From positions 1,199 to 65,198 of the forward strand of contig JAZURV010000013.1 of NCBI GenBank assembly GCA_045606425.1: DNA of 64,000 nucleotides, written 5' to 3'. The stretch's first letter is position 1. Every line of letters begins with the position of its first letter. Below, piece after piece: positions 1 through 64,000 of this stretch. The notes under the pieces were generated by a model. That model did not search any database and had not been told where the DNA came from. It was given only the letters and a program-made list of their open reading frames with translations. The translations under genes and the position numbers were made by a program. The stretch is from Candidatus Enterousia sp. (GTDB taxonomy: Bacteria > Pseudomonadota > Alphaproteobacteria > Rs-D84).

Positions 1-446
1 GAAAACAAGAACTGATGCAGTTATTGGAAGTTGAAAACGCATATACTCTTTATATGGCGTCGTTAAAGGGTAATATCGCAGTTATGGATAAAATAGATAA
101 ACTGCGCGGATTTACCAAAGATGAAGACGACCAAGAATTGGCAGAAGATTCACGAATCGAATTTAATCAGGCTATCGAAGTCGTGACCAGTTACAGCAAG
201 ATGTTAAAGTCTATCAAGGAAACATTCGAAAGCGTCATCAATATCGATTCGAATACTTACATCAACCGGTTGACGGTCTGGAACATTATTTTGATGGTCC
301 CCAGTGTTTTGGTTGGGTATTACGGTATGAATATGGAATTACCATATGTGGAACATACTCATTTGTCGCTGGTGATATTCATTTCGATAATGGTATTATT
401 GACAGGGTACGGTTTATACACTATTGCGCGTCGTCGTGTGTTTTAA
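1..446 (+). CDS. corA: CorA-family Mg2+/Co2+ transporter, C-terminal part (5' end lies outside the window)
   Basis: Reading frame is open to the window edge. The C-terminus has two hydrophobic helices flanking YGMNMELP, the GMN signature of CorA. Confidence 0.8.
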   Translation, partial: KQELMQLLEVENAYTLYMASLKGNIAVMDKIDKLRGFTKDEDDQELAEDSRIEFNQAIEVVTSYSKMLKSIKETFESVINIDSNTYINRLTVWNIILMVPSVLVGYYGMNMELPYVEHTHLSLVIFISIMVLLTGYGLYTIARRRVF

Positions 447-469
447 AAAAATCGCCAAACGGCGATTTT

Positions 470-1030
470 TTATTTATACAATTTGTTGTAAATATAATTA
501 AAGTTTGTGTCAATTTCGTCGCCTGGCAAATGAATGTCCAAAAATTCCAGATTTTCCTGATTTGACAACCATTCAATCGCAGGCATAGTTGTTGTCTTGA
601 ATGATTCAATGCGTTTGCGGACAGCGTTTTCGTCGTTGTCGTCTGCGCGATTCCCGCCCTCTTTTATTCTGTTTTGAATATGCGCCAACATTGTTTCTTC
701 GCTGATGTTCAAAAAGATGATTTTGATGTTAAATTTATCTGAAAAATTATCTATCAGCCATGTTGCCTGACCAATGGTGCGCGGAAACCCGTCCAGGATT
801 ATGTCTGAATCTGTGGTTATGTGGGGTGCAATTATTGGAAATAAATCTGTGTCGCCAACCAATTCGCCGCGTGAAATTTTTTGTTTTATGTCAGAATCCG
901 CAGGCATTGCGCGCAAGATTGCGCCCGCTTCGACATAATTGAATTTGTGTTTCTGCATCAGTAATTTTGCAAATGTTCCCTTGCCAGAACCCTGGCCGCC
1001 CATAAAGATAATCATTTGTGGTTTTGTCAT
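470..1030 (-). CDS. adk: Adenylate kinase (short form)
   Basis: P-loop IIFMGGQGSGKGT, followed by GELVGD and ILDGFPRT motifs typical of Adk. 186 aa. Confidence 0.9.
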   Translation of the reverse strand: MTKPQMIIFMGGQGSGKGTFAKLLMQKHKFNYVEAGAILRAMPADSDIKQKISRGELVGDTDLFPIIAPHITTDSDIILDGFPRTIGQATWLIDNFSDKFNIKIIFLNISEETMLAHIQNRIKEGGNRADDNDENAVRKRIESFKTTTMPAIEWLSNQENLEFLDIHLPGDEIDTNFNYIYNKLYK

Positions 1031-1090
1031 AAAAATCCCCTTTCGTTTATGCGTGGGTATTATAGAGTATTTTGAATGCCCAAATCAAAT

Positions 1091-1118
1091 AAAAAATCCC
1101 ACGATTGTGGGATTTTTG
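1091..1118. terminator. Bidirectional intrinsic terminator between adk and rpsA
   Basis: Hairpin AAATCCCAC-GATT-GTGGGATTT, flanked by an A-run upstream and a T-run downstream. Confidence 0.7.
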
Positions 1119-1138
1119 TTTTCTGAAAATTGCAAAAA

Positions 1139-2851
1139 TTATTTTTTGCTGTTTTCGATTGCGGCACCCAAGATGTCACCCAAAACAGAACCAGAATCTG
1201 CTTCGTTTGCAAATTCTTTAACGGCTTGTTTTTCCAGTGTCACTTGCAATGCGCGTACAGACAATTTTACATTGTTGCCGTCAACAGAAACAACAGATGC
1301 TTCTACTGAATCACCAACATTGTATTTAGATGTGTCTTGTTCTGCTTTTTCACGGGATAAATCTGTTCTGCGGATTGTGCCACGAACATCACCTGGCAGG
1401 GCCAAGACCAATTCGTCTGGTGTGATTTCAGAAACTGTTCCGCATACAACTGCACCTTTCTTGATTGTGGTGTTGTTGTTTTCGGCACCTTCGGTCAATT
1501 GTTTGATACCCAAAGTGATGCGTTCTTTTTCTGGGTTGATGTCCAAAATTTTCGCTGTGACTTCCTGGCCACGAACGAATTTTTTCAATTCTTCTTCGTC
1601 CAGTTTGTTCCAGGACAAATCGGAAATATGAATCATACCATCTAAATCAGGTGTCAATGCAACGAACAAACCGAATTCAGTTGTGTTTTTGATTGGACCT
1701 GTGATTACATCGCCAACTTTGTGGGATTCTGCAAATTCTTTCCATGGGTTTGGTTGCAATTGTTTATAACCCAAAGAAATACGGCGTTTTTCTTGGTCGA
1801 TGTCCAAGACAACAACGTTGATTTCTTGACCGTTTTGCAAGACTTTGCTTGGGTGAATGTTTTTGTTTGTCCATGACAATTCAGACATGTGTACCAAACC
1901 TTCGATATTGTTGCCCAAGTCAATAAATGCACCGTAATCTGTCAAAGAAGATACTTTGCCGGTCACTGTATCGCCAACATTGAATGCCTTTGATGCGGTT
2001 TCCCATGGGTCTTCTTCCAATTGTTTTGCACCCAACGAAATACGATGAGATTCTGGGTCGAATTGGATAACTTTGACCTTGATTTTTTCACCAACATGAA
2101 CCAATTCACGTGGGTGGTTGATGCGTTTCCAGGACAAATCTGTCACGTGCAACAAACCGTCAACACCGCCCAAATCAACGAACACACCGTAATCTGTGAT
2201 GTTTTTAACGGTTCCTTCCAATACAGCACCCAATGAAATGTTTTTCATTGCTTCTGCCTGTTGTGCAGCGATAGTGTCTGCCTGAATCGCGCGACGGGAA
2301 ACAATTGCGTTTGTGCGCAAAGCGTCCATTTTCAAAACGCGGAATTTGTCTTTCAAACCAATCAAAGATTTTGCATCGCGTATTGGTTTGTGGTCAACCT
2401 GAGATGAAGGCATAAATGCGAACACACCGTTGATGTCCACTGTATAACCACCACGAACGACATCGATAATGGTTCCTTCTGGGTCGATACCTTCGGCAAC
2501 AGTCTTTTCCAATTCTTTCCATGCTTTTTCAGCGCGGGCCTTGGTATAAGACAAAATCGCAGTTCCTTCGCGGGATTCGTATCTTTCAACGAAAACATCG
2601 ATAATGTCACCAACAGATGGGACAGATGCACCGAATTCTTTTAATGGAATGCGACCTTCGGATTTCAAACCAACATCAACCATGGCAAAATCGCCACGAA
2701 TGTCTTTGACGGTTCCTTTTGTAGCATAACCCTGCAAAGTTTCCTGGGTTCCATAGTTTTTATCAAACATCTGGACGAAATCTTCGCCGGATAATGGATT
2801 AAATAAATCTTTGGATAAATCTTTCATAGAATTTATAACAAAGTTTGCCAT
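1139..2851 (-). CDS. rpsA: 30S ribosomal protein S1
   Basis: 570 aa with six repeated S1 (OB-fold) domains, each showing patterns such as G.V....G.FVDLGG.DGLLH.S. Confidence 0.95.
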   Translation of the reverse strand: MANFVINSMKDLSKDLFNPLSGEDFVQMFDKNYGTQETLQGYATKGTVKDIRGDFAMVDVGLKSEGRIPLKEFGASVPSVGDIIDVFVERYESREGTAILSYTKARAEKAWKELEKTVAEGIDPEGTIIDVVRGGYTVDINGVFAFMPSSQVDHKPIRDAKSLIGLKDKFRVLKMDALRTNAIVSRRAIQADTIAAQQAEAMKNISLGAVLEGTVKNITDYGVFVDLGGVDGLLHVTDLSWKRINHPRELVHVGEKIKVKVIQFDPESHRISLGAKQLEEDPWETASKAFNVGDTVTGKVSSLTDYGAFIDLGNNIEGLVHMSELSWTNKNIHPSKVLQNGQEINVVVLDIDQEKRRISLGYKQLQPNPWKEFAESHKVGDVITGPIKNTTEFGLFVALTPDLDGMIHISDLSWNKLDEEELKKFVRGQEVTAKILDINPEKERITLGIKQLTEGAENNNTTIKKGAVVCGTVSEITPDELVLALPGDVRGTIRRTDLSREKAEQDTSKYNVGDSVEASVVSVDGNNVKLSVRALQVTLEKQAVKEFANEADSGSVLGDILGAAIENSKK

Positions 2852-2964
2852 CGCCCTATTTCTTTTTTATTAAAAAGACGAGGTCTTGTGGGGTTCATCG
2901 GATTGACATTCGCGCCCACCCGCGAAAATCAAGCCTATTATATATGTAAAAATCATGAAAATCA

Positions 2965-2996
2965 AGAAAAAACCGCCCTTTTTGTGGCGGTTTTGT
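2965..2996. terminator. Intrinsic terminator downstream of thyA (bidirectional hairpin)
   Basis: AACCGCC-CTTTTTGT-GGCGGTT stem-loop with an A-run before it and a T-run after it. Confidence 0.65.
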
Positions 2997-3001
2997 TGTT
3001 T

Positions 3002-3955
3002 TTATCTGGCGACATCTGCCTTGATGGATTGTTGACAGATGTAATTCCGTAACAAGAAACTGTCTTTTGCGTGCCAATTCAGCATGCCCTGCCAGTTTTC
3101 GTTGAACAGGTTGACTGTTGGTAATTTGAACGGTTTGCGTGATAATTGTTCTTTTACCTGGGGTATGTGGTTTTCGTAAATGTGCACATCGTGCAATTCG
3201 CCACGCAAAATACCTGGTTTGTATCCCAATTCTTTGGCATAAAGCAATAACAACAGTGCATAAGACGCAATATTATAAGGTATTCCCAAAAACATGTCGC
3301 ATGAACGCTGGGTCCAAATCAGATTCAATTTTCCGTTATGAATTAAAATTTGGTGCATAACATGACATGGTGGTAATGCCATTTTGTCCTGGTCAACCGG
3401 ATTCCAGGCATTGACAATCAAACGACGATTGTTTGGGTCGGTCTTCGCGGTTTCAATAACATTTTTTAATTGGTCAACACCAGGTTTGTTTGGATTAAAA
3501 TTGTCTTTCGGGTTGTCTGGGGTCCATTTATATTCGCCACCAAAATGACGCCATTGCCAACCATAGACGGGCCCCAAATCGCGTGCATCATTCATCGCGC
3601 TGTTTCTGATTTCTGTGTCTTGTTCTTTGGTCAATTGTGTGCCGGATTTTTGTGCCGCCTGTACGCGTTCTTGGTACAACGGTGTCCAGGCATCTTTGTT
3701 CGCCCATTCGTCCCAAATATGGCAATTTCTGTCTTGTAACCATTTTTTATCTGTATAGCCGTGGATAAAAAATTCTAATTCAGTGGAAACATTTTTTAAT
3801 CCAACTTTTTTAGTCGTCAACAGCGGAAATCCGTCTGACATATCGTGTTCAAATGTCGCGCCCCATGGAATACGGATTGTTGGGATTCCAGTACGGTTAT
3901 CAGATTTTGTCCCGTTTGTTAAACAATTGTCCAAAATATCTAAATATGCTTTCAT
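3002..3955 (-). CDS. thyA: Thymidylate synthase ThyA with two internal insertions
   Basis: Motifs RTG.PT, FPLLTTKK, LGPVYG.QWR, RR.IV.AWNP, LPPCH and DMFLG.P.NIASYALL. Start moved to the internal ATG (MKAYLDIL), which follows an AAGGA. The ORF track begins 24 nt upstream at 3979. Confidence 0.9.
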   Translation of the reverse strand: MKAYLDILDNCLTNGTKSDNRTGIPTIRIPWGATFEHDMSDGFPLLTTKKVGLKNVSTELEFFIHGYTDKKWLQDRNCHIWDEWANKDAWTPLYQERVQAAQKSGTQLTKEQDTEIRNSAMNDARDLGPVYGWQWRHFGGEYKWTPDNPKDNFNPNKPGVDQLKNVIETAKTDPNNRRLIVNAWNPVDQDKMALPPCHVMHQILIHNGKLNLIWTQRSCDMFLGIPYNIASYALLLLLYAKELGYKPGILRGELHDVHIYENHIPQVKEQLSRKPFKLPTVNLFNENWQGMLNWHAKDSFLLRNYICQQSIKADVAR

Positions 3956-4010
3956 TCTTTTGTCCTTTGTTTTTCGCACATATTAAAAGAAATAAATGGT
4001 TTTGCAAGAA

Positions 4011-4035
4011 AAAACCGCCCGTTTTGGGCGGTTTT
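4011..4035. terminator. Intrinsic terminator downstream of tig
   Basis: AAAACCGCCC-GTTT-TGGGCGGTTTT hairpin with flanking A and T runs. Confidence 0.7.
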
Positions 4036-4036
4036 C

Positions 4037-5335
4037 TTATTTTACAGATGCCTGTTTAAACAATTCATCGGCAGGAACCGATTTTTCTTTTTGTTTCACA
4101 TGCGTCAACATTGTATCCAACGCCTTTCTTTCAAAAATCATACCGCGCAACATCGCGACAGCGTTTTGGTTTTTGTTATAAAATTCAAAGATTTGTTTTG
4201 GGTCAGGATAACGCGATGCTTCGTTCCAGATTGCCTGTTGCAGGTCATCGCGGGTCACTTCGACTTTGTTTTGTGTGCCCCATTCTGCCAAAATCAGTCC
4301 CAATTTTACACGGCGTTCTGCGTCTTTCTTTTCTTTCTTTTCGTCCCATTTATGGTCATGACCGTGTTCGGCATTATGATGTTCGTGTTCTGATTTTGCC
4401 ATTTCCAATTCTTGGGCAACCAGTGATTCTGGCAAATCCAGTTTGACTTTGTCTGCCAAAACATCTAATAATTCGTTGCGCATTTCCTGTTGCGCGGCGG
4501 CGGCATATTGGTCAGTAATAATATTGCGAATATGTTCTTTTAATTTTTCAACAGATTCTTGACCAACTTCCTTTGCCAATTCATCGTTCATTTCTGGCAA
4601 AATGTGTTTGCGTACTTCGTGAACTTTGACTTCAAATCTGGCTTTCTTGCCAGCCAGGTTTTCTGCATGATATTCTTTTGGAAATGTGACATTTACATCG
4701 AATTCATCGCCCGCCTTGTGACCGATAACCTGGTCTTCGAATCCTGGGATAAATGCGCCCGAACCCAAAATCAAATGATGTTTTGTTGCGGCGCCACCTT
4801 CGAATGCTTCTTTACCCAGAAATCCTTTGAAATCTATCACGGCAACATCGCCATTTTGTGCGACATATTTGTCGTCTTGTTTTTCGGCAACACTGCGTGA
4901 TTTACGGATATTTTCGATTGCGGTATCGACTTCCTTTTCGTCCAGTTTAGCAACTTTTTTTGTCACAGTGATTTTTTCCAAATCAATTTCAGGCAGGGTT
5001 GGTAAAATGTCAAATTCCAGTGAATATTCAACATCTTTGCCCATTTCGAAACCGGCCATGTCAACCTTTGGCTGGGCGGCCAGGCGAATTTTCTTTTCGT
5101 CCAAATACTTTTGTAAATCAGCATTTAATGCCTTGTCAATGGCTTCGCCCCATGCAGATGCGTTGTATTTTTGACGCAATACAGATAATGGAATGTGTCC
5201 AGGACGGAAACCAGGCATTTTTGCGGTTTTTCCAAATTCTGTTAAAACTTCATCTGCGGCAGTTTGAATGTCTGCTGCGGCAATTTTTCCGGATACTGAA
5301 TAATGTAAATCTTTAACTTTTTCTTTTGTAAACAT
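4037..5335 (-). CDS. tig: Trigger factor
   Basis: 432 aa. N-terminal ribosome-binding region contains GFRPGH.P, followed by a central FKBP-type PPIase segment (DF.G) and a C-terminal helical arm. Confidence 0.9.
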   Translation of the reverse strand: MFTKEKVKDLHYSVSGKIAAADIQTAADEVLTEFGKTAKMPGFRPGHIPLSVLRQKYNASAWGEAIDKALNADLQKYLDEKKIRLAAQPKVDMAGFEMGKDVEYSLEFDILPTLPEIDLEKITVTKKVAKLDEKEVDTAIENIRKSRSVAEKQDDKYVAQNGDVAVIDFKGFLGKEAFEGGAATKHHLILGSGAFIPGFEDQVIGHKAGDEFDVNVTFPKEYHAENLAGKKARFEVKVHEVRKHILPEMNDELAKEVGQESVEKLKEHIRNIITDQYAAAAQQEMRNELLDVLADKVKLDLPESLVAQELEMAKSEHEHHNAEHGHDHKWDEKKEKKDAERRVKLGLILAEWGTQNKVEVTRDDLQQAIWNEASRYPDPKQIFEFYNKNQNAVAMLRGMIFERKALDTMLTHVKQKEKSVPADELFKQASVK

Positions 5336-5410
5336 ATTTTGTCCTTTGGATAGATAAACTGGGGGTGATTATACAAATATTTTTTAGAAAACGCAACATA
5401 ATATTCTGAT

Positions 5411-5438
5411 AAAAAAGAACCGCCAAAATGGCGGTTCC
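5411..5438 (-). terminator. Intrinsic terminator downstream of rpsI
   Basis: GAACCGCC-AAAAT-GGCGGTTC hairpin followed, on the minus strand, by a T-run. Confidence 0.7.
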
Positions 5439-5459
5439 AAATACACAATTTGAAACGAT

Positions 5460-5975
5460 TTAACGTTTGCTGAACTGTGTTGAACGACGTGCCTTGTGGA
5501 AACCGTAGTGTTTACGTTCGACAACACGGCTGTCGCGGGTCAAGAATCCAGCGGCCTTTAATGCCTTTCTTAAATCTGGTTCTGCCTTTTCCAATGCTTT
5601 GGAAATACCGTGTTTTACGGCGCCTGCCTGACCAGACAGACCACCGCCCATAACCATGGCTACAACATCGTATGCACCATCGCGTTTTGTCACATCAAAT
5701 GGTTGAACTAAAATCATTTGCAACACAGGGCGTTTGAAATAAGTTGTCATTTCTGTGCCGTTGATTGTGATTTTGCCTTTGCCTGGCATCAAATATACGC
5801 GTGCAACAGAATCTTTTCTTTTGCCAGTTGCGTATATGGCGCCGGATAATTTTACTGATGCAACTGGTGTTTTTGCTGCAGCTGTTTTTGCAGTCGCTTT
5901 CTTTGCAGGGGCTGCTTTCTTTGCAGGTGTTTTAGCGGCTGTTTTTGTCGCTGTTGTTTTCTTTGTTTCTGTCAT
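5460..5975 (-). CDS. rpsI: 30S ribosomal protein S9 with an Ala/Lys/Thr-rich N-terminal extension
   Basis: C-terminal 125 aa show GKRK...AR, GGG..GQA.A..HGI..AL and RD.R..ERKK.G..KARR..Q.SKR. The first ~45 aa are low complexity. Confidence 0.95.
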
Positions 5976-6448
5976 TATTCGCCCCTTTTGTTTTTACGAT
6001 TCAATGAACCAAAATCTATAACGGTTGGGTTTTGTGCAGCGTGTTTGTGTTCGTTGCCAGCATAAACATGCAATTTTGTCAAACGTTTGTTTGCCAATGC
6101 AACCGCTGTGCGACGCCCCATCATGCGTTTTACTGCGTTTGTAATCAGTTTTTCTGGCTTTTCAGAACGCATTTGACCCAATGTTCTTTCTTTTGTGCTG
6201 CCGGTCCATAAAGAGTGCCAAAAGAATTTTGTTTTTTCATCTTTGTGACCTGTCAGGGCAACCTTGTCCGCGTTGATGATAATAACATGATCGCCACAAT
6301 CCATGTTTGGTGTCCATGTTGGTTTGTTTTTACCGCGCAGGATGTTCGCTGTGAATGCAGCCAAACGACCCAATGTGCAGTTTGTCGCGTCAATCAGATA
6401 CCATTTGGCTTCCAATTCACACTTTTTCAATGATTTTGTTTGTGCCAT
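5975..6448 (-). CDS. rplM: 50S ribosomal protein L13
   Basis: WYLIDA....GRLA......LRGK.KP..TP..D.GD.VI..NA pattern. It sits directly upstream of rpsI, the canonical rplM-rpsI operon. Confidence 0.95.
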
Positions 6449-6550
6449 TGTTTTTTACCTTTTTAGTGTTTGTTAAAAATAGCGTGCCTATTATGTTTCA
6501 AACAGGCACAAAAGTCAAGAAAAATCGTTATGGTATTATAATACCGTATG

Positions 6551-8209
6551 TCACATCTCGCTTGGAATCTTTAATCCCATTAAACCGATTGCTGTGGACA
6601 AAGTGTCCAATGCTAACTTTGCAATGTACAAACGCCCTGCCCGGGTTTGTTCGTCAATATCGTCACGCAAAATTGGACAATTATGATAGAAATTGTTCGT
6701 CAATTGACACAAATCATACGCATAATTTGCAATCATGTCTGTGGCACGGTTTTCATAGGCAGACAAAACAGTTTTGTCGAAATCCATAATTTCAATCAGT
6801 AAATTGCGTTCTTCGTTTGACAAATCAAAATGTGATGGTTTGACAACATTTCCCCCGGCGCGTTTTAATACAGAATTTAAACGAACCGCAGTATATAAAA
6901 TGTACGGACCTGTTTTTCCTTCGAAACTGGTAATGGCAGATGGGTCAAAGATATAATCTGATTTTACATCGTGAATTAAATCGTTAAATTTGACCGCAGC
7001 CAATGCGATTGCGTTTATTGTATCGGTATCTAACTGTTTGTCGGACGCGGCAACGCGTTCCCGAACAGCGTTTTCCACTGTGTCAAGAATGTCTGTTAAA
7101 TTGGCAACGCCGCCATCGCGTGTTTTGAATGGTTTGCCGTCCGCCCCAGTCAGTGCACCAAATCCTGTGTGGAACAATTCAGCGTGTGTTATATCTGCCA
7201 TTTTTGCAACACGGAAAACCTGATTAAAGTGTAATGATTGGCGCGAATCTGTGAAATAGCCAATAACATCTGGGTTGTCTGTTTTTGTGCGATAATATAT
7301 CGCAGACAAATCTGCCGCAGCATAGGTTTGTGTGCCTGTCGATGTGCGGAACATCAGTGGCGGCATTGGCGCGCGGTCTGAATCATTTTTCACATTCACA
7401 ATCAGTGCGCCGTCATCTTTTTCCAGTAAATTTTTAGATTCCAGAATTTTTTGTGTGTCGGCAACATAGTCTGCGACCCCGCGTTCGCCCATCGTCATGT
7501 CAAACGGCATTACATTTAATCGCACCAACACATCGTCCATTTGTTTTAATGATATTTTCATAAATTCATCATAAATTTTGCGATATTCTGGATTGCCTGC
7601 CTGTAATTCGGCAGTTATTTGACGCGCGTGTTCCATCCATGTTTCGTCTTCTTTGGCGCGCTCAGATGATAACGGATAAAAGGTGTTTAATTCGTCTGCG
7701 GTGTCTGGCATGCCGTGTTCCAGAATCCATGCGATAACCAGTCCCATCGGGCGACCCCAATCGCCGATATGATTATAACTTTTGGTGGTATGTCCAACGA
7801 ATTTAGTGATTCTGTTGAAAGTGTCGCCAACGATTGTTGTGCGCAGATGCCCGATATGTAAAGCTTTGCCCACATTATAGCCTGCATAGTCCAGGTCTAT
7901 TTTCAAAGGTTTTTCAGAAACCATTTGTTTTGGTGCGGTTGCATTCTGCAAAATAAATTCGTCGCGGATTCTGATGTTTATGAATCCCGGGCCGGCGACG
8001 GAAACATCTGATACGAAATCCAGTTCTTTTAATAATGGAACATATTCGTTTGCCAATTCGCGCGGATTTTTGCCAGCCAATTTTGCGCCAACCATCGCGG
8101 CATTTGTAGCGAAATCGCCAAAATCACGATTTTTTGGTACATCCAGTTTGGCTTCGAATCCCAGTTTGTTGTTTATTGCATCAGATACATATTTATGTAA
8201 ATTCATCAT
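6551..8209 (-). CDS. argS: Arginine--tRNA ligase
   Basis: 552 aa with the class I HIGH variant (ALHIGHLR) and a C-terminal DALR anticodon-binding pattern. Length and layout are typical of ArgS. Confidence 0.93.
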   Translation of the reverse strand: MMNLHKYVSDAINNKLGFEAKLDVPKNRDFGDFATNAAMVGAKLAGKNPRELANEYVPLLKELDFVSDVSVAGPGFINIRIRDEFILQNATAPKQMVSEKPLKIDLDYAGYNVGKALHIGHLRTTIVGDTFNRITKFVGHTTKSYNHIGDWGRPMGLVIAWILEHGMPDTADELNTFYPLSSERAKEDETWMEHARQITAELQAGNPEYRKIYDEFMKISLKQMDDVLVRLNVMPFDMTMGERGVADYVADTQKILESKNLLEKDDGALIVNVKNDSDRAPMPPLMFRTSTGTQTYAAADLSAIYYRTKTDNPDVIGYFTDSRQSLHFNQVFRVAKMADITHAELFHTGFGALTGADGKPFKTRDGGVANLTDILDTVENAVRERVAASDKQLDTDTINAIALAAVKFNDLIHDVKSDYIFDPSAITSFEGKTGPYILYTAVRLNSVLKRAGGNVVKPSHFDLSNEERNLLIEIMDFDKTVLSAYENRATDMIANYAYDLCQLTNNFYHNCPILRDDIDEQTRAGRLYIAKLALDTLSTAIGLMGLKIPSEM

Positions 8210-8227
8210 AAATCCATTTTGTTTTAT

Positions 8228-9508
8228 TTATAAAGGTAATACCACGCGAACTTTTAATCCACCCAGTTCACTGTTTTCCAAGAATATCTGTCCGCCATGA
8301 TTTTCAATGGCTGTTTTTGCGATGGATAATCCCAAACCAGTGCCACCGGTCAATTCGCTGCGCGATTCGTCCAGACGAACAAATGGTTGTAATGCCAACT
8401 CTTTTTTGTCATCAGGGATACCGATTCCGTCGTCTTCTATTATGACTGTCACAGATTCGTCAGAATCCGTTTCTGTGATTTTTAAAGTTTTCTTTGTAAA
8501 GCGCGCGGCGTTTTCAATGATGTTTGTGAATGCACTGGTCAGCGCATTTGGTCGTGCGTAAAATTGGACAGGTTCTTCTGGGAATTGTAAAACAATGTTC
8601 TTTTTTGGGGCTGCGTCGCGGGCAATCCGTGTCAGCATAGCCGGTAATTCTACGGCCTGTTCTATCTCTGGAGTTTCGCCACGGGCAAACGCCAGATACC
8701 CATTTACCATTTCGCTCATTCTGTCGATTTCGTGTAATAAATCCTGTTTGTCGGCAGAATCAGTTTCAATTGCCAGGCGCATGCGCGTCAATGGGGTTTT
8801 TAAATCGTGGCCCACAGCGTTTAACATGTCTGTCCTGGTTTTGTTGTACCGATTCAGCCGCTCTTTCATTGTTATCATGGCGTGCGCTGCTTCGCGGATT
8901 TCCATTGAACCGCTGGGTTGAAATCCGGGAACATCCATACCGCGTCCGAATTTGTTTGCTGCCTTTGCAATACGGCGAATACTGCGCGTGTGCGCGATAA
9001 CAAACGGGGTTATTAAAACGGATACAATCAGTATTGCGCCCAACACCCATAACAAGAAAACTTCTGTGCTGGTGGAATATATACGGTGCATACTGGTTGC
9101 GAAAGTAGCAATTTTGTTATCCTGGGTTGGAACATCGATAAATATTAAACGTTTTCCGCGGTCAATGTAAACAGCAGTTGGTTTTTCTATGCGTTGTTGT
9201 AATTCTGATACCAACGGGCCTGCTTCGCGTGATTTGTTGTCGTTTTCGCGTGGTCTGTTTAATTTTTCATTTATTGAAACATTTATACCAATGTCGTTTG
9301 CCAGCATTTTCACAGCATTGGTATTGCCTGCGTCCATAAAGTGCACCATTGTCGCAACTTCGCCTGCCAATGTGCGCGCCAGCGTTTCGTGTACTTTTTT
9401 CCAATGGTTGCCAAAGAAAGAATTTGCGACAATCAGTAATGCCACCACCATCGGCACCAGTACCATCAAAATTGTACGCCCCAGAAAACTGCGCGGTATA
9501 ATTCTCAT
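8228..9508 (-). CDS. Membrane sensor histidine kinase (EnvZ/PhoR-like)
   Basis: Two TM segments, an H-box (GHDLKTPLTRMRL), an N-box (ENAARFT), G1 (DDGIGIP) and G2 (GGTGLGLSI). Confidence 0.85.
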   Translation of the reverse strand: MRIIPRSFLGRTILMVLVPMVVALLIVANSFFGNHWKKVHETLARTLAGEVATMVHFMDAGNTNAVKMLANDIGINVSINEKLNRPRENDNKSREAGPLVSELQQRIEKPTAVYIDRGKRLIFIDVPTQDNKIATFATSMHRIYSTSTEVFLLWVLGAILIVSVLITPFVIAHTRSIRRIAKAANKFGRGMDVPGFQPSGSMEIREAAHAMITMKERLNRYNKTRTDMLNAVGHDLKTPLTRMRLAIETDSADKQDLLHEIDRMSEMVNGYLAFARGETPEIEQAVELPAMLTRIARDAAPKKNIVLQFPEEPVQFYARPNALTSAFTNIIENAARFTKKTLKITETDSDESVTVIIEDDGIGIPDDKKELALQPFVRLDESRSELTGGTGLGLSIAKTAIENHGGQIFLENSELGGLKVRVVLPL

Positions 9509-9520
9509 TTAACATCCTTT

Positions 9521-10153
9521 TTAGTGTTTGTTTGTGACAATTTTATATCCCATGCCACGAACAGTTATAATATCTGTATCTGATAATACACCATTTATTT
9601 TATTGCGCAAGCGTTTTGCAACCATCGGCGTTGCACGAACAATGTTTCCAATTGGATTGGTTAGTTGCTGTAATAATTTTTTTTCTTCCAAAGACAGCGA
9701 AAGCATTTTGTTCGCCCCACTTTCAGATTTTATGAAAAATTCGTCATCTGCGAATAATAAACCAAACGAACTGTTTTGCGGGGTGCGCCGTGTGTCTTTT
9801 GTTATATTATTCAGGCGCAATACCAATTCTTTTAATTGAAAAGGTTTTGCCATATAATCATTTGCACCACCAGATAATCCGTCAATGGCGTTGTCTGGAC
9901 CGGACAGCGCGGTCAGCATTATAACAGGCGTTTCGTTCCCGTTTAATCGCAATTGTTTCAGAAAACTTAGCCCGTCCATGCCGTCCATCATGCGGTCCAA
10001 AACCATTGCGTCAACATAAATACGGGACAAAATCTGGTTTGCTTCATCGGCAGATTGGGCAGTTATAACCCCAAAACCATTTTGACGCAATCCGTTGGCC
10101 AAACTGGTTCGTAAAATTTTGTCATCGTCAACAACCAGAATATTCTTAGTCAT
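9521..10153 (-). CDS. OmpR-family response regulator (compact)
   Basis: Receiver domain (ILVVDDD, LDRMMDGMDG, DYMAKPF) plus a short winged-helix C-terminus ending in VRGMGYKIV. It sits directly upstream of the kinase. Confidence 0.8.
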   Translation of the reverse strand: MTKNILVVDDDKILRTSLANGLRQNGFGVITAQSADEANQILSRIYVDAMVLDRMMDGMDGLSFLKQLRLNGNETPVIMLTALSGPDNAIDGLSGGANDYMAKPFQLKELVLRLNNITKDTRRTPQNSSFGLLFADDEFFIKSESGANKMLSLSLEEKKLLQQLTNPIGNIVRATPMVAKRLRNKINGVLSDTDIITVRGMGYKIVTNKH

Positions 10154-10172
10154 TCTTGTTATGGTTTTGGTA

Positions 10173-11114
10173 TTATTTATCCAATGCTTCGACTGCGTAT
10201 TCGCCTGGTTTTATGGCGCGACCAGGATTGTCCAGATTTTCGCCGTTTTTATATGTCGATGCACGGAATTTTGCCCCGTTTGTTGTGAATTCTGTTTTGA
10301 ATACCAGGTATCCGTTTGCGCCACCAGATGCAGGTCCCTGCATGCCGATTGAATAATATGCGCCAACCAGACCGTAATCCAGGTCAATATAATCAACACT
10401 AAGCAGTAAAGATATGTTTGACATGCCATCACTGGTCAGATTGCAGGCAAATTCGCGGTTCATCAGTGTTGCCTGGGAATTGTTCGGTACCGATATATCC
10501 ATAATTGTTGGTTCGCATGTCCGTTGAATGCCGTTTACCAGAAATTCGTAAGTCATTGTCACTGTGGCGCGCGACAGACCTGTCGACAGGTTGACCTGGG
10601 ATATTGTGGCCTTTGGAATTTTTACCAGCGCATTCGCTATGCCAGAACGAACTGGGAACGAAATGCCAGATTGTAAACAACTGCGCGAAAATGGGTCTGC
10701 TTCGCAAATATACAGGCGCGAATGTGCGTTTGTCATAAACATGTTGGCCAAACTGTTAAATAAAAATGTGCGCGTTATACGATTATTCAGGCGCGTGCAG
10801 TTAAAATCACGACAAATTACCGTGGGGCGTTCTGTAAATTGAACCCCAGGATTCATATCGTATTCTTCACTGCGTGTTTGATATATTACTTCATCATAAT
10901 CGACACTGTCGTCCATATTCATGAATTCTGATTCTGGGATAAAATTCGGGTCGTCAGGATACGCATAATAGGAACGGACTGGAACCTCTGTATAAACAGT
11001 CTGGGTTTCTTCGAATGTATAATTGTCATAGGAATAGTCGTCGTAATCCTGGGCAAAACAGGTGCTGTGCGCGCCAAATGCCAACAATAAAGCCAAAAAT
11101 GCAGATTTTTTCAT
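10173..11114 (-). CDS. Secreted hypothetical protein (signal peptide, acidic Tyr/Asp-rich N-terminus)
   Basis: MKKSAFLALLLAFGAHSTCFA signal peptide. 313 aa, ending 20 nt upstream of the response regulator start. I recognised no domain. Confidence 0.55.
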   Translation of the reverse strand: MKKSAFLALLLAFGAHSTCFAQDYDDYSYDNYTFEETQTVYTEVPVRSYYAYPDDPNFIPESEFMNMDDSVDYDEVIYQTRSEEYDMNPGVQFTERPTVICRDFNCTRLNNRITRTFLFNSLANMFMTNAHSRLYICEADPFSRSCLQSGISFPVRSGIANALVKIPKATISQVNLSTGLSRATVTMTYEFLVNGIQRTCEPTIMDISVPNNSQATLMNREFACNLTSDGMSNISLLLSVDYIDLDYGLVGAYYSIGMQGPASGGANGYLVFKTEFTTNGAKFRASTYKNGENLDNPGRAIKPGEYAVEALDK

Positions 11115-11264
11115 AGGTTTAACCTTTTTTCTCTCGTATACTTTATAAAATGATAGAATATTTTTATGGTCTGTGTCAAAGCAAAAATATTTTTATTGAA
11201 AATAATAACAAAATTGTTCTATAAATATATCACAGTGATAAAATTTGGACCAAGGTGATATAAA

Positions 11265-11924
11265 ATGGTAGATGTTATTATTACAGGTGATTCTGGTAAA
11301 TTGCACGCGGTTTATCATAAATCAGATATCGAAGCCGCACCCCTGGCGGTCGTTTTGTCTGGGTGTCCGCGTCAGAAATGTCATATGAATGACAGAATAT
11401 CCTATGCGATGTTTCGCGCGTTTATGGATATTGGTTTTTCTGTGGTGCGTTTTAATTATCGTGGGGTCAACGATTCCGAAGGTTCAATCGGAACAACATC
11501 TGAAAATATGTTGGATATCGCGACAGTTATCGATTGGATTCAGAACAAAAACGAAGACAGCGATAAAATTTGGCTGGCGGGGAATCAGTTGGGTGCCTGG
11601 TATGTATTACAGGCCATGATGCGTCGGCCAGAAATTTCTGGATTTGCGCTGGTGTCACCTGACCCGTCTGTGTCTGATTTTGGTTTTTTGTCGCCACGCC
11701 CAAATCGCGGGCTGTTGTTGCAGGGGGCAAATGAAGGTGATGAAGCAACATCTTTTGGGGTACATTTAACCCAAATACTGAAAAAACAGGCGCAAATAGA
11801 TTTGGAAACAATTCGTGTTAAGAATGCAGATGCTAATTATTCTGCACCTGCGGATTTGCGTCAAATGTATAATGACCTAAAGGCCTATGTCGGGCGTGAA
11901 AATTCTGATAGCAAGTTGTTATAG
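11265..11924 (+). CDS. Alpha/beta-fold hydrolase (COG2945-like)
   Basis: 219 aa. The pattern HP.......M......A.......G....RFN.RGV..S.G and the short alpha/beta hydrolase length fit this family. The assignment is from memory of the family. Confidence 0.55.
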
Positions 11925-11926
11925 TT

Positions 11927-12919
11927 ATGATGGGTGAAAATAAAAGATTTTTGGATCCAAACATTCCAGATGAAATGGCGAACAGTATTCGTCCAAAGAA
12001 TCTGAATGATTTTATCGGACACGAAGCGTTAAAACAAAACCTGTCTGTGTTTGTGTCTGCGGCGCGTGGTCGTGGCGAAGCGATGGACCATGTTTTGTTG
12101 TATGGTCCCCCGGGATTGGGCAAAACAACATTGGCACATATCGTTGCAAATGAATTGGGTACGAATTTTCGTGCCACATCGGCACCTATGTTGACCAAGC
12201 AAGGTGATTTAGCAGCAATTTTGACTGCGCTGGAACCGATGGATGTTTTGTTTATAGATGAAATCCACCGTTTGCCAACAGCAATTGAAGAAGTCCTTTA
12301 TTCTGCGATGGAAGATTTCAAATTGGATATTATGCTGGGCGAAGGTCCAACGGCGAAATCTGTGCGTATAGATTTGCCCCCGTTCACATTAGTTGGTGCG
12401 ACAACCCGTACCGGTTTATTGTCGAATCCGTTGCGTGACAGATTTGGAATCGATTTAAGATTGTCTTTTTATTCTGTGGCAGATTTAGCAAAGATAATAA
12501 TGCGTTCTGCACAAATTTTGGGAACTAATATAGACGAAAATGGTGCCACTTTGTTGGCGGCATCTTCGCGTGGTACACCGCGTATTGCGAATCGGTTGTT
12601 GAAACGCGCGCGTGATTTTGCTGCGGCGGTTGGTAAAGATTTTATAGACGCCGATACAATAAAAACTACACTTTTTCAATTGCACATAGATGGCGCGGGA
12701 TTGGACGAAATTGACCGTGAATATATAAACGCGATAATTCAACATTATGCCGGCGGTCCGGTCGGAATTGACAATTTAGCGGCGGCACTCAGCGAACCTG
12801 CCGATACAATCGAAGATGTTATTGAACCATATTTGATGCAGTTGGGATTTATTCAGCGGACGCCACGCGGTCGTATTGTCACGGATGCCGGATACAGACA
12901 CCTGGGTTTAGAAAAATGA
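11927..12919 (+). CDS. ruvB: Holliday junction branch migration helicase RuvB
   Basis: RP..L..FIGHE, Walker A (GPPGLGKTT), Walker B (FIDEIHRL), the TLVGATTR sensor and [11 protein letters not shown]. Confidence 0.96.
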
Positions 12920-13353
12920 GGCGTTTGTTAGTCTTTTTGTCTGTTGTTGTGCTGTTTCTGTCGGGGTGTATGACAGATTCTGGGGTTTATAAATATAAAA
13001 ACAGTACAAAACCATATACGATTGCAGGGCATACTTATTATCCAATGCGGTCTGCGGCCGGTTTTACTGAAACTGGTATTGCGTCGTGGTATGGACCTGG
13101 GTTTCACACAAAAAAGACAGCCAGTGGCGAAGAATTTAATCAAAACGCTTTTACTGCTGCGCATAAAACTTTGCCATTTGGTACGCGTTTAAAAGTGACA
13201 AATTTAGATAACAATTTAACCACTGTTGTTGTTGTGAATGACCGCGGACCGTTTAAGTCTGGCCGTATTATAGACCTGTCCAATGCAGCCGCCAAAGAAT
13301 TACGAATTGTTGGGACTGGAACCGCCCTTGTCCGAATCGAAGCAATAAAATAA
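12916..13353 (+). CDS. rlpA: RlpA-like septal lytic transglycosylase lipoprotein (DPBB domain only)
   Basis: Lipobox LFLSGC, then GIASWYG..FH...TASGE.F......[10 protein letters not shown]...VTN......V.V.VNDRGPF...RIIDLS..AA. Confidence 0.85.
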
Positions 13354-13365
13354 AGAGAGTAAAAA

Positions 13366-13743
13366 ATGAACCCGGCACATATTTTTAATTTTGCAGTTGC
13401 CTATGCAGATACAGACGCAGAAGGCATAATGTATCATGGTCGCTATATAGAAATCGCAGAACGCGCGCGTTCAAACTGGTCGCGCGGTATGGTTATACCC
13501 AGTGGAGATACAGGTTTTGTTGTGCGTGAACTGAATATAAAATATATGCGCCCACTTTTGTTAAATGATGAATTTGTTGTCGAAACGCGTCCGATAAAGA
13601 TTGGTGCTGCGTCAATGATTATTGAACAAAAATTCGTGAAAAACGAAAATATTTGTGCTATAATAAACATAACAATTGCGTATTTGGGTTCTGATATGCG
13701 TCCAAAGGCCATGCCAGAATCTGTATTAAATATGTTTGAATAA
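13366..13743 (+). CDS. ybgC: Tol-Pal-associated acyl-CoA thioesterase YbgC (4HBT fold)
   Basis: V.Y.DTD..G...H..Y hotdog-thioesterase N-terminus, 125 aa, immediately upstream of tolQ. Confidence 0.8.
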   Translation: MNPAHIFNFAVAYADTDAEGIMYHGRYIEIAERARSNWSRGMVIPSGDTGFVVRELNIKYMRPLLLNDEFVVETRPIKIGAASMIIEQKFVKNENICAIINITIAYLGSDMRPKAMPESVLNMFE

Positions 13744-13767
13744 TTTTTATAAAAAAGGAAGGAAGAA

Positions 13768-14259
13768 ATGGAAAATAATTTTTCGTTGTTGTCTTTGTTT
13801 TCAGGGCGTGATTTGATGACATTGTTTGTGTCGATTGTTCTGGTTGTTGCCAGTGTGATGTCCTGGATGGTTATTATTGAAAAAATTCGTTTGTGGAATT
13901 TTCAGAAAAAACACCCTGTGTCGGTGAAGCATGGTGATAATCTGGATACAATTGTTGATAAACTGGTGCGGCCTTTTGATAAAAACCTGTGGTTTTTATC
14001 CATGGTATCATATGTTGCGCCGTTTGTTGGGTTGTTTGGGACTGTTTGGGGGGTTATGGATTCGTTTGCAGCAATCGGTGTGAACCAGTCTGTCAGTATT
14101 GGTGTTATTGCGCCGGGTTTGGCGGTCGCGTTGGGAACAACTGCGTTGGGTTTGATTGCGGCGGTTCCTGCGGCAATTGCTTATAATGTTTTTGCAAAGA
14201 AATCAGACGATTTGTACGATAAATTGGACGAAAGCGTCAAAGAAATGAAACATAAATAA
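13768..14259 (+). CDS. tolQ: TolQ (MotA/TolQ/ExbB proton channel), compact form
   Basis: C-terminal GLFGTVWG....F and APG...AL.TTA.GL..A.PA..AYN motifs. At 163 aa it has a shorter loop between TM1 and TM2 than typical TolQ proteins of about 230 aa. Confidence 0.8.
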   Translation: MENNFSLLSLFSGRDLMTLFVSIVLVVASVMSWMVIIEKIRLWNFQKKHPVSVKHGDNLDTIVDKLVRPFDKNLWFLSMVSYVAPFVGLFGTVWGVMDSFAAIGVNQSVSIGVIAPGLAVALGTTALGLIAAVPAAIAYNVFAKKSDDLYDKLDESVKEMKHK

Positions 14260-14279
14260 AAAACACAGGAATAATAACA

Positions 14280-14684
14280 ATGTCCAGAAGACGTTCGGGA
14301 ACCAGTGATGCAAATATGTCATTGACCCCAATGATAGATGTAATGACGACCCTGTTGGCGGTGTTTATGGTGACAACGCCCATGTTGACGGCGGGAATAG
14401 ATATTGAATTGCCGCGCGCAGGCACTTCGGCGATGACTGGCAATAACCACGCAATTCAAATCAGTGTCGATTCACGGGGAAATTACTATTTGTTGAATCA
14501 GCAATTGCCACGCGATGAAATTGTTAAACGCGCAATTGCGATGCGTGGCGAAAATCCAAACCTGACAATCATGCTTAGTGGTGATACGCATGCAGATTAC
14601 GGTGCGGTTATGTCAATGATGGGCAAACTGAAAGATGTCGGCTTTCAACGCGTCGGTTTGCGTACCCAGATAGATAACAAATGA
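14280..14684 (+). CDS. tolR: TolR (ExbD/TolR family)
   Basis: N.TPMIDVMTTLL.VFM anchor containing the conserved Asp, followed by a periplasmic ExbD fold. 134 aa. Confidence 0.85.
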   Translation: MSRRRSGTSDANMSLTPMIDVMTTLLAVFMVTTPMLTAGIDIELPRAGTSAMTGNNHAIQISVDSRGNYYLLNQQLPRDEIVKRAIAMRGENPNLTIMLSGDTHADYGAVMSMMGKLKDVGFQRVGLRTQIDNK

Positions 14685-15430
14685 TGAATGCAAAAACGCA
14701 ATTTGAAACTGAAAATTTAATGATGTCTATTTTGGGACATCTGGTTTTGATTGCGATAATGGTGCTGTCGTTTTCTGTGGTGATTGAACGCGCAAAGTTG
14801 GTGACCCCAAATCGTATTGAAATTATAGAATTGGATTTGAAAAATGTAAAAATAACTGGGAACGAAACGAAACTGTACAATACCGCCATGCCAACACCAG
14901 AAAAAGAAGCAAAAGTTGATGTAAAAACAGAAAATAAACAAAATACAGAAAATGAAAAAATCGACATAAAACAACCAACTGTTGTTGAAAACGAAAGCAA
15001 AGATTCAAAAAAAGACAAAATAACCAAAAAAGACGAAGTAAAACCGGAAGAAAAACCTGCGCCACGCAAAAAAACTGTTGTTCGTGTCAACCGCGAAGTG
15101 TTATCGCTGGACAGGACAATGACGATTTCGGTTGTTGATGCAGTGCGTGTTGCGTTGACGCGTTGTTGGAATATAGATACTGGGCGCCCCGGGTTGGAAG
15201 ATATTCGTTTGACTGCACATATCAGATTTTTGCCAACTGGGGTTGTTGACCGTTTGTGGTTTGAATCAGAATCCCGCGCAGAAACAGACCCTGATTTTGC
15301 CTATGTGCTGGATACCGCAAAATCTGCGATAAAAACTTGTTCTCCGTTTTCGATGTTGCCACGAAACGAATATGAAGAGTGGCGTGATACAACGGTCAGT
15401 TTTTATCCGACCAGTGGTAAAGTTATGTAA
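14681..15430 (+). CDS. tolA: TolA-like envelope protein
   Basis: N-terminal TM segment, a Lys/Glu/Pro-rich linker and a C-terminal domain (CWN......G......I.....G.V). It overlaps the tolR stop by 4 nt. Confidence 0.65.
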   Translation: MMNAKTQFETENLMMSILGHLVLIAIMVLSFSVVIERAKLVTPNRIEIIELDLKNVKITGNETKLYNTAMPTPEKEAKVDVKTENKQNTENEKIDIKQPTVVENESKDSKKDKITKKDEVKPEEKPAPRKKTVVRVNREVLSLDRTMTISVVDAVRVALTRCWNIDTGRPGLEDIRLTAHIRFLPTGVVDRLWFESESRAETDPDFAYVLDTAKSAIKTCSPFSMLPRNEYEEWRDTTVSFYPTSGKVM

Positions 15431-15434
15431 AAAT

Positions 15435-15460
15435 AAAAAATCGCAATATTGCGATTTTTT
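15435..15460. terminator. Bidirectional intrinsic terminator (tolA on the plus strand, rnpB on the minus strand)
   Basis: AAAAAATCGCAATATTGCGATTTTTT perfect palindromic hairpin with A and T flanks. Confidence 0.75.
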
Positions 15461-15461
15461 T

Positions 15462-15802
15462 AATGTGCCAGGCGTTCAATAAGCCGGATTCTGTACAGCC
15501 AAAATCGCGTCCAAAGACCCAATAAAGGTTGCAAGCATAATTAATCTGCAAATTGCGTTGCCGCAAAATGTCAAGCCCTCTACCCAGTTCCGTTAGCGAC
15601 AGGGACGGTCTTGGAACCCTTTTTGAGGTTGCTGCACATAGAGATTGCCCGTTTCACCGTAACTAAATACGCTCGTCTCTGCTGCTCTAATCATCGGGTT
15701 ACCCCGTGTGGTCATTAGCCACTATGTTGTCCCAATGCAGTCCGGACTTTCCTCGGTATCACGACGCTGTGGTACCGCTATGCTTTTTCGCACCTGGCGT
15801 AC
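15462..15802 (-). ncRNA. rnpB: RNase P RNA, bacterial type A
   Basis: The minus strand carries the universally conserved GAGGAAAGTCCGGAC (P4 5' strand) and ACAGAATCCGGCTTAT (P4 3' strand). A P1 pairing of GCCAGGTG with CGCCTGGC closes the ends. About 340 nt. Confidence 0.9.
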
Positions 15803-15839
15803 AGATAATATCATGATTTTTGTTGTTTTCAATGAATTT

Positions 15840-16049
15840 TTATTCGCCCATTGTTTTGGCGTTATGCAGTGTTTCTTTCAATATTTCAGCAGCGATTTTA
15901 CGAATTTTTTGGGATAACGGACGAATATTCATAACTTCGGCAATGGTGTCACCAAATTTCTGAGATATGGCGTCTATCTGGGACGGCGCAATAATGAAAA
16001 CATCGCTGGAAATTTCGTTGTGTTGCAGTGTTCTGATGTTTTCTTTCAT
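15840..16049 (-). CDS. Hypothetical 69-aa protein
   Basis: Only an ORF with a plausible GGGGG RBS upstream. No motif recognised. Confidence 0.3.
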   Translation of the reverse strand: MKENIRTLQHNEISSDVFIIAPSQIDAISQKFGDTIAEVMNIRPLSQKIRKIAAEILKETLHNAKTMGE

Positions 16050-16149
16050 GATTTTGCCCCCTATTTCTAATTTCAGTCCTATAATATCATAAATTTTGAT
16101 AAATTAAAACTTGTTTTATAAAAAATATTTCTTATATAGATAAAGTATC

Positions 16150-16178
16150 TTGACCCGGGCGCCGAAAATTGCTATAAA
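16150..16178 (+). promoter_or_regulatory. Sigma70-like promoter upstream of secA
   Basis: TTGACC, a 17-nt spacer, then TATAAA, about 65 nt before the secA ATG. Confidence 0.45.
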
Positions 16179-16243
16179 ACGATAAATATTTTGGTGTTTC
16201 TGGGGCTGGCAAAGTCTTTGAAAGAAATGGTAAGGAATGAAGT

Positions 16244-18874
16244 ATGAAAAATGTATTGAAAATGCTGTTGGGTTCAGCGAATGACAGATTGGTAAAATCT
16301 TATGATAAAACTGTTTCCCTGATAAATGGATTAGAAGATAAATATGTGGCGATGTCTGACGATGAAATTCACGGATTGACCGCTGTGTTTCGCGAAAGAT
16401 TGAAAAATGGCGAAAAAGAAAAAGATATCTTGCCAGATGTTTTTGCCGCTGTACGCGAAGCCGCAAAGCGTTCCATCGGATTGCGTCATTTTGATGTGCA
16501 GTTGATTGGTGGTATGGTTTTGTCCAATGGGCAAATTTCAGAAATGAAGACCGGTGAAGGTAAAACACTGGTTGCAACATTGGCGTTGTATTTAAAGGCT
16601 TTGCATGGCAAAGGCGCCCATTTGATTACTGTGAATGATTATTTGGCGTCGCGTGACGCGGGCTGGATGGGTCAGGTTTATCGTTTCTTGGGTATGACAA
16701 TCGGGGTTATTCAACACGATATGTCTGACGAAGACAGACGCGCGGCATATAATTGCGATATTACCTATGTGACCAATTCTGAATTGGGTTTTGATTATTT
16801 GCGCGATAATATGAAATTCACCAAAGAACAACAGGTTTTGCGTCCGTTCTTTTATGCTATCGTTGACGAAGTGGACAGTATTTTGATTGACGAAGCGCGC
16901 ACACCGTTGATTATTTCTGGGCCTGCCGAAGATACCAGTGATTTGTATAACAAGGTTGATTCTGTGGTTGTTCAATTGGTTGCTGACGATTATAAAATTG
17001 ACGAAAAAGACCGCCATGTCACATTGACTGAATCTGGGATTGACCACGCAACTAGTTTGTTGAAAAAAGCGGATATTTTAATTGGCGATAATTTGTATTC
17101 GTCTGAAAATGCGATTGTCGTTATGCATTTACAGCAATCACTTTTGGCGCATCATTTGTATGAAAAAAATGTGAATTATGTTGTCCGCAATGGCGAAGTT
17201 TTAATTGTTGATGAATTTACAGGCCGTGTTATGTCTGGTCGCCGTTTCGGCAAAGGTTTGCACCAGGCAATCGAAGCCAAAGAACATGTGACAGTGCAAC
17301 CTGAAAATCAGACAGTGTCCAGTATTTCATACCAGAATTTATTCAGAATGTACCCGACATTGGCGGGTATGACCGGTACCGCGATGACCGAAGCGTCTGA
17401 ATTCGAAGAAATTTATAATTTGCGCGTTGTTGCGATTCCGACAAATAAACCTGTGGCGCGTGTTGACCATCACGATGAAATCTATCGCAATAAAAACGAA
17501 AAATATGATGCAATTATAAAACAGATTGCGGAATGTATGGAACGCGAACAGCCTGTGTTGGTTGGAACTGTTTCCATTGAAAAATCCGAAGAATTGGCAA
17601 AGATAGTCCAGGAAAAATTGGGGATTAAACCGGCGGTTTTGAATGCAAAACACCATGAAAGCGAAGCAAAAATTGTATCCCAGGCGGGTGCCCCGGGCGC
17701 TGTCACGATTGCAACAAATATGGCGGGTCGTGGAACCGATATTAAATTGGGTGGAAATGCCGAAGATTTAATTGCAGATTTAGATGAAACTGCCCCAGAT
17801 TTTGAAGATAAAAAGCAAGAAATTATAAAAACAATCGCTGCGAACAAAGAAAAGGTTTTGCGTGCAGGCGGTTTGTATGTAATTGGTACAGAACGTCATG
17901 AATCGCGTCGAATCGATAATCAGTTGCGTGGTCGTTCCGGACGGCAAGGTGATCCGGGTGATTCTAAGTTCTTCTTGGCATTGGACGATGATTTGATGCG
18001 TATATTTGGTGCCGCCAGATTGCAAAATATGTTGACCACTTTGGGGTTGAAACCAGGCGAAGCAATCACACACCCATGGATAACCAAGGCGTTGGAAAAA
18101 GCACAAAAACGTGTCGAAGCCAGATATTTTGAAGCGCGCAAAGAATTGCTGAAATACGACAATGTTATGAATGACCAGCGTACGGTTATCTATAAACAAC
18201 GCAACGATTTGATGACTATGGACGATTTGAATCCGTTGGTCACAGAACTGATAGGCGATGTTGTTGAAATTATCTGTGAAAAGAATATTCCTGAAAAGGC
18301 ACATCCGTCAACATGGAATATCGCCGGAATTCATGATGATATGATGCGAATTTTTGCATTGGATATTACAGATATCGACAAATGGAAAACAGACGAATCT
18401 ATATCTGAACGCGCGGCATATAATACTTTATATAATTTGGCGATGCATCGTTATAACCAACAAAATGAAAAATATGGTAACGAACTGATGCAAATGGCGC
18501 AACGGCAGATGATGTTGGGGGCGTTGGATGCAGTCTGGAAACGCCACTTGCAACAAATGGATTATTTGCAGGGCGCAATCGGATTGCGTGGATATGCGCA
18601 AAAGAATCCATTGTATGAATATAAAAATGAAGCGTTGGAATTGTTTAAAAACACAATCCAAAACTTTAAAACTATGTCGGTGGCGTATATTTGTCGTATG
18701 GAATTGACCCGCGAAGATGTCAATGCCACGGCACAACAACAGGCACAACATGATTCTGAATTGAACCAGAATACTGCGTCGAACAACATGTCAAACATGA
18801 ATATTTCGCGTAATGCGTTGTGTCCATGCGGTTCAGGATTGAAATACAAACATTGTCACGGTAAATTGCACTAA
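16244..18874 (+). CDS. secA: Preprotein translocase ATPase SecA
   Basis: 876 aa with MKTGEGKTL, DEVDSILIDEARTPLIISG, TNMAGRGTDI and the C-terminal zinc finger CPCGSGLKYKHCHG. Confidence 0.97.
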   Translation: MKNVLKMLLGSANDRLVKSYDKTVSLINGLEDKYVAMSDDEIHGLTAVFRERLKNGEKEKDILPDVFAAVREAAKRSIGLRHFDVQLIGGMVLSNGQISEMKTGEGKTLVATLALYLKALHGKGAHLITVNDYLASRDAGWMGQVYRFLGMTIGVIQHDMSDEDRRAAYNCDITYVTNSELGFDYLRDNMKFTKEQQVLRPFFYAIVDEVDSILIDEARTPLIISGPAEDTSDLYNKVDSVVVQLVADDYKIDEKDRHVTLTESGIDHATSLLKKADILIGDNLYSSENAIVVMHLQQSLLAHHLYEKNVNYVVRNGEVLIVDEFTGRVMSGRRFGKGLHQAIEAKEHVTVQPENQTVSSISYQNLFRMYPTLAGMTGTAMTEASEFEEIYNLRVVAIPTNKPVARVDHHDEIYRNKNEKYDAIIKQIAECMEREQPVLVGTVSIEKSEELAKIVQEKLGIKPAVLNAKHHESEAKIVSQAGAPGAVTIATNMAGRGTDIKLGGNAEDLIADLDETAPDFEDKKQEIIKTIAANKEKVLRAGGLYVIGTERHESRRIDNQLRGRSGRQGDPGDSKFFLALDDDLMRIFGAARLQNMLTTLGLKPGEAITHPWITKALEKAQKRVEARYFEARKELLKYDNVMNDQRTVIYKQRNDLMTMDDLNPLVTELIGDVVEIICEKNIPEKAHPSTWNIAGIHDDMMRIFALDITDIDKWKTDESISERAAYNTLYNLAMHRYNQQNEKYGNELMQMAQRQMMLGALDAVWKRHLQQMDYLQGAIGLRGYAQKNPLYEYKNEALELFKNTIQNFKTMSVAYICRMELTREDVNATAQQQAQHDSELNQNTASNNMSNMNISRNALCPCGSGLKYKHCHGKLH

Positions 18875-18904
18875 TGTGCTGTCATAGGGAAAGGAAGGTG
18901 TGTC

Positions 18905-21900
18905 GTGCCAGATTTTGTGCATCTGCGTGTTCATTCAAAAATTTCTGTCGGGGCCAGTACCCTGTCTGTGGCGGCCAATAAAAAATTGGGGATATTAAAG
19001 GGTATCCCAGAACTGTGCCATGATAATAATATGTTTGCATGTGCGCTGACCGATACGAATATGATGTCAGGGTGTGCTGAATTTTCTGATGTTATGCCGT
19101 CCAGCAAATTGCAACCAATAATTGGTGTGGAAATATCCCTGAATCATCACAGCGCCGACCCAAAGATTTTGCGTCAATCATCGTTATCTAAATTGGTTCT
19201 GTTGGCAAAACATCATGCGGGTTATCTGAATTTGTGTGAACTGAGTCGTATTATGTACATGCGCCAGGACAATCATCATCTGGGACCTTATATAACAATG
19301 GCGGAATTAAAGGCACACAAAGATGATTTGATTTGTTTGTCTGGGGCGCATACTGGTGCGATAGGTATGGCAATATTAAACAATCAAAATAATACAGCCT
19401 TTAACCTGGCACAGCAATTTTTAGATATATTCGGTAATAATTTCTATATTGAAATTCAACGACATGGTCTGGAAAGTGAAATAAAAACTGAACCCGTGTT
19501 TTTACAAATTGCGCGTGATTTGAATATTCCAATTGTGGCAACAAACGATGTTTGCTTTGCGCACCCCGATGATTACGAAGCGATGGATGCCCTGGGCTGT
19601 GTGTTGGGCCAGACCAAGGTTATAGACCCAGACAGACCGCGTAAATCGTCTGAACAGTATTTTAAATCCAGTGAAGAAATGGTGGAATTGTTTTCTGACC
19701 TGCCAGAGGCAATCGAAAATACTGTGAATATTGCAAAACGGTGTGCGTTTTTTGTAAATGTACACGAAAGACCGTTGTTGCCAAAATTTGGGGAAGATTT
19801 TGAAACCGAATGCCAAATGTTGCGCGATAATACCATGAATGGTCTGAAACGGCGCATGGCAGAACATGGTATTACAGATACGGCGCCCTATTTTGACCAG
19901 GCTGAATTTGAATTGAAAACTATTATTGGTATGGGGTTCCCTGGGTATTTCCTGATAGTTGCGGATTATATAAATTGGTGTCGAAATAATGATATTCTGA
20001 CCGGGCCTGGACGTGGTTCGGGGGCGGGGTCTATCGTTGCGTGGGCATTGGGGATTACCCATGTTGACCCGTTAAAGTATGGGTTGTTGTTTGAAAGATT
20101 TTTGAATCCAGACCGTATTTCAATGCCTGATTTTGATGTCGATTTTGAACCGACTGGGATTGAACGCGTGTTGGATTATGTTGGGGAAAAATACGGGCGC
20201 GATTCTGTGTGCAGAATTATAACTTTCGGTTCTTTACAGGCACGGGGTGCCGTACGCGATATTGGTCGTGTTTATGGTATGCCGTATTCTAAATCAGACA
20301 GATTATCTAAACTGATACCGCCTGATGCGAAAACATTACGCGAAGCCGTTGACACATCACGCGAAATTCAAGAAGTGCTGGAAAACGACCCTGATATGGC
20401 AAAGGTTGTGTCTGTCGCAGAAGATTTGGAAGGTTCTATACGAAACCTGGGGCAGCATGCCTGTGGTGTTGTTATTGGCGACAGACCAACAACGCAAATT
20501 GCGCCGGTTTATCGTGACCCGGCGAATGCGTTGCCGTCGTGTCAATTTGATGGACATTATTTGGAAAGTGCTGGGTTGATTAAATTTGACTTTTTGGGGC
20601 TGGAAACACTGGTTGTGCTGAAATATGCAACAAAACTGATTCAGAAAACGCGTGGCATAAATGTTGACCTGGACCAGATTCCAACAGACGATGCAGAAAC
20701 AATGAAATTGTGGCAATCGGGATTGACCGAAGGAATATTCCAATTCGATGCCCCGTTTGTGCAACAGACGCTTAAAAAAATGCATCCAACCAGTTTCCTG
20801 GAAATATCGGCTTTGAATGCGTTGAACCGCCCCGGTCCTATTGCCTTTATTCCACAATTTATTGCGCGTATGCATGGGGAAGAAAAAATTGAATATGTCC
20901 ACCCAAAGGCAGAGGCAATTTTAAAAGAAAGTTATGGTATTATCGTTTATCAAGAACAGGTTATGTTGCTGACGCGTGCTTTGGCGGGCTTTACCCGCGG
21001 GGAATCGGATACCGTGCGCAAGGCGATGGGTAAAAAGAAAGCAGACCTGTTGGCGAAAATGGAAATCAAATTCTTGGAAGGCTGCAAGAAAGAAGATACC
21101 CTGGACGAAGCAACCGCAAAAGATTTGTGGGAAAAATTTAAAGAATTTGCAAAATATGCATTTAATAAATCGCATGCTATCGCCTATTCTATTGTGGCAA
21201 ACCAGTGTGCGTATTTAAAGGCGCACTTTACGCCAGAATTTTTGGCGGCATCTATGTCCAGTAATATGAACGATACAGACCAATTGGCAATATTTGTAGA
21301 CGACGCAAAATCAAACTTTAATATTCAAATTGTTGCCCCAGATATAAATGAAAGCGAATCTTTGTTCACGGTTAAAAACGGTAAAATTGTTTATGCGTTG
21401 GCTGCGATAAAGGGTGTTGGAACCGGGGTCACAGACCAGATTGTCGCAGAACGCGAAGCAAACGGTAAATTCAAGAATTTGACAGATTTTATTAAACGGT
21501 GTTCGGGTTTCGTGAATAAACGCATTTTGGAAGCCTTTGCAAAGGTTGGCGTTCTGGATTCGTTGGAAAAAAACCGCGCGTTGATATTTATGAATGCTGA
21601 TGCGATATTGGCATACGCGTCTAAATCCCGCGAAGGTGGAAATTCTTTGTCGCTGTTTGCGAACACGACCCAGGACGATGTCAGTGAAGACCGTTTGTTA
21701 AAAGATTTACCGAAAACAAAACCGTGGACTTTTGCGCAAAGGTTGGAAAACGAATTGTCTGCGTTGGGGTTCTATATTTCTGCGCATCCACTGGACCAAT
21801 ATAAACATTTGATTGTGCGCGCTAAATTGACAACCAGTCAAACTTTGCCGGCGCTGGGCGACAGAAAACCAGTACAGATTGCCGTCAATGTGAATTCTTT

Positions 21901-22339
21901 TTCGCGTCGCAAGACCAAGACAGGCAAAGATATGTTGACCATAAACGCATCGGACAGTTTTGGTAATGTCGAAGGTGTCGCATTCGGCGAAAGTTCAATC
22001 GAATTATCCCAGGTTTTAAATACGGAAACAGAGGTTGTAATTTCTGGAAAGACATCTGTTCGCGATGACAGAATTTCTATATTTGTGGATTCAATAATGC
22101 CGTTAAATCAGTGGGTTGCAAAAATTGCAAAAACCATAACTATCGATGTTTCTGACAAGAATACTTTGGTTGATGTAAAAAAAGCACTGATGTCGTTGGC
22201 ACCAGGATATACGCGGGTTGTTTTGAATTTACATTCTGATGTCAAAGTGGCGACGCTGGCATTAAAAAGCACGGTTGAATTGGGGGCGACAACCGCAAAG
22301 GATTTGACTGCCCTGGGAACCAAGGTGGCAATAGAATGA
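18905..22339 (+). CDS. dnaE: DNA polymerase III alpha subunit
   Basis: 1144 aa with a GTG start. N-terminal PHP domain (HLRVHS), GPGRGSGAGS, PDFDVDF, the fingers and beta-binding region, and a C-terminal OB fold. Confidence 0.97.
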   Translation: MPDFVHLRVHSKISVGASTLSVAANKKLGILKGIPELCHDNNMFACALTDTNMMSGCAEFSDVMPSSKLQPIIGVEISLNHHSADPKILRQSSLSKLVLLAKHHAGYLNLCELSRIMYMRQDNHHLGPYITMAELKAHKDDLICLSGAHTGAIGMAILNNQNNTAFNLAQQFLDIFGNNFYIEIQRHGLESEIKTEPVFLQIARDLNIPIVATNDVCFAHPDDYEAMDALGCVLGQTKVIDPDRPRKSSEQYFKSSEEMVELFSDLPEAIENTVNIAKRCAFFVNVHERPLLPKFGEDFETECQMLRDNTMNGLKRRMAEHGITDTAPYFDQAEFELKTIIGMGFPGYFLIVADYINWCRNNDILTGPGRGSGAGSIVAWALGITHVDPLKYGLLFERFLNPDRISMPDFDVDFEPTGIERVLDYVGEKYGRDSVCRIITFGSLQARGAVRDIGRVYGMPYSKSDRLSKLIPPDAKTLREAVDTSREIQEVLENDPDMAKVVSVAEDLEGSIRNLGQHACGVVIGDRPTTQIAPVYRDPANALPSCQFDGHYLESAGLIKFDFLGLETLVVLKYATKLIQKTRGINVDLDQIPTDDAETMKLWQSGLTEGIFQFDAPFVQQTLKKMHPTSFLEISALNALNRPGPIAFIPQFIARMHGEEKIEYVHPKAEAILKESYGIIVYQEQVMLLTRALAGFTRGESDTVRKAMGKKKADLLAKMEIKFLEGCKKEDTLDEATAKDLWEKFKEFAKYAFNKSHAIAYSIVANQCAYLKAHFTPEFLAASMSSNMNDTDQLAIFVDDAKSNFNIQIVAPDINESESLFTVKNGKIVYALAAIKGVGTGVTDQIVAEREANGKFKNLTDFIKRCSGFVNKRILEAFAKVGVLDSLEKNRALIFMNADAILAYASKSREGGNSLSLFANTTQDDVSEDRLLKDLPKTKPWTFAQRLENELSALGFYISAHPLDQYKHLIVRAKLTTSQTLPALGDRKPVQIAVNVNSFSRRKTKTGKDMLTINASDSFGNVEGVAFGESSIELSQVLNTETEVVISGKTSVRDDRISIFVDSIMPLNQWVAKIAKTITIDVSDKNTLVDVKKALMSLAPGYTRVVLNLHSDVKVATLALKSTVELGATTAKDLTALGTKVAIE

Positions 22340-23187
22340 TGAAACATATACCTGTGCTTTTGAACGATGTTTTGGATACGCTTGGCGATATAAATGGGCG
22401 CACAATTGTTGATTGTACTTTTGGGGCTGGTGGATATTCGCGTGCGTTTCTGGAACGCGGGGCAAAAGTAATCGCGTTTGACCGTGATACAAATGTGGTG
22501 ACTGATGCAGATACTTTAAAACGGGAATATGGTGATAAATTCCGTTTTATAAATATGCCTTTTTCGGAAATCAAACAATTGAACGCTGGCGATTTTGATG
22601 ATGTGGTTTTTGATTTAGGGATTTCTTCGATGCAGATAGATAACGGGGAACGCGGTTTTTCGTTTCGGTTTGATGCACCATTGGATATGCGTATGGATAC
22701 CCGTACTGGTATAACCGCTGATGTGTTGATACAAAATAAAACTGTTGATGAATTGGCAGATATACTATATGAATATGGCGATATAAAAAAATCACATAAA
22801 TTGGCGACAATATTAAAAGAAAAAAATCCAAAAACTACATTTGAATTACGCGATTTGATAAAGGTGCCGGGTGACATCGCGCCGGTATTTCAGGCGTTGC
22901 GTATTGCTGTAAATGATGAAATGGGTCAAATAAAATCAGCACTGAATTCTGTGGATAATTTATTGGTGTCTGGCGGTCGATGTGTTTGTGTGACATTTCA
23001 TTCAATCGAAGACAGAATCGTAAAAAACACTTTCCGTAAATGGACAGATGCAATTGGTGACCCCAGAATGCCTGTACTGGTTGAACCAAAATATAAATTA
23101 TTAAAAACAAAAACCCCGTCGGTGGACGAATTGGAAAATAATCCGCGTGCGCGTTCTGCGCATATGCGTGGTGTTGTAAAGAATTAA
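22336..23187 (+). CDS. rsmH: 16S rRNA (cytosine1402-N4)-methyltransferase RsmH/MraW
   Basis: HIPVLL.....L, D.TFG.GGYS, DLG.SS.Q.D...RGFSF, FHS.EDRIVK and ARSA..R motifs. It overlaps the dnaE stop by 4 nt. Confidence 0.9.
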   Translation: MMKHIPVLLNDVLDTLGDINGRTIVDCTFGAGGYSRAFLERGAKVIAFDRDTNVVTDADTLKREYGDKFRFINMPFSEIKQLNAGDFDDVVFDLGISSMQIDNGERGFSFRFDAPLDMRMDTRTGITADVLIQNKTVDELADILYEYGDIKKSHKLATILKEKNPKTTFELRDLIKVPGDIAPVFQALRIAVNDEMGQIKSALNSVDNLLVSGGRCVCVTFHSIEDRIVKNTFRKWTDAIGDPRMPVLVEPKYKLLKTKTPSVDELENNPRARSAHMRGVVKN

Positions 23188-23247
23188 AATATACTGTTGA
23201 CCTGGGGATTTGTTTTTTGATAAAGTGTCAAAAGAAAAGGAAGAAAT

Positions 23248-23739
23248 ATGAAAAAATTATTGGCGTTTTTATTAGGAACCACCACTGTGGGTTCGGCATT
23301 TGCGAATCCTGCGTGTGCGGTGTGTACTGTTGCGATTGGGGCAACATTGACCATATCGCGCAGATTGGGTGTTTGTGATAATGCTGTGGCTGTGTGGCTG
23401 GGGGCATTTTTGGTAATTTTGGGATATTGGGCAATCAAATGGTTCGATAAAAAGAATTGGCATTTCTGGGGTCGTGATGTGATTTTAATGTTGCTGTCGT
23501 TTTCTATGATTGCGGCGTTGTATATTCAGCATTTGTCGTATTCGCCCTGTTATTGGATTATAGATGGATTTTTGTTCTGGGCAATTATTGGCGGTCTGGT
23601 TTATGTTGTATCGCAAAAAATATATGAATATATGAAACGGCACAATAATAATCATGCGCATTTCCCGTTTGAAAAAGTGGTTTTGGCGTTGGTGATGTTG
23701 TTCGTGACCAGTTGGTTGGTTTCCAGATACGGTTTTTAA
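23248..23739 (+). CDS. Predicted 4-TM membrane protein with an N-terminal CxxC motif
   Basis: Signal-like N-terminus, then NPACAVCT (C23, C26), C43 and C101. By eye there are four hydrophobic helices. No family recognised. Confidence 0.55.
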   Translation: MKKLLAFLLGTTTVGSAFANPACAVCTVAIGATLTISRRLGVCDNAVAVWLGAFLVILGYWAIKWFDKKNWHFWGRDVILMLLSFSMIAALYIQHLSYSPCYWIIDGFLFWAIIGGLVYVVSQKIYEYMKRHNNNHAHFPFEKVVLALVMLFVTSWLVSRYGF

Positions 23740-23760
23740 TTTAATTAAAAGGAAAAAGAA

Positions 23761-24360
23761 ATGAAAAAAACAAATAAAAAATTGAGTATGGAAGAAATGA
23801 TTGAAAAACTGGATGCGGCGAAAAAGGCCAATCCGTTGGATTTGTCGTCTGACCAGGATTTGTCCATCGCACTGATGAATTTGGTTTCTTTGGAAGAACA
23901 TTTCTTTTTCAGTGGTGCCAAAACTGGCAGGGTTGGTTTCTATGACCTGATAAACACTGTTCGCAGTATGCGCAAAGAACTGATGGAACGCATTGTTAAG
24001 AAATCCAGTGGCGAAGATGGCGAGGTGTGGTGTATTTCGAAACATTTGTTGGCAGCATCTATGCGTATTTACGAAGTTGGAACCAAGGCTATCGGTGCAG
24101 GCAAAAAGAAAGAAGCCTATGAAATGTTTGAAAAAGCCTATGATTTATATTCTTTGTTCTGGGGATTAAATATGCATCTGATAGATTTAGACGGTGTCCA
24201 TGAATCTGTGCCTGCGTTCTATGATGGTGCGACCCAGGCATGTGCAACGGAAAAAGAAGAAAAAAAGTCAGTAAAAACAACAAAAAAAGACGAAAAGGTG
24301 TCCGGCGTGAAAAGATTGGGTCAATGGGTAAAAAACGCAGTCAATTGTTGTATAGAATAA
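23761..24360 (+). CDS. Hypothetical soluble protein, 199 aa, Lys/Glu-rich tail ending in CCIE
   Basis: GGAAAAAG RBS-like sequence before the ATG, 21 nt after the preceding gene. It has no signal peptide and I recognised no domain. Confidence 0.5.
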   Translation: MKKTNKKLSMEEMIEKLDAAKKANPLDLSSDQDLSIALMNLVSLEEHFFFSGAKTGRVGFYDLINTVRSMRKELMERIVKKSSGEDGEVWCISKHLLAASMRIYEVGTKAIGAGKKKEAYEMFEKAYDLYSLFWGLNMHLIDLDGVHESVPAFYDGATQACATEKEEKKSVKTTKKDEKVSGVKRLGQWVKNAVNCCIE

Positions 24361-24413
24361 ATTCTTGCGCCGCATGGGTAAAAAATGATAATATATAGAT
24401 AAAGAGAGAAAAA

Positions 24414-26894
24414 GTGTCGGGATTTATCAAAAATATTTTCAAACTATCTGTGATTGCAACCGTGTTGCCGATGTTGGCGTTTGGCGCGCAACAGCCTAAT
24501 CCGCGTGGTGCGACGGTATCGCGTGACGCATCATCTTCGACCGAGGCTGGGACCGGACCGGCGATTCGTCGTTCGGCAACTTCTGTAATTGCGCGTAACA
24601 CAGGAACAAATACTAAGCGTCAGGCAAAAACCGTTGTGACGGCGTGTCCGTTGGCGATTCGTGGTGCGACTGTGCGTTCGGCGCGTCCTGTTGTGTCTGG
24701 CGGGAATGTTGCGCGCAGTGCGTCTAAATCTGCGTTGGCGCGTTCCGGAACGAAACAAAAAATCAGTTCGGCGAATTTGTCGCGTGCTGGGACTGCGCGC
24801 GCAACTGCTGTATTCAATGATGTGTCCAGAATCAGCAGTGGTTATTCTAATTGCCGTGATGCGTATGCAACATGTATGGACCAATTGTGTGCAAATGCGA
24901 ACGATACATATCGCAGATGTTTTTGCAGCGACCGTTTTATGGATTTTCGTGATACTTCTGATAAAATAGACCGGGCGTTGGATATGCTGGCGGAATTCCA
25001 AAATGTGAATCTGGACGCAGTGAATAAATCCGCGGCAGAAGTGAATGCAATGTACACTGCCACTGCCGGGGAAGAAGCCATCAAACGTGACACCAGTGCG
25101 TCACAGAAATTATTGGACAGTATCAGTGATATTTTGTCTGGTAAAACATCCACATATCAACCCAGGGGCGGCGGTGTTATGAATTCGTCGTTGGGGGTAT
25201 TGGATTTATCTGCGTTTTCAACAGGTGGCGAAGGCGATGTGTTTGGTTCTTCTTCGTCTGTGTTTGATACGAATTCTTTGTTGCGTGGGGGCTATTCGGG
25301 GTATACAGATATATCCACACTGGAAGGTGCAGATTTATACAATGCCGCGGTGCAACAGTGTTCGCAAATTACGCGCGAATCGTGCGGTGGTGATGCGATG
25401 TTTAATTTGGCGCGCTCTGCCTATTCTATATTGGTGACCCAGGATTGTAATGCGTATGAAAAAAATATAAATGCAAAAAAGGCCAGTTTGGAAGACACGG
25501 TCAGAACCGCAGAAAAATATTTACGCGAAGCGCGCCTGAACGAATATCGTGCGCATAATTCTGCGGATATGAATGCATGTTTAACCGCGGTTGAATCGGC
25601 GGTGCGCCGTCCAAATGCGTGTGGTGAAAATTATGAACGGTGTTTGGATTATACAGGGTTGTATATAAATCCTGCAACTGGCGAAGCCAGATATTCCAAG
25701 GCATTGTTTGGATTGAATTCTTTGATTAGCCTGGACGGCAGTGCAGATGTGTTGGGAAATAATCCGGGTTTTGATAAATTTTTGGACGACAAAAAAGCAT
25801 TCGCAGAATCGGCACTGGATACATGTCGTGGTATTGCAGATGATGTTTGGATGGAATTTAAACGCATCGCGTTGATTCAAATTTCCCAGGCCCAAGATGA
25901 CAAGATAGAAGAAGTCAAGGATTCGTGTGTTTCTGTTATGAAGGAATGCTATGACACACAAACCGGTGCGCTGAATGATTTTGCGGGCGATACACAATCT
26001 GCCAATCGTGCTATTGCGACGGTGACTGCGCGCGGTATGTGTAAAGACAGGGTTCAGGCGTGTGCGGCACTGTACGGTGATGTTGATGGCTGTGTATATG
26101 ACGATAAAACCAAAAAATTGACCGCGGCGTCAAACAAAACATGTGGATTGCAATCGTTGTTAGGGTTTGTTGACAGCGTGGATTCAATAAAATTTGCCAA
26201 GGGCTGTGAAGAAGGTTTACGCGATTATGTCCAGGAAACTTGTGCGCCGGCGTCTGGGGATTCGGGGCATTCTTATCCATGGGGGTGCAGAAAATGGTCG
26301 CCGGAAAAATTGCGTGAAGAACTGACACGTGTTGCCGCAACCAGGTGCGCCAGTGAAGGTATGGATTCGGATGATTCTATCGCGACAAATTCTAAATTTT
26401 CCACCAATACCGAACCGACAGTGAACAAAATTGTTGCCGATATTACCGAAGAAATATCCACAATGTTGCGCGACGAATGTTTTAAAGCGGGCGACACAGG
26501 TGCGATTTGGGATTCGTATGGGTACAGTATTCCAGACAATGATTTGACGGTAAATGTTTCGACAAAATGGCTGAATTCTGTGTTTGGCGGTACCGGATTG
26601 CGGGCGTTGGTTGACAAAGATATGGGGATGGGGGTCACTGGATATCGTTTAATCAGTGAACGCACGGGTGAAGAATTTGATGCAACAACATCTGGCGGTT
26701 CGCGTTCGTTCGGTTGGGGAATTTGTATGGTGCCAACCGTGCATCAGTTGTGTGACGCACAAAATCGCATGCCTGGCATGGAAGGGACTGCAACTTACTC
26801 TGACGGCAGATGCACTTTATCAACAGAATGGTACAGAATGAAATGCGAAAGCATCGGTGGTTATTACCAGGGCGATACATGCTTTGTCAGATAA
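24414..26894 (+). CDS. Large secreted cysteine-rich protein (826 aa) with an Arg/Ala/Ser/Thr-rich N-terminal region
   Basis: GTG start after AAAGAGAGAAAAA. The signal peptide ends in LAFGA. I counted about 29 Cys spread over the mature chain. No domain recognised. Confidence 0.7.
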   Translation: MSGFIKNIFKLSVIATVLPMLAFGAQQPNPRGATVSRDASSSTEAGTGPAIRRSATSVIARNTGTNTKRQAKTVVTACPLAIRGATVRSARPVVSGGNVARSASKSALARSGTKQKISSANLSRAGTARATAVFNDVSRISSGYSNCRDAYATCMDQLCANANDTYRRCFCSDRFMDFRDTSDKIDRALDMLAEFQNVNLDAVNKSAAEVNAMYTATAGEEAIKRDTSASQKLLDSISDILSGKTSTYQPRGGGVMNSSLGVLDLSAFSTGGEGDVFGSSSSVFDTNSLLRGGYSGYTDISTLEGADLYNAAVQQCSQITRESCGGDAMFNLARSAYSILVTQDCNAYEKNINAKKASLEDTVRTAEKYLREARLNEYRAHNSADMNACLTAVESAVRRPNACGENYERCLDYTGLYINPATGEARYSKALFGLNSLISLDGSADVLGNNPGFDKFLDDKKAFAESALDTCRGIADDVWMEFKRIALIQISQAQDDKIEEVKDSCVSVMKECYDTQTGALNDFAGDTQSANRAIATVTARGMCKDRVQACAALYGDVDGCVYDDKTKKLTAASNKTCGLQSLLGFVDSVDSIKFAKGCEEGLRDYVQETCAPASGDSGHSYPWGCRKWSPEKLREELTRVAATRCASEGMDSDDSIATNSKFSTNTEPTVNKIVADITEEISTMLRDECFKAGDTGAIWDSYGYSIPDNDLTVNVSTKWLNSVFGGTGLRALVDKDMGMGVTGYRLISERTGEEFDATTSGGSRSFGWGICMVPTVHQLCDAQNRMPGMEGTATYSDGRCTLSTEWYRMKCESIGGYYQGDTCFVR

Positions 26895-26905
26895 CGGGGG
26901 GATTT

Positions 26906-28144
26906 ATGAAAAAAATAATAATGTTTTTGTGTTTTTGTTTTGTGGTATCGAATTTGTATGCCGGGGCATATGAATATACTGGCAATTCGAGTGCGCAATA
27001 TAAAGTGACAGACGCGATAAAGGCTGCGTGGGGAAACCCCAGGGCACCTGTTGAAAATCCCCAGGACAGAAGTGAAGGCGCTGCTGGTTTTGTGGTTAAA
27101 GATGGTTGGGCGTGTTGCGGAAATGACATAGATGACCCGTGGGCTGTAGATAAGGCACCCGAATGTAAGCTCACCAGAGGCTATCCATGTCGAGACGATA
27201 GGGCGATAATGGCATTTGTTGCACATAATATTACCGAACATGGGGCTGAATTTTGTTTGACACAACTCAGCGCTTGGTCCAGTCCAGACAGGTTTGCATT
27301 GTGGTATCAGGAACCAAATTGGCCGGGGTTGGGATGCCACTGGTTTTGCGAACCCGGTTGGGACGGCGTTGCGTGCATGGAAAAAACAAATTCTGATTTG
27401 GCATGCGATACAACAAATATCAAGAACAGCATAGACAGCACAAAAAGAACCGACAAATACGGTCCGGGCGCAAATATATATGATGCGTTGTCGTTGCATA
27501 ATAAACGCCCTGGGGTTGCGGAATATATGGCTGTGTTGGATTCTTCGTTGGTGCGAAATCATTACCCGCATCAAATAGTTATTGGTGCGACGGAATTTAA
27601 AGAGCATGGCATTGTTGCAAAACCAATTTCCATTGGAATTGTGGGAAATCACCCTGATGTCACATGGGTGTCGTTCTCTGCGGCGGCTGGTAAAACAAAA
27701 ACATTGTGTGCCCAGGGATTTACCGCCGATGAAAATTGTAATGTTTCGTCTGCGCATTGTGGTTCAACAATGTGGTGCGATGCCAGTTATGCCGGGAAAT
27801 ATAATGAATCTATACACTCAGAACAATTAAACAGTTTTTGTAAAACATTTGTATGCAAAGACTATGATAAAGCGTTGAATGAAAAATACGAGTGCGTAGA
27901 ATGTAAAAATAATGGCAAACAGGGTCGTTGCAATATCCTGGGCAAAACCGCGTTTGGAAAATGTGTAAATTGTGGGACCGGCAGAATTTTCAATCCAAAC
28001 ACATGCGAATGTGATGCGGCACGCGCCCTGTCCCAAGATGTCATGCAATATGGTGTTGAACGTTCAGATGTCACGACCGACCAGTGTTGGACAAAATCTG
28101 ATGCAGCCAGTTATAAAGCCTGTGTTTTGGCGTCCGATAAATAA
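26906..28144 (+). CDS. Secreted cysteine-rich protein (412 aa) with EGF-like Cys spacing
   Basis: Start placed at MKKIIMFLCFCFVVSNLYA (signal peptide) after a GGGGGG RBS. The ORF track start at 26810 overlaps the previous gene. I counted about 24 Cys in the mature part, including C.WFCEPGWDGVAC. Confidence 0.7.
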   Translation: MKKIIMFLCFCFVVSNLYAGAYEYTGNSSAQYKVTDAIKAAWGNPRAPVENPQDRSEGAAGFVVKDGWACCGNDIDDPWAVDKAPECKLTRGYPCRDDRAIMAFVAHNITEHGAEFCLTQLSAWSSPDRFALWYQEPNWPGLGCHWFCEPGWDGVACMEKTNSDLACDTTNIKNSIDSTKRTDKYGPGANIYDALSLHNKRPGVAEYMAVLDSSLVRNHYPHQIVIGATEFKEHGIVAKPISIGIVGNHPDVTWVSFSAAAGKTKTLCAQGFTADENCNVSSAHCGSTMWCDASYAGKYNESIHSEQLNSFCKTFVCKDYDKALNEKYECVECKNNGKQGRCNILGKTAFGKCVNCGTGRIFNPNTCECDAARALSQDVMQYGVERSDVTTDQCWTKSDAASYKACVLASDK

Positions 28145-28178
28145 AAAAACTTTCAGTTTTAATGCTGAAAGTTTTTTA
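28144..28178. terminator. Bidirectional intrinsic terminator between the Cys-rich gene and the XRE regulator
   Basis: CTTTCAG-TTTTAATG-CTGAAAG hairpin flanked by A7 and T6. Confidence 0.7.
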
Positions 28179-28595
28179 TTGTTTTGATTCACCGTTCAGT
28201 AATTTTAACATATCCATAATCGTTCTTCTTTGTGTGTCGTTCGGCAAATTCCAATACAGATTTATCAGTTGTAATGTTTCGTTTTTTGACATTGGGTCAT
28301 CGTCTTTGACATCAGAAACCCGCATTGAACGATTGGATTTTGTTTCAGGCGGATAATTGCCGGGCAACCCTGCAAAGAAAAATGCAACAGATGTTTCCAT
28401 CGCCTGGCTTAAATCAAAAAGGCGTGCCGCCGGTATGCGATTGCCAGCCGTTTCGTATTTCTGGATTTGCTGGAAACTGACACCGCATTTTTTTGCCAAA
28501 TCAGATTGGGTCATTCCCAACATAACGCGACGCAGTTGCAGTCGTTGCGCGATGTGTTGGTCTATTTCGTTGATAAGCCCTGCTTTGCGTGCCAT
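28176..28595 (-). CDS. XRE-family helix-turn-helix transcriptional regulator
   Basis: LRRVMLGMTQSDLAKKCGVSFQQIQKYETAGNRI is a classic Cro/C1 HTH. 139 aa. Confidence 0.85.
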   Translation of the reverse strand: MARKAGLINEIDQHIAQRLQLRRVMLGMTQSDLAKKCGVSFQQIQKYETAGNRIPAARLFDLSQAMETSVAFFFAGLPGNYPPETKSNRSMRVSDVKDDDPMSKNETLQLINLYWNLPNDTQRRTIMDMLKLLNGESKQ

Positions 28596-28712
28596 GTGTT
28601 TTTTTCCTTTTGAATAAGAAAAATTTCTTATGTTTTATTTATACACTTTTTCTTTTTGTTTTGCAATCAAAAAACTTATATGATAACCTGAATAGACAAT
28701 GGAGAAAAAGTT

Positions 28713-30179
28713 ATGAAACCAATAGTTTTATGTATTATGGACGGCGTCGGAATAAATCCAGAAAAATCAAACAATGCGGTTGCTTTGGCAAAGATGCCAT
28801 ATTTTGATGAATTGTTAAAAAAATATCCGCATTCAAAATTAAACGCATCTGGAAATGCAGTCGGTTTGCCAGATGGAATCATGGGAAATTCAGAGGTTGG
28901 ACATATAACAATCGGTTCGGGGCGCGTGGTAAATCAGTTTTTGCGCCGTTTTGAAATCGAAGATTTGTCAAAAAATAAGCCTTTGAATAATTTTATAAAA
29001 TCTGTTGTTGATGATGGCGGGGTTGTGCATGTTGCAGGTTTGATGTCTGATGGACGTGTGCATGCGAATATTGTCGATATTTTGAAAACGATAAAATATA
29101 TTGTTGCAAACGGATTGCGTGTCTGTATTCACTTTATTGCGGACGGTCGTGATACGCCGCCGCAATCTGCCCAGAAATACATAGACATGATTAAAACAGA
29201 TTTGGGCGGTGAATTTGAAAACGGTTCTGTGTTTTTTGGGACATTGTCGGGGCGTTATTATGCGATGGACAGAAATAATAACATGGAACGCACAGATTTG
29301 GCGTTTGCGGCAATTGAACGCGGTGAATCAAATTATCATGCAAAAACAATAGATTCCGCCCTGGCAGATGCCTATGCGCGTGGCGAAACAGACGAATTTA
29401 TAAAACCAACGGTTGTCACGCCAACACAATTGACAACGCGTGATGGGTTTTTGTTCTGTAATTATCGGTCTGACCGGGCGCGTCAAATTATGCGCAAAGT
29501 GATCGAAAACGGTTGCCATATATTGTGCTTTTCACAATATGGCGAAGGACTTGATGATGTTTGCCCCGCCCTGTTGCCAGATATAAAAACAGAAAATACT
29601 TTGGGCGATATCCTGGAAAAAAATGGTAAATCACAGTTGCGTATTGCCGAAACAGAAAAATATAATCATGTAACCTATTTCATGGACGCAGAACGAAATA
29701 TAGATTATGAAAACGAAGAAAAAGTTTTGATTCCATCACCATCGGTTGCGACTTTCGATATGAAACCAGAAATGTCTGCACATGAAATTACAGATGCATT
29801 GTTGCCGCGTCTGTCCAAATTTGATGTTGTGTTATTAAATTATGCAAATGGCGATATGGTTGGGCATACGGGAAACGAAGGCGCGGCAATTCGTGCCATG
29901 GAATGTTTGGATAAACAATTGGCGCGTTTGGTGCCGGCTGTGTTAGAATTGAACGGTTGTGTTTTAATAATTGCAGACCATGGGAACGCAGAACAAATGT
30001 GGGATGGCGAACACAATGTGCCACTGACATCGCATACTACAAACCCTGTGAATTTTATAATGGTTTCAAATGGCGAATATGTTGCACACGATGGCGGACT
30101 GGCGGATATTGCACCAACAATTTTGAAACTGGTCGGAATCGAAAAACCAAAAGAGATGACAGGAAAAAGTTTAGTTTAA
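28713..30179 (+). CDS. gpmI: 2,3-bisphosphoglycerate-independent phosphoglycerate mutase
   Basis: IMDG.G, GNSEVGH...G.GR, DGRD.PP and ADHGN motifs. 488 aa. Confidence 0.93.
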   Translation: MKPIVLCIMDGVGINPEKSNNAVALAKMPYFDELLKKYPHSKLNASGNAVGLPDGIMGNSEVGHITIGSGRVVNQFLRRFEIEDLSKNKPLNNFIKSVVDDGGVVHVAGLMSDGRVHANIVDILKTIKYIVANGLRVCIHFIADGRDTPPQSAQKYIDMIKTDLGGEFENGSVFFGTLSGRYYAMDRNNNMERTDLAFAAIERGESNYHAKTIDSALADAYARGETDEFIKPTVVTPTQLTTRDGFLFCNYRSDRARQIMRKVIENGCHILCFSQYGEGLDDVCPALLPDIKTENTLGDILEKNGKSQLRIAETEKYNHVTYFMDAERNIDYENEEKVLIPSPSVATFDMKPEMSAHEITDALLPRLSKFDVVLLNYANGDMVGHTGNEGAAIRAMECLDKQLARLVPAVLELNGCVLIIADHGNAEQMWDGEHNVPLTSHTTNPVNFIMVSNGEYVAHDGGLADIAPTILKLVGIEKPKEMTGKSLV

Positions 30180-30180
30180 A

Positions 30181-30207
30181 AAGTCCCGCAAATGCGGGAT
30201 TTTTTAT
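30181..30207. terminator. Intrinsic terminator downstream of gpmI
   Basis: TCCCGCA-AAT-GCGGGA hairpin followed by T5. Confidence 0.7.
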
Positions 30208-30731
30208 TTGGTTTTTTGTTTTTGAAGTTTAGCACGATTTTCCTGCTGTTCTTGCAGAAACTTAGCGCGTAATTTGCTTGCTGTTATGTTGTCGACTATC
30301 TTGAATTTAGGGTATTGGTCTTTCGGGGCGGTGTTCTGGACCAATATTTTGTCACCGCGTTGGGTGTATAAGAAAGGATTCGGGATGCTATAATACCGCG
30401 TGTCAAGTTCAATCGTTATGTCACCGTATTTGGGACAAAATGCAGATATCATCTTTATAGAATAGTAAGTCCCTCCTGAGGGCTGGAGGCTTATTATATC
30501 TGTGCCTATGACTATTGCTGGTTCGCAATTTATGTGTTGTTGTTTTGCAAATGTCCCGCTGTCGTCAGTAGTAACAACATCCCCAATTTGTAACCCCGCC
30601 TTCCCAATGCTTTCTTTCCATGCGTCTGGATAAAGAGATGGTCCTTGTGGGTTGATGGGGACCAAGTTATAAAAAGCATATATTGGCTCAACCGAATTTC
30701 CGGTGCCCGTAATCATGAATTGTTGGTTCAT
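30204..30731 (-). CDS. Hypothetical 175-aa protein, translationally coupled to tadA
   Basis: Its ATG overlaps the tadA stop (ATGA). The tail is Lys/Gln-rich. No domain recognised. Confidence 0.5.
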   Translation of the reverse strand: MNQQFMITGTGNSVEPIYAFYNLVPINPQGPSLYPDAWKESIGKAGLQIGDVVTTDDSGTFAKQQHINCEPAIVIGTDIISLQPSGGTYYSIKMISAFCPKYGDITIELDTRYYSIPNPFLYTQRGDKILVQNTAPKDQYPKFKIVDNITASKLRAKFLQEQQENRAKLQKQKTK

Positions 30732-31189
30732 TTCGTATCCTTTTTTGTTTGTCGTTGTTTTTGAAAAAACTCTTTCAGCATTTTTGCGGATTCTTCGGCG
30801 TATTCATCCATTTGAAAAACCTGTGGTTTCCAAAGGTGTTTATCGTTTTCAAAAACCTTTGCATTTGATGTAATGCCGCCACCCTTTTCGTCCGTTGCTG
30901 CAAAATAAACATTTTTTATGCGCGCAAAAGAAATCGCAGTTGCACACATGGCGCACGGTTCCAGTGTCACATACAAATCACAATCGTCCAAGAATTTAGA
31001 GCCCAGTTTTTTGCATGCGCGATTTATAGCGACTATTTCAGCGTGCAGTGTTGGATTCTTAGATTTTTGAACACGATTTTCGCCGCGCGCAATAATTTTT
31101 CCGTCACGCACAACCACTGCGCCGATTGGTACATCGTCATGGGATTGGGCTTTTTTTGCTAATAAAAATGCTTGATTCATAAAATTCAT
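30728..31189 (-). CDS. tadA: tRNA-specific adenosine deaminase TadA
   Basis: Deaminase zinc motifs HAE and PCAMC. I chose the internal Met (MNFMNQAF) as the start to avoid overlap with the divergent rsmD. The ORF track extends to 31216. Confidence 0.85.
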   Translation of the reverse strand: MNFMNQAFLLAKKAQSHDDVPIGAVVVRDGKIIARGENRVQKSKNPTLHAEIVAINRACKKLGSKFLDDCDLYVTLEPCAMCATAISFARIKNVYFAATDEKGGGITSNAKVFENDKHLWKPQVFQMDEYAEESAKMLKEFFQKQRQTKKDTK

Positions 31190-31206
31190 ACGGTAAAGTT
31201 TACAGC

Positions 31207-31758
31207 ATGAAATCAAATTTGCAAATCATTTCTGGTAAATATCGTGGCAAGAAATTAAATCTGCCCGACGGGGCGCGTCCAACACAAAATCTGGCGCGCG
31301 GTGCATTGTTTAATGTGTTAAACGGTATTATCGACACGACAAAGCCGATTTCTGTGTGGGATGTTTTTGCCGGGTCTGGGGCGTTTGGGCTGGAATGTTT
31401 GTCGCGATTTGATAAACCCATGGTGGTTTTTACCGATAATGCGAAATCGTCCATAGATACAGTAAAGAAAAATATTATTTCAATAAACGAAACCGCTACG
31501 ATTGAAATGTGTGATGCAATATCTGCGATATCGCGGTTTGGTGGAATAACAGACCTGTTTTTTGTTGACCCTCCCTATCCGGATTTTAATTTTGGGGTTT
31601 TGTTTATCAAAAAATTGAGCAAAGTTGCAAAAAGTGGCGCAATTTTAATCTGGGAATTTGAAAAAGTGCAAAATTTGCCGGATTTTTCTGAAAATTGGGA
31701 AATTTTGCGTGATAAAACCTATGGACGCGCCAGATTTGTGTTTTTGCAGAAAAAATAA
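31207..31758 (+). CDS. rsmD: 16S rRNA (guanine966-N2)-methyltransferase RsmD
   Basis: IISGKYRGKKL..P...RPT, D.FAGSGA.G.E.LSR and DPPY motifs. Confidence 0.85.
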   Translation: MKSNLQIISGKYRGKKLNLPDGARPTQNLARGALFNVLNGIIDTTKPISVWDVFAGSGAFGLECLSRFDKPMVVFTDNAKSSIDTVKKNIISINETATIEMCDAISAISRFGGITDLFFVDPPYPDFNFGVLFIKKLSKVAKSGAILIWEFEKVQNLPDFSENWEILRDKTYGRARFVFLQKK

Positions 31759-31863
31759 TCAGAAAAAACTTGATTTTTCGTGTGTTTTAGTAAATAATAT
31801 AGCCCGCATGACACCCTTGGAGGTCATGTGACAAATAAACAAATGCTATAAAAGGATTATAAA

Positions 31864-32490
31864 ATGGCAATACAATTAAACGCTGAAATTCGCAAAGTTG
31901 CTGGCAAGGGGGCCGCACGTGCAGTTCGCAAGAACCAAAATATCCCTGCAGTTATCTATGGCGAAAAGAAAGAACCTGTGTCCATCGAATTGAACGGACG
32001 CGAATTTAATATGTTGTTGGGAAAACCGTCTTTGCGGACAAAATTATTCGAAATCACAACTGCCAACGGCAAAGAAGACGCGATGTTGATGGATATTCAA
32101 TATCACCCAGTGTCTGACAAGGTTGTACATGTTGATTTCAAACGCATAAATGTCAAAGAACCTGTTCATGTCGTTGTTCCTGTGGAAGTTATCAACGCTG
32201 ATATTTCCAAAGGTATCAAATTGGGCGGCGTTTTGAACTTTGCTGTTCGTAAGGTCGCGTTAAAAGGTTTGGTAAACGATATGCCTGAAAAAATCACAAT
32301 CGATTTAACAAATGTCACAATTGGCGACACAATCCATGGTTCTGATTTGGTTTTGCCAAAGGGTATCGAATTGGGATTGCACATGGCAGATTTGGCGTTC
32401 GCCACAATCGGTGGTAAAATGCCAGAAGAAGCAGATGCAAAACAAGCCGCTGCTGCACCTGCTGCAAAGGCTGCGCCTGCAAAGAAATAA
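31864..32490 (+). CDS. rplY: 50S ribosomal protein L25/Ctc
   Basis: R...GKGA.R..R....IPAV.YG N-terminus, two-domain Ctc length (208 aa) and an Ala/Lys-rich tail. Confidence 0.9.
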   Translation: MAIQLNAEIRKVAGKGAARAVRKNQNIPAVIYGEKKEPVSIELNGREFNMLLGKPSLRTKLFEITTANGKEDAMLMDIQYHPVSDKVVHVDFKRINVKEPVHVVVPVEVINADISKGIKLGGVLNFAVRKVALKGLVNDMPEKITIDLTNVTIGDTIHGSDLVLPKGIELGLHMADLAFATIGGKMPEEADAKQAAAAPAAKAAPAKK

Positions 32491-32549
32491 TATCAGATTT
32501 GATATTGAAAAATTTATTTACCCCAGGTTTGAAAACTTGGGGTTTAAAT

Positions 32550-32855
32550 TTATACTATATATGTAATATGTGGTTGCGGAATGTGTGGACCCCCATCTAA
32601 ACTTTTGCTGTATTTTTGTGCAGATTTAAGATTGTTTATAACATGGTAAAAAAATACATCTTCAAATATGATACTGGGTTTTTTTGAATAAATTTTCCAA
32701 AAATCATCAGTTTCGTCAATCAAAAATGAATAAACCGTTTGGGTCGCGGCATAGGTGTCCAAATCTTTGACACACAAAAGTTGTTCTATTTTTTCTTTTT
32801 TGCCAAAAACGAAAGCCCGCGCCAATTCTTGCTCTGTTATTTCATAAAGACTCAT
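32550..32855 (-). CDS. Hypothetical 101-aa protein downstream of structured RNA element A
   Basis: ORF with an ATG 30 nt after the element A terminator. No domain recognised. Confidence 0.4.
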   Translation of the reverse strand: MSLYEITEQELARAFVFGKKEKIEQLLCVKDLDTYAATQTVYSFLIDETDDFWKIYSKKPSIIFEDVFFYHVINNLKSAQKYSKSLDGGPHIPQPHITYIV

Positions 32856-32884
32856 ATAGTGCCCTTTTTTGCATTTTTTACACT

Positions 32885-33050
32885 AAAAAACAACCGCGAA
32901 AAAATTTTGCGGTTGGGGATAGACAACAATAAGACTAATTGCTCCGTTTATTCGATATATTCACGGACCCCCAACCATTGTTGGGTTTAATGTCCTTTTT
33001 AGACAAGTCTTAATAGGTGTCTAGCCAAAAGGAAACAACACGCTTCCTCG
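32885..33050 (-). ncRNA. Candidate structured leader or sRNA, copy A (paralog of 53797-53973)
   Basis: TTTACT-16 nt-TACAAT promoter (33084-33057, minus strand). P1 hairpin at 33048-33030. A hairpin at 32967-32943 presents the loop AAUAUAUCGAAUA. The CCCAAC/GTTGGG hairpin is followed by a duplicated CCCCAAC that overlaps an intrinsic terminator (32919-32885). Confidence 0.55.
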
Positions 33051-33141
33051 CTTTGAATTGTACCATATAATTCTAAAAAGTAAAGAACATATATTGGTAT
33101 TTTTTATGAAAACATACCGACAATATTTTTATTTTTACCCC

Positions 33142-33169
33142 CTTGAAACCATGTTTTTTATAACTATAT
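33142..33169 (+). promoter_or_regulatory. RpoH (sigma32)-type heat-shock promoter of dnaK
   Basis: CTTGAAA-15 nt-CTATATTT. The lon promoter at 59094-59121 has the same hexamers and spacing. This fits the alphaproteobacterial sigma32 consensus (CTTG ... CYTAT.T). Confidence 0.65.
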
Positions 33170-33215
33170 TTTGGCTAAGCGAGAAAAAACTTTACCAAAT
33201 CAAGGAGCAAACAAA

Positions 33216-35105
33216 ATGGCAAAAGTATTAGGTATCGATTTAGGAACAACAAATTCCGCCATGGCTTTCATGGACGGAAATGACCCCAAAATTATTGAAA
33301 ACAGTGAAGGTCAGCGCACAACACCATCGGTGGTTGCAATTACAAATAATGGTGACCAATTGGTTGGGATTACCGCGAAAAACCAGGCTGTGACAAATCC
33401 AGAAAATACTATTTATGAAATCAAGCGTTTGATGGGATTGCGTTTTGACAGTCCTGCGGTCAAAGAAATTCAAAAACGCGTTCCTTATAAAATCGTGGCT
33501 GGCGATAACGGTGATGCCTGGGTTGAAATCGAAGGCAAAAAATATGCCCCGTCCCAGATTTCTGCAATGATTTTGTCTAAATTGAAAAAAGACGCAGAAG
33601 CCTATTTGGGTGAAAAAATCACAGATGCGGTTATTACTGTGCCTGCATATTTTAATGATTCTCAGCGTCAGGCAACAAAAGATGCTGGTCGTATTGCGGG
33701 ATTAAATGTGTTGCGTATTGTCAACGAACCAACTGCCGCGGCATTGGCATACGGTTTGGATAAAAACAAAGATGGCACAATCGCGGTTTACGACCTGGGT
33801 GGTGGTACTTTCGATGTGTCTATTTTGGAAATTGTTGACGGTGTGTTCGAAGTAAAATCTACCAATGGTGATACTGAATTGGGTGGTTCTGATTTTGATG
33901 CACGCGTGTTAAAATATTTGATGGACGAATTCAAAGCACAAACAGGTATCGATTTGTCCAATGATAAATTGGCACTGCAGCGTCTGAAAGAAGCAGCCGA
34001 AAAAGCAAAAATCGAATTGTCGTCAAAAACATCAACAGATATCAATCTGCCTTATTTGACAGCAGATGCCACAGGTCCAAAACATTTCAACACAACATTG
34101 ACCCGCGCAAAATTAGAATCTTTGGTTGCTGATTTGATTGAAAAGACAATCGAACCTTGCAAGAAGGCATTGAAAGATGCGGGATTGACCACATCGCAAA
34201 TCAACGAAGTTATTTTGGTTGGTGGTCAAACGCGTATGCCAAAGGTTGTTGAAACTGTAAAAGAATTCTTTGGTCGCGAACCGCACAAGGGCGTAAACCC
34301 AGACGAAGTTGTTGCGTTGGGTGCTGCGATTCAGGGTGGTGTTTTGAAAGGCGATGTCAAAGATGTTTTGTTGCTGGATGTGACACCGTTGTCGTTGGGT
34401 ATTGAAACATTGGGTGGTGTATTTACTCGCCTGATTGACAGAAATACTACAATTCCAACCAAAAAATCTCAGATTTTCTCTACCGCAGAAGACAACCAAT
34501 CTGCTGTGACAATTCGTGTGTTCCAGGGCGAACGCGACATGGCGGCAGACAACAAATTGCTGGGTCAATTTAATTTAGAAGGTATCGCACCTGCCCCGCG
34601 TGGCATGCCACAAATCGAAGTGTCTTTTGATATAGACGCAAACGGTATCGTTCATGTGTCTGCCAAGGATAAAGGTACCGGCAAAGAACAAGCGATTTCA
34701 ATTAAATCTGACGGTGGTTTGTCCGAAGACGAAATCAAACGCATGGTCGATGAAGCCGCTGCAAATGCCGAAGCTGATAAAAAGAAAAAAGAATTAGCCG
34801 AGGCAAAAAATACAGCAGAAACCGCTGTGTTCAGTATTGAAAAATCACTGAAAGAACATGGGGATAAAATCAGTGCCGCAGAACGTGAAGCAATCGAAAA
34901 CGCCAAAAAAGAATTGTCTGATGAATTGGCAAAAGCCGATGCAACAGCTGAATCTTTAAAGGCAAAAACCGATGCGTTGACTGAAAAAGCCATGAAATTG
35001 GGTGAAGCAGTCTATAAAGCCGCCCAAGAAGCACAAAAATCAGAAGAAAACAAATCTGAATCTGGTGATAACAAGACAACAGATGCAGATTTTTCTGAAA
35101 AGTAA
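33216..35105 (+). CDS. dnaK: Chaperone DnaK (Hsp70)
   Basis: [17 protein letters not shown] and [11 protein letters not shown] motifs. Start set at the ATG after the AAGGAG RBS. The ORF track TTG at 33171 is rejected. Confidence 0.97.
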
Positions 35106-35125
35106 GAAAGAGTTCCCTTCCTTGG

Positions 35126-35153
35126 AAAAACCGGGCGTTTGCCCGGTTTTTTT
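35126..35153 (+). terminator. Intrinsic terminator of dnaK (copy 1 of an identical 28-nt hairpin)
   Basis: AAAAACCGGGC-GTTT-GCCCGGTTTTTTT. Confidence 0.8.
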
Positions 35154-35253
35154 CTTGATTTTTGGTTCTTTTGTGCTATATGTGATTTATGATAAAACAC
35201 ACTGTATTGAAGTAGATTCTAAATATGGCACTGTTTGAACAAAAGGTTATAGT

Positions 35254-35487
35254 ATGAGATATGAAAAAACTTGGGTTAAACGTTGCTTTATACGCAAACG
35301 GTTTAAAGGGAAAAAAGAAAAAATTGTTTACTTACCAGGTCTAAAAAGAGAATATGTAGTAGTAGATGACAGGACGTTCCGTTTGTGTTGTCAGAAAATC
35401 GGGGCGGTTTGTGTTCCTTATAAGGAGACGAATAATGGCAAAGTGAAAATTTTATGGGGTATTTTGGCATCACAAAAACATCGTTAA
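35254..35487 (+). CDS. Hypothetical basic 77-aa protein
   Basis: ORF bracketed by the two identical terminator hairpins. No domain recognised. Confidence 0.3.
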   Translation: MRYEKTWVKRCFIRKRFKGKKEKIVYLPGLKREYVVVDDRTFRLCCQKIGAVCVPYKETNNGKVKILWGILASQKHR

Positions 35488-35488
35488 A

Positions 35489-35516
35489 AAAAACCGGGCG
35501 TTTGCCCGGTTTTTTT
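35489..35516. terminator. Bidirectional intrinsic terminator (copy 2 of the identical 28-nt hairpin), shared with pfk
   Basis: Same 28 nt as 35126-35153, with an A-run upstream so that it can also terminate the minus-strand pfk. Confidence 0.8.
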
Positions 35517-36603
35517 ATTTTCTTGTTTCCCCAATGTAAATTCCCATGTCAGACGCGATTTGTAATAAAATATCATCTGGTTCTACATACCGATTTGATG
35601 TCATTACACCGATAATGTTCGGGTCTTTTTGTTGTTTGCCGGCGGCGAAAAAATCATCTAAAGAAACAGTTTTATATTCACCGTTTTGTAATACGGTCAT
35701 GACATAGGTTTCGTTGTTTTCAATCGCCTTTAACGCAGTGTCGGCAAATCCGGCTGCCAAAATTCTGTCGCCGGCGGTTGTGTCGCCTGCCCGTTGGATG
35801 TGTTCTGGGAACGCTGTGCGATTTGGTATGTTTGCGCTGTTTAACGCGCGCGATATCATGTTTGCGGGTTTTCCAGAATGTCCACGAATTGAAATTCCTT
35901 CGGATACCATAATAATTCCATAATCGCGTTGTGATTGTTTGATGTGTTTTATCAGGTTTGCGGTATCAAATTTAATTTCTGGTATTAAAATAGCGTCGGC
36001 AGCAATCGCCACGCCTGCATTTAATGCCAGGTTCCCACAATCGCGTCCCATTGTTTGAACAACAAACCAGCGATGATGGCTTCGTGCGGTCAGCAATAAT
36101 TGGTCGCAATACGAAACCAATTGCTGAACAGCGGTGTCAAACCCAATGGTTTTGTCTGTCAGTGGTACATCCATATCGATGGTCTTTGGGATACATACCA
36201 ATGCCACATCATTGTAAATTTCGCGATACATGTGTGCCAAAGACAAAGACCCGTTGCCACCGATTAAAACCAAAGCGTCCAGACCTAAATCGTGTAGTGA
36301 TTTTTGTAATTTTTTATTGAATGCCTGTAATTTGCCAGCGCGCGCAGACGATTCAAAATTTTCTGCCCCAGCATGCCCATTTGCCAGTATGCTGCCCGCC
36401 AGATGCGATGCCGCGAATTGTGAATTTGTGTTCGACAAATCGACAGTTTTTGCAGGTGTACAACACAATCCGTCTGTGCCGTCTTGGATTCCAATGATGC
36501 CCCATTTGCGTTGGTCGCAACCATCAACAATTCGTTGAATCACCGTGTTTAATCCAGAACAATCCCCGCCTGTTGTCATAATTCCAATTTTTTTGTGTTT
36601 CAA
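35515..36603 (-). CDS. pfkA: 6-phosphofructokinase (ATP- or PPi-dependent not resolved)
   Basis: IGIMTTGGDCSGLN, LIGGNGS, PKTIDMD and MGR motifs. 362 aa. Confidence 0.88.
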   Translation of the reverse strand: MKHKKIGIMTTGGDCSGLNTVIQRIVDGCDQRKWGIIGIQDGTDGLCCTPAKTVDLSNTNSQFAASHLAGSILANGHAGAENFESSARAGKLQAFNKKLQKSLHDLGLDALVLIGGNGSLSLAHMYREIYNDVALVCIPKTIDMDVPLTDKTIGFDTAVQQLVSYCDQLLLTARSHHRWFVVQTMGRDCGNLALNAGVAIAADAILIPEIKFDTANLIKHIKQSQRDYGIIMVSEGISIRGHSGKPANMISRALNSANIPNRTAFPEHIQRAGDTTAGDRILAAGFADTALKAIENNETYVMTVLQNGEYKTVSLDDFFAAGKQQKDPNIIGVMTSNRYVEPDDILLQIASDMGIYIGETRK

Positions 36604-36708
36604 TTTAAACTCCTGTTTTTGTCCATGCCATTATATCATAAAAGCCTTGACAAACAAACAGGTTTTGCCATAATTTTGTCAAAGAAACTAAACCTAAGGG
36701 ATAATATT

Positions 36709-37830
36709 ATGGCAACGACAAATATCGGAAAAACAAAACGCACCACAGATGACATTATAAATGGCGCCGTCAATCGTCAGCAAGATTGGCTGGAAAATCG
36801 TCGTGCATTCACCAGAAAGTTTTTGCAACGGTTCAATGTTTTCAAAAAACCAGAAGAAAAAACAGAACCAAAACAATCGGAATCAGAATCCAGAAATAAA
36901 AAAATTCTGCGTGCTTATTGGTTCCCAATAGTTTGTGCGTTATTGGTTGTGTTGATTGCAGTGATTGTTATGTTGTTTAAAATAAACGCCCCAGTGCGTG
37001 TTATCGCACCGTCTGTCCCAGAACCAATTGTCAGAAGTGTGAAAACCAACGAAAAACAGACAACGCCCTCTTTTGATTTGGTGCGTATTGAAAAATCTGG
37101 CAGTATAATTGTTGCAGGTCGCAATATTCGTGAATCCAACATTTCAATCGTGATAAATAAAAAGATAGTTGCCACAGAACGCACAAATAAAGATGGCGAA
37201 TTTGTTTATGCGCCAAACGAAGCCTTAAACCCTGGGAATTATGTGATTTCACTGATAGATGCAGATAAAAATATCAAATCAAAAGATTCTGTGTTTGTTT
37301 ATATTTCTGACCAGGGATATAAAAATTCAGTATCTTTGTTGATGACCAAAAACGGCAGTCGTGTTATGCAGGCGCCTGTGCTGATGGATGGTGATTTGGT
37401 CGTGTCAAAGATAGACTATATGGACAATGGTCGTATGGTTGTGACTGGCAAAGCGTTGCCACGGTTGCGCGTATCATTGTCGTTGAACGATAAATACATT
37501 GGTTTTGCGCGCGTTTCTGATTATAAAAACTATGGTTTGGGTGCAGATGTTGGAAATCTGGAAAGCGGTAAAGAATACAAATTAAACATTCGTTTACACG
37601 ATGGCGAAGGTACCACAATTGCCATGGTTGAACATAAATTTGTAATGCCAGAAATGACTGGTGATGATGATACATTCTATACAGTGCGTCGTGGTGACTG
37701 TTTATGGATTATTGCGCGTAATTTTATGCGTCGTGGTATTTTGTTCACAATGATTGCGGAACGCAATAATATCAAAAATCCAGACTTGATTTTCCCGGAA
37801 CAATTATTGCAGATACCTGTCGACAAATAA
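36709..37830 (+). CDS. Membrane-anchored LysM domain protein
   Basis: One TM segment (ILRAYWFPIVCALLVVLIAVIVML) and a C-terminal LysM domain (YTVRRGDCLWIIAR......I...N.I.NPDLI.P.Q.L.IP). Start set at MATTNIGK. The ORF track start at 36595 overlaps pfk. Confidence 0.8.
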   Translation: MATTNIGKTKRTTDDIINGAVNRQQDWLENRRAFTRKFLQRFNVFKKPEEKTEPKQSESESRNKKILRAYWFPIVCALLVVLIAVIVMLFKINAPVRVIAPSVPEPIVRSVKTNEKQTTPSFDLVRIEKSGSIIVAGRNIRESNISIVINKKIVATERTNKDGEFVYAPNEALNPGNYVISLIDADKNIKSKDSVFVYISDQGYKNSVSLLMTKNGSRVMQAPVLMDGDLVVSKIDYMDNGRMVVTGKALPRLRVSLSLNDKYIGFARVSDYKNYGLGADVGNLESGKEYKLNIRLHDGEGTTIAMVEHKFVMPEMTGDDDTFYTVRRGDCLWIIARNFMRRGILFTMIAERNNIKNPDLIFPEQLLQIPVDK

Positions 37831-37844
37831 ACTAGAGTTTGTGC

Positions 37845-38954
37845 ATGAATTTCTTTTCAGAAAACTGGTTCGATGCAACATCTAAATTTGCGAAATTAGC
37901 AATGCGCACAGGCGTCTTTTCTGCATATAAAAGCCCCGATATGAAATATGAAATAACATGTGTCACGATTGGGGACGGCGATAATAAAATTGTTATAAAT
38001 TCAGGTGTGCATGGTATAGAGGGATATTTTGGCAGCGCGGCTCAAAATATGCTTTTGTCGAATATGATTTCAAAAATATCAAACCAGGCGTTGGATAAAT
38101 TCAGTATAACACTGATTCATGTTATCAACGGTTGGGGAATGCAAAACAGAATGCGCGAAGTTTTTGATACAGAAAACGGCGGTCTGGTTGATTTAAACAG
38201 AAATTTTGGTATGGATTTTTCGCGTCCAGAACAATTGCCAGGCAACCCAAAATACGCGATTGCGCATCCTGTATTACTGTCGCGACCTGACAAGGTTATA
38301 AAGAAAAATGCAATTAAAGATTTCCGTCAGAAACATTTGAAAGATGGGGTCTGGTCGGCAATCAGTAATGGACAATATTATGAACCATACGGATTGTTTT
38401 ATGGCGGATGTCGACCAATGCCTGAAAATAATGCTGCAATGCGGATATATGATGATATTGTTGGAACAAATGCAAAATCTTTGATTTCGGTTGGATTGCA
38501 TACTGGATTGGGACGCTTTTATCGCCGTGCAGCAGAAGTTACCGGTACATTATTGGTGTCGCACCCGGAAACACACAAAAATACCCTGTTTTTTAAGAAT
38601 ATTTTGACCCCGAATATACCAATTGTACCCGACAATAATGCGGTGAACGGCCCTGTGTTATTGGGCGATTTGGTGGATTGTCTGGAAAACAGATATAAAA
38701 ACATTCCGGTTTATACGGCGGATTTTGAAATTGGCACAGGCGAATTTCCGATAATGTCGCCGATTTACAAGCGTATGGATATGGGGGATGCGCGTTATGA
38801 TTTGCTGCATTATGGAAAAATAAATGATGAAACATGGAACAATTTGACAGAAAGTTGGTATCCGTCAGACGTTCGATGGAAAAAAGCCGCCCTGCGGCAT
38901 GTTGAAATATTGTTTAATGATATTATATATTATATGAACAATAACGCACGATAA
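37845..38954 (+). CDS. M14-like metallopeptidase (DUF2817-type) homolog
   Basis: GVHG.EGY.GS and DLNRNF motifs are characteristic of the succinylglutamate desuccinylase / carboxypeptidase-like fold. The family assignment is from memory. Confidence 0.6.
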   Translation: MNFFSENWFDATSKFAKLAMRTGVFSAYKSPDMKYEITCVTIGDGDNKIVINSGVHGIEGYFGSAAQNMLLSNMISKISNQALDKFSITLIHVINGWGMQNRMREVFDTENGGLVDLNRNFGMDFSRPEQLPGNPKYAIAHPVLLSRPDKVIKKNAIKDFRQKHLKDGVWSAISNGQYYEPYGLFYGGCRPMPENNAAMRIYDDIVGTNAKSLISVGLHTGLGRFYRRAAEVTGTLLVSHPETHKNTLFFKNILTPNIPIVPDNNAVNGPVLLGDLVDCLENRYKNIPVYTADFEIGTGEFPIMSPIYKRMDMGDARYDLLHYGKINDETWNNLTESWYPSDVRWKKAALRHVEILFNDIIYYMNNNAR

Positions 38955-38966
38955 AAGGTGTTTGTA

Positions 38967-39215
38967 ATGAACGAAAAAAGAGTCGGGCATAAATGCTATG
39001 TGACACAGACAGAATCGAACAAGATAATGTCCGCGAATGCTCTGTTGGGTCGTATTGTAGATTTTATGGGGCACAATAAAATGTCTGCGGCGGATTTTCT
39101 GGTGCTGGAATCCATGACAAAGCAATTATCACAATGCAAAAATGGATTACCACGCAAAGTTTTGCGTGGCATGCAAACCAAATTTACCGCGATACAAAGC
39201 GAATCTCAGCGATAG
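38967..39215 (+). CDS. Hypothetical 82-aa protein
   Basis: ATG 8 nt after AAGG. No motif recognised. It abuts the tRNA-Gly repeat region. Confidence 0.3.
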   Translation: MNEKRVGHKCYVTQTESNKIMSANALLGRIVDFMGHNKMSAADFLVLESMTKQLSQCKNGLPRKVLRGMQTKFTAIQSESQR

Positions 39216-39372
39216 TTTTTTTCTTTCATTTATATTTATAACTGTGTCAGCAAGGGTTTTGCTGCCGGATGTGCCAGGAATTGTGCGAACGACTGCGGCA
39301 TCAACGCCCAGTACTACTCCGCCCTGCGCGGGGGGCTGTTTGGGTCTGTGCGGCGACAGAATTAAAGAATAT

Positions 39373-39448
39373 GTTGCCGCATACCATAAATTAAACCGAC
39401 ACAAAGGTCGGTTGAATTTTTGGTGCGGGCAAAGGGAATCCCTCGGCA
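39373..39448 (-). repeat. Direct repeat copy 1: terminator hairpin plus a 20-nt copy of the tRNA-Gly 3' end
   Basis: It contains TGGTGCGGGCAAAGGGAATC (39421-39440), identical to the 3' end of the tRNA at 39772-39791, preceded by the hairpin AAACCGACACAAAGGTCGGTT. About 93% identical to copy 2 by eye. Confidence 0.85.
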
Positions 39449-39540
39449 CTTTGTGTCTGCGCGTAAACCGTGACGATTTCGGTGCGTTATCACTTCCGAA
39501 ATCTACTTGTTTACGAACCCTTTTTACCGGGTTCTCTTCC

Positions 39541-39615
39541 GTTGCCGCATGCCATAAATTAAACCGACACAATGTCGGTTGAATTTCTGGTGCGGGCAAA
39601 GGGAATCCCTCGGCA
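39541..39615 (-). repeat. Direct repeat copy 2: terminator hairpin plus a 20-nt copy of the tRNA-Gly 3' end
   Basis: TGGTGCGGGCAAAGGGAATC at 39588-39607, preceded by the hairpin AAACCGACACAATGTCGGTT. Spaced 167-168 nt from copy 1. Confidence 0.85.
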
Positions 39616-39771
39616 TAAATGCCTGCGGGGCATTCGTTAGCGTTCAAACTTCGCTTTTGCTCGTTTTCACTTACTCATAGTCGAACCTTTCGTTGCTAAC
39701 GCAACTCTATTCGGGTTCGCTTCCGTGCCCGACAAGGCAAAAATTAAACCGGCAAAAGCCGGTTGAATTTT

Positions 39772-39845
39772 TGGTGCGGGCAAAGGGAATCGAACCCTCG
39801 TCTAAAGCTTGGGAAGCTTTCGTTCTGCCATTATACCATGCCCGC
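39772..39845 (-). tRNA. tRNA-Gly (anticodon CCC), CCA encoded
   Basis: Minus strand reads GCGGGCA-TG-GTAT-AATGGCA-GAAC-G-AAAGC-TTCCCAA-GCTTT-AGAC-GAGGG-TTCGATT-CCCTT-TGCCCGC-A-CCA. This is a clean cloverleaf, close to E. coli tRNA-Gly(CCC). Confidence 0.93.
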
Positions 39846-39940
39846 AATTGACTATGCGGGTTATCCTAAATCATTTCTTATAAAAAGTCTAGGGGTTTTT
39901 GATGCTGGGTTTCCAATAATATTAAAAGATTAACAAATAT

Positions 39941-39969
39941 TTGACTTTTTGTAAAAATTAGTACATAAT
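39941..39969 (+). promoter_or_regulatory. Sigma70-like promoter of the rpsP operon
   Basis: TTGACT-17 nt-CATAAT, leaving a 5' UTR of about 155 nt before the rpsP ATG. Confidence 0.55.
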
Positions 39970-40129
39970 TGGTACGCAAATCCCAAAGATTGCTATTACA
40001 GAAAAACCTGTGTGCGGTATGCGCAAGGAACATCATCCGACGAGTTTTCGTTCTTGATGTGCGGTTTCCTGTGTATGTATTTTGGGAAAACAAGATAACT
40101 ATATAACTAAAAAAAACAAGGAGCAAAAA

Positions 40130-40579
40130 ATGGCAACAGTTATCAGATTGGCGCGTTATGGTGCAAAAAAACGCCCTTACTATCATGTGGTCGTCACAGA
40201 TTCACGTAACGCGCGTAATTCAGGTGCGATTTTGGAAACAGTTGGTAAATATAACCCAATGTTGGCAAAAGATGATGAAAAACGCGTCGTTTTGAATGTT
40301 GAAAAAATCAAAGAATGGATGTCAAAGGGTGCAAAACCATCTGACCGTGTTTATAAATTCTTGGTAAATGCAGGTTTGGTTGCTGCTAAGCCAATTCCAA
40401 ATCAAACCAAGAAAAATCAGCCATCTGAAAAAACACAGATGAAGGCAAAAGATAAAGCCGATAAATTGGCAAAAATCGCAGAAGAAAAAGCCGCGGCCGA
40501 GGCTGCCGCAAAGGCTGCTGCAGAAGCCCCAGCAGAAGCACCTGCTGAAGAATCTGCAACTGAAACTGTTGCTGAATAA
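40130..40579 (+). CDS. rpsP: 30S ribosomal protein S16 with an Ala/Glu/Lys-rich C-terminal extension
   Basis: MATVIRLARYGAKKRPYYHVVV.DSR..R.G. Start at the ATG after AAGGAG. The ORF track start at 40082 is rejected. Confidence 0.95.
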   Translation: MATVIRLARYGAKKRPYYHVVVTDSRNARNSGAILETVGKYNPMLAKDDEKRVVLNVEKIKEWMSKGAKPSDRVYKFLVNAGLVAAKPIPNQTKKNQPSEKTQMKAKDKADKLAKIAEEKAAAEAAAKAAAEAPAEAPAEESATETVAE

Positions 40580-40596
40580 TTATCAGGAGTATGCCT

Positions 40597-40911
40597 ATGA
40601 AAAACGTTTATGTTGCACCAAAATTGGAAGTTACAAAAATATCTGTGACCTCTGTTTTGGTGTCGTCCGTTGTGGATGAAAAAGAAACTCTTTTTGCAAA
40701 GACCTGCCAAGAAGGTTGGACTTTTCAACGCTGCCCGTTTAATAATAAATGGTGTTATGATAAACAAAAACGTTTTAACGAATGGCGCGAAATGATAGAA
40801 TACTGTGCAAAAAACAATATCAATCGGACTTTCTTTACTGGTTCAAAAGACTGTTGTCCGCACGGGTATCACACATTATGTGCAGATTATAAACAAAAAC
40901 AACGCGGATAA
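40597..40911 (+). CDS. Hypothetical small Cys/Trp-rich protein inserted between rpsP and rimM
   Basis: AGGAG lies 7 nt before the ATG at 40597. 7 Cys in 104 aa. The stop TAA lies 1 nt before the rimM ATG. Confidence 0.45.
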   Translation: MKNVYVAPKLEVTKISVTSVLVSSVVDEKETLFAKTCQEGWTFQRCPFNNKWCYDKQKRFNEWREMIEYCAKNNINRTFFTGSKDCCPHGYHTLCADYKQKQRG

Positions 40912-40912
40912 A

Positions 40913-41374
40913 ATGTCTGATGATGATAAAATCTTGGTTGGTAAAATTGTTGCACCCCAGGGAATTCGTGGTGAATTTCGGGTGCAAAGTTTTGCACAAT
41001 CGCCAAATGATTTTCAGAAATTTCATATTGTGTGTGATAAATGTGATGCGTCTGAATTTCATTTTGTGCGTGTGTTAAAACCAAATCTTATTATCGCAAA
41101 AATCGACGGCATCAACGACAGAAACTCAGTGGAATCTTTGCGCGGGACAGGTTTGTTTGTTTTGCGTGATGATTTGCCTGAATTAAATTCTGACGAATAT
41201 TACCAGGCGGATTTAATCGGTTTTGATGTTGTTCGTGATGGTAAAAAAATCGGTGTTGTCGATGGCTTTCAAAATTTTGGTGCCGGTGATATCGTTGAAT
41301 TGGATAATGGTGAAATGGTGTCTTTTGTCGGTGCAGATGTTGATATGAAAAATAAAGTTTTGATAGTAAAATAA
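40913..41374 (+). CDS. rimM: Ribosome maturation factor RimM
   Basis: ILVGKIVAPQGIRGEFRV N-terminus plus a PRC-barrel C-terminus. Start at the internal ATG. The ORF track start at 40805 overlaps the inserted ORF. Confidence 0.88.
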   Translation: MSDDDKILVGKIVAPQGIRGEFRVQSFAQSPNDFQKFHIVCDKCDASEFHFVRVLKPNLIIAKIDGINDRNSVESLRGTGLFVLRDDLPELNSDEYYQADLIGFDVVRDGKKIGVVDGFQNFGAGDIVELDNGEMVSFVGADVDMKNKVLIVK

Positions 41375-41387
41375 GGAAAAAATATAA

Positions 41388-41639
41388 ATGAGAAGAATTT
41401 ATCTGAATGACGAAGCAATTAAAATGAATATAAGGTGCGGTCTTATGCCACAGGCCGATTGTCCAGCTATTGTTTGGGCAAAACAAAATGGTATAAGTTG
41501 CAAAAAAAATCATGATGTATTCTTTGAATATGTCAGCATACATTTACGCACAGGAAAAACAAAAAAAGCACAGGTCACAAAACAAATACAAAACATTTGC
41601 GATAAATGCAAATTCGGCGATAAAGAAAAAACACGTTAA
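41388..41639 (+). CDS. Hypothetical 83-aa basic Cys-containing protein inserted between rimM and trmD
   Basis: GGAAAAAA precedes the ATG. The stop lies directly before the trmD ATG at 41641. 5 Cys, including a CDKC pair. Confidence 0.4.
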   Translation: MRRIYLNDEAIKMNIRCGLMPQADCPAIVWAKQNGISCKKNHDVFFEYVSIHLRTGKTKKAQVTKQIQNICDKCKFGDKEKTR

Positions 41640-41640
41640 A

Positions 41641-42330
41641 ATGCACTTTAATATACTGACCGTTTTTCCAGAAATGTTTCCAGGAACCCTGGGCGGGGGC
41701 GTGGTTGGTCGCGCGTTGGAACGCGGGATTTGGTCGTATAATGCGATAAATATTCGTGATTTTGCAATAAACAACTATGGCAGTGTTGATGACGAACAAT
41801 TTGGGGGTGGCGCCGGTATGGTTATGCGACCTGATGTGTTAGGCAACGCATTGGATAGTGTCAAAAATCCGGGGAAAATTATATTCTTTTCGCCGCGCGG
41901 GAAAGTTTTGACACAAAAATTAGTGCACGAATACGCAAAATATGATACAATAACCCTGCTCTGTGGTCGGTACGAAGGAATTGACCAGCGGGTTATCGAC
42001 GAATATGACATCGAAGAAGTGTCTATCGGCGATTATGTTTTATCTGGCGGCGAAATTGCAGCACAAGTTTTTGTTGACACTGCCGTTCGCGTGTTGGATA
42101 ATGTGTTGGGTGGTGGCAGTGAAGCCGTCCAAAATGAAAGTTTTGAAATCGGCGGGTTGGAATGGCCATTATATACCCGTCCGTCAGTATGGCGTGGACA
42201 TAAAGTCCCAGAAGTCCTGCTGTCCGGTCACCATGGCAATATCGAACGGTGGCGGAAACAACAATCGGTTGACATAACAAAAGAACGTCGGCCGGATTTA
42301 ATAAAGGAAAATGAAAATGAGCATAATTAA
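41641..42330 (+). CDS. trmD: tRNA (guanine37-N1)-methyltransferase TrmD
   Basis: [38 protein letters not shown] and [11 protein letters not shown] motifs. Confidence 0.95.
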
Positions 42331-42709
42331 AAAAATCGAACAAGAACAAGTTGCCAAATTAAAAGGCGACAAAGTTATCCCTGCTTTCAAGGCTGGTGAT
42401 ACAGTGAAAGTTCATGTTAAAATTAAAGATGGTGATAAATTCCGTATTCAATTGTTCGAAGGTGTGGTTATCGCACGCGACGGTGGAACCGGAAACAATG
42501 CGTCCTTTACAGTGCGCCGTGAATCTTATGGTGTGGGCGTAGAACGCAAATTCCCATTGTACAGCCCGGCAATCGAAAAGATTGAAAAGGTTCGCGTCGG
42601 TAAAGTCCGTCGTTCGAAATTGTTCTTCTTGCGCGGTTTGTCTGGCAAAAAGGCTCGTATCGTTGAAGATTTGTCTGCAAAGGCTAAGAACGCCAGCGAA
42701 GATAAATAA
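42311..42709 (+). CDS. rplS: 50S ribosomal protein L19
   Basis: F..GD.V.V......G...R.Q.FEG.VIA.......SFTVR....G.GVER.FPL.SP. The start could instead be the second ATG at 42317. Confidence 0.93.
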
Positions 42710-42734
42710 TTCAGTACTAAAAAGGGGGTGTAAA

Positions 42735-43094
42735 ATGAACATATCAAAATTGCTGTGTTTGTTTATAACACCCCTGTTCTTTTTGTGTAATTCCCCTGCT
42801 TTTGCATATATTGAAAAAGATGTGGCGGTTTTGCGTGTTATGAACAAGGCTGCCGGTAAAACACAGGTTGTGCGTGGTCATGTTGGTGAAAGTGTCCGCA
42901 TAGACGGATTGACCATAACGACAAGAAACTGTAAACAAAGCGACCCGTTTGATGCGGAAAACTTTTTCGCATTTGTCGAAATATATACAAAAACAGATGA
43001 CAGAATTTATAGTGGTTGGATGAATCGTAACGAACCCGGTCAAAACCCATTACAAGACGACACTTATGATGTATGGTTGGAACGGTGTGAATAA
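42735..43094 (+). CDS. DUF2155-like secreted protein
   Basis: Signal peptide MNISKLLCLFITPLFFLCNSPAFA, then VLRVMNK..G......G..V...GL.I....C...... AF.EI......I.SGWM and YDVW...C, as I remember for DUF2155. Confidence 0.7.
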   Translation: MNISKLLCLFITPLFFLCNSPAFAYIEKDVAVLRVMNKAAGKTQVVRGHVGESVRIDGLTITTRNCKQSDPFDAENFFAFVEIYTKTDDRIYSGWMNRNEPGQNPLQDDTYDVWLERCE

Positions 43095-43097
43095 AAA

Positions 43098-43433
43098 ATG
43101 ACAGTAAATATACAACAAATAAAATTGTTTATAAAGGCGTCAATTATTATTGCTGTTTTGGCAATTTTTATTGTTTTGGGTATATTTGTTCGCCCGACAA
43201 GCAGTTTTGAAAACGCGCGCATGGGCAAATGGACGACGATGAATGATATGCAGCGTCAGACAGCAATCGGTCGAATTGTAAAAGATTTCGATGGGGACGA
43301 AATATTGGTAAAATGCGTTGATAAAATTGCGCAATTACCCGACAGTAATGAAATGCTGATACGCGATGCAATTGTACTGTGTCACGGTGGAATTCAAATG
43401 AATCTGGAACATGTATCAGATGAAGCGGAATAA
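43098..43433 (+). CDS. Hypothetical membrane-anchored 111-aa protein
   Basis: One N-terminal TM helix. No domain recognised. Confidence 0.4.
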   Translation: MTVNIQQIKLFIKASIIIAVLAIFIVLGIFVRPTSSFENARMGKWTTMNDMQRQTAIGRIVKDFDGDEILVKCVDKIAQLPDSNEMLIRDAIVLCHGGIQMNLEHVSDEAE

Positions 43434-44103
43434 TTTATTTGTTCTGATATTGTTGTGTTCGTGCTCTGGAACGAATAATTATATCGGCGCAAAATATCTT
43501 GGGAAACCGTATATTTCTAATCCTTTGGGCGAAGAAAAACTGCCGGACGCTGACCCGTTGGTTCGTGTTGATGGGTTCGATTGTACAACCTTTGTTGAAA
43601 CTTCTTTGGCAGATGGTAATATTAAAAAGTTAAATCAAATCAGATATAAAAACGGCGAAATAGACATTCTGCATCGCAATCATTTTATTGAAACAGATTG
43701 GTTGAACAATAATGGTTTTGAAAATGTCAGTCGTCATTATGGAAAAACGATGTTGCGTCATGTTGTGACAGATAAAAAATCTTGGTTTAAACGCGTATAT
43801 GGTATAGATACTGATTTTGAAAAACAAAGCGCCGATATAGAATATATACCGTATAAAAATTTATCAAAAATAGATATACAATCGCCGATAATTGTGCTAT
43901 TTATACATGACGGAAAAGGTTTTGTTGATAAAATCGGAACCGATTTAGCAGTTGTTCATATGGGATTTTTGTTGCCTGGAAATATACTGCGGCATGCGTC
44001 CAAAAAACACGGACATGTGATAGATGTGGATTTTGATAAATATATCAACAAACATAAACAAAACAAACACAATCTGGGAATAACTTTGGTGAAAATAAAA
44101 TGA
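43411..44103 (+). CDS. DUF1460-like (amidase-like) putative lipoprotein
   Basis: N-terminal LILLCSCSG, then G..YLG.PY..NPLGE and VDGFDCTTFVETSLA, which I associate with the DUF1460 / N-acetylmuramoyl-L-alanine amidase-like fold. Confidence 0.55.
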   Translation: MYQMKRNNLFVLILLCSCSGTNNYIGAKYLGKPYISNPLGEEKLPDADPLVRVDGFDCTTFVETSLADGNIKKLNQIRYKNGEIDILHRNHFIETDWLNNNGFENVSRHYGKTMLRHVVTDKKSWFKRVYGIDTDFEKQSADIEYIPYKNLSKIDIQSPIIVLFIHDGKGFVDKIGTDLAVVHMGFLLPGNILRHASKKHGHVIDVDFDKYINKHKQNKHNLGITLVKIK

Positions 44104-45224
44104 ATGAAGAAAAACTGATTATAACCGATATGGGCGCCAGCACAGAACACAAAAATTCTGGTCAAACAACTTTGTGTCTGGGGATTGAATCGTCGTGTGA
44201 CGAAACCAGTGCTGCGATTGTGGACAGAGACAGAAATATTTTATCGCATATTATTTATTCACAAATCCCAGAACATCAAAAATATGGTGGCGTTGTTCCT
44301 GAATTGGCGGCGCGCGCACATATATTGGCTATTGACGAAGTTATTAAACTAACGCTGGAACGCGCAGGTAAAACAATCAACGATATAGATGTTATTGCAG
44401 CGACGGCGGGGCCAGGTTTGATTGGCGGGGTTTTGGTTGGATGGATGGCTGCCACTGGAATTGCAAATGCCACAAACAAACCGTTGGTTGCCGTGAATCA
44501 TTTGGAAGGACATGCATTGGTGCCACGATTAAAGGCTGCGTCTGCCAGTGATTCTGCAACAAATATCGATGTGGAATTTCCGTATTTGTTGATGTTGGCG
44601 TCGGGCGGACATTGTCAGATTTTGTTGGTACACGGCGTTGGCAAATACGAACTGATTGGGCAAACACTGGACGACAGCGCTGGCGAAGCCTTTGACAAGA
44701 TTTCTAAAATGTTGGGATTGGGTTATCCTGGGGGACCAATTGTTGATAAACGCGCACAAATGGGAAATCCAAAACGATTCCATTTTCCGCGACCATTATG
44801 TGATAAACCCGGATGTGATTTTTCTTTTTCTGGGATAAAAACTGCGGCGCGTATGATGTTGGATAAAACACCGCAATCCGATATAGACGATGAATTTATA
44901 AACGATTTTTGTGCATCATTTCAAACTGCTGTTGTGGATTGCATAACAAACAGATTGCATAATGCGCTGAGTGATGAACGCGTTAAAAACGCAAATCCAA
45001 AAACAATGGTTGTTGCAGGCGGTGTTGCAAAGAACAGTGCCGTGCGCGCAGCGATGGAAAAATTAGCGCAAAAATCAAACATGTTGTTTGCTGCGCCACC
45101 AATGAATTTGTGTACTGATAACGGTGCGATGATTGCATGGGCGGGTTTGGAAAATTATCGTATTGGGAATATTGTACATGAACCCGTTGCGCCCCGCCCC
45201 CGTTGGCCATTGACTGAATTATAG
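44100..45224 (+). CDS. tsaD: tRNA N6-adenosine threonylcarbamoyltransferase TsaD
   Basis: LGIESSCDETSAAIV, HLEGH, ASGGH and GGVAKN motifs of the Kae1/TsaD family. Confidence 0.93.
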   Translation: MNEEKLIITDMGASTEHKNSGQTTLCLGIESSCDETSAAIVDRDRNILSHIIYSQIPEHQKYGGVVPELAARAHILAIDEVIKLTLERAGKTINDIDVIAATAGPGLIGGVLVGWMAATGIANATNKPLVAVNHLEGHALVPRLKAASASDSATNIDVEFPYLLMLASGGHCQILLVHGVGKYELIGQTLDDSAGEAFDKISKMLGLGYPGGPIVDKRAQMGNPKRFHFPRPLCDKPGCDFSFSGIKTAARMMLDKTPQSDIDDEFINDFCASFQTAVVDCITNRLHNALSDERVKNANPKTMVVAGGVAKNSAVRAAMEKLAQKSNMLFAAPPMNLCTDNGAMIAWAGLENYRIGNIVHEPVAPRPRWPLTEL

Positions 45225-45245
45225 AATGTGGTATAATGTATAACC

Positions 45246-45752
45246 ATGGAACCTGCAAAAGAAAAGTTTTTCGAAGACGCAACAAAAAAACTGTTGAAAA
45301 TGATAGATTCAATGGGGTTGGAAAAATTGCAGCGCATGCGTGCAAAAAATTTTACATTGTTGTTTCGTGATTCTTTCAAATTACCAGATGTCAGACATCA
45401 GACTTTTTGGGCAGATTTGGGCGACGAAGGTATGGCAAAATTGACATATGATTCTGATGGTTTTTGTCGTGCAGCCAGTTTGAATTTTGCCAAACTGATG
45501 GGAAATACAAAAGAATGGCAACTGATGTATATTGACCGTATATGGCTTTATGGGCCACATCATTATCTGTTGCATGTACCGTCAAAAACAATTCTGGATT
45601 TAACCTATGACCAGTATGACCATGCAAAAATGTATATTCCGTATTATTTGGGAAAACCAATAGATATGAACACCTATGAAAACGATGTTGCTGACCGGTT
45701 TTTTGACGCATTGAATTTACAGGCGTTTATGCCAAACAACCAAAAAGACTAA
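45246..45752 (+). CDS. Hypothetical 168-aa protein
   Basis: ORF tightly packed between tsaD and xseA. No domain recognised. Confidence 0.4.
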   Translation: MEPAKEKFFEDATKKLLKMIDSMGLEKLQRMRAKNFTLLFRDSFKLPDVRHQTFWADLGDEGMAKLTYDSDGFCRAASLNFAKLMGNTKEWQLMYIDRIWLYGPHHYLLHVPSKTILDLTYDQYDHAKMYIPYYLGKPIDMNTYENDVADRFFDALNLQAFMPNNQKD

Positions 45753-45755
45753 TTT

Positions 45756-46988
45756 ATGTTGCCTAAACCAGAACCTTTTGTTAAACCAGATATGATATTC
45801 AGTGTTTCTGATGCGTCAATGCTGTTGAAAAAAGTTGTTGAAACTGCATTCCCAGAAATTCGTATTCGTGGCGAATTGTCACAGATAACGCACGCATCGT
45901 CTGGACATTTGTATATGACAATTAAAGATGCCAATGCGGCGATAAATGCGATTATTTGGCGCGGAACACCTGTTGGTTTTAAATTGGAAGAAGGCGCAGA
46001 AGTCATCGTGACTGGACGCTTTACAACATATCCTGCGCGCAGTAATTATCAAATTATAATATCATCGATTGAAATGGCAGGCGTTGGTGCAATACTGAAA
46101 ATGCTGGAAGAAAGGAAACAAAAACTGGCGGCCGAAGGATTGTTTGATGCGTCGCGCAAAAAGCCTTTGCCACGATTCCCGCAAACAATTGGTGTCGTGA
46201 CCAGTCCGACAGGCGCAGCGTTTCAGGATATACAAAATCGTTTGCGTGAAAGATTTCCTGTGCGCGTGTTGTTGTACCCCGCGACGGTTCAGGGCGTCAC
46301 TGCCGCGGCAGAGGTTGCCGCCGGTATAGAATATTTTAACCGCATGAATAATGTTGATGTTATTATTGTTGCGCGCGGTGGCGGTGCGTTGGAAGATTTG
46401 CTGCCCTTTTCCGAAGAAATTGTTGTGCGCGCTGCAGCAGCCAGTCATATTCCTTTGATTTCTGGCGTTGGGCACGAACCCGATTGGATGTTGATAGATT
46501 TTGCCGCCGATGTGCGTGCACCAACCCCAACGGGTGCGGCAGAAATGGTTGTTCCGACCAAATTGTCATTGGTTCAGGAACTGGATAATTTGTCGCACCG
46601 TTTGAATACAGCGTTTGCAACAAATTTGATAAATTTAAAACGCAGTTTGACGAATATAAACCTGAAAAGTCCCAAACAAGTTTTAATGGAACAATCGCAA
46701 AAATTGGACGATTTAATGCGGACTATGAATATTGTTATGGATAAAAAATTGCAATATGTTCATCAACGTATTGAATTAGTGTCGCGTTTTCCGACGATTT
46801 TAACAGCCAGATTTGCTGTGCTAAATCAAACCATAAATCACATGGGACAAATGCTGAATTCGTTGTCATATAAAAATGTTTTACAGCGCGGGTACGCGAT
46901 TGTGCGGGATAAAGACAATAAAATAGTCAGTACTTCTTCGGCTGTCCCGGCATCCATTGAATTTGCCGATGGTGTGTTGAAATTATAA
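45756..46988 (+). CDS. xseA: Exodeoxyribonuclease VII large subunit
   Basis: N-terminal OB fold (VRGE.S......SGH.Y..LKD), then P..IGVVTS.TGAA..D, ARGGG..EDL..F.E and a C-terminal coiled coil. Confidence 0.9.
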   Translation: MLPKPEPFVKPDMIFSVSDASMLLKKVVETAFPEIRIRGELSQITHASSGHLYMTIKDANAAINAIIWRGTPVGFKLEEGAEVIVTGRFTTYPARSNYQIIISSIEMAGVGAILKMLEERKQKLAAEGLFDASRKKPLPRFPQTIGVVTSPTGAAFQDIQNRLRERFPVRVLLYPATVQGVTAAAEVAAGIEYFNRMNNVDVIIVARGGGALEDLLPFSEEIVVRAAAASHIPLISGVGHEPDWMLIDFAADVRAPTPTGAAEMVVPTKLSLVQELDNLSHRLNTAFATNLINLKRSLTNINLKSPKQVLMEQSQKLDDLMRTMNIVMDKKLQYVHQRIELVSRFPTILTARFAVLNQTINHMGQMLNSLSYKNVLQRGYAIVRDKDNKIVSTSSAVPASIEFADGVLKL

Positions 46989-48641
46989 TCAGTTTTTAAG
47001 TAGTGTTTTTGCAGTTGCGATGGATTCCGGTGTTATTTGTGCACCGCTGATTATGCGCGCGATTTCATTTATTCTGTCGTCGCCAGATATTTCAACGACA
47101 CTTGTTATTGTGGTGTTTTTATCGCTTTGTTTAGAAATGCGGAAGTGTTTGTCGGCAAATCCTGCAACCTGGGCAGAATGAGTGATGACCAACAATTGTT
47201 CGTTTTTTGACAATTTGTTCAATCGTTCACCCACTGCCGATGCGGTTGCGCCACTGATGCCGGTGTCCAATTCGTCAAATACCAATGTTTTTTTATTTTC
47301 TGGGTTGTCCAATGCGACACGCAGTGCCAACATAAAACGAGATAATTCGCCACCAGACGCGATTTTGTGTAATGGTGCGAATGGTGTTCCTGGATTCGTT
47401 TTTATCATGAATGTGACACAATCAGAGCCTTTTGTTGAGGGTTCGCAGTGTTGAATGTCGACCATAAAGTCTGCCGACCCCAGTTTTAAATCCGGCAATT
47501 CGGACAATATTTGTTTGCGCAGGTTTTCTGATGCGTCTTTGCGTAATTCGCTTAAATGATTGGCGGATTCGTTAAAGACGATGGTGTATCTGTCGACATC
47601 TTTTTTGCATTTTTGTAATTCGGCATCGCTGTTGTCTATGGCATTTAACTGACTTTCCAATTCGACCAGTTTATTTGGCAAATCGTCAGCACTGCATCTG
47701 TGTTTGCGTGCCGCTGCACGAATGGCAAACAATCGTTCTTCGATTGAATCTATGTCGTCCAGATTCGTGCTTTCTGGATGAATTTGTTCGCCGATATCAG
47801 CCACGGTTGCTGCTGCGTCGTACAATTTATCTATAATTTCAGAATACGGGTTTGGGTCTGTTTTGATACGCTCTAAAATATGCGCGACAGAACAAATCTG
47901 TTCGTCTAATGAATTGCCATTGTTTTTCAAAATGTCCAATGCGTCGTTCAGGATACCTGAATTTTTTTCTGCGTCCATCATCTTTGCCCGCGCGGTTGCC
48001 AATTCGTCTTCTTCGCCAATTTGGGGGTTCAGTTTGCGTAATTCGTTCACATTGTGTTCCAGGAAATCGCGTTCGCTTTCGGATTTTTCCAGAATTTCAT
48101 TTAACTGTTTTAACCGTTTTTGTGCATTATGTAAATCTGCGTACGCCCCAGCGGTTTGCGACAACACTGAAACAAATTCTGGATTGTGCAATTTGGCGTA
48201 TTCGTCCAGCGATGTTATATGTGTTGTGGCATCTAACAAAGAATGATTTTCAAACTGACCGTGAATTTCAACAATTTCATCGCCAATTTGTTTTAAAACC
48301 TTTACAGATACAGGGATATCGTTGACCCACGCCCTGCTTTTTCCGTCTGTTGACAGTGTGCGTCGCAAAATCAAACCGGTGTCGTAATCTATACCGTTTT
48401 CGTTCAGGATTTTTACAATATTGTTGTTCACAGAATCGAATTCTGCCGTGACCGATGCAGAATCACAGCCACTGCGAATTAAACCTGTGTCAGAGCGTGC
48501 GCCCAACGCCAGTGATAATGCGTCCAGCAAAATACTTTTCCCTGCACCGGTTTCGCCGGTCATGATATTCAGACCGTTGCCGAATTCCAGATTCAGTTTT
48601 TCAATTAAAACAATGTTCGAAATATATAATCCTGATAACAT
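46989..48641 (-). CDS. recN: DNA repair protein RecN
   Basis: ML.GL.I.N..LIE.L.LEF..GLN..TGETGAGKSI N-terminus, a coiled-coil middle and a C-terminal SGGE.SR and DE.D.GISG. Start set at the internal ATG. The ORF track TTG at 48677 is possible. Confidence 0.92.
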   Translation of the reverse strand: MLSGLYISNIVLIEKLNLEFGNGLNIMTGETGAGKSILLDALSLALGARSDTGLIRSGCDSASVTAEFDSVNNNIVKILNENGIDYDTGLILRRTLSTDGKSRAWVNDIPVSVKVLKQIGDEIVEIHGQFENHSLLDATTHITSLDEYAKLHNPEFVSVLSQTAGAYADLHNAQKRLKQLNEILEKSESERDFLEHNVNELRKLNPQIGEEDELATARAKMMDAEKNSGILNDALDILKNNGNSLDEQICSVAHILERIKTDPNPYSEIIDKLYDAAATVADIGEQIHPESTNLDDIDSIEERLFAIRAAARKHRCSADDLPNKLVELESQLNAIDNSDAELQKCKKDVDRYTIVFNESANHLSELRKDASENLRKQILSELPDLKLGSADFMVDIQHCEPSTKGSDCVTFMIKTNPGTPFAPLHKIASGGELSRFMLALRVALDNPENKKTLVFDELDTGISGATASAVGERLNKLSKNEQLLVITHSAQVAGFADKHFRISKQSDKNTTITSVVEISGDDRINEIARIISGAQITPESIATAKTLLKN

Positions 48642-48677
48642 GTCGGAATTATAGCCAAAAAATTCCAGAAAATTCAA

Positions 48678-49124
48678 TTAAATAATTTTATCCAGCGTCC
48701 AATCGTGCAACCATAAAATGTAACCGTTTATTTTATAGCCCGGATACGCGGAACACAGTAATTGTGCGTATTCGTTTAACTGGAATTTGTATTTATCAAC
48801 GAAAGTATTTTTGTTTGCGTCTGTTTTATAGTCAATAAAATCTATGGTTTTTGTTTTGTGGTTTATTATCAGCCTGTCGATTCTGCGGCTGATAAAATGC
48901 CCGTGAATATTGCCGGCAATCGGAACCTCGGTCTGTGCGTTCGCTGTAAAAAACGGCAATAAATCTGGACGCGATTGTATGATTTTTATTGTATCTGTGT
49001 CACCAGTCGTGTGTTCGCCGTCCACGATTGTGTGCTGTAATCGTGCGTGCATTTGTGTGCCGGATTGAACTGCGAAATCTTTATTTTTCGCATTGGTTAA
49101 AAAGTCTGTCAATTTCTGTGTCAT
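48678..49124 (-). CDS. addA: PD-(D/E)XK RecB-type nuclease domain of AddA, in a separate reading frame
   Basis: GTQMH.RLQ, then E.P..G...G.I.RRIDRL and IDFIDYKTD and QL..YA, the RecB nuclease motifs normally fused to the AddA C-terminus. Its ATG lies 44 nt inside the upstream ORF. Confidence 0.75.
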   Translation of the reverse strand: MTQKLTDFLTNAKNKDFAVQSGTQMHARLQHTIVDGEHTTGDTDTIKIIQSRPDLLPFFTANAQTEVPIAGNIHGHFISRRIDRLIINHKTKTIDFIDYKTDANKNTFVDKYKFQLNEYAQLLCSAYPGYKINGYILWLHDWTLDKII

Positions 49125-51723
49125 TTGTAATCCGTAAAGTATCTTCGTTTATAAATAATTCGCGCGCCCCAGAAAACACATTCCATAATTGTTTGTGCCA
49201 CACCATCTCAGGTGCGCGGTCCATGTCGCATCCATAAATATATAATTCGTCGCGTGTTCGCGTCATCGCCACATACAGCAAGCGATAATATTCTGCAATT
49301 TGGTCTTGGCGATTTTTGTCTATGATTGGTTGCAATTCTGCACTGGTGCCGGTTTTCCATAGCCAAACATCGTATTTATTATTGTTATGCAAATAATTTG
49401 CATTCAATATTGTTTCTGGCTTTGGAAATGTAAAAGTGTCTATTAAAAATACGACGGGCGACGCCAAACCTTTACTGCCGTGCACAGTCATAATACGAAC
49501 GCCGGTTGATGCGTCCATGTCGCGCTTGATTTCACTGTCACCTGTGATAAACCATTTCAGAAAATGTTGCAGCGTCCCTGGTTGTGTTCTTTCGTATGCC
49601 AAACACATTGTCATAAATTCTTCGATTGGGTCGATGACCTGTTGCCCCAGGCATGATATAAATTTTTCACGGTTATTATTTTTGTTAAATACATAGGTAA
49701 AAAATGAATACGGCGCCTGTTTTTTCGATTGTTCGATTGTGTCCATGATGTCAGAATAAATATCTGGCATTTGGGTGCTTAAAACCGTAAAAATCGTTGC
49801 TGATTTGTCAGTATTTTTTGCTTTGCATAAATTAAAAATATCACGTTCTTTCAATTGATAAATTGGACTTTTTAACAAACAACATAAACTGTAATCGTCG
49901 GTTGGTTTTATACATACGCGTACCAGGTACAAAAGGTCTTTGATTGCAGAAAATTCAGGTAATTTTACACGATCATTCCCGGCAATTGCTATATCGCGTT
50001 TTTTCAGTGCGTTCGACAACAAATCCACAAACGCCCCGCGTTTTTGTACCAAAACCATAATATCTTTTGGGTCGCGTCCCGCCCTGACCAAGTCTGCAAT
50101 TTTATCTGCAATCATATTTACATACAATTTGTTTTTATCGGCGCCTGTTTTTTCGGTTTTGAATGCGTCGTGAATTTCGACAAATCCCCGGTCGTTTGTT
50201 CGAAAACATTTGTGTTTATTGTTATAAAAACCGGTCTTTTCGATAATTTCAGGATTGCCAAAGAAACAATCGACTGTGTCCAGGATTGGTTTGACCGAAC
50301 GAAAACTTTGATCCAGGGCAACTTCGTGAATTGTACGATAATTGTTTTCTATTTGTGCTGCAATTGCGTCACGGCTTTGCGCAAAGGCACGCGGGTCGGC
50401 GTTTTGAAAACCGTATATAGACTGTTTTGTGTCGCCTACCACAAACAACGAACGGTTGTTTTTTGTGTCACCATCGGTAAAAAAATCCCCCGCCAGCATA
50501 CGCAAAATATTCCATTGTTGCGGACTGGTATCTTGTGCTTCGTCAACCAGTATATGCGACAAAGAAACATCCAATTGTGACAAAACCCACCCCATAACAT
50601 CTGGTTTGGAAAACAGTTTTTGTGTATATAAAATTAAATCTTCGAAATCCAGCAGGTTATGTTCGCGTTTTATTTTGCGATACGCATCTGAAAAAGCCAT
50701 TGCCAAATCAAATAATGCGACAGTGTCCTGGTAAATGTTTGTGTTTAATATATTTTGTTGAACGCGATACACGCGGTCAGCCTCTGTTGCAAAACAGTCG
50801 TTTTTTGCGACATTTTTTCTGATTGCAAAATCGTCAGTCAGATATGCAGACGCGTATTCTGTAAAATTTATAGTATTGTCAATGAATTGTTGCGTTAAAT
50901 CTATAATATTTTGAATGTATTGTGCCGGCTTTTTCGAATTTTTTTGCATGTCATTTGTCGCAACAACGATTTTGCCCAGGTAATCTGGTTTGAATTCTGG
51001 GTCTAAATCAGTTTTTATATTCAGTATTTTTTCTGTTGTTTCAACGAAGTATTTGCGATACAGGGAAACATCTTCGACCTGAAAGAACGAACGATATCGT
51101 GACAATAATAATTCGCGCAATTCGTCCAGAAAATATTCTGATTTTATATCGACTATGCGATAAAAAGCGTCCATCGTGGTTCGGATATTTTGGTCGGAAT
51201 CCACAGATTGTTTTACCATTAAATCGAACGCGTCTTGTAATAGCACCGTTTGTGCAGCCCCAGATACCAAAGACCAGGCAGGTGAAATTCCCGCTTCCAA
51301 TGGGAAGCGATGCAGGATTTCTTCACAAAAACTGTGAATCGTTTTTATTTTCAAAACATCGGGATTGTCGATGTACATATAAAAAACCCGACGCGCATAC
51401 GCCAAATCTTTGTCGCTGGCGGGGGTGTTTTCGCTTATTCCGTCCAGTAATTCTTGCAATTCGTTATCGTCAGCGGTTGCCCATTGTTGCAGTTGTTTCA
51501 AAATACGGTTGCGCATTTCGCCTGCCGCTGCGTTGGTGTATGTTAAACATAAAATCCCGGGGGCAATATTGCTATTAAATTCCCCGTTGCGGAACAAAAT
51601 ACGCAACAGGCGCCGCACCAAAACCGTTGTTTTTCCGGTTCCTGCGTTTGCCTGGACCCAGATGTTTTCTGACGGATTAGACGCGATATTTTGTGCCGAT
51701 GAAAAAACTTCATTTTGTAACAT
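49081..51723 (-). CDS. addA: AddA-type UvrD/Rep superfamily-1 helicase, helicase portion only
   Basis: IWVQANAGTGKTTVL, ILCLTYTNAAAGEM, ILVDEAQDTS, VGD.KQSIY.F, TVHGSKGL and YVAMTR motifs. 880 aa ending just before the nuclease domain. Confidence 0.88.
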   Translation of the reverse strand: MLQNEVFSSAQNIASNPSENIWVQANAGTGKTTVLVRRLLRILFRNGEFNSNIAPGILCLTYTNAAAGEMRNRILKQLQQWATADDNELQELLDGISENTPASDKDLAYARRVFYMYIDNPDVLKIKTIHSFCEEILHRFPLEAGISPAWSLVSGAAQTVLLQDAFDLMVKQSVDSDQNIRTTMDAFYRIVDIKSEYFLDELRELLLSRYRSFFQVEDVSLYRKYFVETTEKILNIKTDLDPEFKPDYLGKIVVATNDMQKNSKKPAQYIQNIIDLTQQFIDNTINFTEYASAYLTDDFAIRKNVAKNDCFATEADRVYRVQQNILNTNIYQDTVALFDLAMAFSDAYRKIKREHNLLDFEDLILYTQKLFSKPDVMGWVLSQLDVSLSHILVDEAQDTSPQQWNILRMLAGDFFTDGDTKNNRSLFVVGDTKQSIYGFQNADPRAFAQSRDAIAAQIENNYRTIHEVALDQSFRSVKPILDTVDCFFGNPEIIEKTGFYNNKHKCFRTNDRGFVEIHDAFKTEKTGADKNKLYVNMIADKIADLVRAGRDPKDIMVLVQKRGAFVDLLSNALKKRDIAIAGNDRVKLPEFSAIKDLLYLVRVCIKPTDDYSLCCLLKSPIYQLKERDIFNLCKAKNTDKSATIFTVLSTQMPDIYSDIMDTIEQSKKQAPYSFFTYVFNKNNNREKFISCLGQQVIDPIEEFMTMCLAYERTQPGTLQHFLKWFITGDSEIKRDMDASTGVRIMTVHGSKGLASPVVFLIDTFTFPKPETILNANYLHNNNKYDVWLWKTGTSAELQPIIDKNRQDQIAEYYRLLYVAMTRTRDELYIYGCDMDRAPEMVWHKQLWNVFSGARELFINEDTLRITNDTEIDRLFNQCEK

Positions 51724-51802
51724 TTATGCTCTTGCTTTATTAAAAAGATTTTAGTATAAATTTCCTTAAAGTTCAAGGATGTTATTTTTAGGAGAAAGAG
51801 TT

Positions 51803-53722
51803 ATGAATCAAACATTGTTGATTGTATCATTGGTTTTAGGTTTTTTGTTGTTTGTAAATTTATTGGTGTTGTTTTTTGTTTCGCGCAAATCTCAACGGGT
51901 TATGGAATCGTTGTTGGAAATTATGACACGCCCAGAACAGGCAAAAGTCCAAGATGCAACGCGCGTTCTGCAAACAATATTGAAAGATGAAATCAACAAA
52001 ATTGATAATAATTTTAAGGTTATGTCGTCAACATTGGCGAATCAAATTGCGCACACCGAAGAAATAAAAAAGGCGTTGTCTGAACAAAACGACAAATTGG
52101 TGGCGACTGCTGATGATGCAACAAAAAAAATTGCGGTTATGTCGCAACGGTTGGACAACACGGTGACCGGGCTGAATGGCATAGTTTCATCTGATGCATG
52201 GACAGATGTGCAAAAAACCACCGATGATTTTTCTGCGACCATGGATATTTTGTTAAAGAAAATAACAGACACAACCACGACAGCAACTGAAAATGCCGGC
52301 AAAGTCCAGGAACAAATAAACCAATGCATTGAAACAGAACAACAAATCAACACGCAATTGCAGTCAAATTTTGCAAGCAATACCGAAAGCATGGATAAAA
52401 TGACTGCCGCCAGTGGCACAATGCAACAACAACTGACAGATTTAAGCACCAGTGTGGCGTCTGGATTTGAAAATGTGGCGAATGCATCAAAGAATTACGA
52501 AGAAACGATGCGGCAGAATGATAAATTGCTTAGCGATTATTTGACCAAGATGGCTGAATTCACTAAACGCGCAGGCAAAGAATTGACGCGTCAGGTCAAC
52601 ACGATGACAGAAACCGCAAATGTTGTTGGTGCAAATGTTCGTATGGCAGAATCGTCCATAGATAAACAGTTGCGCAAATTGGAATCGGCGATTGAATCAT
52701 TGAATAATTCGACAACAAACACAACACAATCTGTGCGCGGAATAACAAATGAACTGTCTGGATTGACCAATCGGTTTAATGGTGAAATTCGCGATTTTTC
52801 CAACAGTGTTGTTTCTGAAATCAAAGATGTATCTGGGGTTGCAAACACAACACTGGAAAACACAAAATCGGCAGCAACTGAATTTGCGGATTCTGTAAAA
52901 AGTATGGGCATTGGCGTGCGCGAAACGCTGATTGAAATGAACAAGGCGCACACCCAGTTGTCTGGGCAATCTGAAAACCTGATTAAAATGTCCCAGGATA
53001 CAACAGAACAATTAAAACCGTTGTCTGAACTGATTGAAAAATACTATGTTGCCCTGCCCGATTTGGCGGCAGGTTCGCGCGATATGAGTGAAAACCTGAA
53101 TAATATCGTCAACACATTGGTTGAAAAAATCAACACTATGAAAACGACAATTTCAGAATCATTGGAAAACATAAACTCTTCGTCCGAAAAACTGGGTGAT
53201 TTGGCGGGTGAATCGCGGCAACAAATGATAGATTTAATGTCTGATTATGCCAAGGCGGTCGACGCGATGCAAAGCCTGAATAAACAAATGATGGTCGCGC
53301 GCGCATCGGCGCCAATGGACGCAATCAAAGTCGCGCCGTCTGCGCCATTCAAACCATTGGCAACGAAAGATTTTCTGAATAATGTGGACAAGATGTTTGA
53401 AAAATTATACGAACAGACTGTTGATTTGACGCGCGCGACAAATTCTGAAATCCCTGAAATTGTCTGGAACAAATATAATGGTGGGGACAATAAAATATTT
53501 GCGAAATGGTTGGTCAAAATGTTTAACGCAACCGACAAAAAACAAATTCACGATTTGTTAAAAGCTGACAAGATATTCAATTCCCAGGCAGTGCAGTTCG
53601 TGCGCAATTTTGAAAAAATATTGAATGGCGCAAACCAAACCAGTGATGCAGACAAAATAAAGAACACTTTGTTAAAAACTGATTTGGGGACAATATATAC
53701 CGTTTTACACAAAAATATGTAA
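51803..53722 (+). CDS. Membrane-anchored long coiled-coil protein (Gln/Asn/Thr/Ser-rich)
   Basis: Start at MNQTLLIVSLVLGFLLFVNLLVLFFV (a single TM helix), then roughly 500 aa of heptad-like low-complexity helix and a globular C-terminus of roughly 110 aa. No family recognised. Confidence 0.6.
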   Translation: MNQTLLIVSLVLGFLLFVNLLVLFFVSRKSQRVMESLLEIMTRPEQAKVQDATRVLQTILKDEINKIDNNFKVMSSTLANQIAHTEEIKKALSEQNDKLVATADDATKKIAVMSQRLDNTVTGLNGIVSSDAWTDVQKTTDDFSATMDILLKKITDTTTTATENAGKVQEQINQCIETEQQINTQLQSNFASNTESMDKMTAASGTMQQQLTDLSTSVASGFENVANASKNYEETMRQNDKLLSDYLTKMAEFTKRAGKELTRQVNTMTETANVVGANVRMAESSIDKQLRKLESAIESLNNSTTNTTQSVRGITNELSGLTNRFNGEIRDFSNSVVSEIKDVSGVANTTLENTKSAATEFADSVKSMGIGVRETLIEMNKAHTQLSGQSENLIKMSQDTTEQLKPLSELIEKYYVALPDLAAGSRDMSENLNNIVNTLVEKINTMKTTISESLENINSSSEKLGDLAGESRQQMIDLMSDYAKAVDAMQSLNKQMMVARASAPMDAIKVAPSAPFKPLATKDFLNNVDKMFEKLYEQTVDLTRATNSEIPEIVWNKYNGGDNKIFAKWLVKMFNATDKKQIHDLLKADKIFNSQAVQFVRNFEKILNGANQTSDADKIKNTLLKTDLGTIYTVLHKNM

Positions 53723-53728
53723 ACAATA

Positions 53729-53757
53729 ACGGCGCAAATAATTGCGCCGTTTATTTT
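53729..53757 (+). terminator. Intrinsic terminator of the coiled-coil protein gene
   Basis: ACGGCGCAA-ATA-ATTGCGCCGT hairpin followed by TTATTTTT. Confidence 0.7.
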
Positions 53758-53796
53758 TCGCTTTTATTTATAAATATTTTTTGATAAAATAGGTTT

Positions 53797-53973
53797 GTCA
53801 GGAAGTGTTTTCCTGATGGGGTGTAACGACTCGTTTCGATGCGCGTCCATGATGACGTTAAAACTCCAACCATGTTGGGTTGGAGGGCTGCAAAATATAT
53901 CGAATATGCACACAATTTCGCATTGAATTGTCGTTAACCTCCAACCGCCTTTATATTATAAGTGCGGTTTTTT
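53797..53973 (+). ncRNA. Candidate structured leader or sRNA, copy B (paralog of 32885-33050)
   Basis: Extended -10 TGATAAAAT (53782-53790). P1 at 53798-53816. Hairpin CTCCAACC/GGTTGGAG at 53864-53885. A hairpin at 53889-53910 presents AAUAUAUCGAAUA. A second CTCCAACC at 53939-53946 overlaps the terminator (AACCGC at 53943-53948, GCGGTT at 53964-53969, then a T-run). Confidence 0.55.
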
Positions 53974-54053
53974 GATGTTGCACCAGGAAGGATTTGACAA
54001 CATGGGTTAGCCGTGTTTTATGCGTGGGTGCGGTTTGGAAAAGGAAGGGAACA

Positions 54054-55646
54054 ATGAAAAAAATTTTATCTTTTGTATTTGCATGCTTGGTTTTTACGTT
54101 ACCTGCATTTGCGTGCAATACAAATGAAATCGATGTTTTGGGGGATGGAACCCAATGTCAAACCGCACATTTTACACTTACCACCACATCAACGAACAGT
54201 TTTCAATTCAGTCTGTCTGCGGCGGGCACATTCTATGTCGATTGTGGAAACGGCGGAACATTAAGTGGCACAAACGCATCTGGGAAAATAATATCGCGCG
54301 GTTCTTCTACAACAAATACAACATACTCATGTTCTTGGGGAACCAGTACCGCACAAACAGTCCGATTCGGTGGGACGGCAACGGATTATAATACCAGTAC
54401 ATCTACGGCGGCAATCAGTTTTTATACCGACATCACAAATGCGCAAAAGGTTTATTCGATTACTGGTGATTTGGGTAAAATCTTTGGTGCCGTCCAAAGT
54501 AACCAGATACCAAGATTTCAACGAACATTTTACAGTTGCAGCAAATTAACCACCATCCCATCCGGATTATTTGATTCCGTTGATACATCCAACGCAACCG
54601 ATACAAGTTATATGTTTAACCAAACATTTCGCAATTGCAGCGGTTTAACCGCCATCTCAACCGGATTATTTGATTCCATTAATACATCCAACGCAACCCA
54701 TACAAGTTATATGTTTAGCTACACATTTTCCAATTGCAGCGGTTTAACCGCCATCCCAACCGGATTATTTGATTCCATTAATACATCCAACGCAACAAAT
54801 ACAAATTATATGTTTCAACGAACATTTTACAGTTGCAGCAAATTAACCACCATCCCAACCGGATTATTTGATTCCATTAATACATCCAATGCAACCAATA
54901 CCAGTTATATGTTTTACTACACATTTTACAATTGCAGTAATTTAACCGATATTCCATCTGGATTATTTAATTCCATTGATACATCCAACGCAACCAATAC
55001 AAGTGGTATGTTTCAATATACATTTTCCAATTGCAGCGGTTTAACCAGTATGCCGGCAACTTTGTTTAATTCAAATATCGGCATGGTAAATGGTGCCATT
55101 TATACCAATATGTTTTCCGACATGTTTTACAACTGTACCAACCTTGGTGGGTATATACCGTCAACAACTTTTCCATCCGGGATAACAACGGCATTAAACG
55201 CATCAATCGATGTTTTCCTTAACACAAAATTGGCAACAGAATGTCCGGCGGGGACAACACTATATGCAACATACACCCCGAACAGCAAGGTTGCATGTGA
55301 AGAAATCTCAGGGATAGACTGTTCATCGGGGTATTATCTGCCCGCAAATGTTAACGAATGCACACAGTGCCCGGCGAACAGCGCGTGTGTTGGTGGTACA
55401 TACAGTTTTAACGAAACAATGTCCCAGGGAATTGAACCATGTGCAACGGGATATTCGTCGGTTGCGGGCGCGTCGGTATGCACAGCAAACACAATAAATA
55501 TAACATGGGACAATGCGAACACTGCCGACATCACGGCAAATAACGCAGGTTCGGTCACATACGGTGGCGATATTCGTACCCCACGGAAAGCACAACATAT
55601 AAATGGAAAAATATTTGTCGGTTGGACTTTTAATAATCCAGAATAA
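54054..55646 (+). CDS. Secreted surface protein: BspA-type leucine-rich repeats, a Cys-rich module and a Listeria-Bacteroides-type repeat
   Basis: Signal peptide MKKILSFVFACLVFTLPAFA. At least five 33-aa repeats (F..CS.LT.IP.GLFDS..TSNAT.TS.MF). C-terminal CPAG...C...C..GYY......C..CPANS.C.GG. The protein ends in G..FVGW. Confidence 0.75.
   Translation: MKKILSFVFACLVFTLPAFACNTNEIDVLGDGTQCQTAHFTLTTTSTNSFQFSLSAAGTFYVDCGNGGTLSGTNASGKIISRGSSTTNTTYSCSWGTSTAQTVRFGGTATDYNTSTSTAAISFYTDITNAQKVYSITGDLGKIFGAVQSNQIPRFQRTFYSCSKLTTIPSGLFDSVDTSNATDTSYMFNQTFRNCSGLTAISTGLFDSINTSNATHTSYMFSYTFSNCSGLTAIPTGLFDSINTSNATNTNYMFQRTFYSCSKLTTIPTGLFDSINTSNATNTSYMFYYTFYNCSNLTDIPSGLFNSIDTSNATNTSGMFQYTFSNCSGLTSMPATLFNSNIGMVNGAIYTNMFSDMFYNCTNLGGYIPSTTFPSGITTALNASIDVFLNTKLATECPAGTTLYATYTPNSKVACEEISGIDCSSGYYLPANVNECTQCPANSACVGGTYSFNETMSQGIEPCATGYSSVAGASVCTANTINITWDNANTADITANNAGSVTYGGDIRTPRKAQHINGKIFVGWTFNNPE
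54519..55060 (+). repeat. In-frame 99-bp tandem repeats (about 5.5 copies) encoding the LRR units
   Basis: The unit CAACGAACATTTTACAGTTGCAGCAAATTAACCACCATCCCA... recurs with a 99-nt period. 54519 and 54816 are near-identical. Confidence 0.85.
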
Positions 55647-55681
55647 AAAAACACCGCCCGATTGGGCGGTTGTTTTTTTTG
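55645..55681. terminator. Bidirectional intrinsic terminator between the LRR protein gene and rubrerythrin
   Basis: CACCGCCC-GATT-GGGCGGTTG hairpin flanked by A7 and T8. Confidence 0.75.
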
Positions 55682-55691
55682 TGTTTTTATT

Positions 55692-56315
55692 TTAATCGTC
55701 GATTTTCGCGTATTCACAAAAACCTTCGTTAGTGTCGCAACGCGTGACGATACCTTCGCTGATAAAATATCCCTGGGTGTGCAAACATGCAGGACATACC
55801 TTTGGCGCCTCTGTTCCAATGTGCCAATTTCCACAGTTTGTGCAACGCCACATCACGATTTTATCAGATTTAAATATTGTGCCATTTTCGATTGCTTCTG
55901 CCAGGGCGCGAAAACGCGATTCATGATAACGTTCTGCGTATCCAATGTTTTTCAATACTTCTGCGATTGCTGTAAATCCTTCCTGGGCTGCAATTTGTGC
56001 GAAACGCGGATACATATCTGTGTTTTCTTCGTGTTCACCGTATGCCGCTGCTTTCAGATTTTCCAATGTGTCGCCGATTTTGCCCGCAGGAAATGACGCT
56101 GTGATTTCCAGGTCGCCACCTTCCAGATATTTAAACAGGCGTTCTGCGTGTTCTTTTTCCTGGGCCGCGGTTTCTTCGAATATTTTTCCGATTGCTTCAT
56201 ATCCGTCTTTTTTTGCCTGACTTGCAAAGAAAGTATAACGATTGCGCGCCTGGGATTCGCCGGCAAATGCAATCAGTAAATTTTTTTCAGTTTGGGTTCC
56301 TTTTAATGATACCAT
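55692..56315 (-). CDS. rbr: Rubrerythrin with a short Cys-containing C-terminal extension
   Basis: GTQTEKNL..AFAGESQARNRY, then EE..HA diiron helices and the rubredoxin-like C.NCG ... CP.C. An extra tail of about 20 aa carries 2 Cys. Confidence 0.88.
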   Translation of the reverse strand: MVSLKGTQTEKNLLIAFAGESQARNRYTFFASQAKKDGYEAIGKIFEETAAQEKEHAERLFKYLEGGDLEITASFPAGKIGDTLENLKAAAYGEHEENTDMYPRFAQIAAQEGFTAIAEVLKNIGYAERYHESRFRALAEAIENGTIFKSDKIVMWRCTNCGNWHIGTEAPKVCPACLHTQGYFISEGIVTRCDTNEGFCEYAKIDD

Positions 56316-56382
56316 TTTTTGTTCTCCTTTGTGTTTGTCAATGCCTTGATTCTAGCAGAAAAAACCGAGAAAATCAAAGCGT

Positions 56383-56894
56383 TTATTTTGTTTTGTTTCG
56401 GCACGCAATAGAATGTATCACATCTTTGTATTCGTCATAAAGGCGTACCCCCAAAAATGCGCGTGCAGCCTCTATCGTATTCCCGTATCCCCAACGCGGA
56501 CCAGCGTCTGTATCGTATCGGGCAACGATTAAATCAGCGGTTGGGCCCGTGGACACAAACGGACCATAACAGTTATAGTCAACCCTTTTGGCTTCGTAAT
56601 ATTCAAACAAAGTATTTTCTGTACGGTCTATTTTTTTTATCAGAACAACATCTATATCACGGACGCGTACTATTTCGTATGGAAATTTTGTTTGAATGCG
56701 CCAAAGTCCCGCAACAAAATCCACATTTTCAAGTTTAGCCCCCCGTTTGCCCAAAGTGATTTTTCGTCCGTTTTTGTCGACTGCTTTCGCTGCATAAAGG
56801 TCTTTGCAAAAACAACCTATTTTTACTATTTGTGCTTTGTTTCTGGAAATCCTGGTGCCGTCTTTTGCAATAAAAAAATCAGATAAAGGGTTCA

Positions 56895-56895
<1 letters not shown>
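56383..56895 (-). CDS. Hypothetical 170-aa protein whose start abuts the obg stop
   Basis: The start codon abuts or overlaps the obg stop. No domain recognised. Confidence 0.45.
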
Positions 56896-57938
<1,043 letters not shown>

Positions 57939-57953
57939 TTATAACTTAAAAAC

Positions 57954-57982
57954 TTGCAATTTCCAGTATGAATATTTATAAT
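57954..57982 (+). promoter_or_regulatory. Sigma70-like promoter of ssrA
   Basis: TTGCAA-17 nt-TATAAT. Confidence 0.6.
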
Positions 57983-57989
57983 GTGTTTG

Positions 57990-58305
57990 CTGTGTATAAC
58001 AGTGATGATTCTGAATTCGTTGCGGAATAATCGTTTTGGACTGGGGGGCGGTACCCCACAGCTCCACCACTTTATTCACGGGGCTGACATAGTTTCGACA
58101 GGCGAAGTAAAGGCAAATCGATTGAATCCGGGTTGTTCCGTTATAAACAAACTAAAAACTGAATGGCGATAGAATCGCTGCGAACGATAATGTTCGCTTT
58201 GCAATGGCTGCCTAATATGGCATTGGAATATGTTGGCAATTGTTGATGTATTCCGTTTAGCTTTTGCGGGGTCTGTCGGGTACCTGGCACCAGAAACCCG
58301 GCGTT
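57990..58305 (+). ncRNA. ssrA: tmRNA, circularly permuted two-piece (alphaproteobacterial) form
   Basis: The acceptor piece ends in ...CTGGGGGGCGGTACCCCACAGCTCCACCA (CCA at 58067-58069). Ten nt later the coding piece starts GGGGCTGACATAGTTTCGACAGG (58080). GGGGCUG pairs with CAGCUCC and includes the G3:U pair. The tag ORF GCG AAC GAT AAT GTT CGC TTT GCA ATG GCT GCC TAA (58180-58215) encodes ANDNVRFAMAA. The outer boundaries are approximate. Confidence 0.88.
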
Positions 58306-58333
58306 CGTTGATAAAAATAAAAAGGAAGAAAAA

Positions 58334-58567
58334 ATGTTTGGAAAAATTAAAAAAATATTCTTTACAGGCGTCTTTGGCGTTTTATACATTTCTTATATCG
58401 CACAATTTGTTTATGTTTTAGCGTATTTGGAAGGCTGTCAAAACCAGGTTATTGGTTTGGCATTATTGTCCGTTGAATGGTTGGTTTTGATTGCGGCGCG
58501 TTATTTATCAAAACGTTCCAGCAGTAATGCTCAAAATGGCCATTCGAACGGTTTTCGTCGTCGTTAA
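58334..58567 (+). CDS. Hypothetical small membrane protein (2 TM)
   Basis: AAAGGAAG RBS. Two hydrophobic helices and a basic tail. Confidence 0.4.
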   Translation: MFGKIKKIFFTGVFGVLYISYIAQFVYVLAYLEGCQNQVIGLALLSVEWLVLIAARYLSKRSSSNAQNGHSNGFRRR

Positions 58568-58679
58568 TAGATAATAAAAATTCTGGGAATCCCCTGCCAA
58601 ACGCCGGGGATTTTTTTGTGCAAAAACTTGACTTTTTACGCGTAAAATGCTAGATTTTATCGCAAATAAAGGATACAAA

Positions 58680-59045
58680 ATGAAAGACATCAAAGCAAAT
58701 TACAAATTGGCGTTCTTGATTCCGACAGTGGCATTGTTATTAAGTGGTTGTTCTTCCCGCAATAAAAACATTGTTACACACGCTTCACCAAATCAAATAA
58801 TCATTAAGGACCTTGAGGACGGACAAGAACGTTTGTTCATTAGCCCAAAAGACAGCCTTTTCCAATATTTGCGGGTTAATGATACTGTTGAAATATATGT
58901 TCACGGTAATGCATGCATCAAAGAAGCATATATGCACAGAAGAATTTTTACAAACAGTCAAAATCTTGGCGTCACAGATATGTCACTGGAAAAGGCACTT
59001 TTGCGTTCCATCAAAGAAAATTGGCGAAACACAAAAACAAAATAG
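58680..59045 (+). CDS. Hypothetical lipoprotein
   Basis: Start at MKDIKANYKLAFLIPTVALLLSGCSS (lipobox LLSGC) after AAAGGA. The ORF track start at 58647 is rejected. Confidence 0.55.
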   Translation: MKDIKANYKLAFLIPTVALLLSGCSSRNKNIVTHASPNQIIIKDLEDGQERLFISPKDSLFQYLRVNDTVEIYVHGNACIKEAYMHRRIFTNSQNLGVTDMSLEKALLRSIKENWRNTKTK

Positions 59046-59093
59046 TAAAAAAATTACTCGTTATCCCTGGTTAATCTGGGGATTTTTTTATAT

Positions 59094-59121
59094 CTTGAAA
59101 AACAAATAAAATATTCTATAT
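59094..59121 (+). promoter_or_regulatory. RpoH (sigma32)-type heat-shock promoter of lon
   Basis: CTTGAAA-15 nt-CTATATTT. Hexamers and spacing are identical to the dnaK promoter at 33142-33169. It lies 12 nt upstream of the ATG. Confidence 0.6.
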
Positions 59122-59132
59122 TTATCATTGCT

Positions 59133-60890
59133 ATGAAAGAATATATTTTACCTGTTCGTGATTTAGTTGTTCATCCGAACCTGACGGTGCCGGTGTATGT
59201 CGACAATCCGTTATCTGTTGCCTGTATCGAGGCTGCAACCAACAATCATCAAAGAATCGTTTTGTGCCCACAGCACAGTTGGGCATATCCATCGACGGCT
59301 GATGATATTTTTCATACTGGAACCATCGGCGAAATCGCCCAGGTTTTACACATGCCAGATGGTGCAATTCATGCAATCGTGCGCACAACAAATGTTGTGG
59401 ATTTATCTGATATAATTGTGACAAATGGTATTTATTCGGCAGATATTACCCCAGTTGAAATATTGGACGATTCTGCGTTTGAACAAACGATTGCTTTGCG
59501 TGACAAAGTGCGCGACGCGATGCAGACTTTGTCAAACAGACGCAAATTCAAAATGGAAAAATTACAGGCGATTATCCAGAATTATCCTATGCCAGCGTTC
59601 GTTGATACCGTGATTCAAATGGTTGATATGGATACTGAAATTGCAGTCGAAATATTAAAGATGAAAACATGGCGCGAAAAATTGATGGCGCTGTTGGAAC
59701 AACTGATGTTATCTATCGAAACAGATAAAATTGAGGCAAATATAAATCGTCGCGTTCAAAGCCAAATGGAAAATGGTCAGCGTCAGGCAATCTTGCAAGA
59801 AAAAATGCGCGCAATTCAACGCGAAATGGGCGAAGACGACGAAGAAGTCGATACACAAAGCATACGCAAAAAAATTGAAAATTCTGGTATGCCGATTGAA
59901 GCCAAAGAAAAAGCGATGTCTGAATTAAAGCGTATGCGCGCGATGTCCCCTATGTCCCAGGAAGGCGGGCTGTTAAAAACCTATCTGGACGAATTATTGG
60001 CGATGCCATGGAACAAATATGATGATGCACCGATTGACTTGCAGACTGCGCGCAATGTTTTAGACGCAGAACATTCTGGAATGATGCCGGTCAAAGAACG
60101 CATACTGGAACATATTGCGGTTATGAAAAAGACCGGTAAAAACCGCGGCAGTATTTTGTGCTTTGTCGGCGCGCCGGGTGTTGGTAAAACTTCATTGTGC
60201 AAATCTATTGCGAATGCCCTGTCCCGCAAATATTGCAGAATATCATTGGGTGGAATATCTGACGAAGCACATTTTCGTGGGCACCGCAAAACCTATATCG
60301 GCGCACAGTGTGGGCGTATTATGGACGCATTAAAGCGTTGCAAATCAAATAATCCTGTGATTGTGCTGGATGAAATAGATAAAATGGGACGCGATTGGCG
60401 CGGCGACCCAGAATCCGCGTTGCTGGAAATACTGGACCCAGAACAAAACAAAACTTTCCGTGACCATTATTTGGAAGTGGACTTTGATTTGTCGAATGTT
60501 TTGTTTATTGCAACTTCTAATTCTTTGAACATGTCGTCTGCATTGAAAGACCGTATGGAAATTATCGAAATCCCGGGGTACAGTGAAAAAGAAAAAATCC
60601 AAATTGCCCGTGAACATTTAATTAAACGCGCTGCCGAAGATACTGGTTGGGATGTGAACAATATTGTTATTTCTGATGAAGCGATTGCGCATATAATTCG
60701 CACATTTACATCTGAACAAGGTGTTCGCGAATTACAACGCGAAATCGCAGCGATGTTACGACGCAGTTTGTTGCAAAACGATGGCAACGACATAAAAACA
60801 GAATTTACAATCGATAAAATAAACGAATTGTTGTCTGTACATAAAAACGCAAATATGTCGAACAAAATCGGATTCAGCGCACGATTATAA
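59133..60890 (+). CDS. lon: Lon-like AAA+ protein: LON N-domain plus ATPase, no S16 protease domain
   Basis: N-terminal LPVRD.VV.P......V. Walker A GAPGVGKTS, Walker B VIVLDEIDKM, DRMEIIEIPGY and GVRELQREI. The ORF stops after 585 aa, where the protease domain (GLAWT...) normally begins. tsaB starts 12 nt later. Confidence 0.85.
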   Translation: MKEYILPVRDLVVHPNLTVPVYVDNPLSVACIEAATNNHQRIVLCPQHSWAYPSTADDIFHTGTIGEIAQVLHMPDGAIHAIVRTTNVVDLSDIIVTNGIYSADITPVEILDDSAFEQTIALRDKVRDAMQTLSNRRKFKMEKLQAIIQNYPMPAFVDTVIQMVDMDTEIAVEILKMKTWREKLMALLEQLMLSIETDKIEANINRRVQSQMENGQRQAILQEKMRAIQREMGEDDEEVDTQSIRKKIENSGMPIEAKEKAMSELKRMRAMSPMSQEGGLLKTYLDELLAMPWNKYDDAPIDLQTARNVLDAEHSGMMPVKERILEHIAVMKKTGKNRGSILCFVGAPGVGKTSLCKSIANALSRKYCRISLGGISDEAHFRGHRKTYIGAQCGRIMDALKRCKSNNPVIVLDEIDKMGRDWRGDPESALLEILDPEQNKTFRDHYLEVDFDLSNVLFIATSNSLNMSSALKDRMEIIEIPGYSEKEKIQIAREHLIKRAAEDTGWDVNNIVISDEAIAHIIRTFTSEQGVRELQREIAAMLRRSLLQNDGNDIKTEFTIDKINELLSVHKNANMSNKIGFSARL

Positions 60891-60901
60891 GGGGATATAA
60901 A

Positions 60902-61432
60902 ATGATTTTGGTTATAAATACTTCTGGTAATGGTGTTGATTTGTTGTTGGACGACAAATTGGCGCATTTTGATGCGACAAAACAGGCAATTACATTGCCG
61001 ATTGCAGTGAATGATTTTATGACACAAAACAATATCAAAATGTCTGATTTGACCGCCATAGGTGTTATTGTGGGCCCGGGCAGTTTTACTGGTATCCGCA
61101 TGGGAATTGCCTATGCCAAAGGTTTGGCGATTGGGTTAAACATACCTGTTGTTGGCGTGAATTTGTTTGAATTATATCTTTATGAAAACCCAGATGCATT
61201 TGTTGCAATAGATTCTGGGCGCGGCGATTTCTTCGTTGCATCAAAAATTCATGAACCCTGCACAATGAGTATTGAAGAAGTTGAAACAGAACAAATGAAA
61301 TGTCCGTCAACAGTTGGACATAAACCCTACAATCTGCAATATGCAAAAGATATTGCTGAAAACAAAATAAAAAACGGAAAAATCGAACCTGTAATTCCAA
61401 TGTATTTGCGCCCCAGTTATGCCGAAAAATAA
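60902..61432 (+). CDS. tsaB: tRNA threonylcarbamoyladenosine biosynthesis protein TsaB (short)
   Basis: ILVINTS, then GPGSFTGIRMGIAYAKGLA. Located upstream of rimI as usual. Confidence 0.85.
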   Translation: MILVINTSGNGVDLLLDDKLAHFDATKQAITLPIAVNDFMTQNNIKMSDLTAIGVIVGPGSFTGIRMGIAYAKGLAIGLNIPVVGVNLFELYLYENPDAFVAIDSGRGDFFVASKIHEPCTMSIEEVETEQMKCPSTVGHKPYNLQYAKDIAENKIKNGKIEPVIPMYLRPSYAEK

Positions 61433-61818
61433 TGTTCAATGAATTAGCAAATCTTCATAAAAAATGTTTTCCATCTAAACCTTGGTCGGCAGATGATTTT
61501 CGTGATTTAAAAAAATCAGGATGCGAAATTATCGTGTCGCAAAACGGGTTTATAGTCTATCGCGTTGCGGTTGACGAAGCGGAAATAATAACCATAGGCG
61601 TTAACCCAGAAATGCGCCGAAACGGTATAGCGTCCGCCATGATTGCAATTGTTGAAAAAACAATTAAAAATCAAGGTGTTAAAAAGTTGTTTTTAGAAGT
61701 TGCTGCAAATAATACCCCCGGTAAAAAGTTATATGAAAATTGTGGGTTTAATGTGGTTGGTTTGCGCCCAAAATACTATGACGGTGTTGATGCAATTTTA
61801 ATGTCCAAAGACATATAA
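61432..61818 (+). CDS. rimI: Ribosomal-protein-alanine N-acetyltransferase RimI (GNAT)
   Basis: GV.PE.RR.GIAS.M and LEV...N..... Y...GF GNAT motifs. 128 aa. It overlaps the tsaB stop. Confidence 0.8.
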   Translation: MFNELANLHKKCFPSKPWSADDFRDLKKSGCEIIVSQNGFIVYRVAVDEAEIITIGVNPEMRRNGIASAMIAIVEKTIKNQGVKKLFLEVAANNTPGKKLYENCGFNVVGLRPKYYDGVDAILMSKDI

Positions 61819-61819
61819 T

Positions 61820-63097
61820 TTATTCTTTTATAAAATCCAAAATTCGTTCATCAAAAATAACATCGCGCGATGTCAGCGGTTTAACAATGTGCATGTCGTT
61901 TGCATGCCGTGTTCGCGATAGTGCTACATAGGTTTGACCGTGTGCAAATGCGCCACGCGAAATATCTATGATTACTTTCGATAATGTTTTCCCCTGGGAT
62001 TTGTGTATTGTCATCGCATATCCCAGCATCAGTGGAAATTGTTTGTATGAACCAATTTCATTTTCAACTATACGGTCATTTTCGTCGCGCGCGTATTCTA
62101 TTTTTTGCCATTTTTCTGGTTTAACAACAACAATATCGGATTTGTTATCGTCTAACAATTGCACAATTATTTCGCGTGCGTTTAATTGTTCGACAACCCC
62201 AACGGAACCGTTGTGCCATTTATCGCCGTTTTTAACAAACATAACCAACGCGCCCTGCTTTAATCGCAATTCCAGTGGCGCCGGCACATCGTTAGTATTA
62301 AAATTACCAGAAACGACACCGTTGTACACAATTTCAGGCGCATTTATTTCGTTCAGCCTTTGCGTGTTTATGCGTTCTGCGACACTGCGAAAAGGCGTTA
62401 TTATAACCGCGTTTTTACGACATGTTTCGTCATCTATACGACACTGATTAAAGAATTCAACAGCCGATGCATCGTTATCTCGCAACCGCATCAAATTTTT
62501 CAACAACGCGTCATCACTTTGTCGATAGACAGTATTAAAATCGAATTTTATAAAATTTGCGCGCTTATAAACATTAGAATCAAAAAAGTATGCGTTTTTA
62601 TGTTCATAGGCATCTTGATAGTACTGTTCTGCGTCGCGCGTTATTACAGGCGGTAATTGAAACATATCACCAATTGCGACAACCTGAATTCCACCAAAAG
62701 GTTCATTATTATGACGCGCGGCGCGTGCCAAGATGTCGATTGCATCCAATAAATCAGGGGCAACCATTGAAATTTCGTCAATCACTAACACATCAGTTGC
62801 ATTTAAAATATTGCGCGGTTTGGCTTTCAGTTTTAGCAATTCCGGCATGATAAAATCGCGTGGTTGAATCTGAAAAAGCGAATGTATCGTCTGACCGCCA
62901 ATGTTCAACGCAGAAACCGCTGTTGGGCATGCACAGACGATGCGTTTGGCTGATGCTGATTTCAGATATTGTACAAATGTTGATTTCCCGGTTCCTGCCT
63001 GTCCCAGGATTAAAATATTAGAATGCGTGCGTTCAATAGTGTTAAACGCCATCATTTGATTTTCGTTTAATATTGGAACCATTTCTGCCATGCGCAC
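61820..63097 (-). CDS. Pif1/RecD-like superfamily-1B DNA helicase
   Basis: ILGQAGTGKST, VLVIDEISMV, PFGGIQVVAIGDMFQLPPV, MTIHKSQGKT and YVALSRTR are the classic Pif1-family motif order. 425 aa. Confidence 0.85.
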   Translation of the reverse strand: MRMAEMVPILNENQMMAFNTIERTHSNILILGQAGTGKSTFVQYLKSASAKRIVCACPTAVSALNIGGQTIHSLFQIQPRDFIMPELLKLKAKPRNILNATDVLVIDEISMVAPDLLDAIDILARAARHNNEPFGGIQVVAIGDMFQLPPVITRDAEQYYQDAYEHKNAYFFDSNVYKRANFIKFDFNTVYRQSDDALLKNLMRLRDNDASAVEFFNQCRIDDETCRKNAVIITPFRSVAERINTQRLNEINAPEIVYNGVVSGNFNTNDVPAPLELRLKQGALVMFVKNGDKWHNGSVGVVEQLNAREIIVQLLDDNKSDIVVVKPEKWQKIEYARDENDRIVENEIGSYKQFPLMLGYAMTIHKSQGKTLSKVIIDISRGAFAHGQTYVALSRTRHANDMHIVKPLTSRDVIFDERILDFIKE

Positions 63098-63183
63098 ATG
63101 ATTCTATATTTTGCAATAAAAAGCAAGGATTGTAATTTTTATCTTGCAAGTTTGTATAAAAAATATATAATAAGTGTCGCTGT

Positions 63184-63260
63184 GGGCTAATAGCTCAGTT
63201 GGTTAGAGCGGAGCGCTCATAACGCTTTGGTCGTGGGTTCGAGTCCTACTTAGCCCACCA
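63184..63260 (+). tRNA. tRNA with anticodon CAT (elongator Met or lysidine-modified Ile2, not distinguishable here), CCA encoded
   Basis: GGGCTAA-TA-GCTC-AGTTGGTTA-GAGC-G-GAGCG-CTCATAA-CGCTT-TGGTC-GTGGG-TTCGAGT-CCTAC-TTAGCCC-A-CCA. Confidence 0.9.
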
Positions 63261-63267
63261 CAGATTA

Positions 63268-63296
63268 AAAGACCGTCGATTCTGACGGTTTTTTAT
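63268..63296. terminator. Intrinsic terminator after the tRNA (bidirectional)
   Basis: ACCGTC-GATTCT-GACGGT hairpin followed by T6, with AAAA upstream. Confidence 0.75.
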
Positions 63297-64000
63297 TGAC
63301 AATTCAAATATATTCCACTTTGAATAACATCTTTGTTTATCAAACCTTGTATACAAGATTCAACTGTAGAATGTTGAGATGTACTTATCCATCCTGCACT
63401 TAATATACGATAAGAATTTGCAGATATTAACAATTTACCTTCACAATCCCTTTTTGTGGAATCCCAATGAAACTCTCTGTCAGCAAGAACGCAATCACAT
63501 CTTTGTGTCCCGTCCGCATTTTCTTTAAATTTTGCCCCCACGGATTCGCACATATTTCTATTTTTCGATGTTAAATAACATATACCCGTATTCCAATCCC
63601 ACGCATTACCAGCATCACGACAATCACGCTCGGATTCGGCCCCGCACTCTTTTATAACAGGATCCCATTGTGTATTTCTCCAGCGCCATGGATTTTCAAC
63701 AATATCTTGCCTATAACCATCCACAATATCTTGTGTCGTCTCTTCCATAGACATTAGGCCACGTTCAAGCATTTCTAAAATATTTAAGCACTCAAATTTT
63801 TTCTGTTCTGAATTCCAAAAAACCTGCAACCGACTTTTACCGCTTCCTTGTCGTAATACGCATGTGTTATCTATCCATTCTCCTTTCCAATATGTGCAAG
63901 CCTCTTGTTCTGATATTGTGGACAAATCTACATTTCTGTAATTAAGGACGTCTGTGTTGTATGTTTCTTGCGTTAAATTTATGATTGGTGCTTCTTGGAT
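63293..64000 (-). CDS. Cysteine/tryptophan-rich protein, N-terminus outside the window
   Basis: The frame stays open from 63925 to the window edge. 12 Cys in the 210 aa listed, with spacing such as RCDCV......W....RDCEG, similar in style to the 26906-28144 protein. Confidence 0.55.
   Translation of the reverse strand: MQEAPIINLTQETYNTDVLNYRNVDLSTISEQEACTYWKGEWIDNTCVLRQGSGKSRLQVFWNSEQKKFECLNILEMLERGLMSMEETTQDIVDGYRQDIVENPWRWRNTQWDPVIKECGAESERDCRDAGNAWDWNTGICYLTSKNRNMCESVGAKFKENADGTQRCDCVLADREFHWDSTKRDCEGKLLISANSYRILSAGWISTSQHSTVESCIQGLINKDVIQSGIYLNCQ

Follow-up and report, generated by a model that had tools for sequence, protein, structure and literature searches.

A previously undescribed family of leader RNAs in Rs-D84/Enterousia-type gut Alphaproteobacteria: two mutually exclusive folds and a probable terminator/antiterminator switch

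Analysis of a 64-kb stretch of DNA (referred to below as the window) led to a previously undescribed family of leader RNAs of about 170 nt, of which 85 copies (79 distinct) were recovered from genomes of Rs-D84/Enterousia-type gut Alphaproteobacteria and from metagenomes. Each unit is preceded by a -10 box at a distance of 5–6 nt; it begins with a 5' hairpin (P1), continues with P2, P3, P4 (optional), P5 and P6, which together form a closed multi-helix fold, and ends in an intrinsic terminator. We propose, with a probability of roughly 0.7, that the element is a cis-acting terminator/antiterminator switch, in the form of a promoter-leader-terminator cassette that gates the downstream gene. Bacteria of the Rs-D84/Enterousia type are uncultured, and are widespread in the guts of ruminants, poultry, horses and humans; to our knowledge, nothing is known about gene regulation in this group. 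Their genomes measure only about 0.75–1.0 Mb (PMC12306168).

The window contains two copies of the element, copy A on the minus strand (32885-33052) and copy B on the plus strand (53795-53975). The features of copy A and its downstream gene, all on the minus strand, are the following, where OFF and ON denote the two alternative folds:

33084-33057 (-): promoter, with TTTACT (33084-79), a 16-nt spacer, TG (33065-64) and TACAAT (33062-57); an independent promoter scan agrees
~33050-33052 (-): predicted transcription start
33049-42 with 33036-29 (-): P1, the 5'-terminal hairpin of the MFE fold (AGGAA/TTCCT)
33027-25 (UGG) with 33016-14 (CUA) (-): helix X of the ON fold, enclosing the P2 5' strand
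33023-18 (UAGACA) with 32925-20 (UGUCUA) (-): P2 of the OFF fold
33012-06 with 32936-30 (-): P3 of the OFF fold
33005-01 with 32995-91 (-): P4 of the OFF fold
32985-80 (CCCAAC) with 32975-70 (GUUGGG) (-): P5 of the OFF fold, hairpin CCCAAC-AATG-GTTGGGGG
32967-63 (UCCGU) with 32947-43 (ACGGA) (-): P6, in DNA letters TCCGT/ACGGA around GAAUAUAUCGAAUAA
32962-32948 (-): P6 loop GAAUAUAUCGAAUAA, 15 nt, conserved with some variation and present in both folds
32976-32911 (-): three-way junction core of the ON fold (Alt, P6 and Y), matched by the core model
32976-68 (GGUUGGGGG) with 32919-11 (UCCCCAACC) (-): helix Alt, which sequesters AACC, the first four bases of the terminator 5' arm
32941-38 (CAAU) with 32930-27 (AUUG) (-): helix Y
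32915-06 with 32901-32891 (-): terminator stem, followed by the U-run 32890-32885; in DNA letters CCCCAACCGC...GCGGTTG and then T6 (32919-32885)
32855-32550 (-): ORF of 101 aa, its ATG 30 nt past the U-run and preceded by AAGGG

The elements that the original prediction had assigned to copy A (TTTACT/TACAAT, P1, TAGACA, TGTCTA at both 33005-00 and 32925-20, the P6 hairpin, the switch, the terminator and the ATG at 32855) were all found at the positions it gave. Its suggestion that TGTCTA at 33005-00 serves as a local partner of the P2 5' strand did not hold up: this match is a coincidence, as the value observed over 71 members is 3.38 nt against 3.41 nt in shuffles. The 101-aa protein belongs to no Pfam or NCBIfam family and an exact look-up in public assemblies gave no match, while a homologue (30% identity, E = 3e-7) is encoded behind the orthologous element at locus L035. 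The dnaK start codon lies 165 nt from copy A on the opposite strand, and a dnaK promoter-like site is found at 33143-33170.

Copy B, which sits behind a terminated gene of 647 aa, has the corresponding features on the plus strand:

53782-53975 (+): full unit with promoter, the -10 box being TGn-TAAAAT (53782-53790)
53797-804 with 53810-817 (+): P1
53824-30 with 53930-36 (+): P2
53835-42 with 53920-27 (+): P3
53843-47 with 53854-58 (+): P4
53864-71 with 53878-85 (+): P5
53889-92 with 53907-10 (+): P6
53878-86 (GGUUGGAGG) with 53938-46 (CCUCCAACC) (+): Alt
53943-51 with 53960-69 (+): terminator, with a U-run to 53975
54055-55646 (+): downstream gene, encoding a DUF285/BspA-like repeat protein with a signal peptide

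The true start of this last gene is likely the ATG at 54055 (MKKILSF...), 80 nt past the U-run.

From 38 genome matches, 30 true members were retained, all in MAGs of gut Alphaproteobacteria, and metagenomes added 55 copies. Copy B scored 127.9 bits with model R1, and the core model R2 gave 68.5 bits for copy B and 74.9 bits for copy A (32911-32976). The 13-mer AATATATCGAATA occurs exactly twice in the 64 kb, once in each copy. This loop, originally described as identical, is indeed shared by both copies and strongly conserved, but it is not invariant across the family: in members that were picked up by the model and not through the pattern, the P6 loop contains GAAUAUAUUGAAUAA, GAUAUAUAUAAAUAA, GAAUAUCCAAAAUAA or other variants. 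Three pattern matches in viral contigs included no family member. In Rfam 15 (4227 families), no family was matched by copy A, copy B or the member L025 at either gathering or permissive thresholds. With permissive thresholds, the two copies and the most consensus-like member gave only weak matches that fell far short of the gathering scores, the best E-value (0.0012) being to an archaeal snoRNA, and at gathering thresholds the window itself gave only RNase P, tmRNA and tRNAs. The family displays what is generally expected of a structured non-coding RNA, i.e. conserved structure with compensatory changes beyond those in controls.

The nested (OFF) fold is supported by several lines of evidence. 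Both copies adopt one architecture, and their folds are much more stable than those of dinucleotide-shuffled sequences (z = -4.7 and -5.3, with none of 200 shuffles as good). The same architecture was obtained for all 31 first-round homologues, each folded independently, which goes far beyond chance. Over the 79 distinct sequences, 92.6% of cells are paired, compared to 36–51% in slid controls, and compensatory changes occur at 36 of the 48 pairs (784 cells; matched by none of 500 shuffles), so that the covariation first noticed between copies A and B extends to the family as a whole; these pair counts derive from model-fitted alignments, which are biased toward structure, and unfitted alignments and single-sequence folds agree with them. 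Model-based realignment was needed because plain MAFFT failed to align P1, P3 and P4. Across the family, P1 shows double-sided changes at all seven modelled pairs, and P2, P3, P4 and P6 show compensatory changes at every pair. P5 is conserved (92.6% paired), with GU and mismatch variation on its 5' arm. The terminator stem changes from G-C to A-U in a compensatory manner (CCGC/GCGG to CCAC/GUGG) in 30 sequences; the terminator hairpins of the family have a median energy of -9.8 kcal/mol, 87% of them at or below -8, and U-rich tails.

The second (ON) fold is characterized by three helices, designated Alt, X and Y. Alt is a 9-bp helix between the P5 3' arm and the terminator 5' arm. As had been proposed from the two copies, GGUUGG(A/G)GG can pair with either the upstream C-rich strand, forming P5, or the C-rich strand fused to the terminator, and the latter pairing is even better conserved than P5 (98.9% versus 92.6% paired), with four covarying pairs in which UA is replaced by CG (3 cases), AU by GC (5), GC by AU (1) and GC by UA (12). 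The terminator 5' arm therefore has a conserved alternative pairing, as expected for an antiterminator, since Alt overlaps AACC. Alt appears to form within one molecule, because Alt variants differ within a single contig (L079). The covariation of three strands (P5 5' arm, P5 3' arm and distal strand) could in principle also reflect both C-rich strands matching a common partner. Helix X is 95.7% paired, one of its pairs being GC in 48, GU in 17, AU in 10 and UA in 2 sequences, and in Y one pair alternates between UA (39) and AU (32). A different pairing in the MFE fold, GG(GG) with distal CC(UC) (GGGG:CUCC), was discarded, as it shows no compensatory change and is mismatched wherever the 5' side varies; the local helix X (GGG:CCY) is supported instead. 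RNAalifold on an unfitted MAFFT alignment of the core returned the Alt/P6/Y three-way junction, with 14 of the 19 pairs compensated. With Alt enforced, 46 of the 78 predicted folds contained X and 52 contained Y, and P2, P3, P5 and the terminator were lost; in unconstrained folds X appeared in none and Y in four of the 78. Conserved unpaired nucleotides are found mainly in the P6 loop, and the strand joining Y and Alt is variable in sequence.

Stand-alone "mini" cores, consisting of Alt, P6 and Y behind their own -10 box, were found in three independent arrays. These mini units have no strong terminator and no ORF directly after them, and their helix sequences are unlike those of neighbouring units. 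Tandem arrays contain up to five units, every one of which has a promoter and a terminator to itself. The original prediction had included neither these arrays nor the stand-alone cores, nor helix Y. A pure cis attenuator would require neither a promoter and terminator for every unit of an array nor weakly terminated mini units.

A -10 box with at least five of six matches is present at a fixed offset of 5–6 nt before P1 in 60–62 units (62 of 78 family members), and is extended (TGn) in 35 of the 78. The 85 homologues bear out the predicted structured RNA with its own promoter on the minus strand. A same-strand ORF begins within 80 nt at 64 of 81 loci, and another unit comes next at seven; the elements lie on the same strand as the gene, between promoter and start codon, as a leader should. 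At least 26 of the downstream products are XRE HTH proteins and about 25 are signal-peptide proteins, and small proteins of unknown function also occur. One leader design before unrelated genes makes this a regulon. The gene set has no metabolic theme, and its pattern resembles that of signalling-molecule riboswitches, a resemblance that by itself does not prove the class. A search for a partner protein near locus L079 yielded housekeeping genes only. With the element sequence alone as query, no RNA run was matched. Three RNA libraries compared with copy A, copy B and L059 gave coverage of dnaK, core-only matches from other strains, or contigs of depth 2 that also span the non-transcribed flank upstream of the promoter, none of it usable as a sign that the element is transcribed. 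Two further candidates were rejected. A leader-peptide attenuator does not fit, as the 5' open frame of copy B is not conserved (it stops after 13 codons in L003) and there is no conserved SD or AUG. Kissing between the P1 and P6 loops fits on inspection the members with GUGUU loops, but not those with GAUGAUUAC loops.

We propose the following mechanism. Transcription would start at the base of P1 from a sigma-70-type promoter, and the next ~150 nt would take either of two mutually exclusive folds, between which the RNA may alternate in vivo. In the OFF fold, P2 and P3 would join the 5' half to the 3' half and P5 would form between CUCCAACC and GGUUGGAG, leaving the distal CCUCCAACCGC free for the terminator hairpin; polymerase would then halt at the U-run and release an RNA of ~170 nt. 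In the ON fold, GGUUGGAGG would pair with the distal CCUCCAACC to form Alt, closing a junction with P6 and hairpin Y and taking away the first four bases of the terminator 5' arm. The P2 5' strand set free in this way would be held by hairpin X, and polymerase would continue into the gene 15–80 nt downstream. The OFF fold is the thermodynamic default, and in the folding models it is probably the co-transcriptional default as well: with the terminator 3' arm still to be made, it already has an advantage of ~6.8 kcal/mol over the ON fold, and Alt occurs in none of the truncated MFE folds. Switching should therefore need an input. The sequences establish the family, both sets of helices with their covariation, the position of the promoter, the terminator and the gene context, whereas we infer that the folds alternate in vivo, which way the switch works and that a trigger exists. 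The best candidate for a sensor is the three-way junction with its conserved 15-nt P6 loop, to which some protein, RNA or small molecule may bind. The regulon would take in small regulators of the XRE type together with proteins that are secreted or located at the surface, in bacteria with genomes of ~0.75–1.0 Mb.

Other explanations have to be weighed against this switch. The units could be genes for trans-acting 'sibling' sRNAs. The released RNA of ~170 nt would then regulate other mRNAs or titrate a protein, either through its P6 loop or with its C-rich CCUCCAACC strands serving as anti-Shine-Dalgarno seeds, and the adjacency to genes would be secondary or point to a dual role. Such RNAs would account for the promoter and strong terminator of every unit, for tandem arrays of up to five as in known sibling sRNAs, and for mini units with no ORF directly behind them; and termination being the thermodynamic default, short RNAs should accumulate. 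We nevertheless regard this as unlikely. A start codon on the same strand within 80 nt at 64 of 81 loci leaves no space for a second promoter, and this strict adjacency would not be expected of independent sRNA genes, even if they share the promoter and terminator seen here; of the two possibilities originally considered, a small regulon or a family of sRNAs, the leader regulon consequently fits better than free-standing sRNAs. Moreover, both C-rich strands are paired in the OFF as well as the ON fold, the different Alt variants on one contig are better explained by intramolecular pairing than by a shared target, and the 64-kb window shows no enrichment of target sites resembling GGUUGGAGG (12 versus 7 expected, five of the 12 inside elements).

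A constitutive structured 5' leader that serves stability or processing and, through a leaky terminator, holds expression at a constant low level with no switching would be in keeping with the strong energetic preference for the OFF fold and with P1, given that 5'-terminal hairpins commonly stabilise mRNA; Alt, X and Y would then be intermediates or redundant pairings. This seems improbable to us: compensatory changes have preserved three helices that are incompatible with the terminator and with P2, P3 and P5, and the Alt/P6/Y junction also persists by itself, as a module with helix sequences unlike those of neighbouring units. Neither finding is easy to account for unless a second conformation has a function. 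It is very improbable that the element is an intergenic repeat of the REP, BOX or MITE type, selfish or neutral, that spreads in the genome with no regulatory role. While the element is multi-copy, dispersed, sometimes tandem and intergenic in the core genome, copies within one genome differ throughout P1–P4 and P6 with pairing kept, indicating purifying selection on structure and not recent transposition; they keep a constant orientation and spacing relative to the genes behind them, neither terminal inverted repeats nor target-site duplications were seen, and viral contigs lack the family. Finally, the region of copy A might simply be the promoter and UTR of the divergent dnaK gene, with no RNA on the minus strand, a possibility raised by its location only 165 nt from the dnaK start codon. 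This reading is excluded for practical purposes, because more than 80 loci carry the element beside unrelated genes, dozens of them unconnected with dnaK and copy B among them; it is the minus strand that bears the terminator, the helices with their covariation and the conserved -10 box, and the dnaK promoter-like site at 33143-33170 is separate.

The terminator/antiterminator switch that we favour has parallels in several known systems. With terminating riboswitch platforms (purine and other three-way-junction types) it shares a promoter-proximal leader, a junction whose closing helix has its 3' strand in common with the terminator 5' arm, a competing upstream strand that decides which helix forms, a multi-copy regulon and tandem arrangements. 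It differs from them in that covariation with the 5' domain makes the strands of the junction variable, so that no ligand pocket is obviously conserved; its most conserved unpaired part is a 15-nt hairpin loop, three separate segments of the junction have an antisense counterpart in its 5' domain (the 5' strands of P2, P3 and P5), and its genes encode regulators and surface proteins and not metabolic or transport functions. The c-di-GMP-I/II riboswitches of Clostridia and Vibrio likewise occur in many copies per genome upstream of adhesin or surface-protein and regulator genes and use both ON and OFF terminator platforms, but the present family has no sequence or structure similarity to them (Rfam scans were negative). 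In the T-box, PyrR, TRAP, BglG/SacY RAT and ANTAR systems, a trans factor acting on a conserved RNA element chooses between terminator and antiterminator, and one factor can serve many leaders. The family carries none of the signature motifs of these systems: it lacks a T-box specifier loop and T-box sequence, the ANTAR pair of hexaloop hairpins and the (G/U)AG repeats of TRAP; ANTAR leaders have two tandem hexaloop hairpins, the second overlapping the terminator, whereas the loops here measure 4–8 nt (P5) and 15 nt (P6) within a different architecture. The sibling sRNAs LhrC1-5 (Listeria), CcsR1-4 (Rhodobacter) and AbcR1/2 are similar in being tandem RNAs of ~100–200 nt, each with promoter and terminator, C-rich CCUCC-like strands and links to surface proteins, but in the family either fold pairs these strands within the molecule, and the units are almost always fused in cis to a downstream gene. 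As in put (HK022) and EAR (Bacillus eps), where a compact RNA near the 5' end carries polymerase past downstream terminators, the stand-alone junctions that precede full units in arrays would suit a role in processive antitermination; there is, however, no similarity in sequence or structure, and read-through in the family is already explained by local sequestration of the terminator arm.

As a more speculative and decidedly tentative extension of the switch, the Alt/P6/Y junction could be the receptor of a new class of signal-sensing RNA, either a riboswitch or a site recognized by an RNA-binding regulator dedicated to it, and a master switch for surface-protein and XRE genes in these small, regulator-poor genomes. 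The 5' domain might then act as a toehold-like antisense that resets the switch, and stand-alone junctions and arrays as signal-titrating decoys or modules of processive antitermination.

With its size, strong covariation, two clearly defined folds and compact core that also stands alone, the family may well represent an orphan riboswitch or else a new attenuation system based on protein and RNA, for either of which it is a strong candidate, and a length of ~170 nt allows direct tests in vitro without culturing the organism. An entry in an RNA family database would end the annotation of such loci as empty intergenic DNA. For Rs-D84/Enterousia itself, a cassette placed before surface-protein and regulator genes, up to five in a row, is probably one of the main regulatory devices.

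Copy A and copy B belong to a leader RNA family that is real, previously uncatalogued and strongly covarying, with two conserved alternative folds. Reading of the minus strand over 32400-33500 placed the promoter, P1, the TAGACA/TGTCTA strands, the P6 stem-loop, the C-rich switch, the terminator and the ATG of copy A exactly where the original prediction had them. All were read from the sequence, and a consensus scanner found the promoter independently, with an extended-10 TG. These features and other RNA genes of the window are as follows:

33084-33079 and 33062-33057, minus: copy A promoter, TTTACT and TACAAT, 16 nt apart
copy A, minus: P1, AGGAA/TTCCT
33023-33018, minus: TAGACA, with TGTCTA at 33005-33000 and 32925-32920
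copy A, minus: TCCGT/ACGGA enclosing the loop GAAUAUAUCGAAUAA
copy A, minus: switch hairpin CCCAAC-AAUG-GUUGGGGG
32919-32885, minus: terminator region CCCCAACCGC...GCGGUUG-U6
32855, minus: ATG downstream of copy A
15464-15797, minus: RNase P RNA (class A)
57950-58305, plus: alpha-type permuted (two-piece) tmRNA
39775-39845, minus, and 63184-63257, plus: two tRNAs

The last three entries of the table and the RNase P RNA are ordinary housekeeping RNAs. The two-piece tmRNA and the RNase P RNA identify the source as a low-GC alphaproteobacterium; its habitat is ruminant guts. Enterousia is a member of the uncultured order Rs-D84, with genomes of about 0.75-1.0 Mb (PMC12306168).

The window has just two occurrences of the 13-mer AATATATCGAATA, at 32949-32961 (minus) and 53894-53906 (plus). 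Folding gave both copies a common architecture built from differing helix sequences. The predicted advantage of this fold over shuffled sequence was borne out (dinucleotide-shuffle z = -4.7 and -5.3, with 0/200 shuffles as good for each copy), and its helices covary across 79 sequences.

Several neighbouring features were also recorded. A strong, terminator-like GC-rich hairpin with T-run (53728-53751), scored on both strands, closes off the 647-aa gene that precedes copy B; copy B is therefore an independent transcription unit. The gene downstream of copy B (53994-55646, plus) was called mechanically as a 550-aa ORF from TTG 53994, 19 nt past the leader U-run; a start at ATG 54055, preceded by GGAAGGGAA and followed by a typical signal peptide (MKKILSFVFACLVFTLPAFA), is more plausible. 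The 101-aa ORF behind copy A has no family assignment; a counterpart, 30% identical, lies behind the orthologous element on contig L035. Between this ORF and the converging L25-like gene is a strong GC-rich hairpin with T-run (32520-32543), called on the plus strand only. The dnaK gene (33171-35105, plus) was called mechanically from TTG 33171, but its conserved N-terminus starts with ATG 33216. Divergent to the copy A promoter lies a promoter-like TTGAAA-16-TATATT (33143-33170).

The genome-wide motif search proposed earlier was performed on one genome per species with the pattern AATATATCGAATA-N25-45-CCAACCGC. It yielded 38 loci, 30 of them true members, every one in MAGs of gut Alphaproteobacteria (Candidatus Enterousia, 'uncultured Alphaproteobacteria' and RUG bins) and with at most three copies per assembly; the remaining eight are chance matches in unrelated taxa, a number close to expectation. 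All 31 trimmed members adopted one layout in unconstrained single-sequence folds, consisting of P1, a long P2+P3 stem, a junction bearing an optional P4, P5 and P6, and the terminator. A covariance model of the full unit, built from these 31 members, retrieved copies that the pattern had missed, and found 55 more after a metagenome scan with the pattern GGTTGG-N5-12-AATATATCGAATA, which leaves the distal strand free. Three pattern matches on viral contigs were rejected as members. The final alignment comprises 85 members, 79 of them distinct. The two patterns fix AATATATCGAATA plus CCAACCGC or GGTTGG, and the conservation of these blocks is partly artefactual because copies were collected by them; the roughly 20 copies that only the model retrieved offer an unbiased view of loop conservation. 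Neither of the window's two copies matched an Rfam family, nor did the member closest to the consensus, and the literature holds no RNA work on the Enterousia lineage.

Two further sequences were noted. A separate, very stable structured intergenic RNA candidate (L005:1654-1872, plus; MFE -89.8 kcal/mol over 219 nt), ending in a CCGACCGTC...GGCGGTTT terminator and weakly matched by the full-unit model (27 bits, E = 5.6e-4), could be distantly related to the family or represent a second kind of leader in these genomes. In X17, a bovine gut metatranscriptome RNA run, a 270-nt contig of depth 25 matches the Y-to-distal part only (window 53908-53952), runs on through a GGTGG-T8 terminator and has the upstream sequence ...GGGUCCCCAAAAAAAAAGAAUAAG; it is probably an expressed, divergent family member whose P6 loop is A-rich and which comes from a different strain.

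In the final alignment, which like others fitted to a model leans towards structure, the closed (OFF) fold has standard pairs in 92.6% of cells, versus 36-51% with partners slid by 1-3 columns, and double-sided changes in 36 of 48 pairs (784 cells). None of 500 shuffles reached any measure, although shuffle controls overstate significance because the sequences are related; sturdier measures are the slid controls and the count of different pair types. Compensatory changes occur at every modelled pair of P1, P2, P3, P4 and P6. Conservation prevails in P5 and in the terminator, the latter with a clean exchange of CCGC/GCGG for CCAC/GUGG in 30 sequences. Compensated P2, P5, P6 and terminator helices also emerged from a plain MAFFT alignment, and single-sequence folds agree.

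A second set of helices, incompatible with the closed fold, is likewise conserved:

X: GGG following P1, with CCY following the P2 5' strand; 95.7% paired; one pair GC48/GU17/AU10/UA2
Y: CWAUW with WAUWG, on either side of the P3 3' strand; 88.8% paired; one pair UA39 versus AU32, plus rarer GC and CG
Alt: GGUUGGAGG (P5 3' arm) with distal CCUCCAACC; 98.9% paired over 9 bp; UA to CG (3), AU to GC (5), GC to AU (1), GC to UA (12)

Alt is kept better than P5 itself (98.9% versus 92.6% paired), and the last four bases of its distal strand are the first four of the terminator 5' arm. Whole-helix variants are GGUCAGGAGG/CCUCCUGGCC in L053, GGUUGGGAU/AUCCCAACC in L084 and GGCUGGAG/CUCCAGCC in L079; as one contig carries differing variants, the pairing must be within the molecule. 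Since Alt crosses P2 and P3, it is possible only when both are open, and X and Y would then sequester precisely the freed strands. Of 78 folds predicted with Alt enforced in silico, 46 contained X and 52 contained Y, while P2, P3, P5 and the terminator were gone; without the constraint X was present in 0 and Y in 4. Helix X supersedes the MFE pairing of the same 5' G's with the distal CUCC: that pairing shows no compensatory changes, and X compensates precisely where it breaks. The local TGTCTA partner proved coincidental: across 71 members the mean length of the longest local complement is 3.38 nt, against 3.41 nt in shuffled sequences, and the distal partner has a mean of 6.8 nt.

With the 64-72-nt core excised and aligned by MAFFT alone, RNAalifold predicts an Alt/P6/Y three-way junction with 14 of 19 pairs compensated. 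In addition to all full units, a core-only model recovered mini units from three independent arrays (L017/L065/L073; L053/L112; L079:8039-8105). Mini units have their own -10 box with the junction directly after it, no P1-P4 domain and no strong terminator. They stand alone and differ in helix sequence from the units beside them, which implies that selection acts on the junction fold by itself. Among unpaired elements the 15-nt P6 loop (consensus GAAUAUAUYGAAUAA) is the most conserved, and it occurs in both folds as well as in mini units. The loop was rightly predicted to be conserved, but is not identical everywhere, as copies found by the model and not by pattern include GAUAUAUAUAAAUAA and GAAUAUCCAAAAUAA. 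One tandem-array unit (L053:~8990-9180, plus; also in L112) retains the general layout, with strands GGUUGGGAGG/CCUCCC and a plain CGGUUGC-UU-GCAACCG hairpin in place of the conserved AAUAUAUCGAAUAA loop, suggesting a sub-family whose recognition loop differs or has been lost.

Besides the two helix sets, the promoter, the terminator and the gene context are also established. A -10 box with at least 5/6 matches to TATAAT precedes 60 of 81 distinct loci, nearly always 5-6 nt before the first P1 base; at the fixed offset it is present in 62/78, with an extended-10 TGn in 35/78. Units measure 142-207 nt (median 171), and 87% have terminator hairpins of -8 kcal/mol or lower, with U-rich tails. They lie in ordinary intergenic regions of the core genome. 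Downstream of the 81 units were found:

same-strand ORF start within 80 nt: 64
other unit next: 7
ORF at 81-250 nt: 4
no recognisable feature: 4
contig end: 2

With no space for a second promoter, read-through must serve the downstream gene. The products form three groups. At least 26 are small HTH proteins of the XRE/Cro type, 62-127 aa in length; about 25 carry a signal peptide together with Listeria-Bacteroides repeats, DUF285/BspA-like repeats or ephrin-receptor-like modules rich in Cys; and a few, among them the 101-aa ORF, are small unknown proteins. Tandem arrays of two to five units (L017:3242-3784, minus; L053:8427-9382, plus; L072:345-995, minus; L079:8039-8590, plus) have a -10 box and terminator reported per unit, mix full and mini forms, and are followed closely by a small XRE-type HTH gene. 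In one MAG (CALXWX01), three dispersed leaders (L008, L021, L031) share P1 and terminator and have diverged in P2 and P3; each precedes a nearly identical 82-aa XRE protein, so the leader-plus-regulator module was duplicated as a unit. The L008 leader-HTH unit is monocistronic.

This anatomy corresponds, as modelled, to a terminator/antiterminator/anti-antiterminator switch, in which the two folds would control the intrinsic terminator. The P5 5' arm (anti-antiterminator) and the distal strand would compete for GGUUGGAGG; with P5 formed the distal strand would fold into the terminator, and with Alt formed the terminator would lack its 5' arm. The closed fold is favoured by a mean of 6.8 kcal/mol even in transcripts cut before the terminator 3' arm, and Alt occurs in 0/32 truncated MFEs; the default should therefore be OFF, and some input must favour ON. 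We infer that the folds alternate in vivo from this OFF default, and that a trigger exists. The Y-Alt junction strand is variable because it covaries with the 5' domain. This makes a classical pocket at the junction less likely and tips the balance slightly towards a protein or an RNA as partner, though a metabolite is also compatible.

Trans-acting sibling sRNAs would account for the arrays, the promoters and terminators of each unit and the mini units. They leave the strict cis adjacency unexplained, however, their C-rich strands are paired in both folds, and target sites are not enriched in the window (12 versus 7 expected, five of the 12 inside elements); a dual cis/trans role is possible. 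A constitutive structured leader accounts neither for the stand-alone junctions nor for the selection on three helices that clash with the main fold. The divergence of paralogues with preserved structure contradicts a selfish repeat, and the family distribution excludes a dnaK UTR as explanation of the copy A region.

The suggestion that one leader design before unrelated genes reflects a regulon gains support from the XRE regulators and surface proteins downstream of the 81 loci; judged from gene context, the family appears to define a regulon of such genes in gut Alphaproteobacteria with reduced genomes. Devices of this kind are known; new are the family, its antisense 5' domain, the stand-alone core and the promoter-bearing tandem arrays.

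Follow-up and report, generated by a model that had tools for sequence, protein, structure and literature searches.

We identified a large, uncatalogued family of leader RNAs in gut Alphaproteobacteria with small genomes. Two members lie in the 64,000-nucleotide stretch of DNA that we analyzed (the window), at 53797-53973 on the plus strand (copy A) and at 33049-32885 on the minus strand (copy B). The element is probably a promoter-proximal transcription attenuator with a riboswitch-like leader RNA, and, judging from the sequences, we would describe the family as orphan riboswitch-like attenuators. The family makes a well-defined orphan class, with 161 examples, covariation in both conformers, and default-off logic. 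By its design, its closest known relative appears to be the Brt RNA family of Bartonella.

Two copies of the element in the window

The predicted transcription start of copy A is at ~53797 (+ strand). Upstream of it are an extended -10 promoter, TGATAAAAT (53782-53790), and the terminator of the preceding gene (53728-53751). The RNA begins with the P1 hairpin of the minimum free energy (MFE) fold (GTCAGGAA/TTCCTGAT, or GUCAGGAA/UUCCUGAU as RNA; 53797-53817), followed by the 5' strands of a long-range clamp (53818-53842): GGGGU at the base of P2, UAACGAC in P2a (53824-30), and UUCGAUGC in P2b (53835-42). A third hairpin, P3 (GCGUC/GACGU, 53843-53858), is supported by the fold and the sequence, and an A-rich linker, UAAAA (53859-63), follows it. 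The next hairpin, P4 (CTCCAACC-ATGTTG-GGTTGGAG, 53864-53885), contains the first of three switch segments. Seg1, or CUCCAACC (CTCCAACC as DNA; 53864-53871), forms the 5' arm of P4 according to both the fold and covariation, and in our model it is the anti-antiterminator. Seg2, or GGUUGGAGG (53878-53886), is a shared strand that has two possible partners: seg1, which gives P4, or seg3, which gives the antiterminator helix. Beyond seg2, the P5 hairpin (53889-53910) has a UGCA/UGCA stem and the loop AAAUAUAUCGAAUA (AAATATATCGAATA as DNA). The arms of P6, CAAUU (53913-17) and AAUUG (53926-30), flank the 3' strand of P2b (GCAUUGAA, 53920-27), and the 3' strands of P2a (GUCGUUA, 53930-36) and of the base of P2 (ACCUC, 53937-41) come next. 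Finally, seg3 (CCUCCAACCGC, 53938-48) overlaps the intrinsic terminator (AACCGC at 53943-48, GCGGUU at 53964-69, and a U-run at 53968-73), as does a second occurrence of CTCCAACC (53939-53946).

The gene downstream of copy A (54054-55646, + strand) encodes a 530-amino-acid signal-peptide protein with BspA-like/DUF285 repeats (E = 8e-7 for DUF285), initially read as an LRR surface protein, and its ATG is 80 nt past the U-run. A weak promoter-like TTGACA (53994-99) lies between the U-run and the ATG, so this surface-protein gene may be partly independent of read-through. Housekeeping genes (obg and tmRNA) are nearby.

A paralog on the minus strand had been proposed in a preliminary description of this DNA, and copy B does have the same architecture as copy A. 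Its promoter has an extended -10 box of TGGTACAAT (33057-33065) and a -35 box of TTTACT. The fold and the sequence give P1 (33049-42 with 33036-29) and a GG (33026-25). The 5' strands of the clamp are UAGACA (P2a, 33023-18) and UAAGACU (P2b, 33012-06), and these are followed by P3 (33005-01 with 32995-91). P4 is formed by seg1 (CCCAAC, 32985-80) and seg2 (GGUUGGGGG, 32976-68), and is a triple-compensated variant of P4 from copy A: where seg2 changes from A to G, both seg1 and seg3 change from U to C, which bears out the compensatory changes that had been claimed. P5 (UCCGU/ACGGA, 32943-32967) has the loop GAAUAUAUCGAAUAA, and P6 pairs CAAU (32941-38) with AUUG (32930-27). The 3' strands of the clamp are AGUCUUA (P2b, 32936-30) and UGUCUA (P2a, 32925-20). 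Seg3 (CCCCAACCGC, 32918-09) overlaps a terminator that consists of CAACCGC/GCGGUUG (32915-09 with 32897-91) and a U-run (32890-85). Downstream, with its ATG 29 nt past the U-run, is a gene for a 101-amino-acid protein (32550-32855, - strand). This protein had no match in a search of Pfam. It has weak similarity (E = 1e-4) to the protein encoded downstream of L040, which is the most similar leader. Exact-protein look-ups for two proteins of the window gave no match. Copy B adjoins dnaK and the gene for L25, which are housekeeping genes.

All of the sequence features that the preliminary description listed for copy A are present where it placed them. However, a local pairing of TAACGAC with CGTTA was wrong, as CGTTA is part of P3 (GCGTC/GACGT) and the linker after it, and three helices were missed: P2b, P3, and the alternative hairpin P6 (CAATT/AATTG as DNA).

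Several results indicate that the element is real. The combination CCAACCGC-N-GCGGTT occurs twice in the window, compared to 0.02 occurrences expected. Both copies are far more stable than shuffled sequences (z = -5.66 for copy A and -5.21 for copy B, with 0 of 200 shuffles as good), and each copy, folded alone, adopts the same multi-helix terminator fold. With a covariance model of the family, the two copies score 142 and 107 bits, and the next match in the window scores 19 bits. This 19-bit match (329-475) is merely a terminator between convergent genes, so we rejected it as a third copy; the remaining weak matches are within coding sequence. A simple promoter scan missed the promoter of copy A because of its weak -35 box, and a simple terminator scan missed both terminators because their loops (11-15 nt) exceed 8 nt. 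As had been suspected, neither copy matches any family in Rfam 15 at the gathering threshold. Even at E values of up to 10, the matches of both copies were at chance level and fell on the upstream terminator, with none on the element.

Distribution and conserved features of the family

The covariance model and the search of relatives that had been suggested did turn up homologs. The model detected 161 copies across the window, 30 loci in metagenome-assembled genomes (MAGs) of gut Alphaproteobacteria, and 120 metagenome loci. At least 110 of the 161 sequences are distinct, and many of the 30 MAG loci are labelled Ca. Enterousia. From our first genome scan, 14 of the 44 loci, all of them non-alphaproteobacterial, were not confirmed by the covariance model, and we disregarded these as chance matches. 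We also searched viral contigs and found no copy there, so we rejected a phage origin.

Each copy has the same layout: its own promoter, a structured leader of 150-200 nt, a terminator with a U-run, a ribosome-binding site, and a start codon. The -10 box is TAnnnT in 94 of 99 copies and the extended TGnTAnnnT in 59 of 99, and it ends 7 nt before the first position of the model. The -35 box (TTGcA) is also conserved. A short subtype of the family lacks P3. The length of the P4 loop varies by at least 4-10 nt.

Our first search pattern fixed AATATATCGAATA, while the second was loop-free. The copies found with the loop-free pattern show that the centre of the P5 loop is variable or is replaced by a hairpin, so we rejected the idea that this loop is an invariant seed. 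Across the family, the P5 loop reads GAAUA, then a variable stretch or an inserted hairpin, and then (G/A)AAUAA. Few unpaired nucleotides are conserved (the A-rich linker, a G after seg2, GAAUA/GAAUAA, and one C), whereas typical metabolite aptamers have more of them.

Covariation supports two mutually exclusive folds

The family can adopt two folds. The terminator (T) fold contains the P2a/P2b clamp, the P4 hairpin formed by CUCCAACC and GGUUGGAG, and the terminator. In the antiterminator (A) fold, the partner of GGUUGGAGG is CCUCCAACC, a segment that overlaps the terminator. Both folds are supported by covariation. In a structure-blind alignment of 28 sequences, 89% of cells were paired in the T fold, with a covariation score of 0.36; shuffles scored 0.14, and slid partners scored 0.04-0.11. 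For the A fold, the same alignment gave 91% pairing and a score of 0.38. RNAalifold, run on a MAFFT alignment, returned the A fold unprompted. Among the 82 distinct metagenome copies, 94.6% of the T fold and 96.8% of the A fold was paired.

Individual helices also covary. All six modelled pairs of P1 covary in the family alignments, as do all three pairs of the P5 stem, and P2a has double changes at seven pairs. P2b is hypervariable and yet cognate-specific, with duplex energies of -7.8 kcal/mol for cognate strands versus -1.95 kcal/mol for non-cognate strands (p = 3e-19). P4 is 92-96% paired, and 93-94% of the terminator pairs are kept. The second pair of P6 is UA in 15 and AU in 11 sequences, or AU in 53 and UA in 28 of the 82 metagenome copies. 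For the antiterminator helix, pairing is at 99.6-100%, and the pairs that covary change from AU to GC, from GC to UA, and, in the 82 metagenome copies, among GC (74), UA (5), and AU (3), with none unpaired; this last pair is the sole one that the search pattern left unfixed. Because the three switch segments are nearly invariant, the direct evidence of covariation for the antiterminator helix comes from these three positions.

The sequence CCAACC is common to seg3 and the terminator's 5' arm, and the pairings of seg2 with seg1 and of seg2 with seg3 are both conserved. The preliminary description had proposed that GGTTGGAG can pair with either copy of CTCCAACC, giving exclusive terminator and antiterminator folds, and covariation across more than 100 homologs supports this.

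A model for switching

The T fold was the MFE structure for 84% of the 109 sequences that we folded, and the A fold was less stable by 12.4 kcal/mol at full length, or by 7.6 kcal/mol if the RNA is cut after seg3. Since the T fold is more stable by 8-12 kcal/mol, the default state should be off. The anatomy of the element points to cis-regulation, and we infer that it would switch in vivo and control the downstream gene.

In our model, transcription would begin about 7 nt past the extended -10 box, and the nascent RNA would form P1, P3, P4 (seg1, CUCCAACC, with seg2, GGUUGGAG), and P5, in that order. As the 3' strands of the clamp emerge, they would zip onto their 5' partners, with P2b forming before P2a and then GGGG:CCUC. 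With the clamp zipped, CAACCGC would be available to pair with GCGGUU(G), and this terminator, along with the U-run, would release an RNA of ~175 nt and keep the downstream gene off. In the A fold, seg2 (GGUUGGAGG) would instead pair with seg3 (CCUCCAACC) and take away the 5' arm of the terminator, the local hairpin P6 would replace P2b, and RNA polymerase would read through to the start of the gene a few tens of bases downstream. Because the T fold is the thermodynamic default, the A fold would need strong help, and read-through would require an effector. The putative effector (a small molecule, a protein, or an RNA) might stabilize the junction of the antiterminator helix, P5, and P6, or it might block P4 or P2.

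Downstream genes

A start codon with a Shine-Dalgarno (SD)-like motif is found at a median of 25 nt past the end of the model. Among the copies with a callable downstream ORF, 78% of the start codons are within 40 nt, which leaves no room for another promoter. The downstream genes form a coherent set, as their products are either surface proteins with signal peptides or small HTH proteins of the XRE type. Specifically, 20 of 94 contain the Listeria-Bacteroides repeat and ~18-20 encode XRE-type HTH proteins, while 51 of 91 have signal-peptide-like N-termini. In the short subtype, 18 of 19 elements precede an XRE-type HTH gene. We found no aminoacyl-tRNA synthetase or amino-acid genes among the downstream genes. 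A protein search with one leader-associated HTH protein (L069), at a strict E-value limit, gave 5 matches.

Comparison with the Brt RNAs of Bartonella

Brt1-9 are multi-copy RNAs of ~200 nt that lie upstream of trp (XRE-HTH) genes (Tu et al. 2016, PMC5387305; PMC8070961). The downstream gene is promoterless and ~15 nt away (PMC5387305, PMC8070961). Deleting the 3' stem-loop of Brt1 led to read-through into trp1, so attenuation has been shown experimentally (PMC8070961). Also, a Brt1 reporter responded to heme. In a human pathogen, these RNAs control both the BadA adhesin and the formation of biofilms. They have been reported to be specific to the genus Bartonella (PMC5387305, PMC8070961).

Like the Brt RNAs, our family is alphaproteobacterial and multi-copy, with a gene that lacks its own promoter within a few tens of nucleotides. 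About a fifth of the family precedes XRE-type HTH genes, as the Brt RNAs do, and the downstream HTH proteins are homologous between the two groups (36-42% identity by BLASTP, E = 3e-18, over at most 115 amino acids). The papers give no architecture for the Brt RNAs, and we derived one from 12 copies. They have the same order of helices as our family (P1, P2a, P2b, P3, P4, P5, P6). Specifically, P1 is followed by a G-run, P2a, CCY, P2b, P3, seg1:seg2 (CCCGGA:UCCGGG), P5, and the arms of P6 (CUGA/UCAG) around the 3' strand of P2b. After the P6 region come the 3' strand of P2a and then seg3 (CUCCCGGAA), which can pair with seg2 (UUCCGGGAG). The MFE structure was T-like for one Brt copy and A-like for another. 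As in our family, the clamp strands are hypervariable yet specific to their own partners: the cognate partner ranked above all others in every Brt copy (12 of 12).

There are also clear differences. Membership of the Brt family was defined by BLAST. The covariance model of our family did not match the Brt loci, and comparisons with blastn and nhmmer profiles, in both directions, gave matches at chance level, with none at the element. The sequences of the switch segments differ. The 3' hairpin of the Brt RNAs (GCGAGGGCGCUCGC) lacks a U-run, while nearly every member of our family is predicted to have a terminator hairpin followed by a U-run. Because the Brt hairpin lies 7 nt beyond seg3, the Brt antiterminator helix does not overlap it, unlike in our family. 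Also, most members of our family precede genes for secreted surface proteins instead of HTH genes, and neither copy in the window precedes an HTH gene (the proteins are the DUF285 surface protein and the 101-amino-acid protein). The preliminary description could not match the element to a known riboswitch, T-box, ANTAR target, or ribosomal leader. The element does have a precedent, as the Brt RNAs, which are absent from Rfam, share its design.

Other regulatory leaders and alternative explanations

Our family resembles riboswitches with terminator/antiterminator expression platforms, in particular second-messenger classes such as c-di-GMP-I and c-di-GMP-II. Like them, it is a structured 5' leader supported by covariation with exclusive terminator and antiterminator helices, and it is found many times per genome, in front of genes for surface proteins, adhesins, and regulators and not of metabolic genes; it thus combines a covarying structured domain with the expression platform that is expected of a riboswitch. 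In contrast to riboswitches, it has an extra, hypervariable long-range clamp that reinforces the off state, along with its few conserved unpaired nucleotides, none of the riboswitch models in Rfam matched the leader, even at E = 10, and the gene context points to no particular ligand. In classical attenuators (trp, his, and pyr), there are three consecutive segments, of which the middle one pairs with either neighbor and the last one shares bases with the terminator. The same three-segment logic is seen here, but there is no conserved leader peptide, and hairpin 1:2 lies within a four-way junction. T-box leaders and ANTAR targets also rely on competition between an antiterminator and a terminator, with stabilization by a macromolecule (tRNA or protein). 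The T-box models in Rfam did not match the leader, and the fixed hexaloop of ANTAR targets is absent, as the P4 loop varies in length.

If the element were instead a stand-alone, trans-acting small RNA, then the ~175-nt terminated species would be the main product, the terminator would just mark the end of its gene, and any read-through would be incidental. The strong promoter, the terminator with its U-run, the several copies per genome, and termination as the thermodynamic default would all suit this explanation, and a trans-acting role has also been suggested for the Brt RNAs, which are among the most abundant transcripts of B. henselae (PMC5387305, PMC8070961). However, a free-standing gene would have no need of a promoterless, SD-like start on the same strand within 40 nt, as is seen in 78% of the ORF-callable copies. 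Conservation and covariation extend to the antiterminator helix and P6, even though these would be useless in the terminated fold, and there is no conserved single-stranded seed (the centre of the P5 loop is variable or a hairpin). We consider a solely trans-acting role to be unlikely, while a dual-function RNA that serves as small RNA and attenuator alike would fit with attenuation. That the element is a repeated intergenic sequence, either REP-like or the remnant of a mobile element, whose hairpins have no regulatory role, seems very improbable. Although it is multi-copy, and the Brt loci lie in a plastic region of the genome and on plasmids (PMC5387305), the element has a fixed position and orientation relative to the promoter and the downstream gene, it shows many compensatory changes, it is absent from viral contigs, and its copies in the window have housekeeping genes as neighbors (obg and tmRNA for copy A, dnaK and the L25 gene for copy B).

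We considered two further explanations. With ribosome-mediated attenuation, as in the trp operon, translation of a leader peptide over seg1 would decide between 1:2/3:4 and 2:3 pairing. The segment logic (1:2, 2:3, and 3:4) is that of classical attenuators, and 53 of 110 copies (48%) have an AUG at the junction of P1 and UGGGG. However, this AUG is missing from half of the copies, and an SD-like motif precedes a leader AUG in just 2 of 110. The stops of the reading frame are scattered, from 60 nt before seg2 to ~100 nt past the start of seg2, and the peptides would cross the hypervariable sequence of P2. We rejected this explanation and give it almost no credence. The leader might also be a physical or kinetic switch that has no dedicated ligand, such as an RNA thermometer or a sensor of transcription speed or NTPs, and the CCUCC segments might in addition mask the downstream ribosome-binding site at the level of translation. 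The RNA is bistable, and its two states differ widely in energy, which implies that the order of co-transcriptional folding must decide the outcome, and the CCUCC in seg1 and seg3 is complementary to GGAGG-type ribosome-binding sites downstream. On the other hand, transcription of trp downstream of Brt1 was unchanged from 27 to 37 °C and from pH 6.6 to 7.2 (PMC8070961), and temperature varies little in the gut of a warm-blooded host. A switch of this type seems quite doubtful. Attenuation by a riboswitch-like leader remains our preferred explanation.

Potential role in attachment

Ca. Enterousia belongs to the order Rs-D84, a group of uncultured bacteria of the gut whose genomes are smaller than 1 Mb. 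These bacteria have many hypothetical surface proteins, which are thought to mediate cell-cell contact (PMC12306168). With one leader design in front of dozens of surface-protein genes and HTH regulators, the element would be a central device for controlling attachment.

We speculate, as one tentative possibility, that our family, with Brt as a diverged branch, is an orphan class of "ON" riboswitch that binds a small signal at a three-way junction and switches a regulon of surface proteins and HTH proteins. The junction would be formed by the antiterminator helix, P5 with its GAAUA/GAAUAA internal loop, and P6. Candidates for the signal include a host cue such as heme, or a second messenger. 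If so, then an "ON" riboswitch would control an entire regulon, made up of adhesin-like surface proteins and small HTH regulators, in Alphaproteobacteria that live with hosts; some of these bacteria have genomes under 1 Mb and few other regulators. For the Brt RNAs themselves, our comparison provides, for the first time, an explicit model of the structure, in which there are two alternative folds and a long-range clamp that is supported by compensatory changes. It also shows that the Brt-type design is not confined to Bartonella.

Two copies of a structured leader RNA

By inspection of the sequence, all of the features listed in the preliminary description of the leader upstream of the DUF285 surface-protein gene (copy A) are present at 53782-53973 on the plus strand. 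The paralog that it proposed, copy B, is confirmed at 33049-32885 on the minus strand. One of the proposed pairings, TAACGAC with the nearby CGTTA, lacks support because CGTTA belongs to hairpin P3 and its linker. P3, the helix P2b, and an alternative hairpin, P6, are absent from that description.

When folded alone as RNA, copy A has a minimum free energy (MFE) of -64.7 kcal/mol (z = -5.66) and copy B has -54.6 kcal/mol (z = -5.21); for either copy, 0 of 200 shuffles were as good. The MFE architecture is identical in the two copies. It comprises hairpin P1; a three-part long-range helix (a GGGG:CCUC base, P2a, and P2b) that closes a four-way junction; the hairpins P3, P4 (CUCCAACC/GGUUGGAG), and P5 within that junction; and a terminator hairpin followed by a U-run. 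Within the window, we found two instances of the motif CCAACCGC-N-GCGGTT, one in each copy, with 0.02 expected.

A large, previously uncatalogued family

At the gathering threshold, Rfam 15 did not match either copy, and at E values of up to 10, we found only chance matches on the neighbouring terminator. The Rfam matches in the window were limited to RNase P, a permuted alpha-type tmRNA, and two tRNAs. The tmRNA is in two pieces (57950-58305, plus strand; 158 bits for alpha_tmRNA and 120 bits for tmRNA_permuted). The RNase P RNA is of class A (15464-15797, minus strand; 171 bits); its mid-model region is shortened, and 22 nt are inserted close to the 3' end.

The search for homologs with a covariance model, which the preliminary description had also suggested, uncovered a family of at least 161 members, counting both window copies. 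First, we scanned one genome per species for the P5 loop plus CCAACCGC. This gave 44 loci, and R1, the covariance model of the family, confirmed 30 of them. All 30 are from gut-derived alphaproteobacterial MAGs, several of which have multiple copies, and 13 are labelled Candidatus Enterousia. The other 14 loci, in other phyla, were not confirmed by R1 and are chance matches. A second pattern that left the loop free (CTCCAA..GGTTGGAG..CTCCAACCGC) identified at least 120 loci in metagenomes and none in viral contigs; R1 listed 85 + 42 copies among the metagenome loci. R1 did not find a third copy in the 64-kb window. The window copies are two members of a large leader-RNA family that had not been catalogued.

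The GC content (41%) and the two-piece alpha-type tmRNA place the window in the Alphaproteobacteria. Its leaders are closest to those in the gut MAGs described above, and the window very likely derives from the uncultured order Rs-D84, which includes Ca. Enterousia and has genomes below ~1 Mb (PMC12306168).

Two folds that both covary

We aligned 28 sequences with MAFFT, using no structural information (alignment A2). From A2, RNAalifold returned a structure other than the single-sequence MFE: GGUUGGAGG pairs with CCUCCAACC, which overlaps the terminator. This antiterminator helix surrounds P5 and the local hairpin P6, in which the 3' strand of P2b forms the loop. We counted pairs in the terminator form (T fold: P1, the P2 base and P2a, P4, P5, and the terminator) and in the antiterminator form (A fold: P1, a small GGG:CCY hairpin, the antiterminator helix, P5, and P6). 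For the T fold, 89.1% of cells in A2 were paired, versus 76% in shuffles and 35-54% with slid partners, and 17 pairs showed double changes (7 of these in P2). The A fold was 90.8% paired. Its antiterminator helix was 99.6% paired, with AU changed to GC in two sequences and GC to UA in four, and one pair of P6 was UA in 15 sequences and AU in 11.

In A3, a model-based alignment of 82 distinct metagenome copies, 94.6% of the T fold and 96.8% of the A fold were paired, with most positions in the switch segments fixed by the search pattern. The sole antiterminator pair outside the pattern was GC in 74 copies, UA in 5, and AU in 3, with 0 unpaired, and the P6 pair was AU in 53 and UA in 28. Hypervariability prevented MAFFT from aligning P2b. 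In an alignment-free test, cognate P2b strands paired at -7.8 kcal/mol, versus -1.95 kcal/mol for non-cognate strands (p = 3e-19), and the cognate strands were the better fit in 93% of copies.

The switch has three segments: seg2 pairs with seg1 to form P4, or with seg3, which overlaps the 5' arm of the terminator, to form the antiterminator helix. Compensatory changes between the paralogs had been reported, and they extend to all three segments: an A in seg2 of copy A, matched by U in seg1 and in seg3, is replaced in copy B by a G, matched by C in each of the two partners. Because any change in seg2 needs compensation in two partners at once, the switch segments are almost frozen. Together, these covariation patterns argue that both folds are under selection, and the proposed logic, in which seg2 pairs with either partner to give mutually exclusive folds, is well supported.

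Termination is the probable default

We imposed the helices of each fold as constraints on 109 sequences. The T fold was the unconstrained MFE in 84% of them. The A fold was less stable by a mean of 12.4 kcal/mol for the full RNA and by 7.6 kcal/mol if the RNA was cut just past seg3 (the decision point). During synthesis, P4 would be made before seg3 exists, and the clamp would zip from P2b to the GGGG:CCUC base, so that termination would be the default and read-through would need help. The antiterminator helix has 9 perfect pairs, and the last pair of P4 is open in 28 of 82 sequences. The antiterminator helix is intrinsically better than P4, so anything that weakens P4 or the clamp would tip the balance. 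We consider it likely that the element is a cis-acting transcription attenuator; the description that fits it best is a default-off attenuator in which a hypervariable clamp reinforces a three-segment switch.

What might trigger read-through? A leader peptide was rejected: 48% of copies contain an AUG, 2 of 110 have an SD-like motif, and the stop codons are scattered. The few conserved unpaired nucleotides are those of the A-rich linker preceding seg1, the G following seg2, a single C between P5 and P6, and the GAAUA/GAAUAA loop. The P5 loop varies around GAAUA-[variable tetraloop or inserted hairpin]-(G/A)AAUAA, which is in effect an A-rich symmetric internal loop. If the element is a cis-acting attenuator, then a small-molecule effector is about as likely as a protein or RNA effector, and either is more likely than a purely physical or kinetic switch. 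The gene context, with adhesin-like surface proteins and small regulators behind many copies per genome, resembles the regulons of second-messenger riboswitches more than those of metabolic ones.

Promoters and downstream genes

Upstream DNA, aligned on model position 1, shows a family promoter with a -35 of TTGcA and a TG-extended -10 of TAnAAT that ends 7 nt before position 1, with an A/T-rich stretch farther upstream. Of 99 copies, 94 have TAnnnT. At the other end, a same-strand start codon, preceded by an SD-like (ribosome-binding) motif, lies a median of 25 nt past the model's end (40 nt or less in 78% of cases), which leaves no space for a separate downstream promoter.

Among 94 distinct downstream proteins, 20 contain the Listeria-Bacteroides repeat (Flg_new) and ~18 are of the XRE-HTH type. 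The gene behind copy A matches DUF285, a BspA-like repeat family. A signal-peptide-like N-terminus is present in 51 of 91 downstream proteins. Across loci L002-L166, the short subtype (160 nt or less, without P3) precedes small cytoplasmic proteins, mostly XRE-HTH, in 18/19 cases, and the long subtype (with P3) precedes signal-peptide proteins in 50/72 cases. Both window copies are of the long subtype.

The spacer from the terminator of copy A to the ATG (53974-54053) is unusually long for the family, at 80 nt. Within it are a hairpin (AUGUUG..CAACAU) and, at 53994-99, TTGACA, a weak promoter-like sequence. It also includes GTGCGGTTTGG (54028-38), similar to the 3' arm of the terminator, GTGCGGTTTTTT (53963-74). 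This spacer may be a duplication remnant or a second control point.

The promoters of copy B and dnaK are divergent and ~120 bp or less apart, with promoter-like sites on both strands within 33050-33215. The 101-aa protein behind copy B (32550-32855, minus strand) has no match in Pfam and is weakly similar to the small protein behind L040 (26% identity, E = 1e-4). L040 is also the most similar leader to copy B and shares its GGUUGGGGG variant, which suggests a small protein family tied to this leader subtype.

A distant structural counterpart in Bartonella

The Bartonella regulatory transcripts (Brt) were described by Tu et al. as nine abundant B. henselae RNAs of 194-203 nt, each located immediately upstream of an XRE-HTH gene (trp) that is poorly transcribed, and the authors regarded them as specific to the genus (PMC5387305). 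According to a later review, deletion of the 3' stem-loop of Brt1 led to high transcription of trp1, a reporter downstream of brt1 showed a response to heme, and neither temperature nor pH made a difference (PMC8070961). We located Brt copies on five Bartonella plasmids with the published primer sequences, and Trp homologs led us to seven more on the chromosomes of B. henselae and B. tribocorum.

Brt RNAs are absent from Rfam, and the covariance model, blastn, and nhmmer found no sequence similarity between Brt and the window family. The order of elements is nonetheless alike: P1, a G-run, P2a, CCC, P2b, and P3, then a seg1:seg2 hairpin (CCCGGA:UCCGGG in Brt) and a P5 with an A-rich internal loop. 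The arms CUGA/UCAG flank the 3' strand of P2b, equivalent to P6, with the 3' strand of P2a next, and seg3 of Brt (CUCCCGGAA) is perfectly complementary to seg2 (UUCCGGGAG). The MFE of a B. grahamii copy is T-like and that of a B. kosoyi copy is A-like. The Brt clamp is also hypervariable and cognate-specific (-17.2 versus -7.8 kcal/mol; the cognate partner was best in 12/12 cases). Unlike in the window family, the 3' hairpin of Brt lies 7 nt past seg3 and lacks a U-run, so the Brt switch may act less directly on termination.

The HTH proteins behind some Rs-D84 leaders align with Bartonella Trp-like proteins at 36-42% identity (E = 3e-18, up to 115 residues), and this similarity clearly indicates homology. 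The window family and Brt have one design in common, and the window element is best seen as a distant structural counterpart of Brt. As to how the design came to be shared, we lean slightly towards common ancestry, with convergence as the alternative.

The Brt loci showed some other features. In L172 (B. tribocorum), half copies that run from the seg1:seg2 hairpin onward, without P1-P3, lie between full Brt-trp units (9022-9136, 11812-11937, and 12787-12881). In L171 (B. henselae), two trp genes of 152 aa each (10001-10459 and 10846-11304) have called starts inside Brt matches (9895-10094 and 10748-10939), and their N-termini are probably over-extended by ~35 residues. In Table S6 of PMC5387305, "BrtProbe" has the same sense as the trp strand in L045/L046, and "asBrtProbe" resembles the opposite strand; either the probe names were swapped or target sequences were listed rather than oligonucleotides. 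The orientation of the cloning primers in that paper agrees with Brt being on the trp strand.
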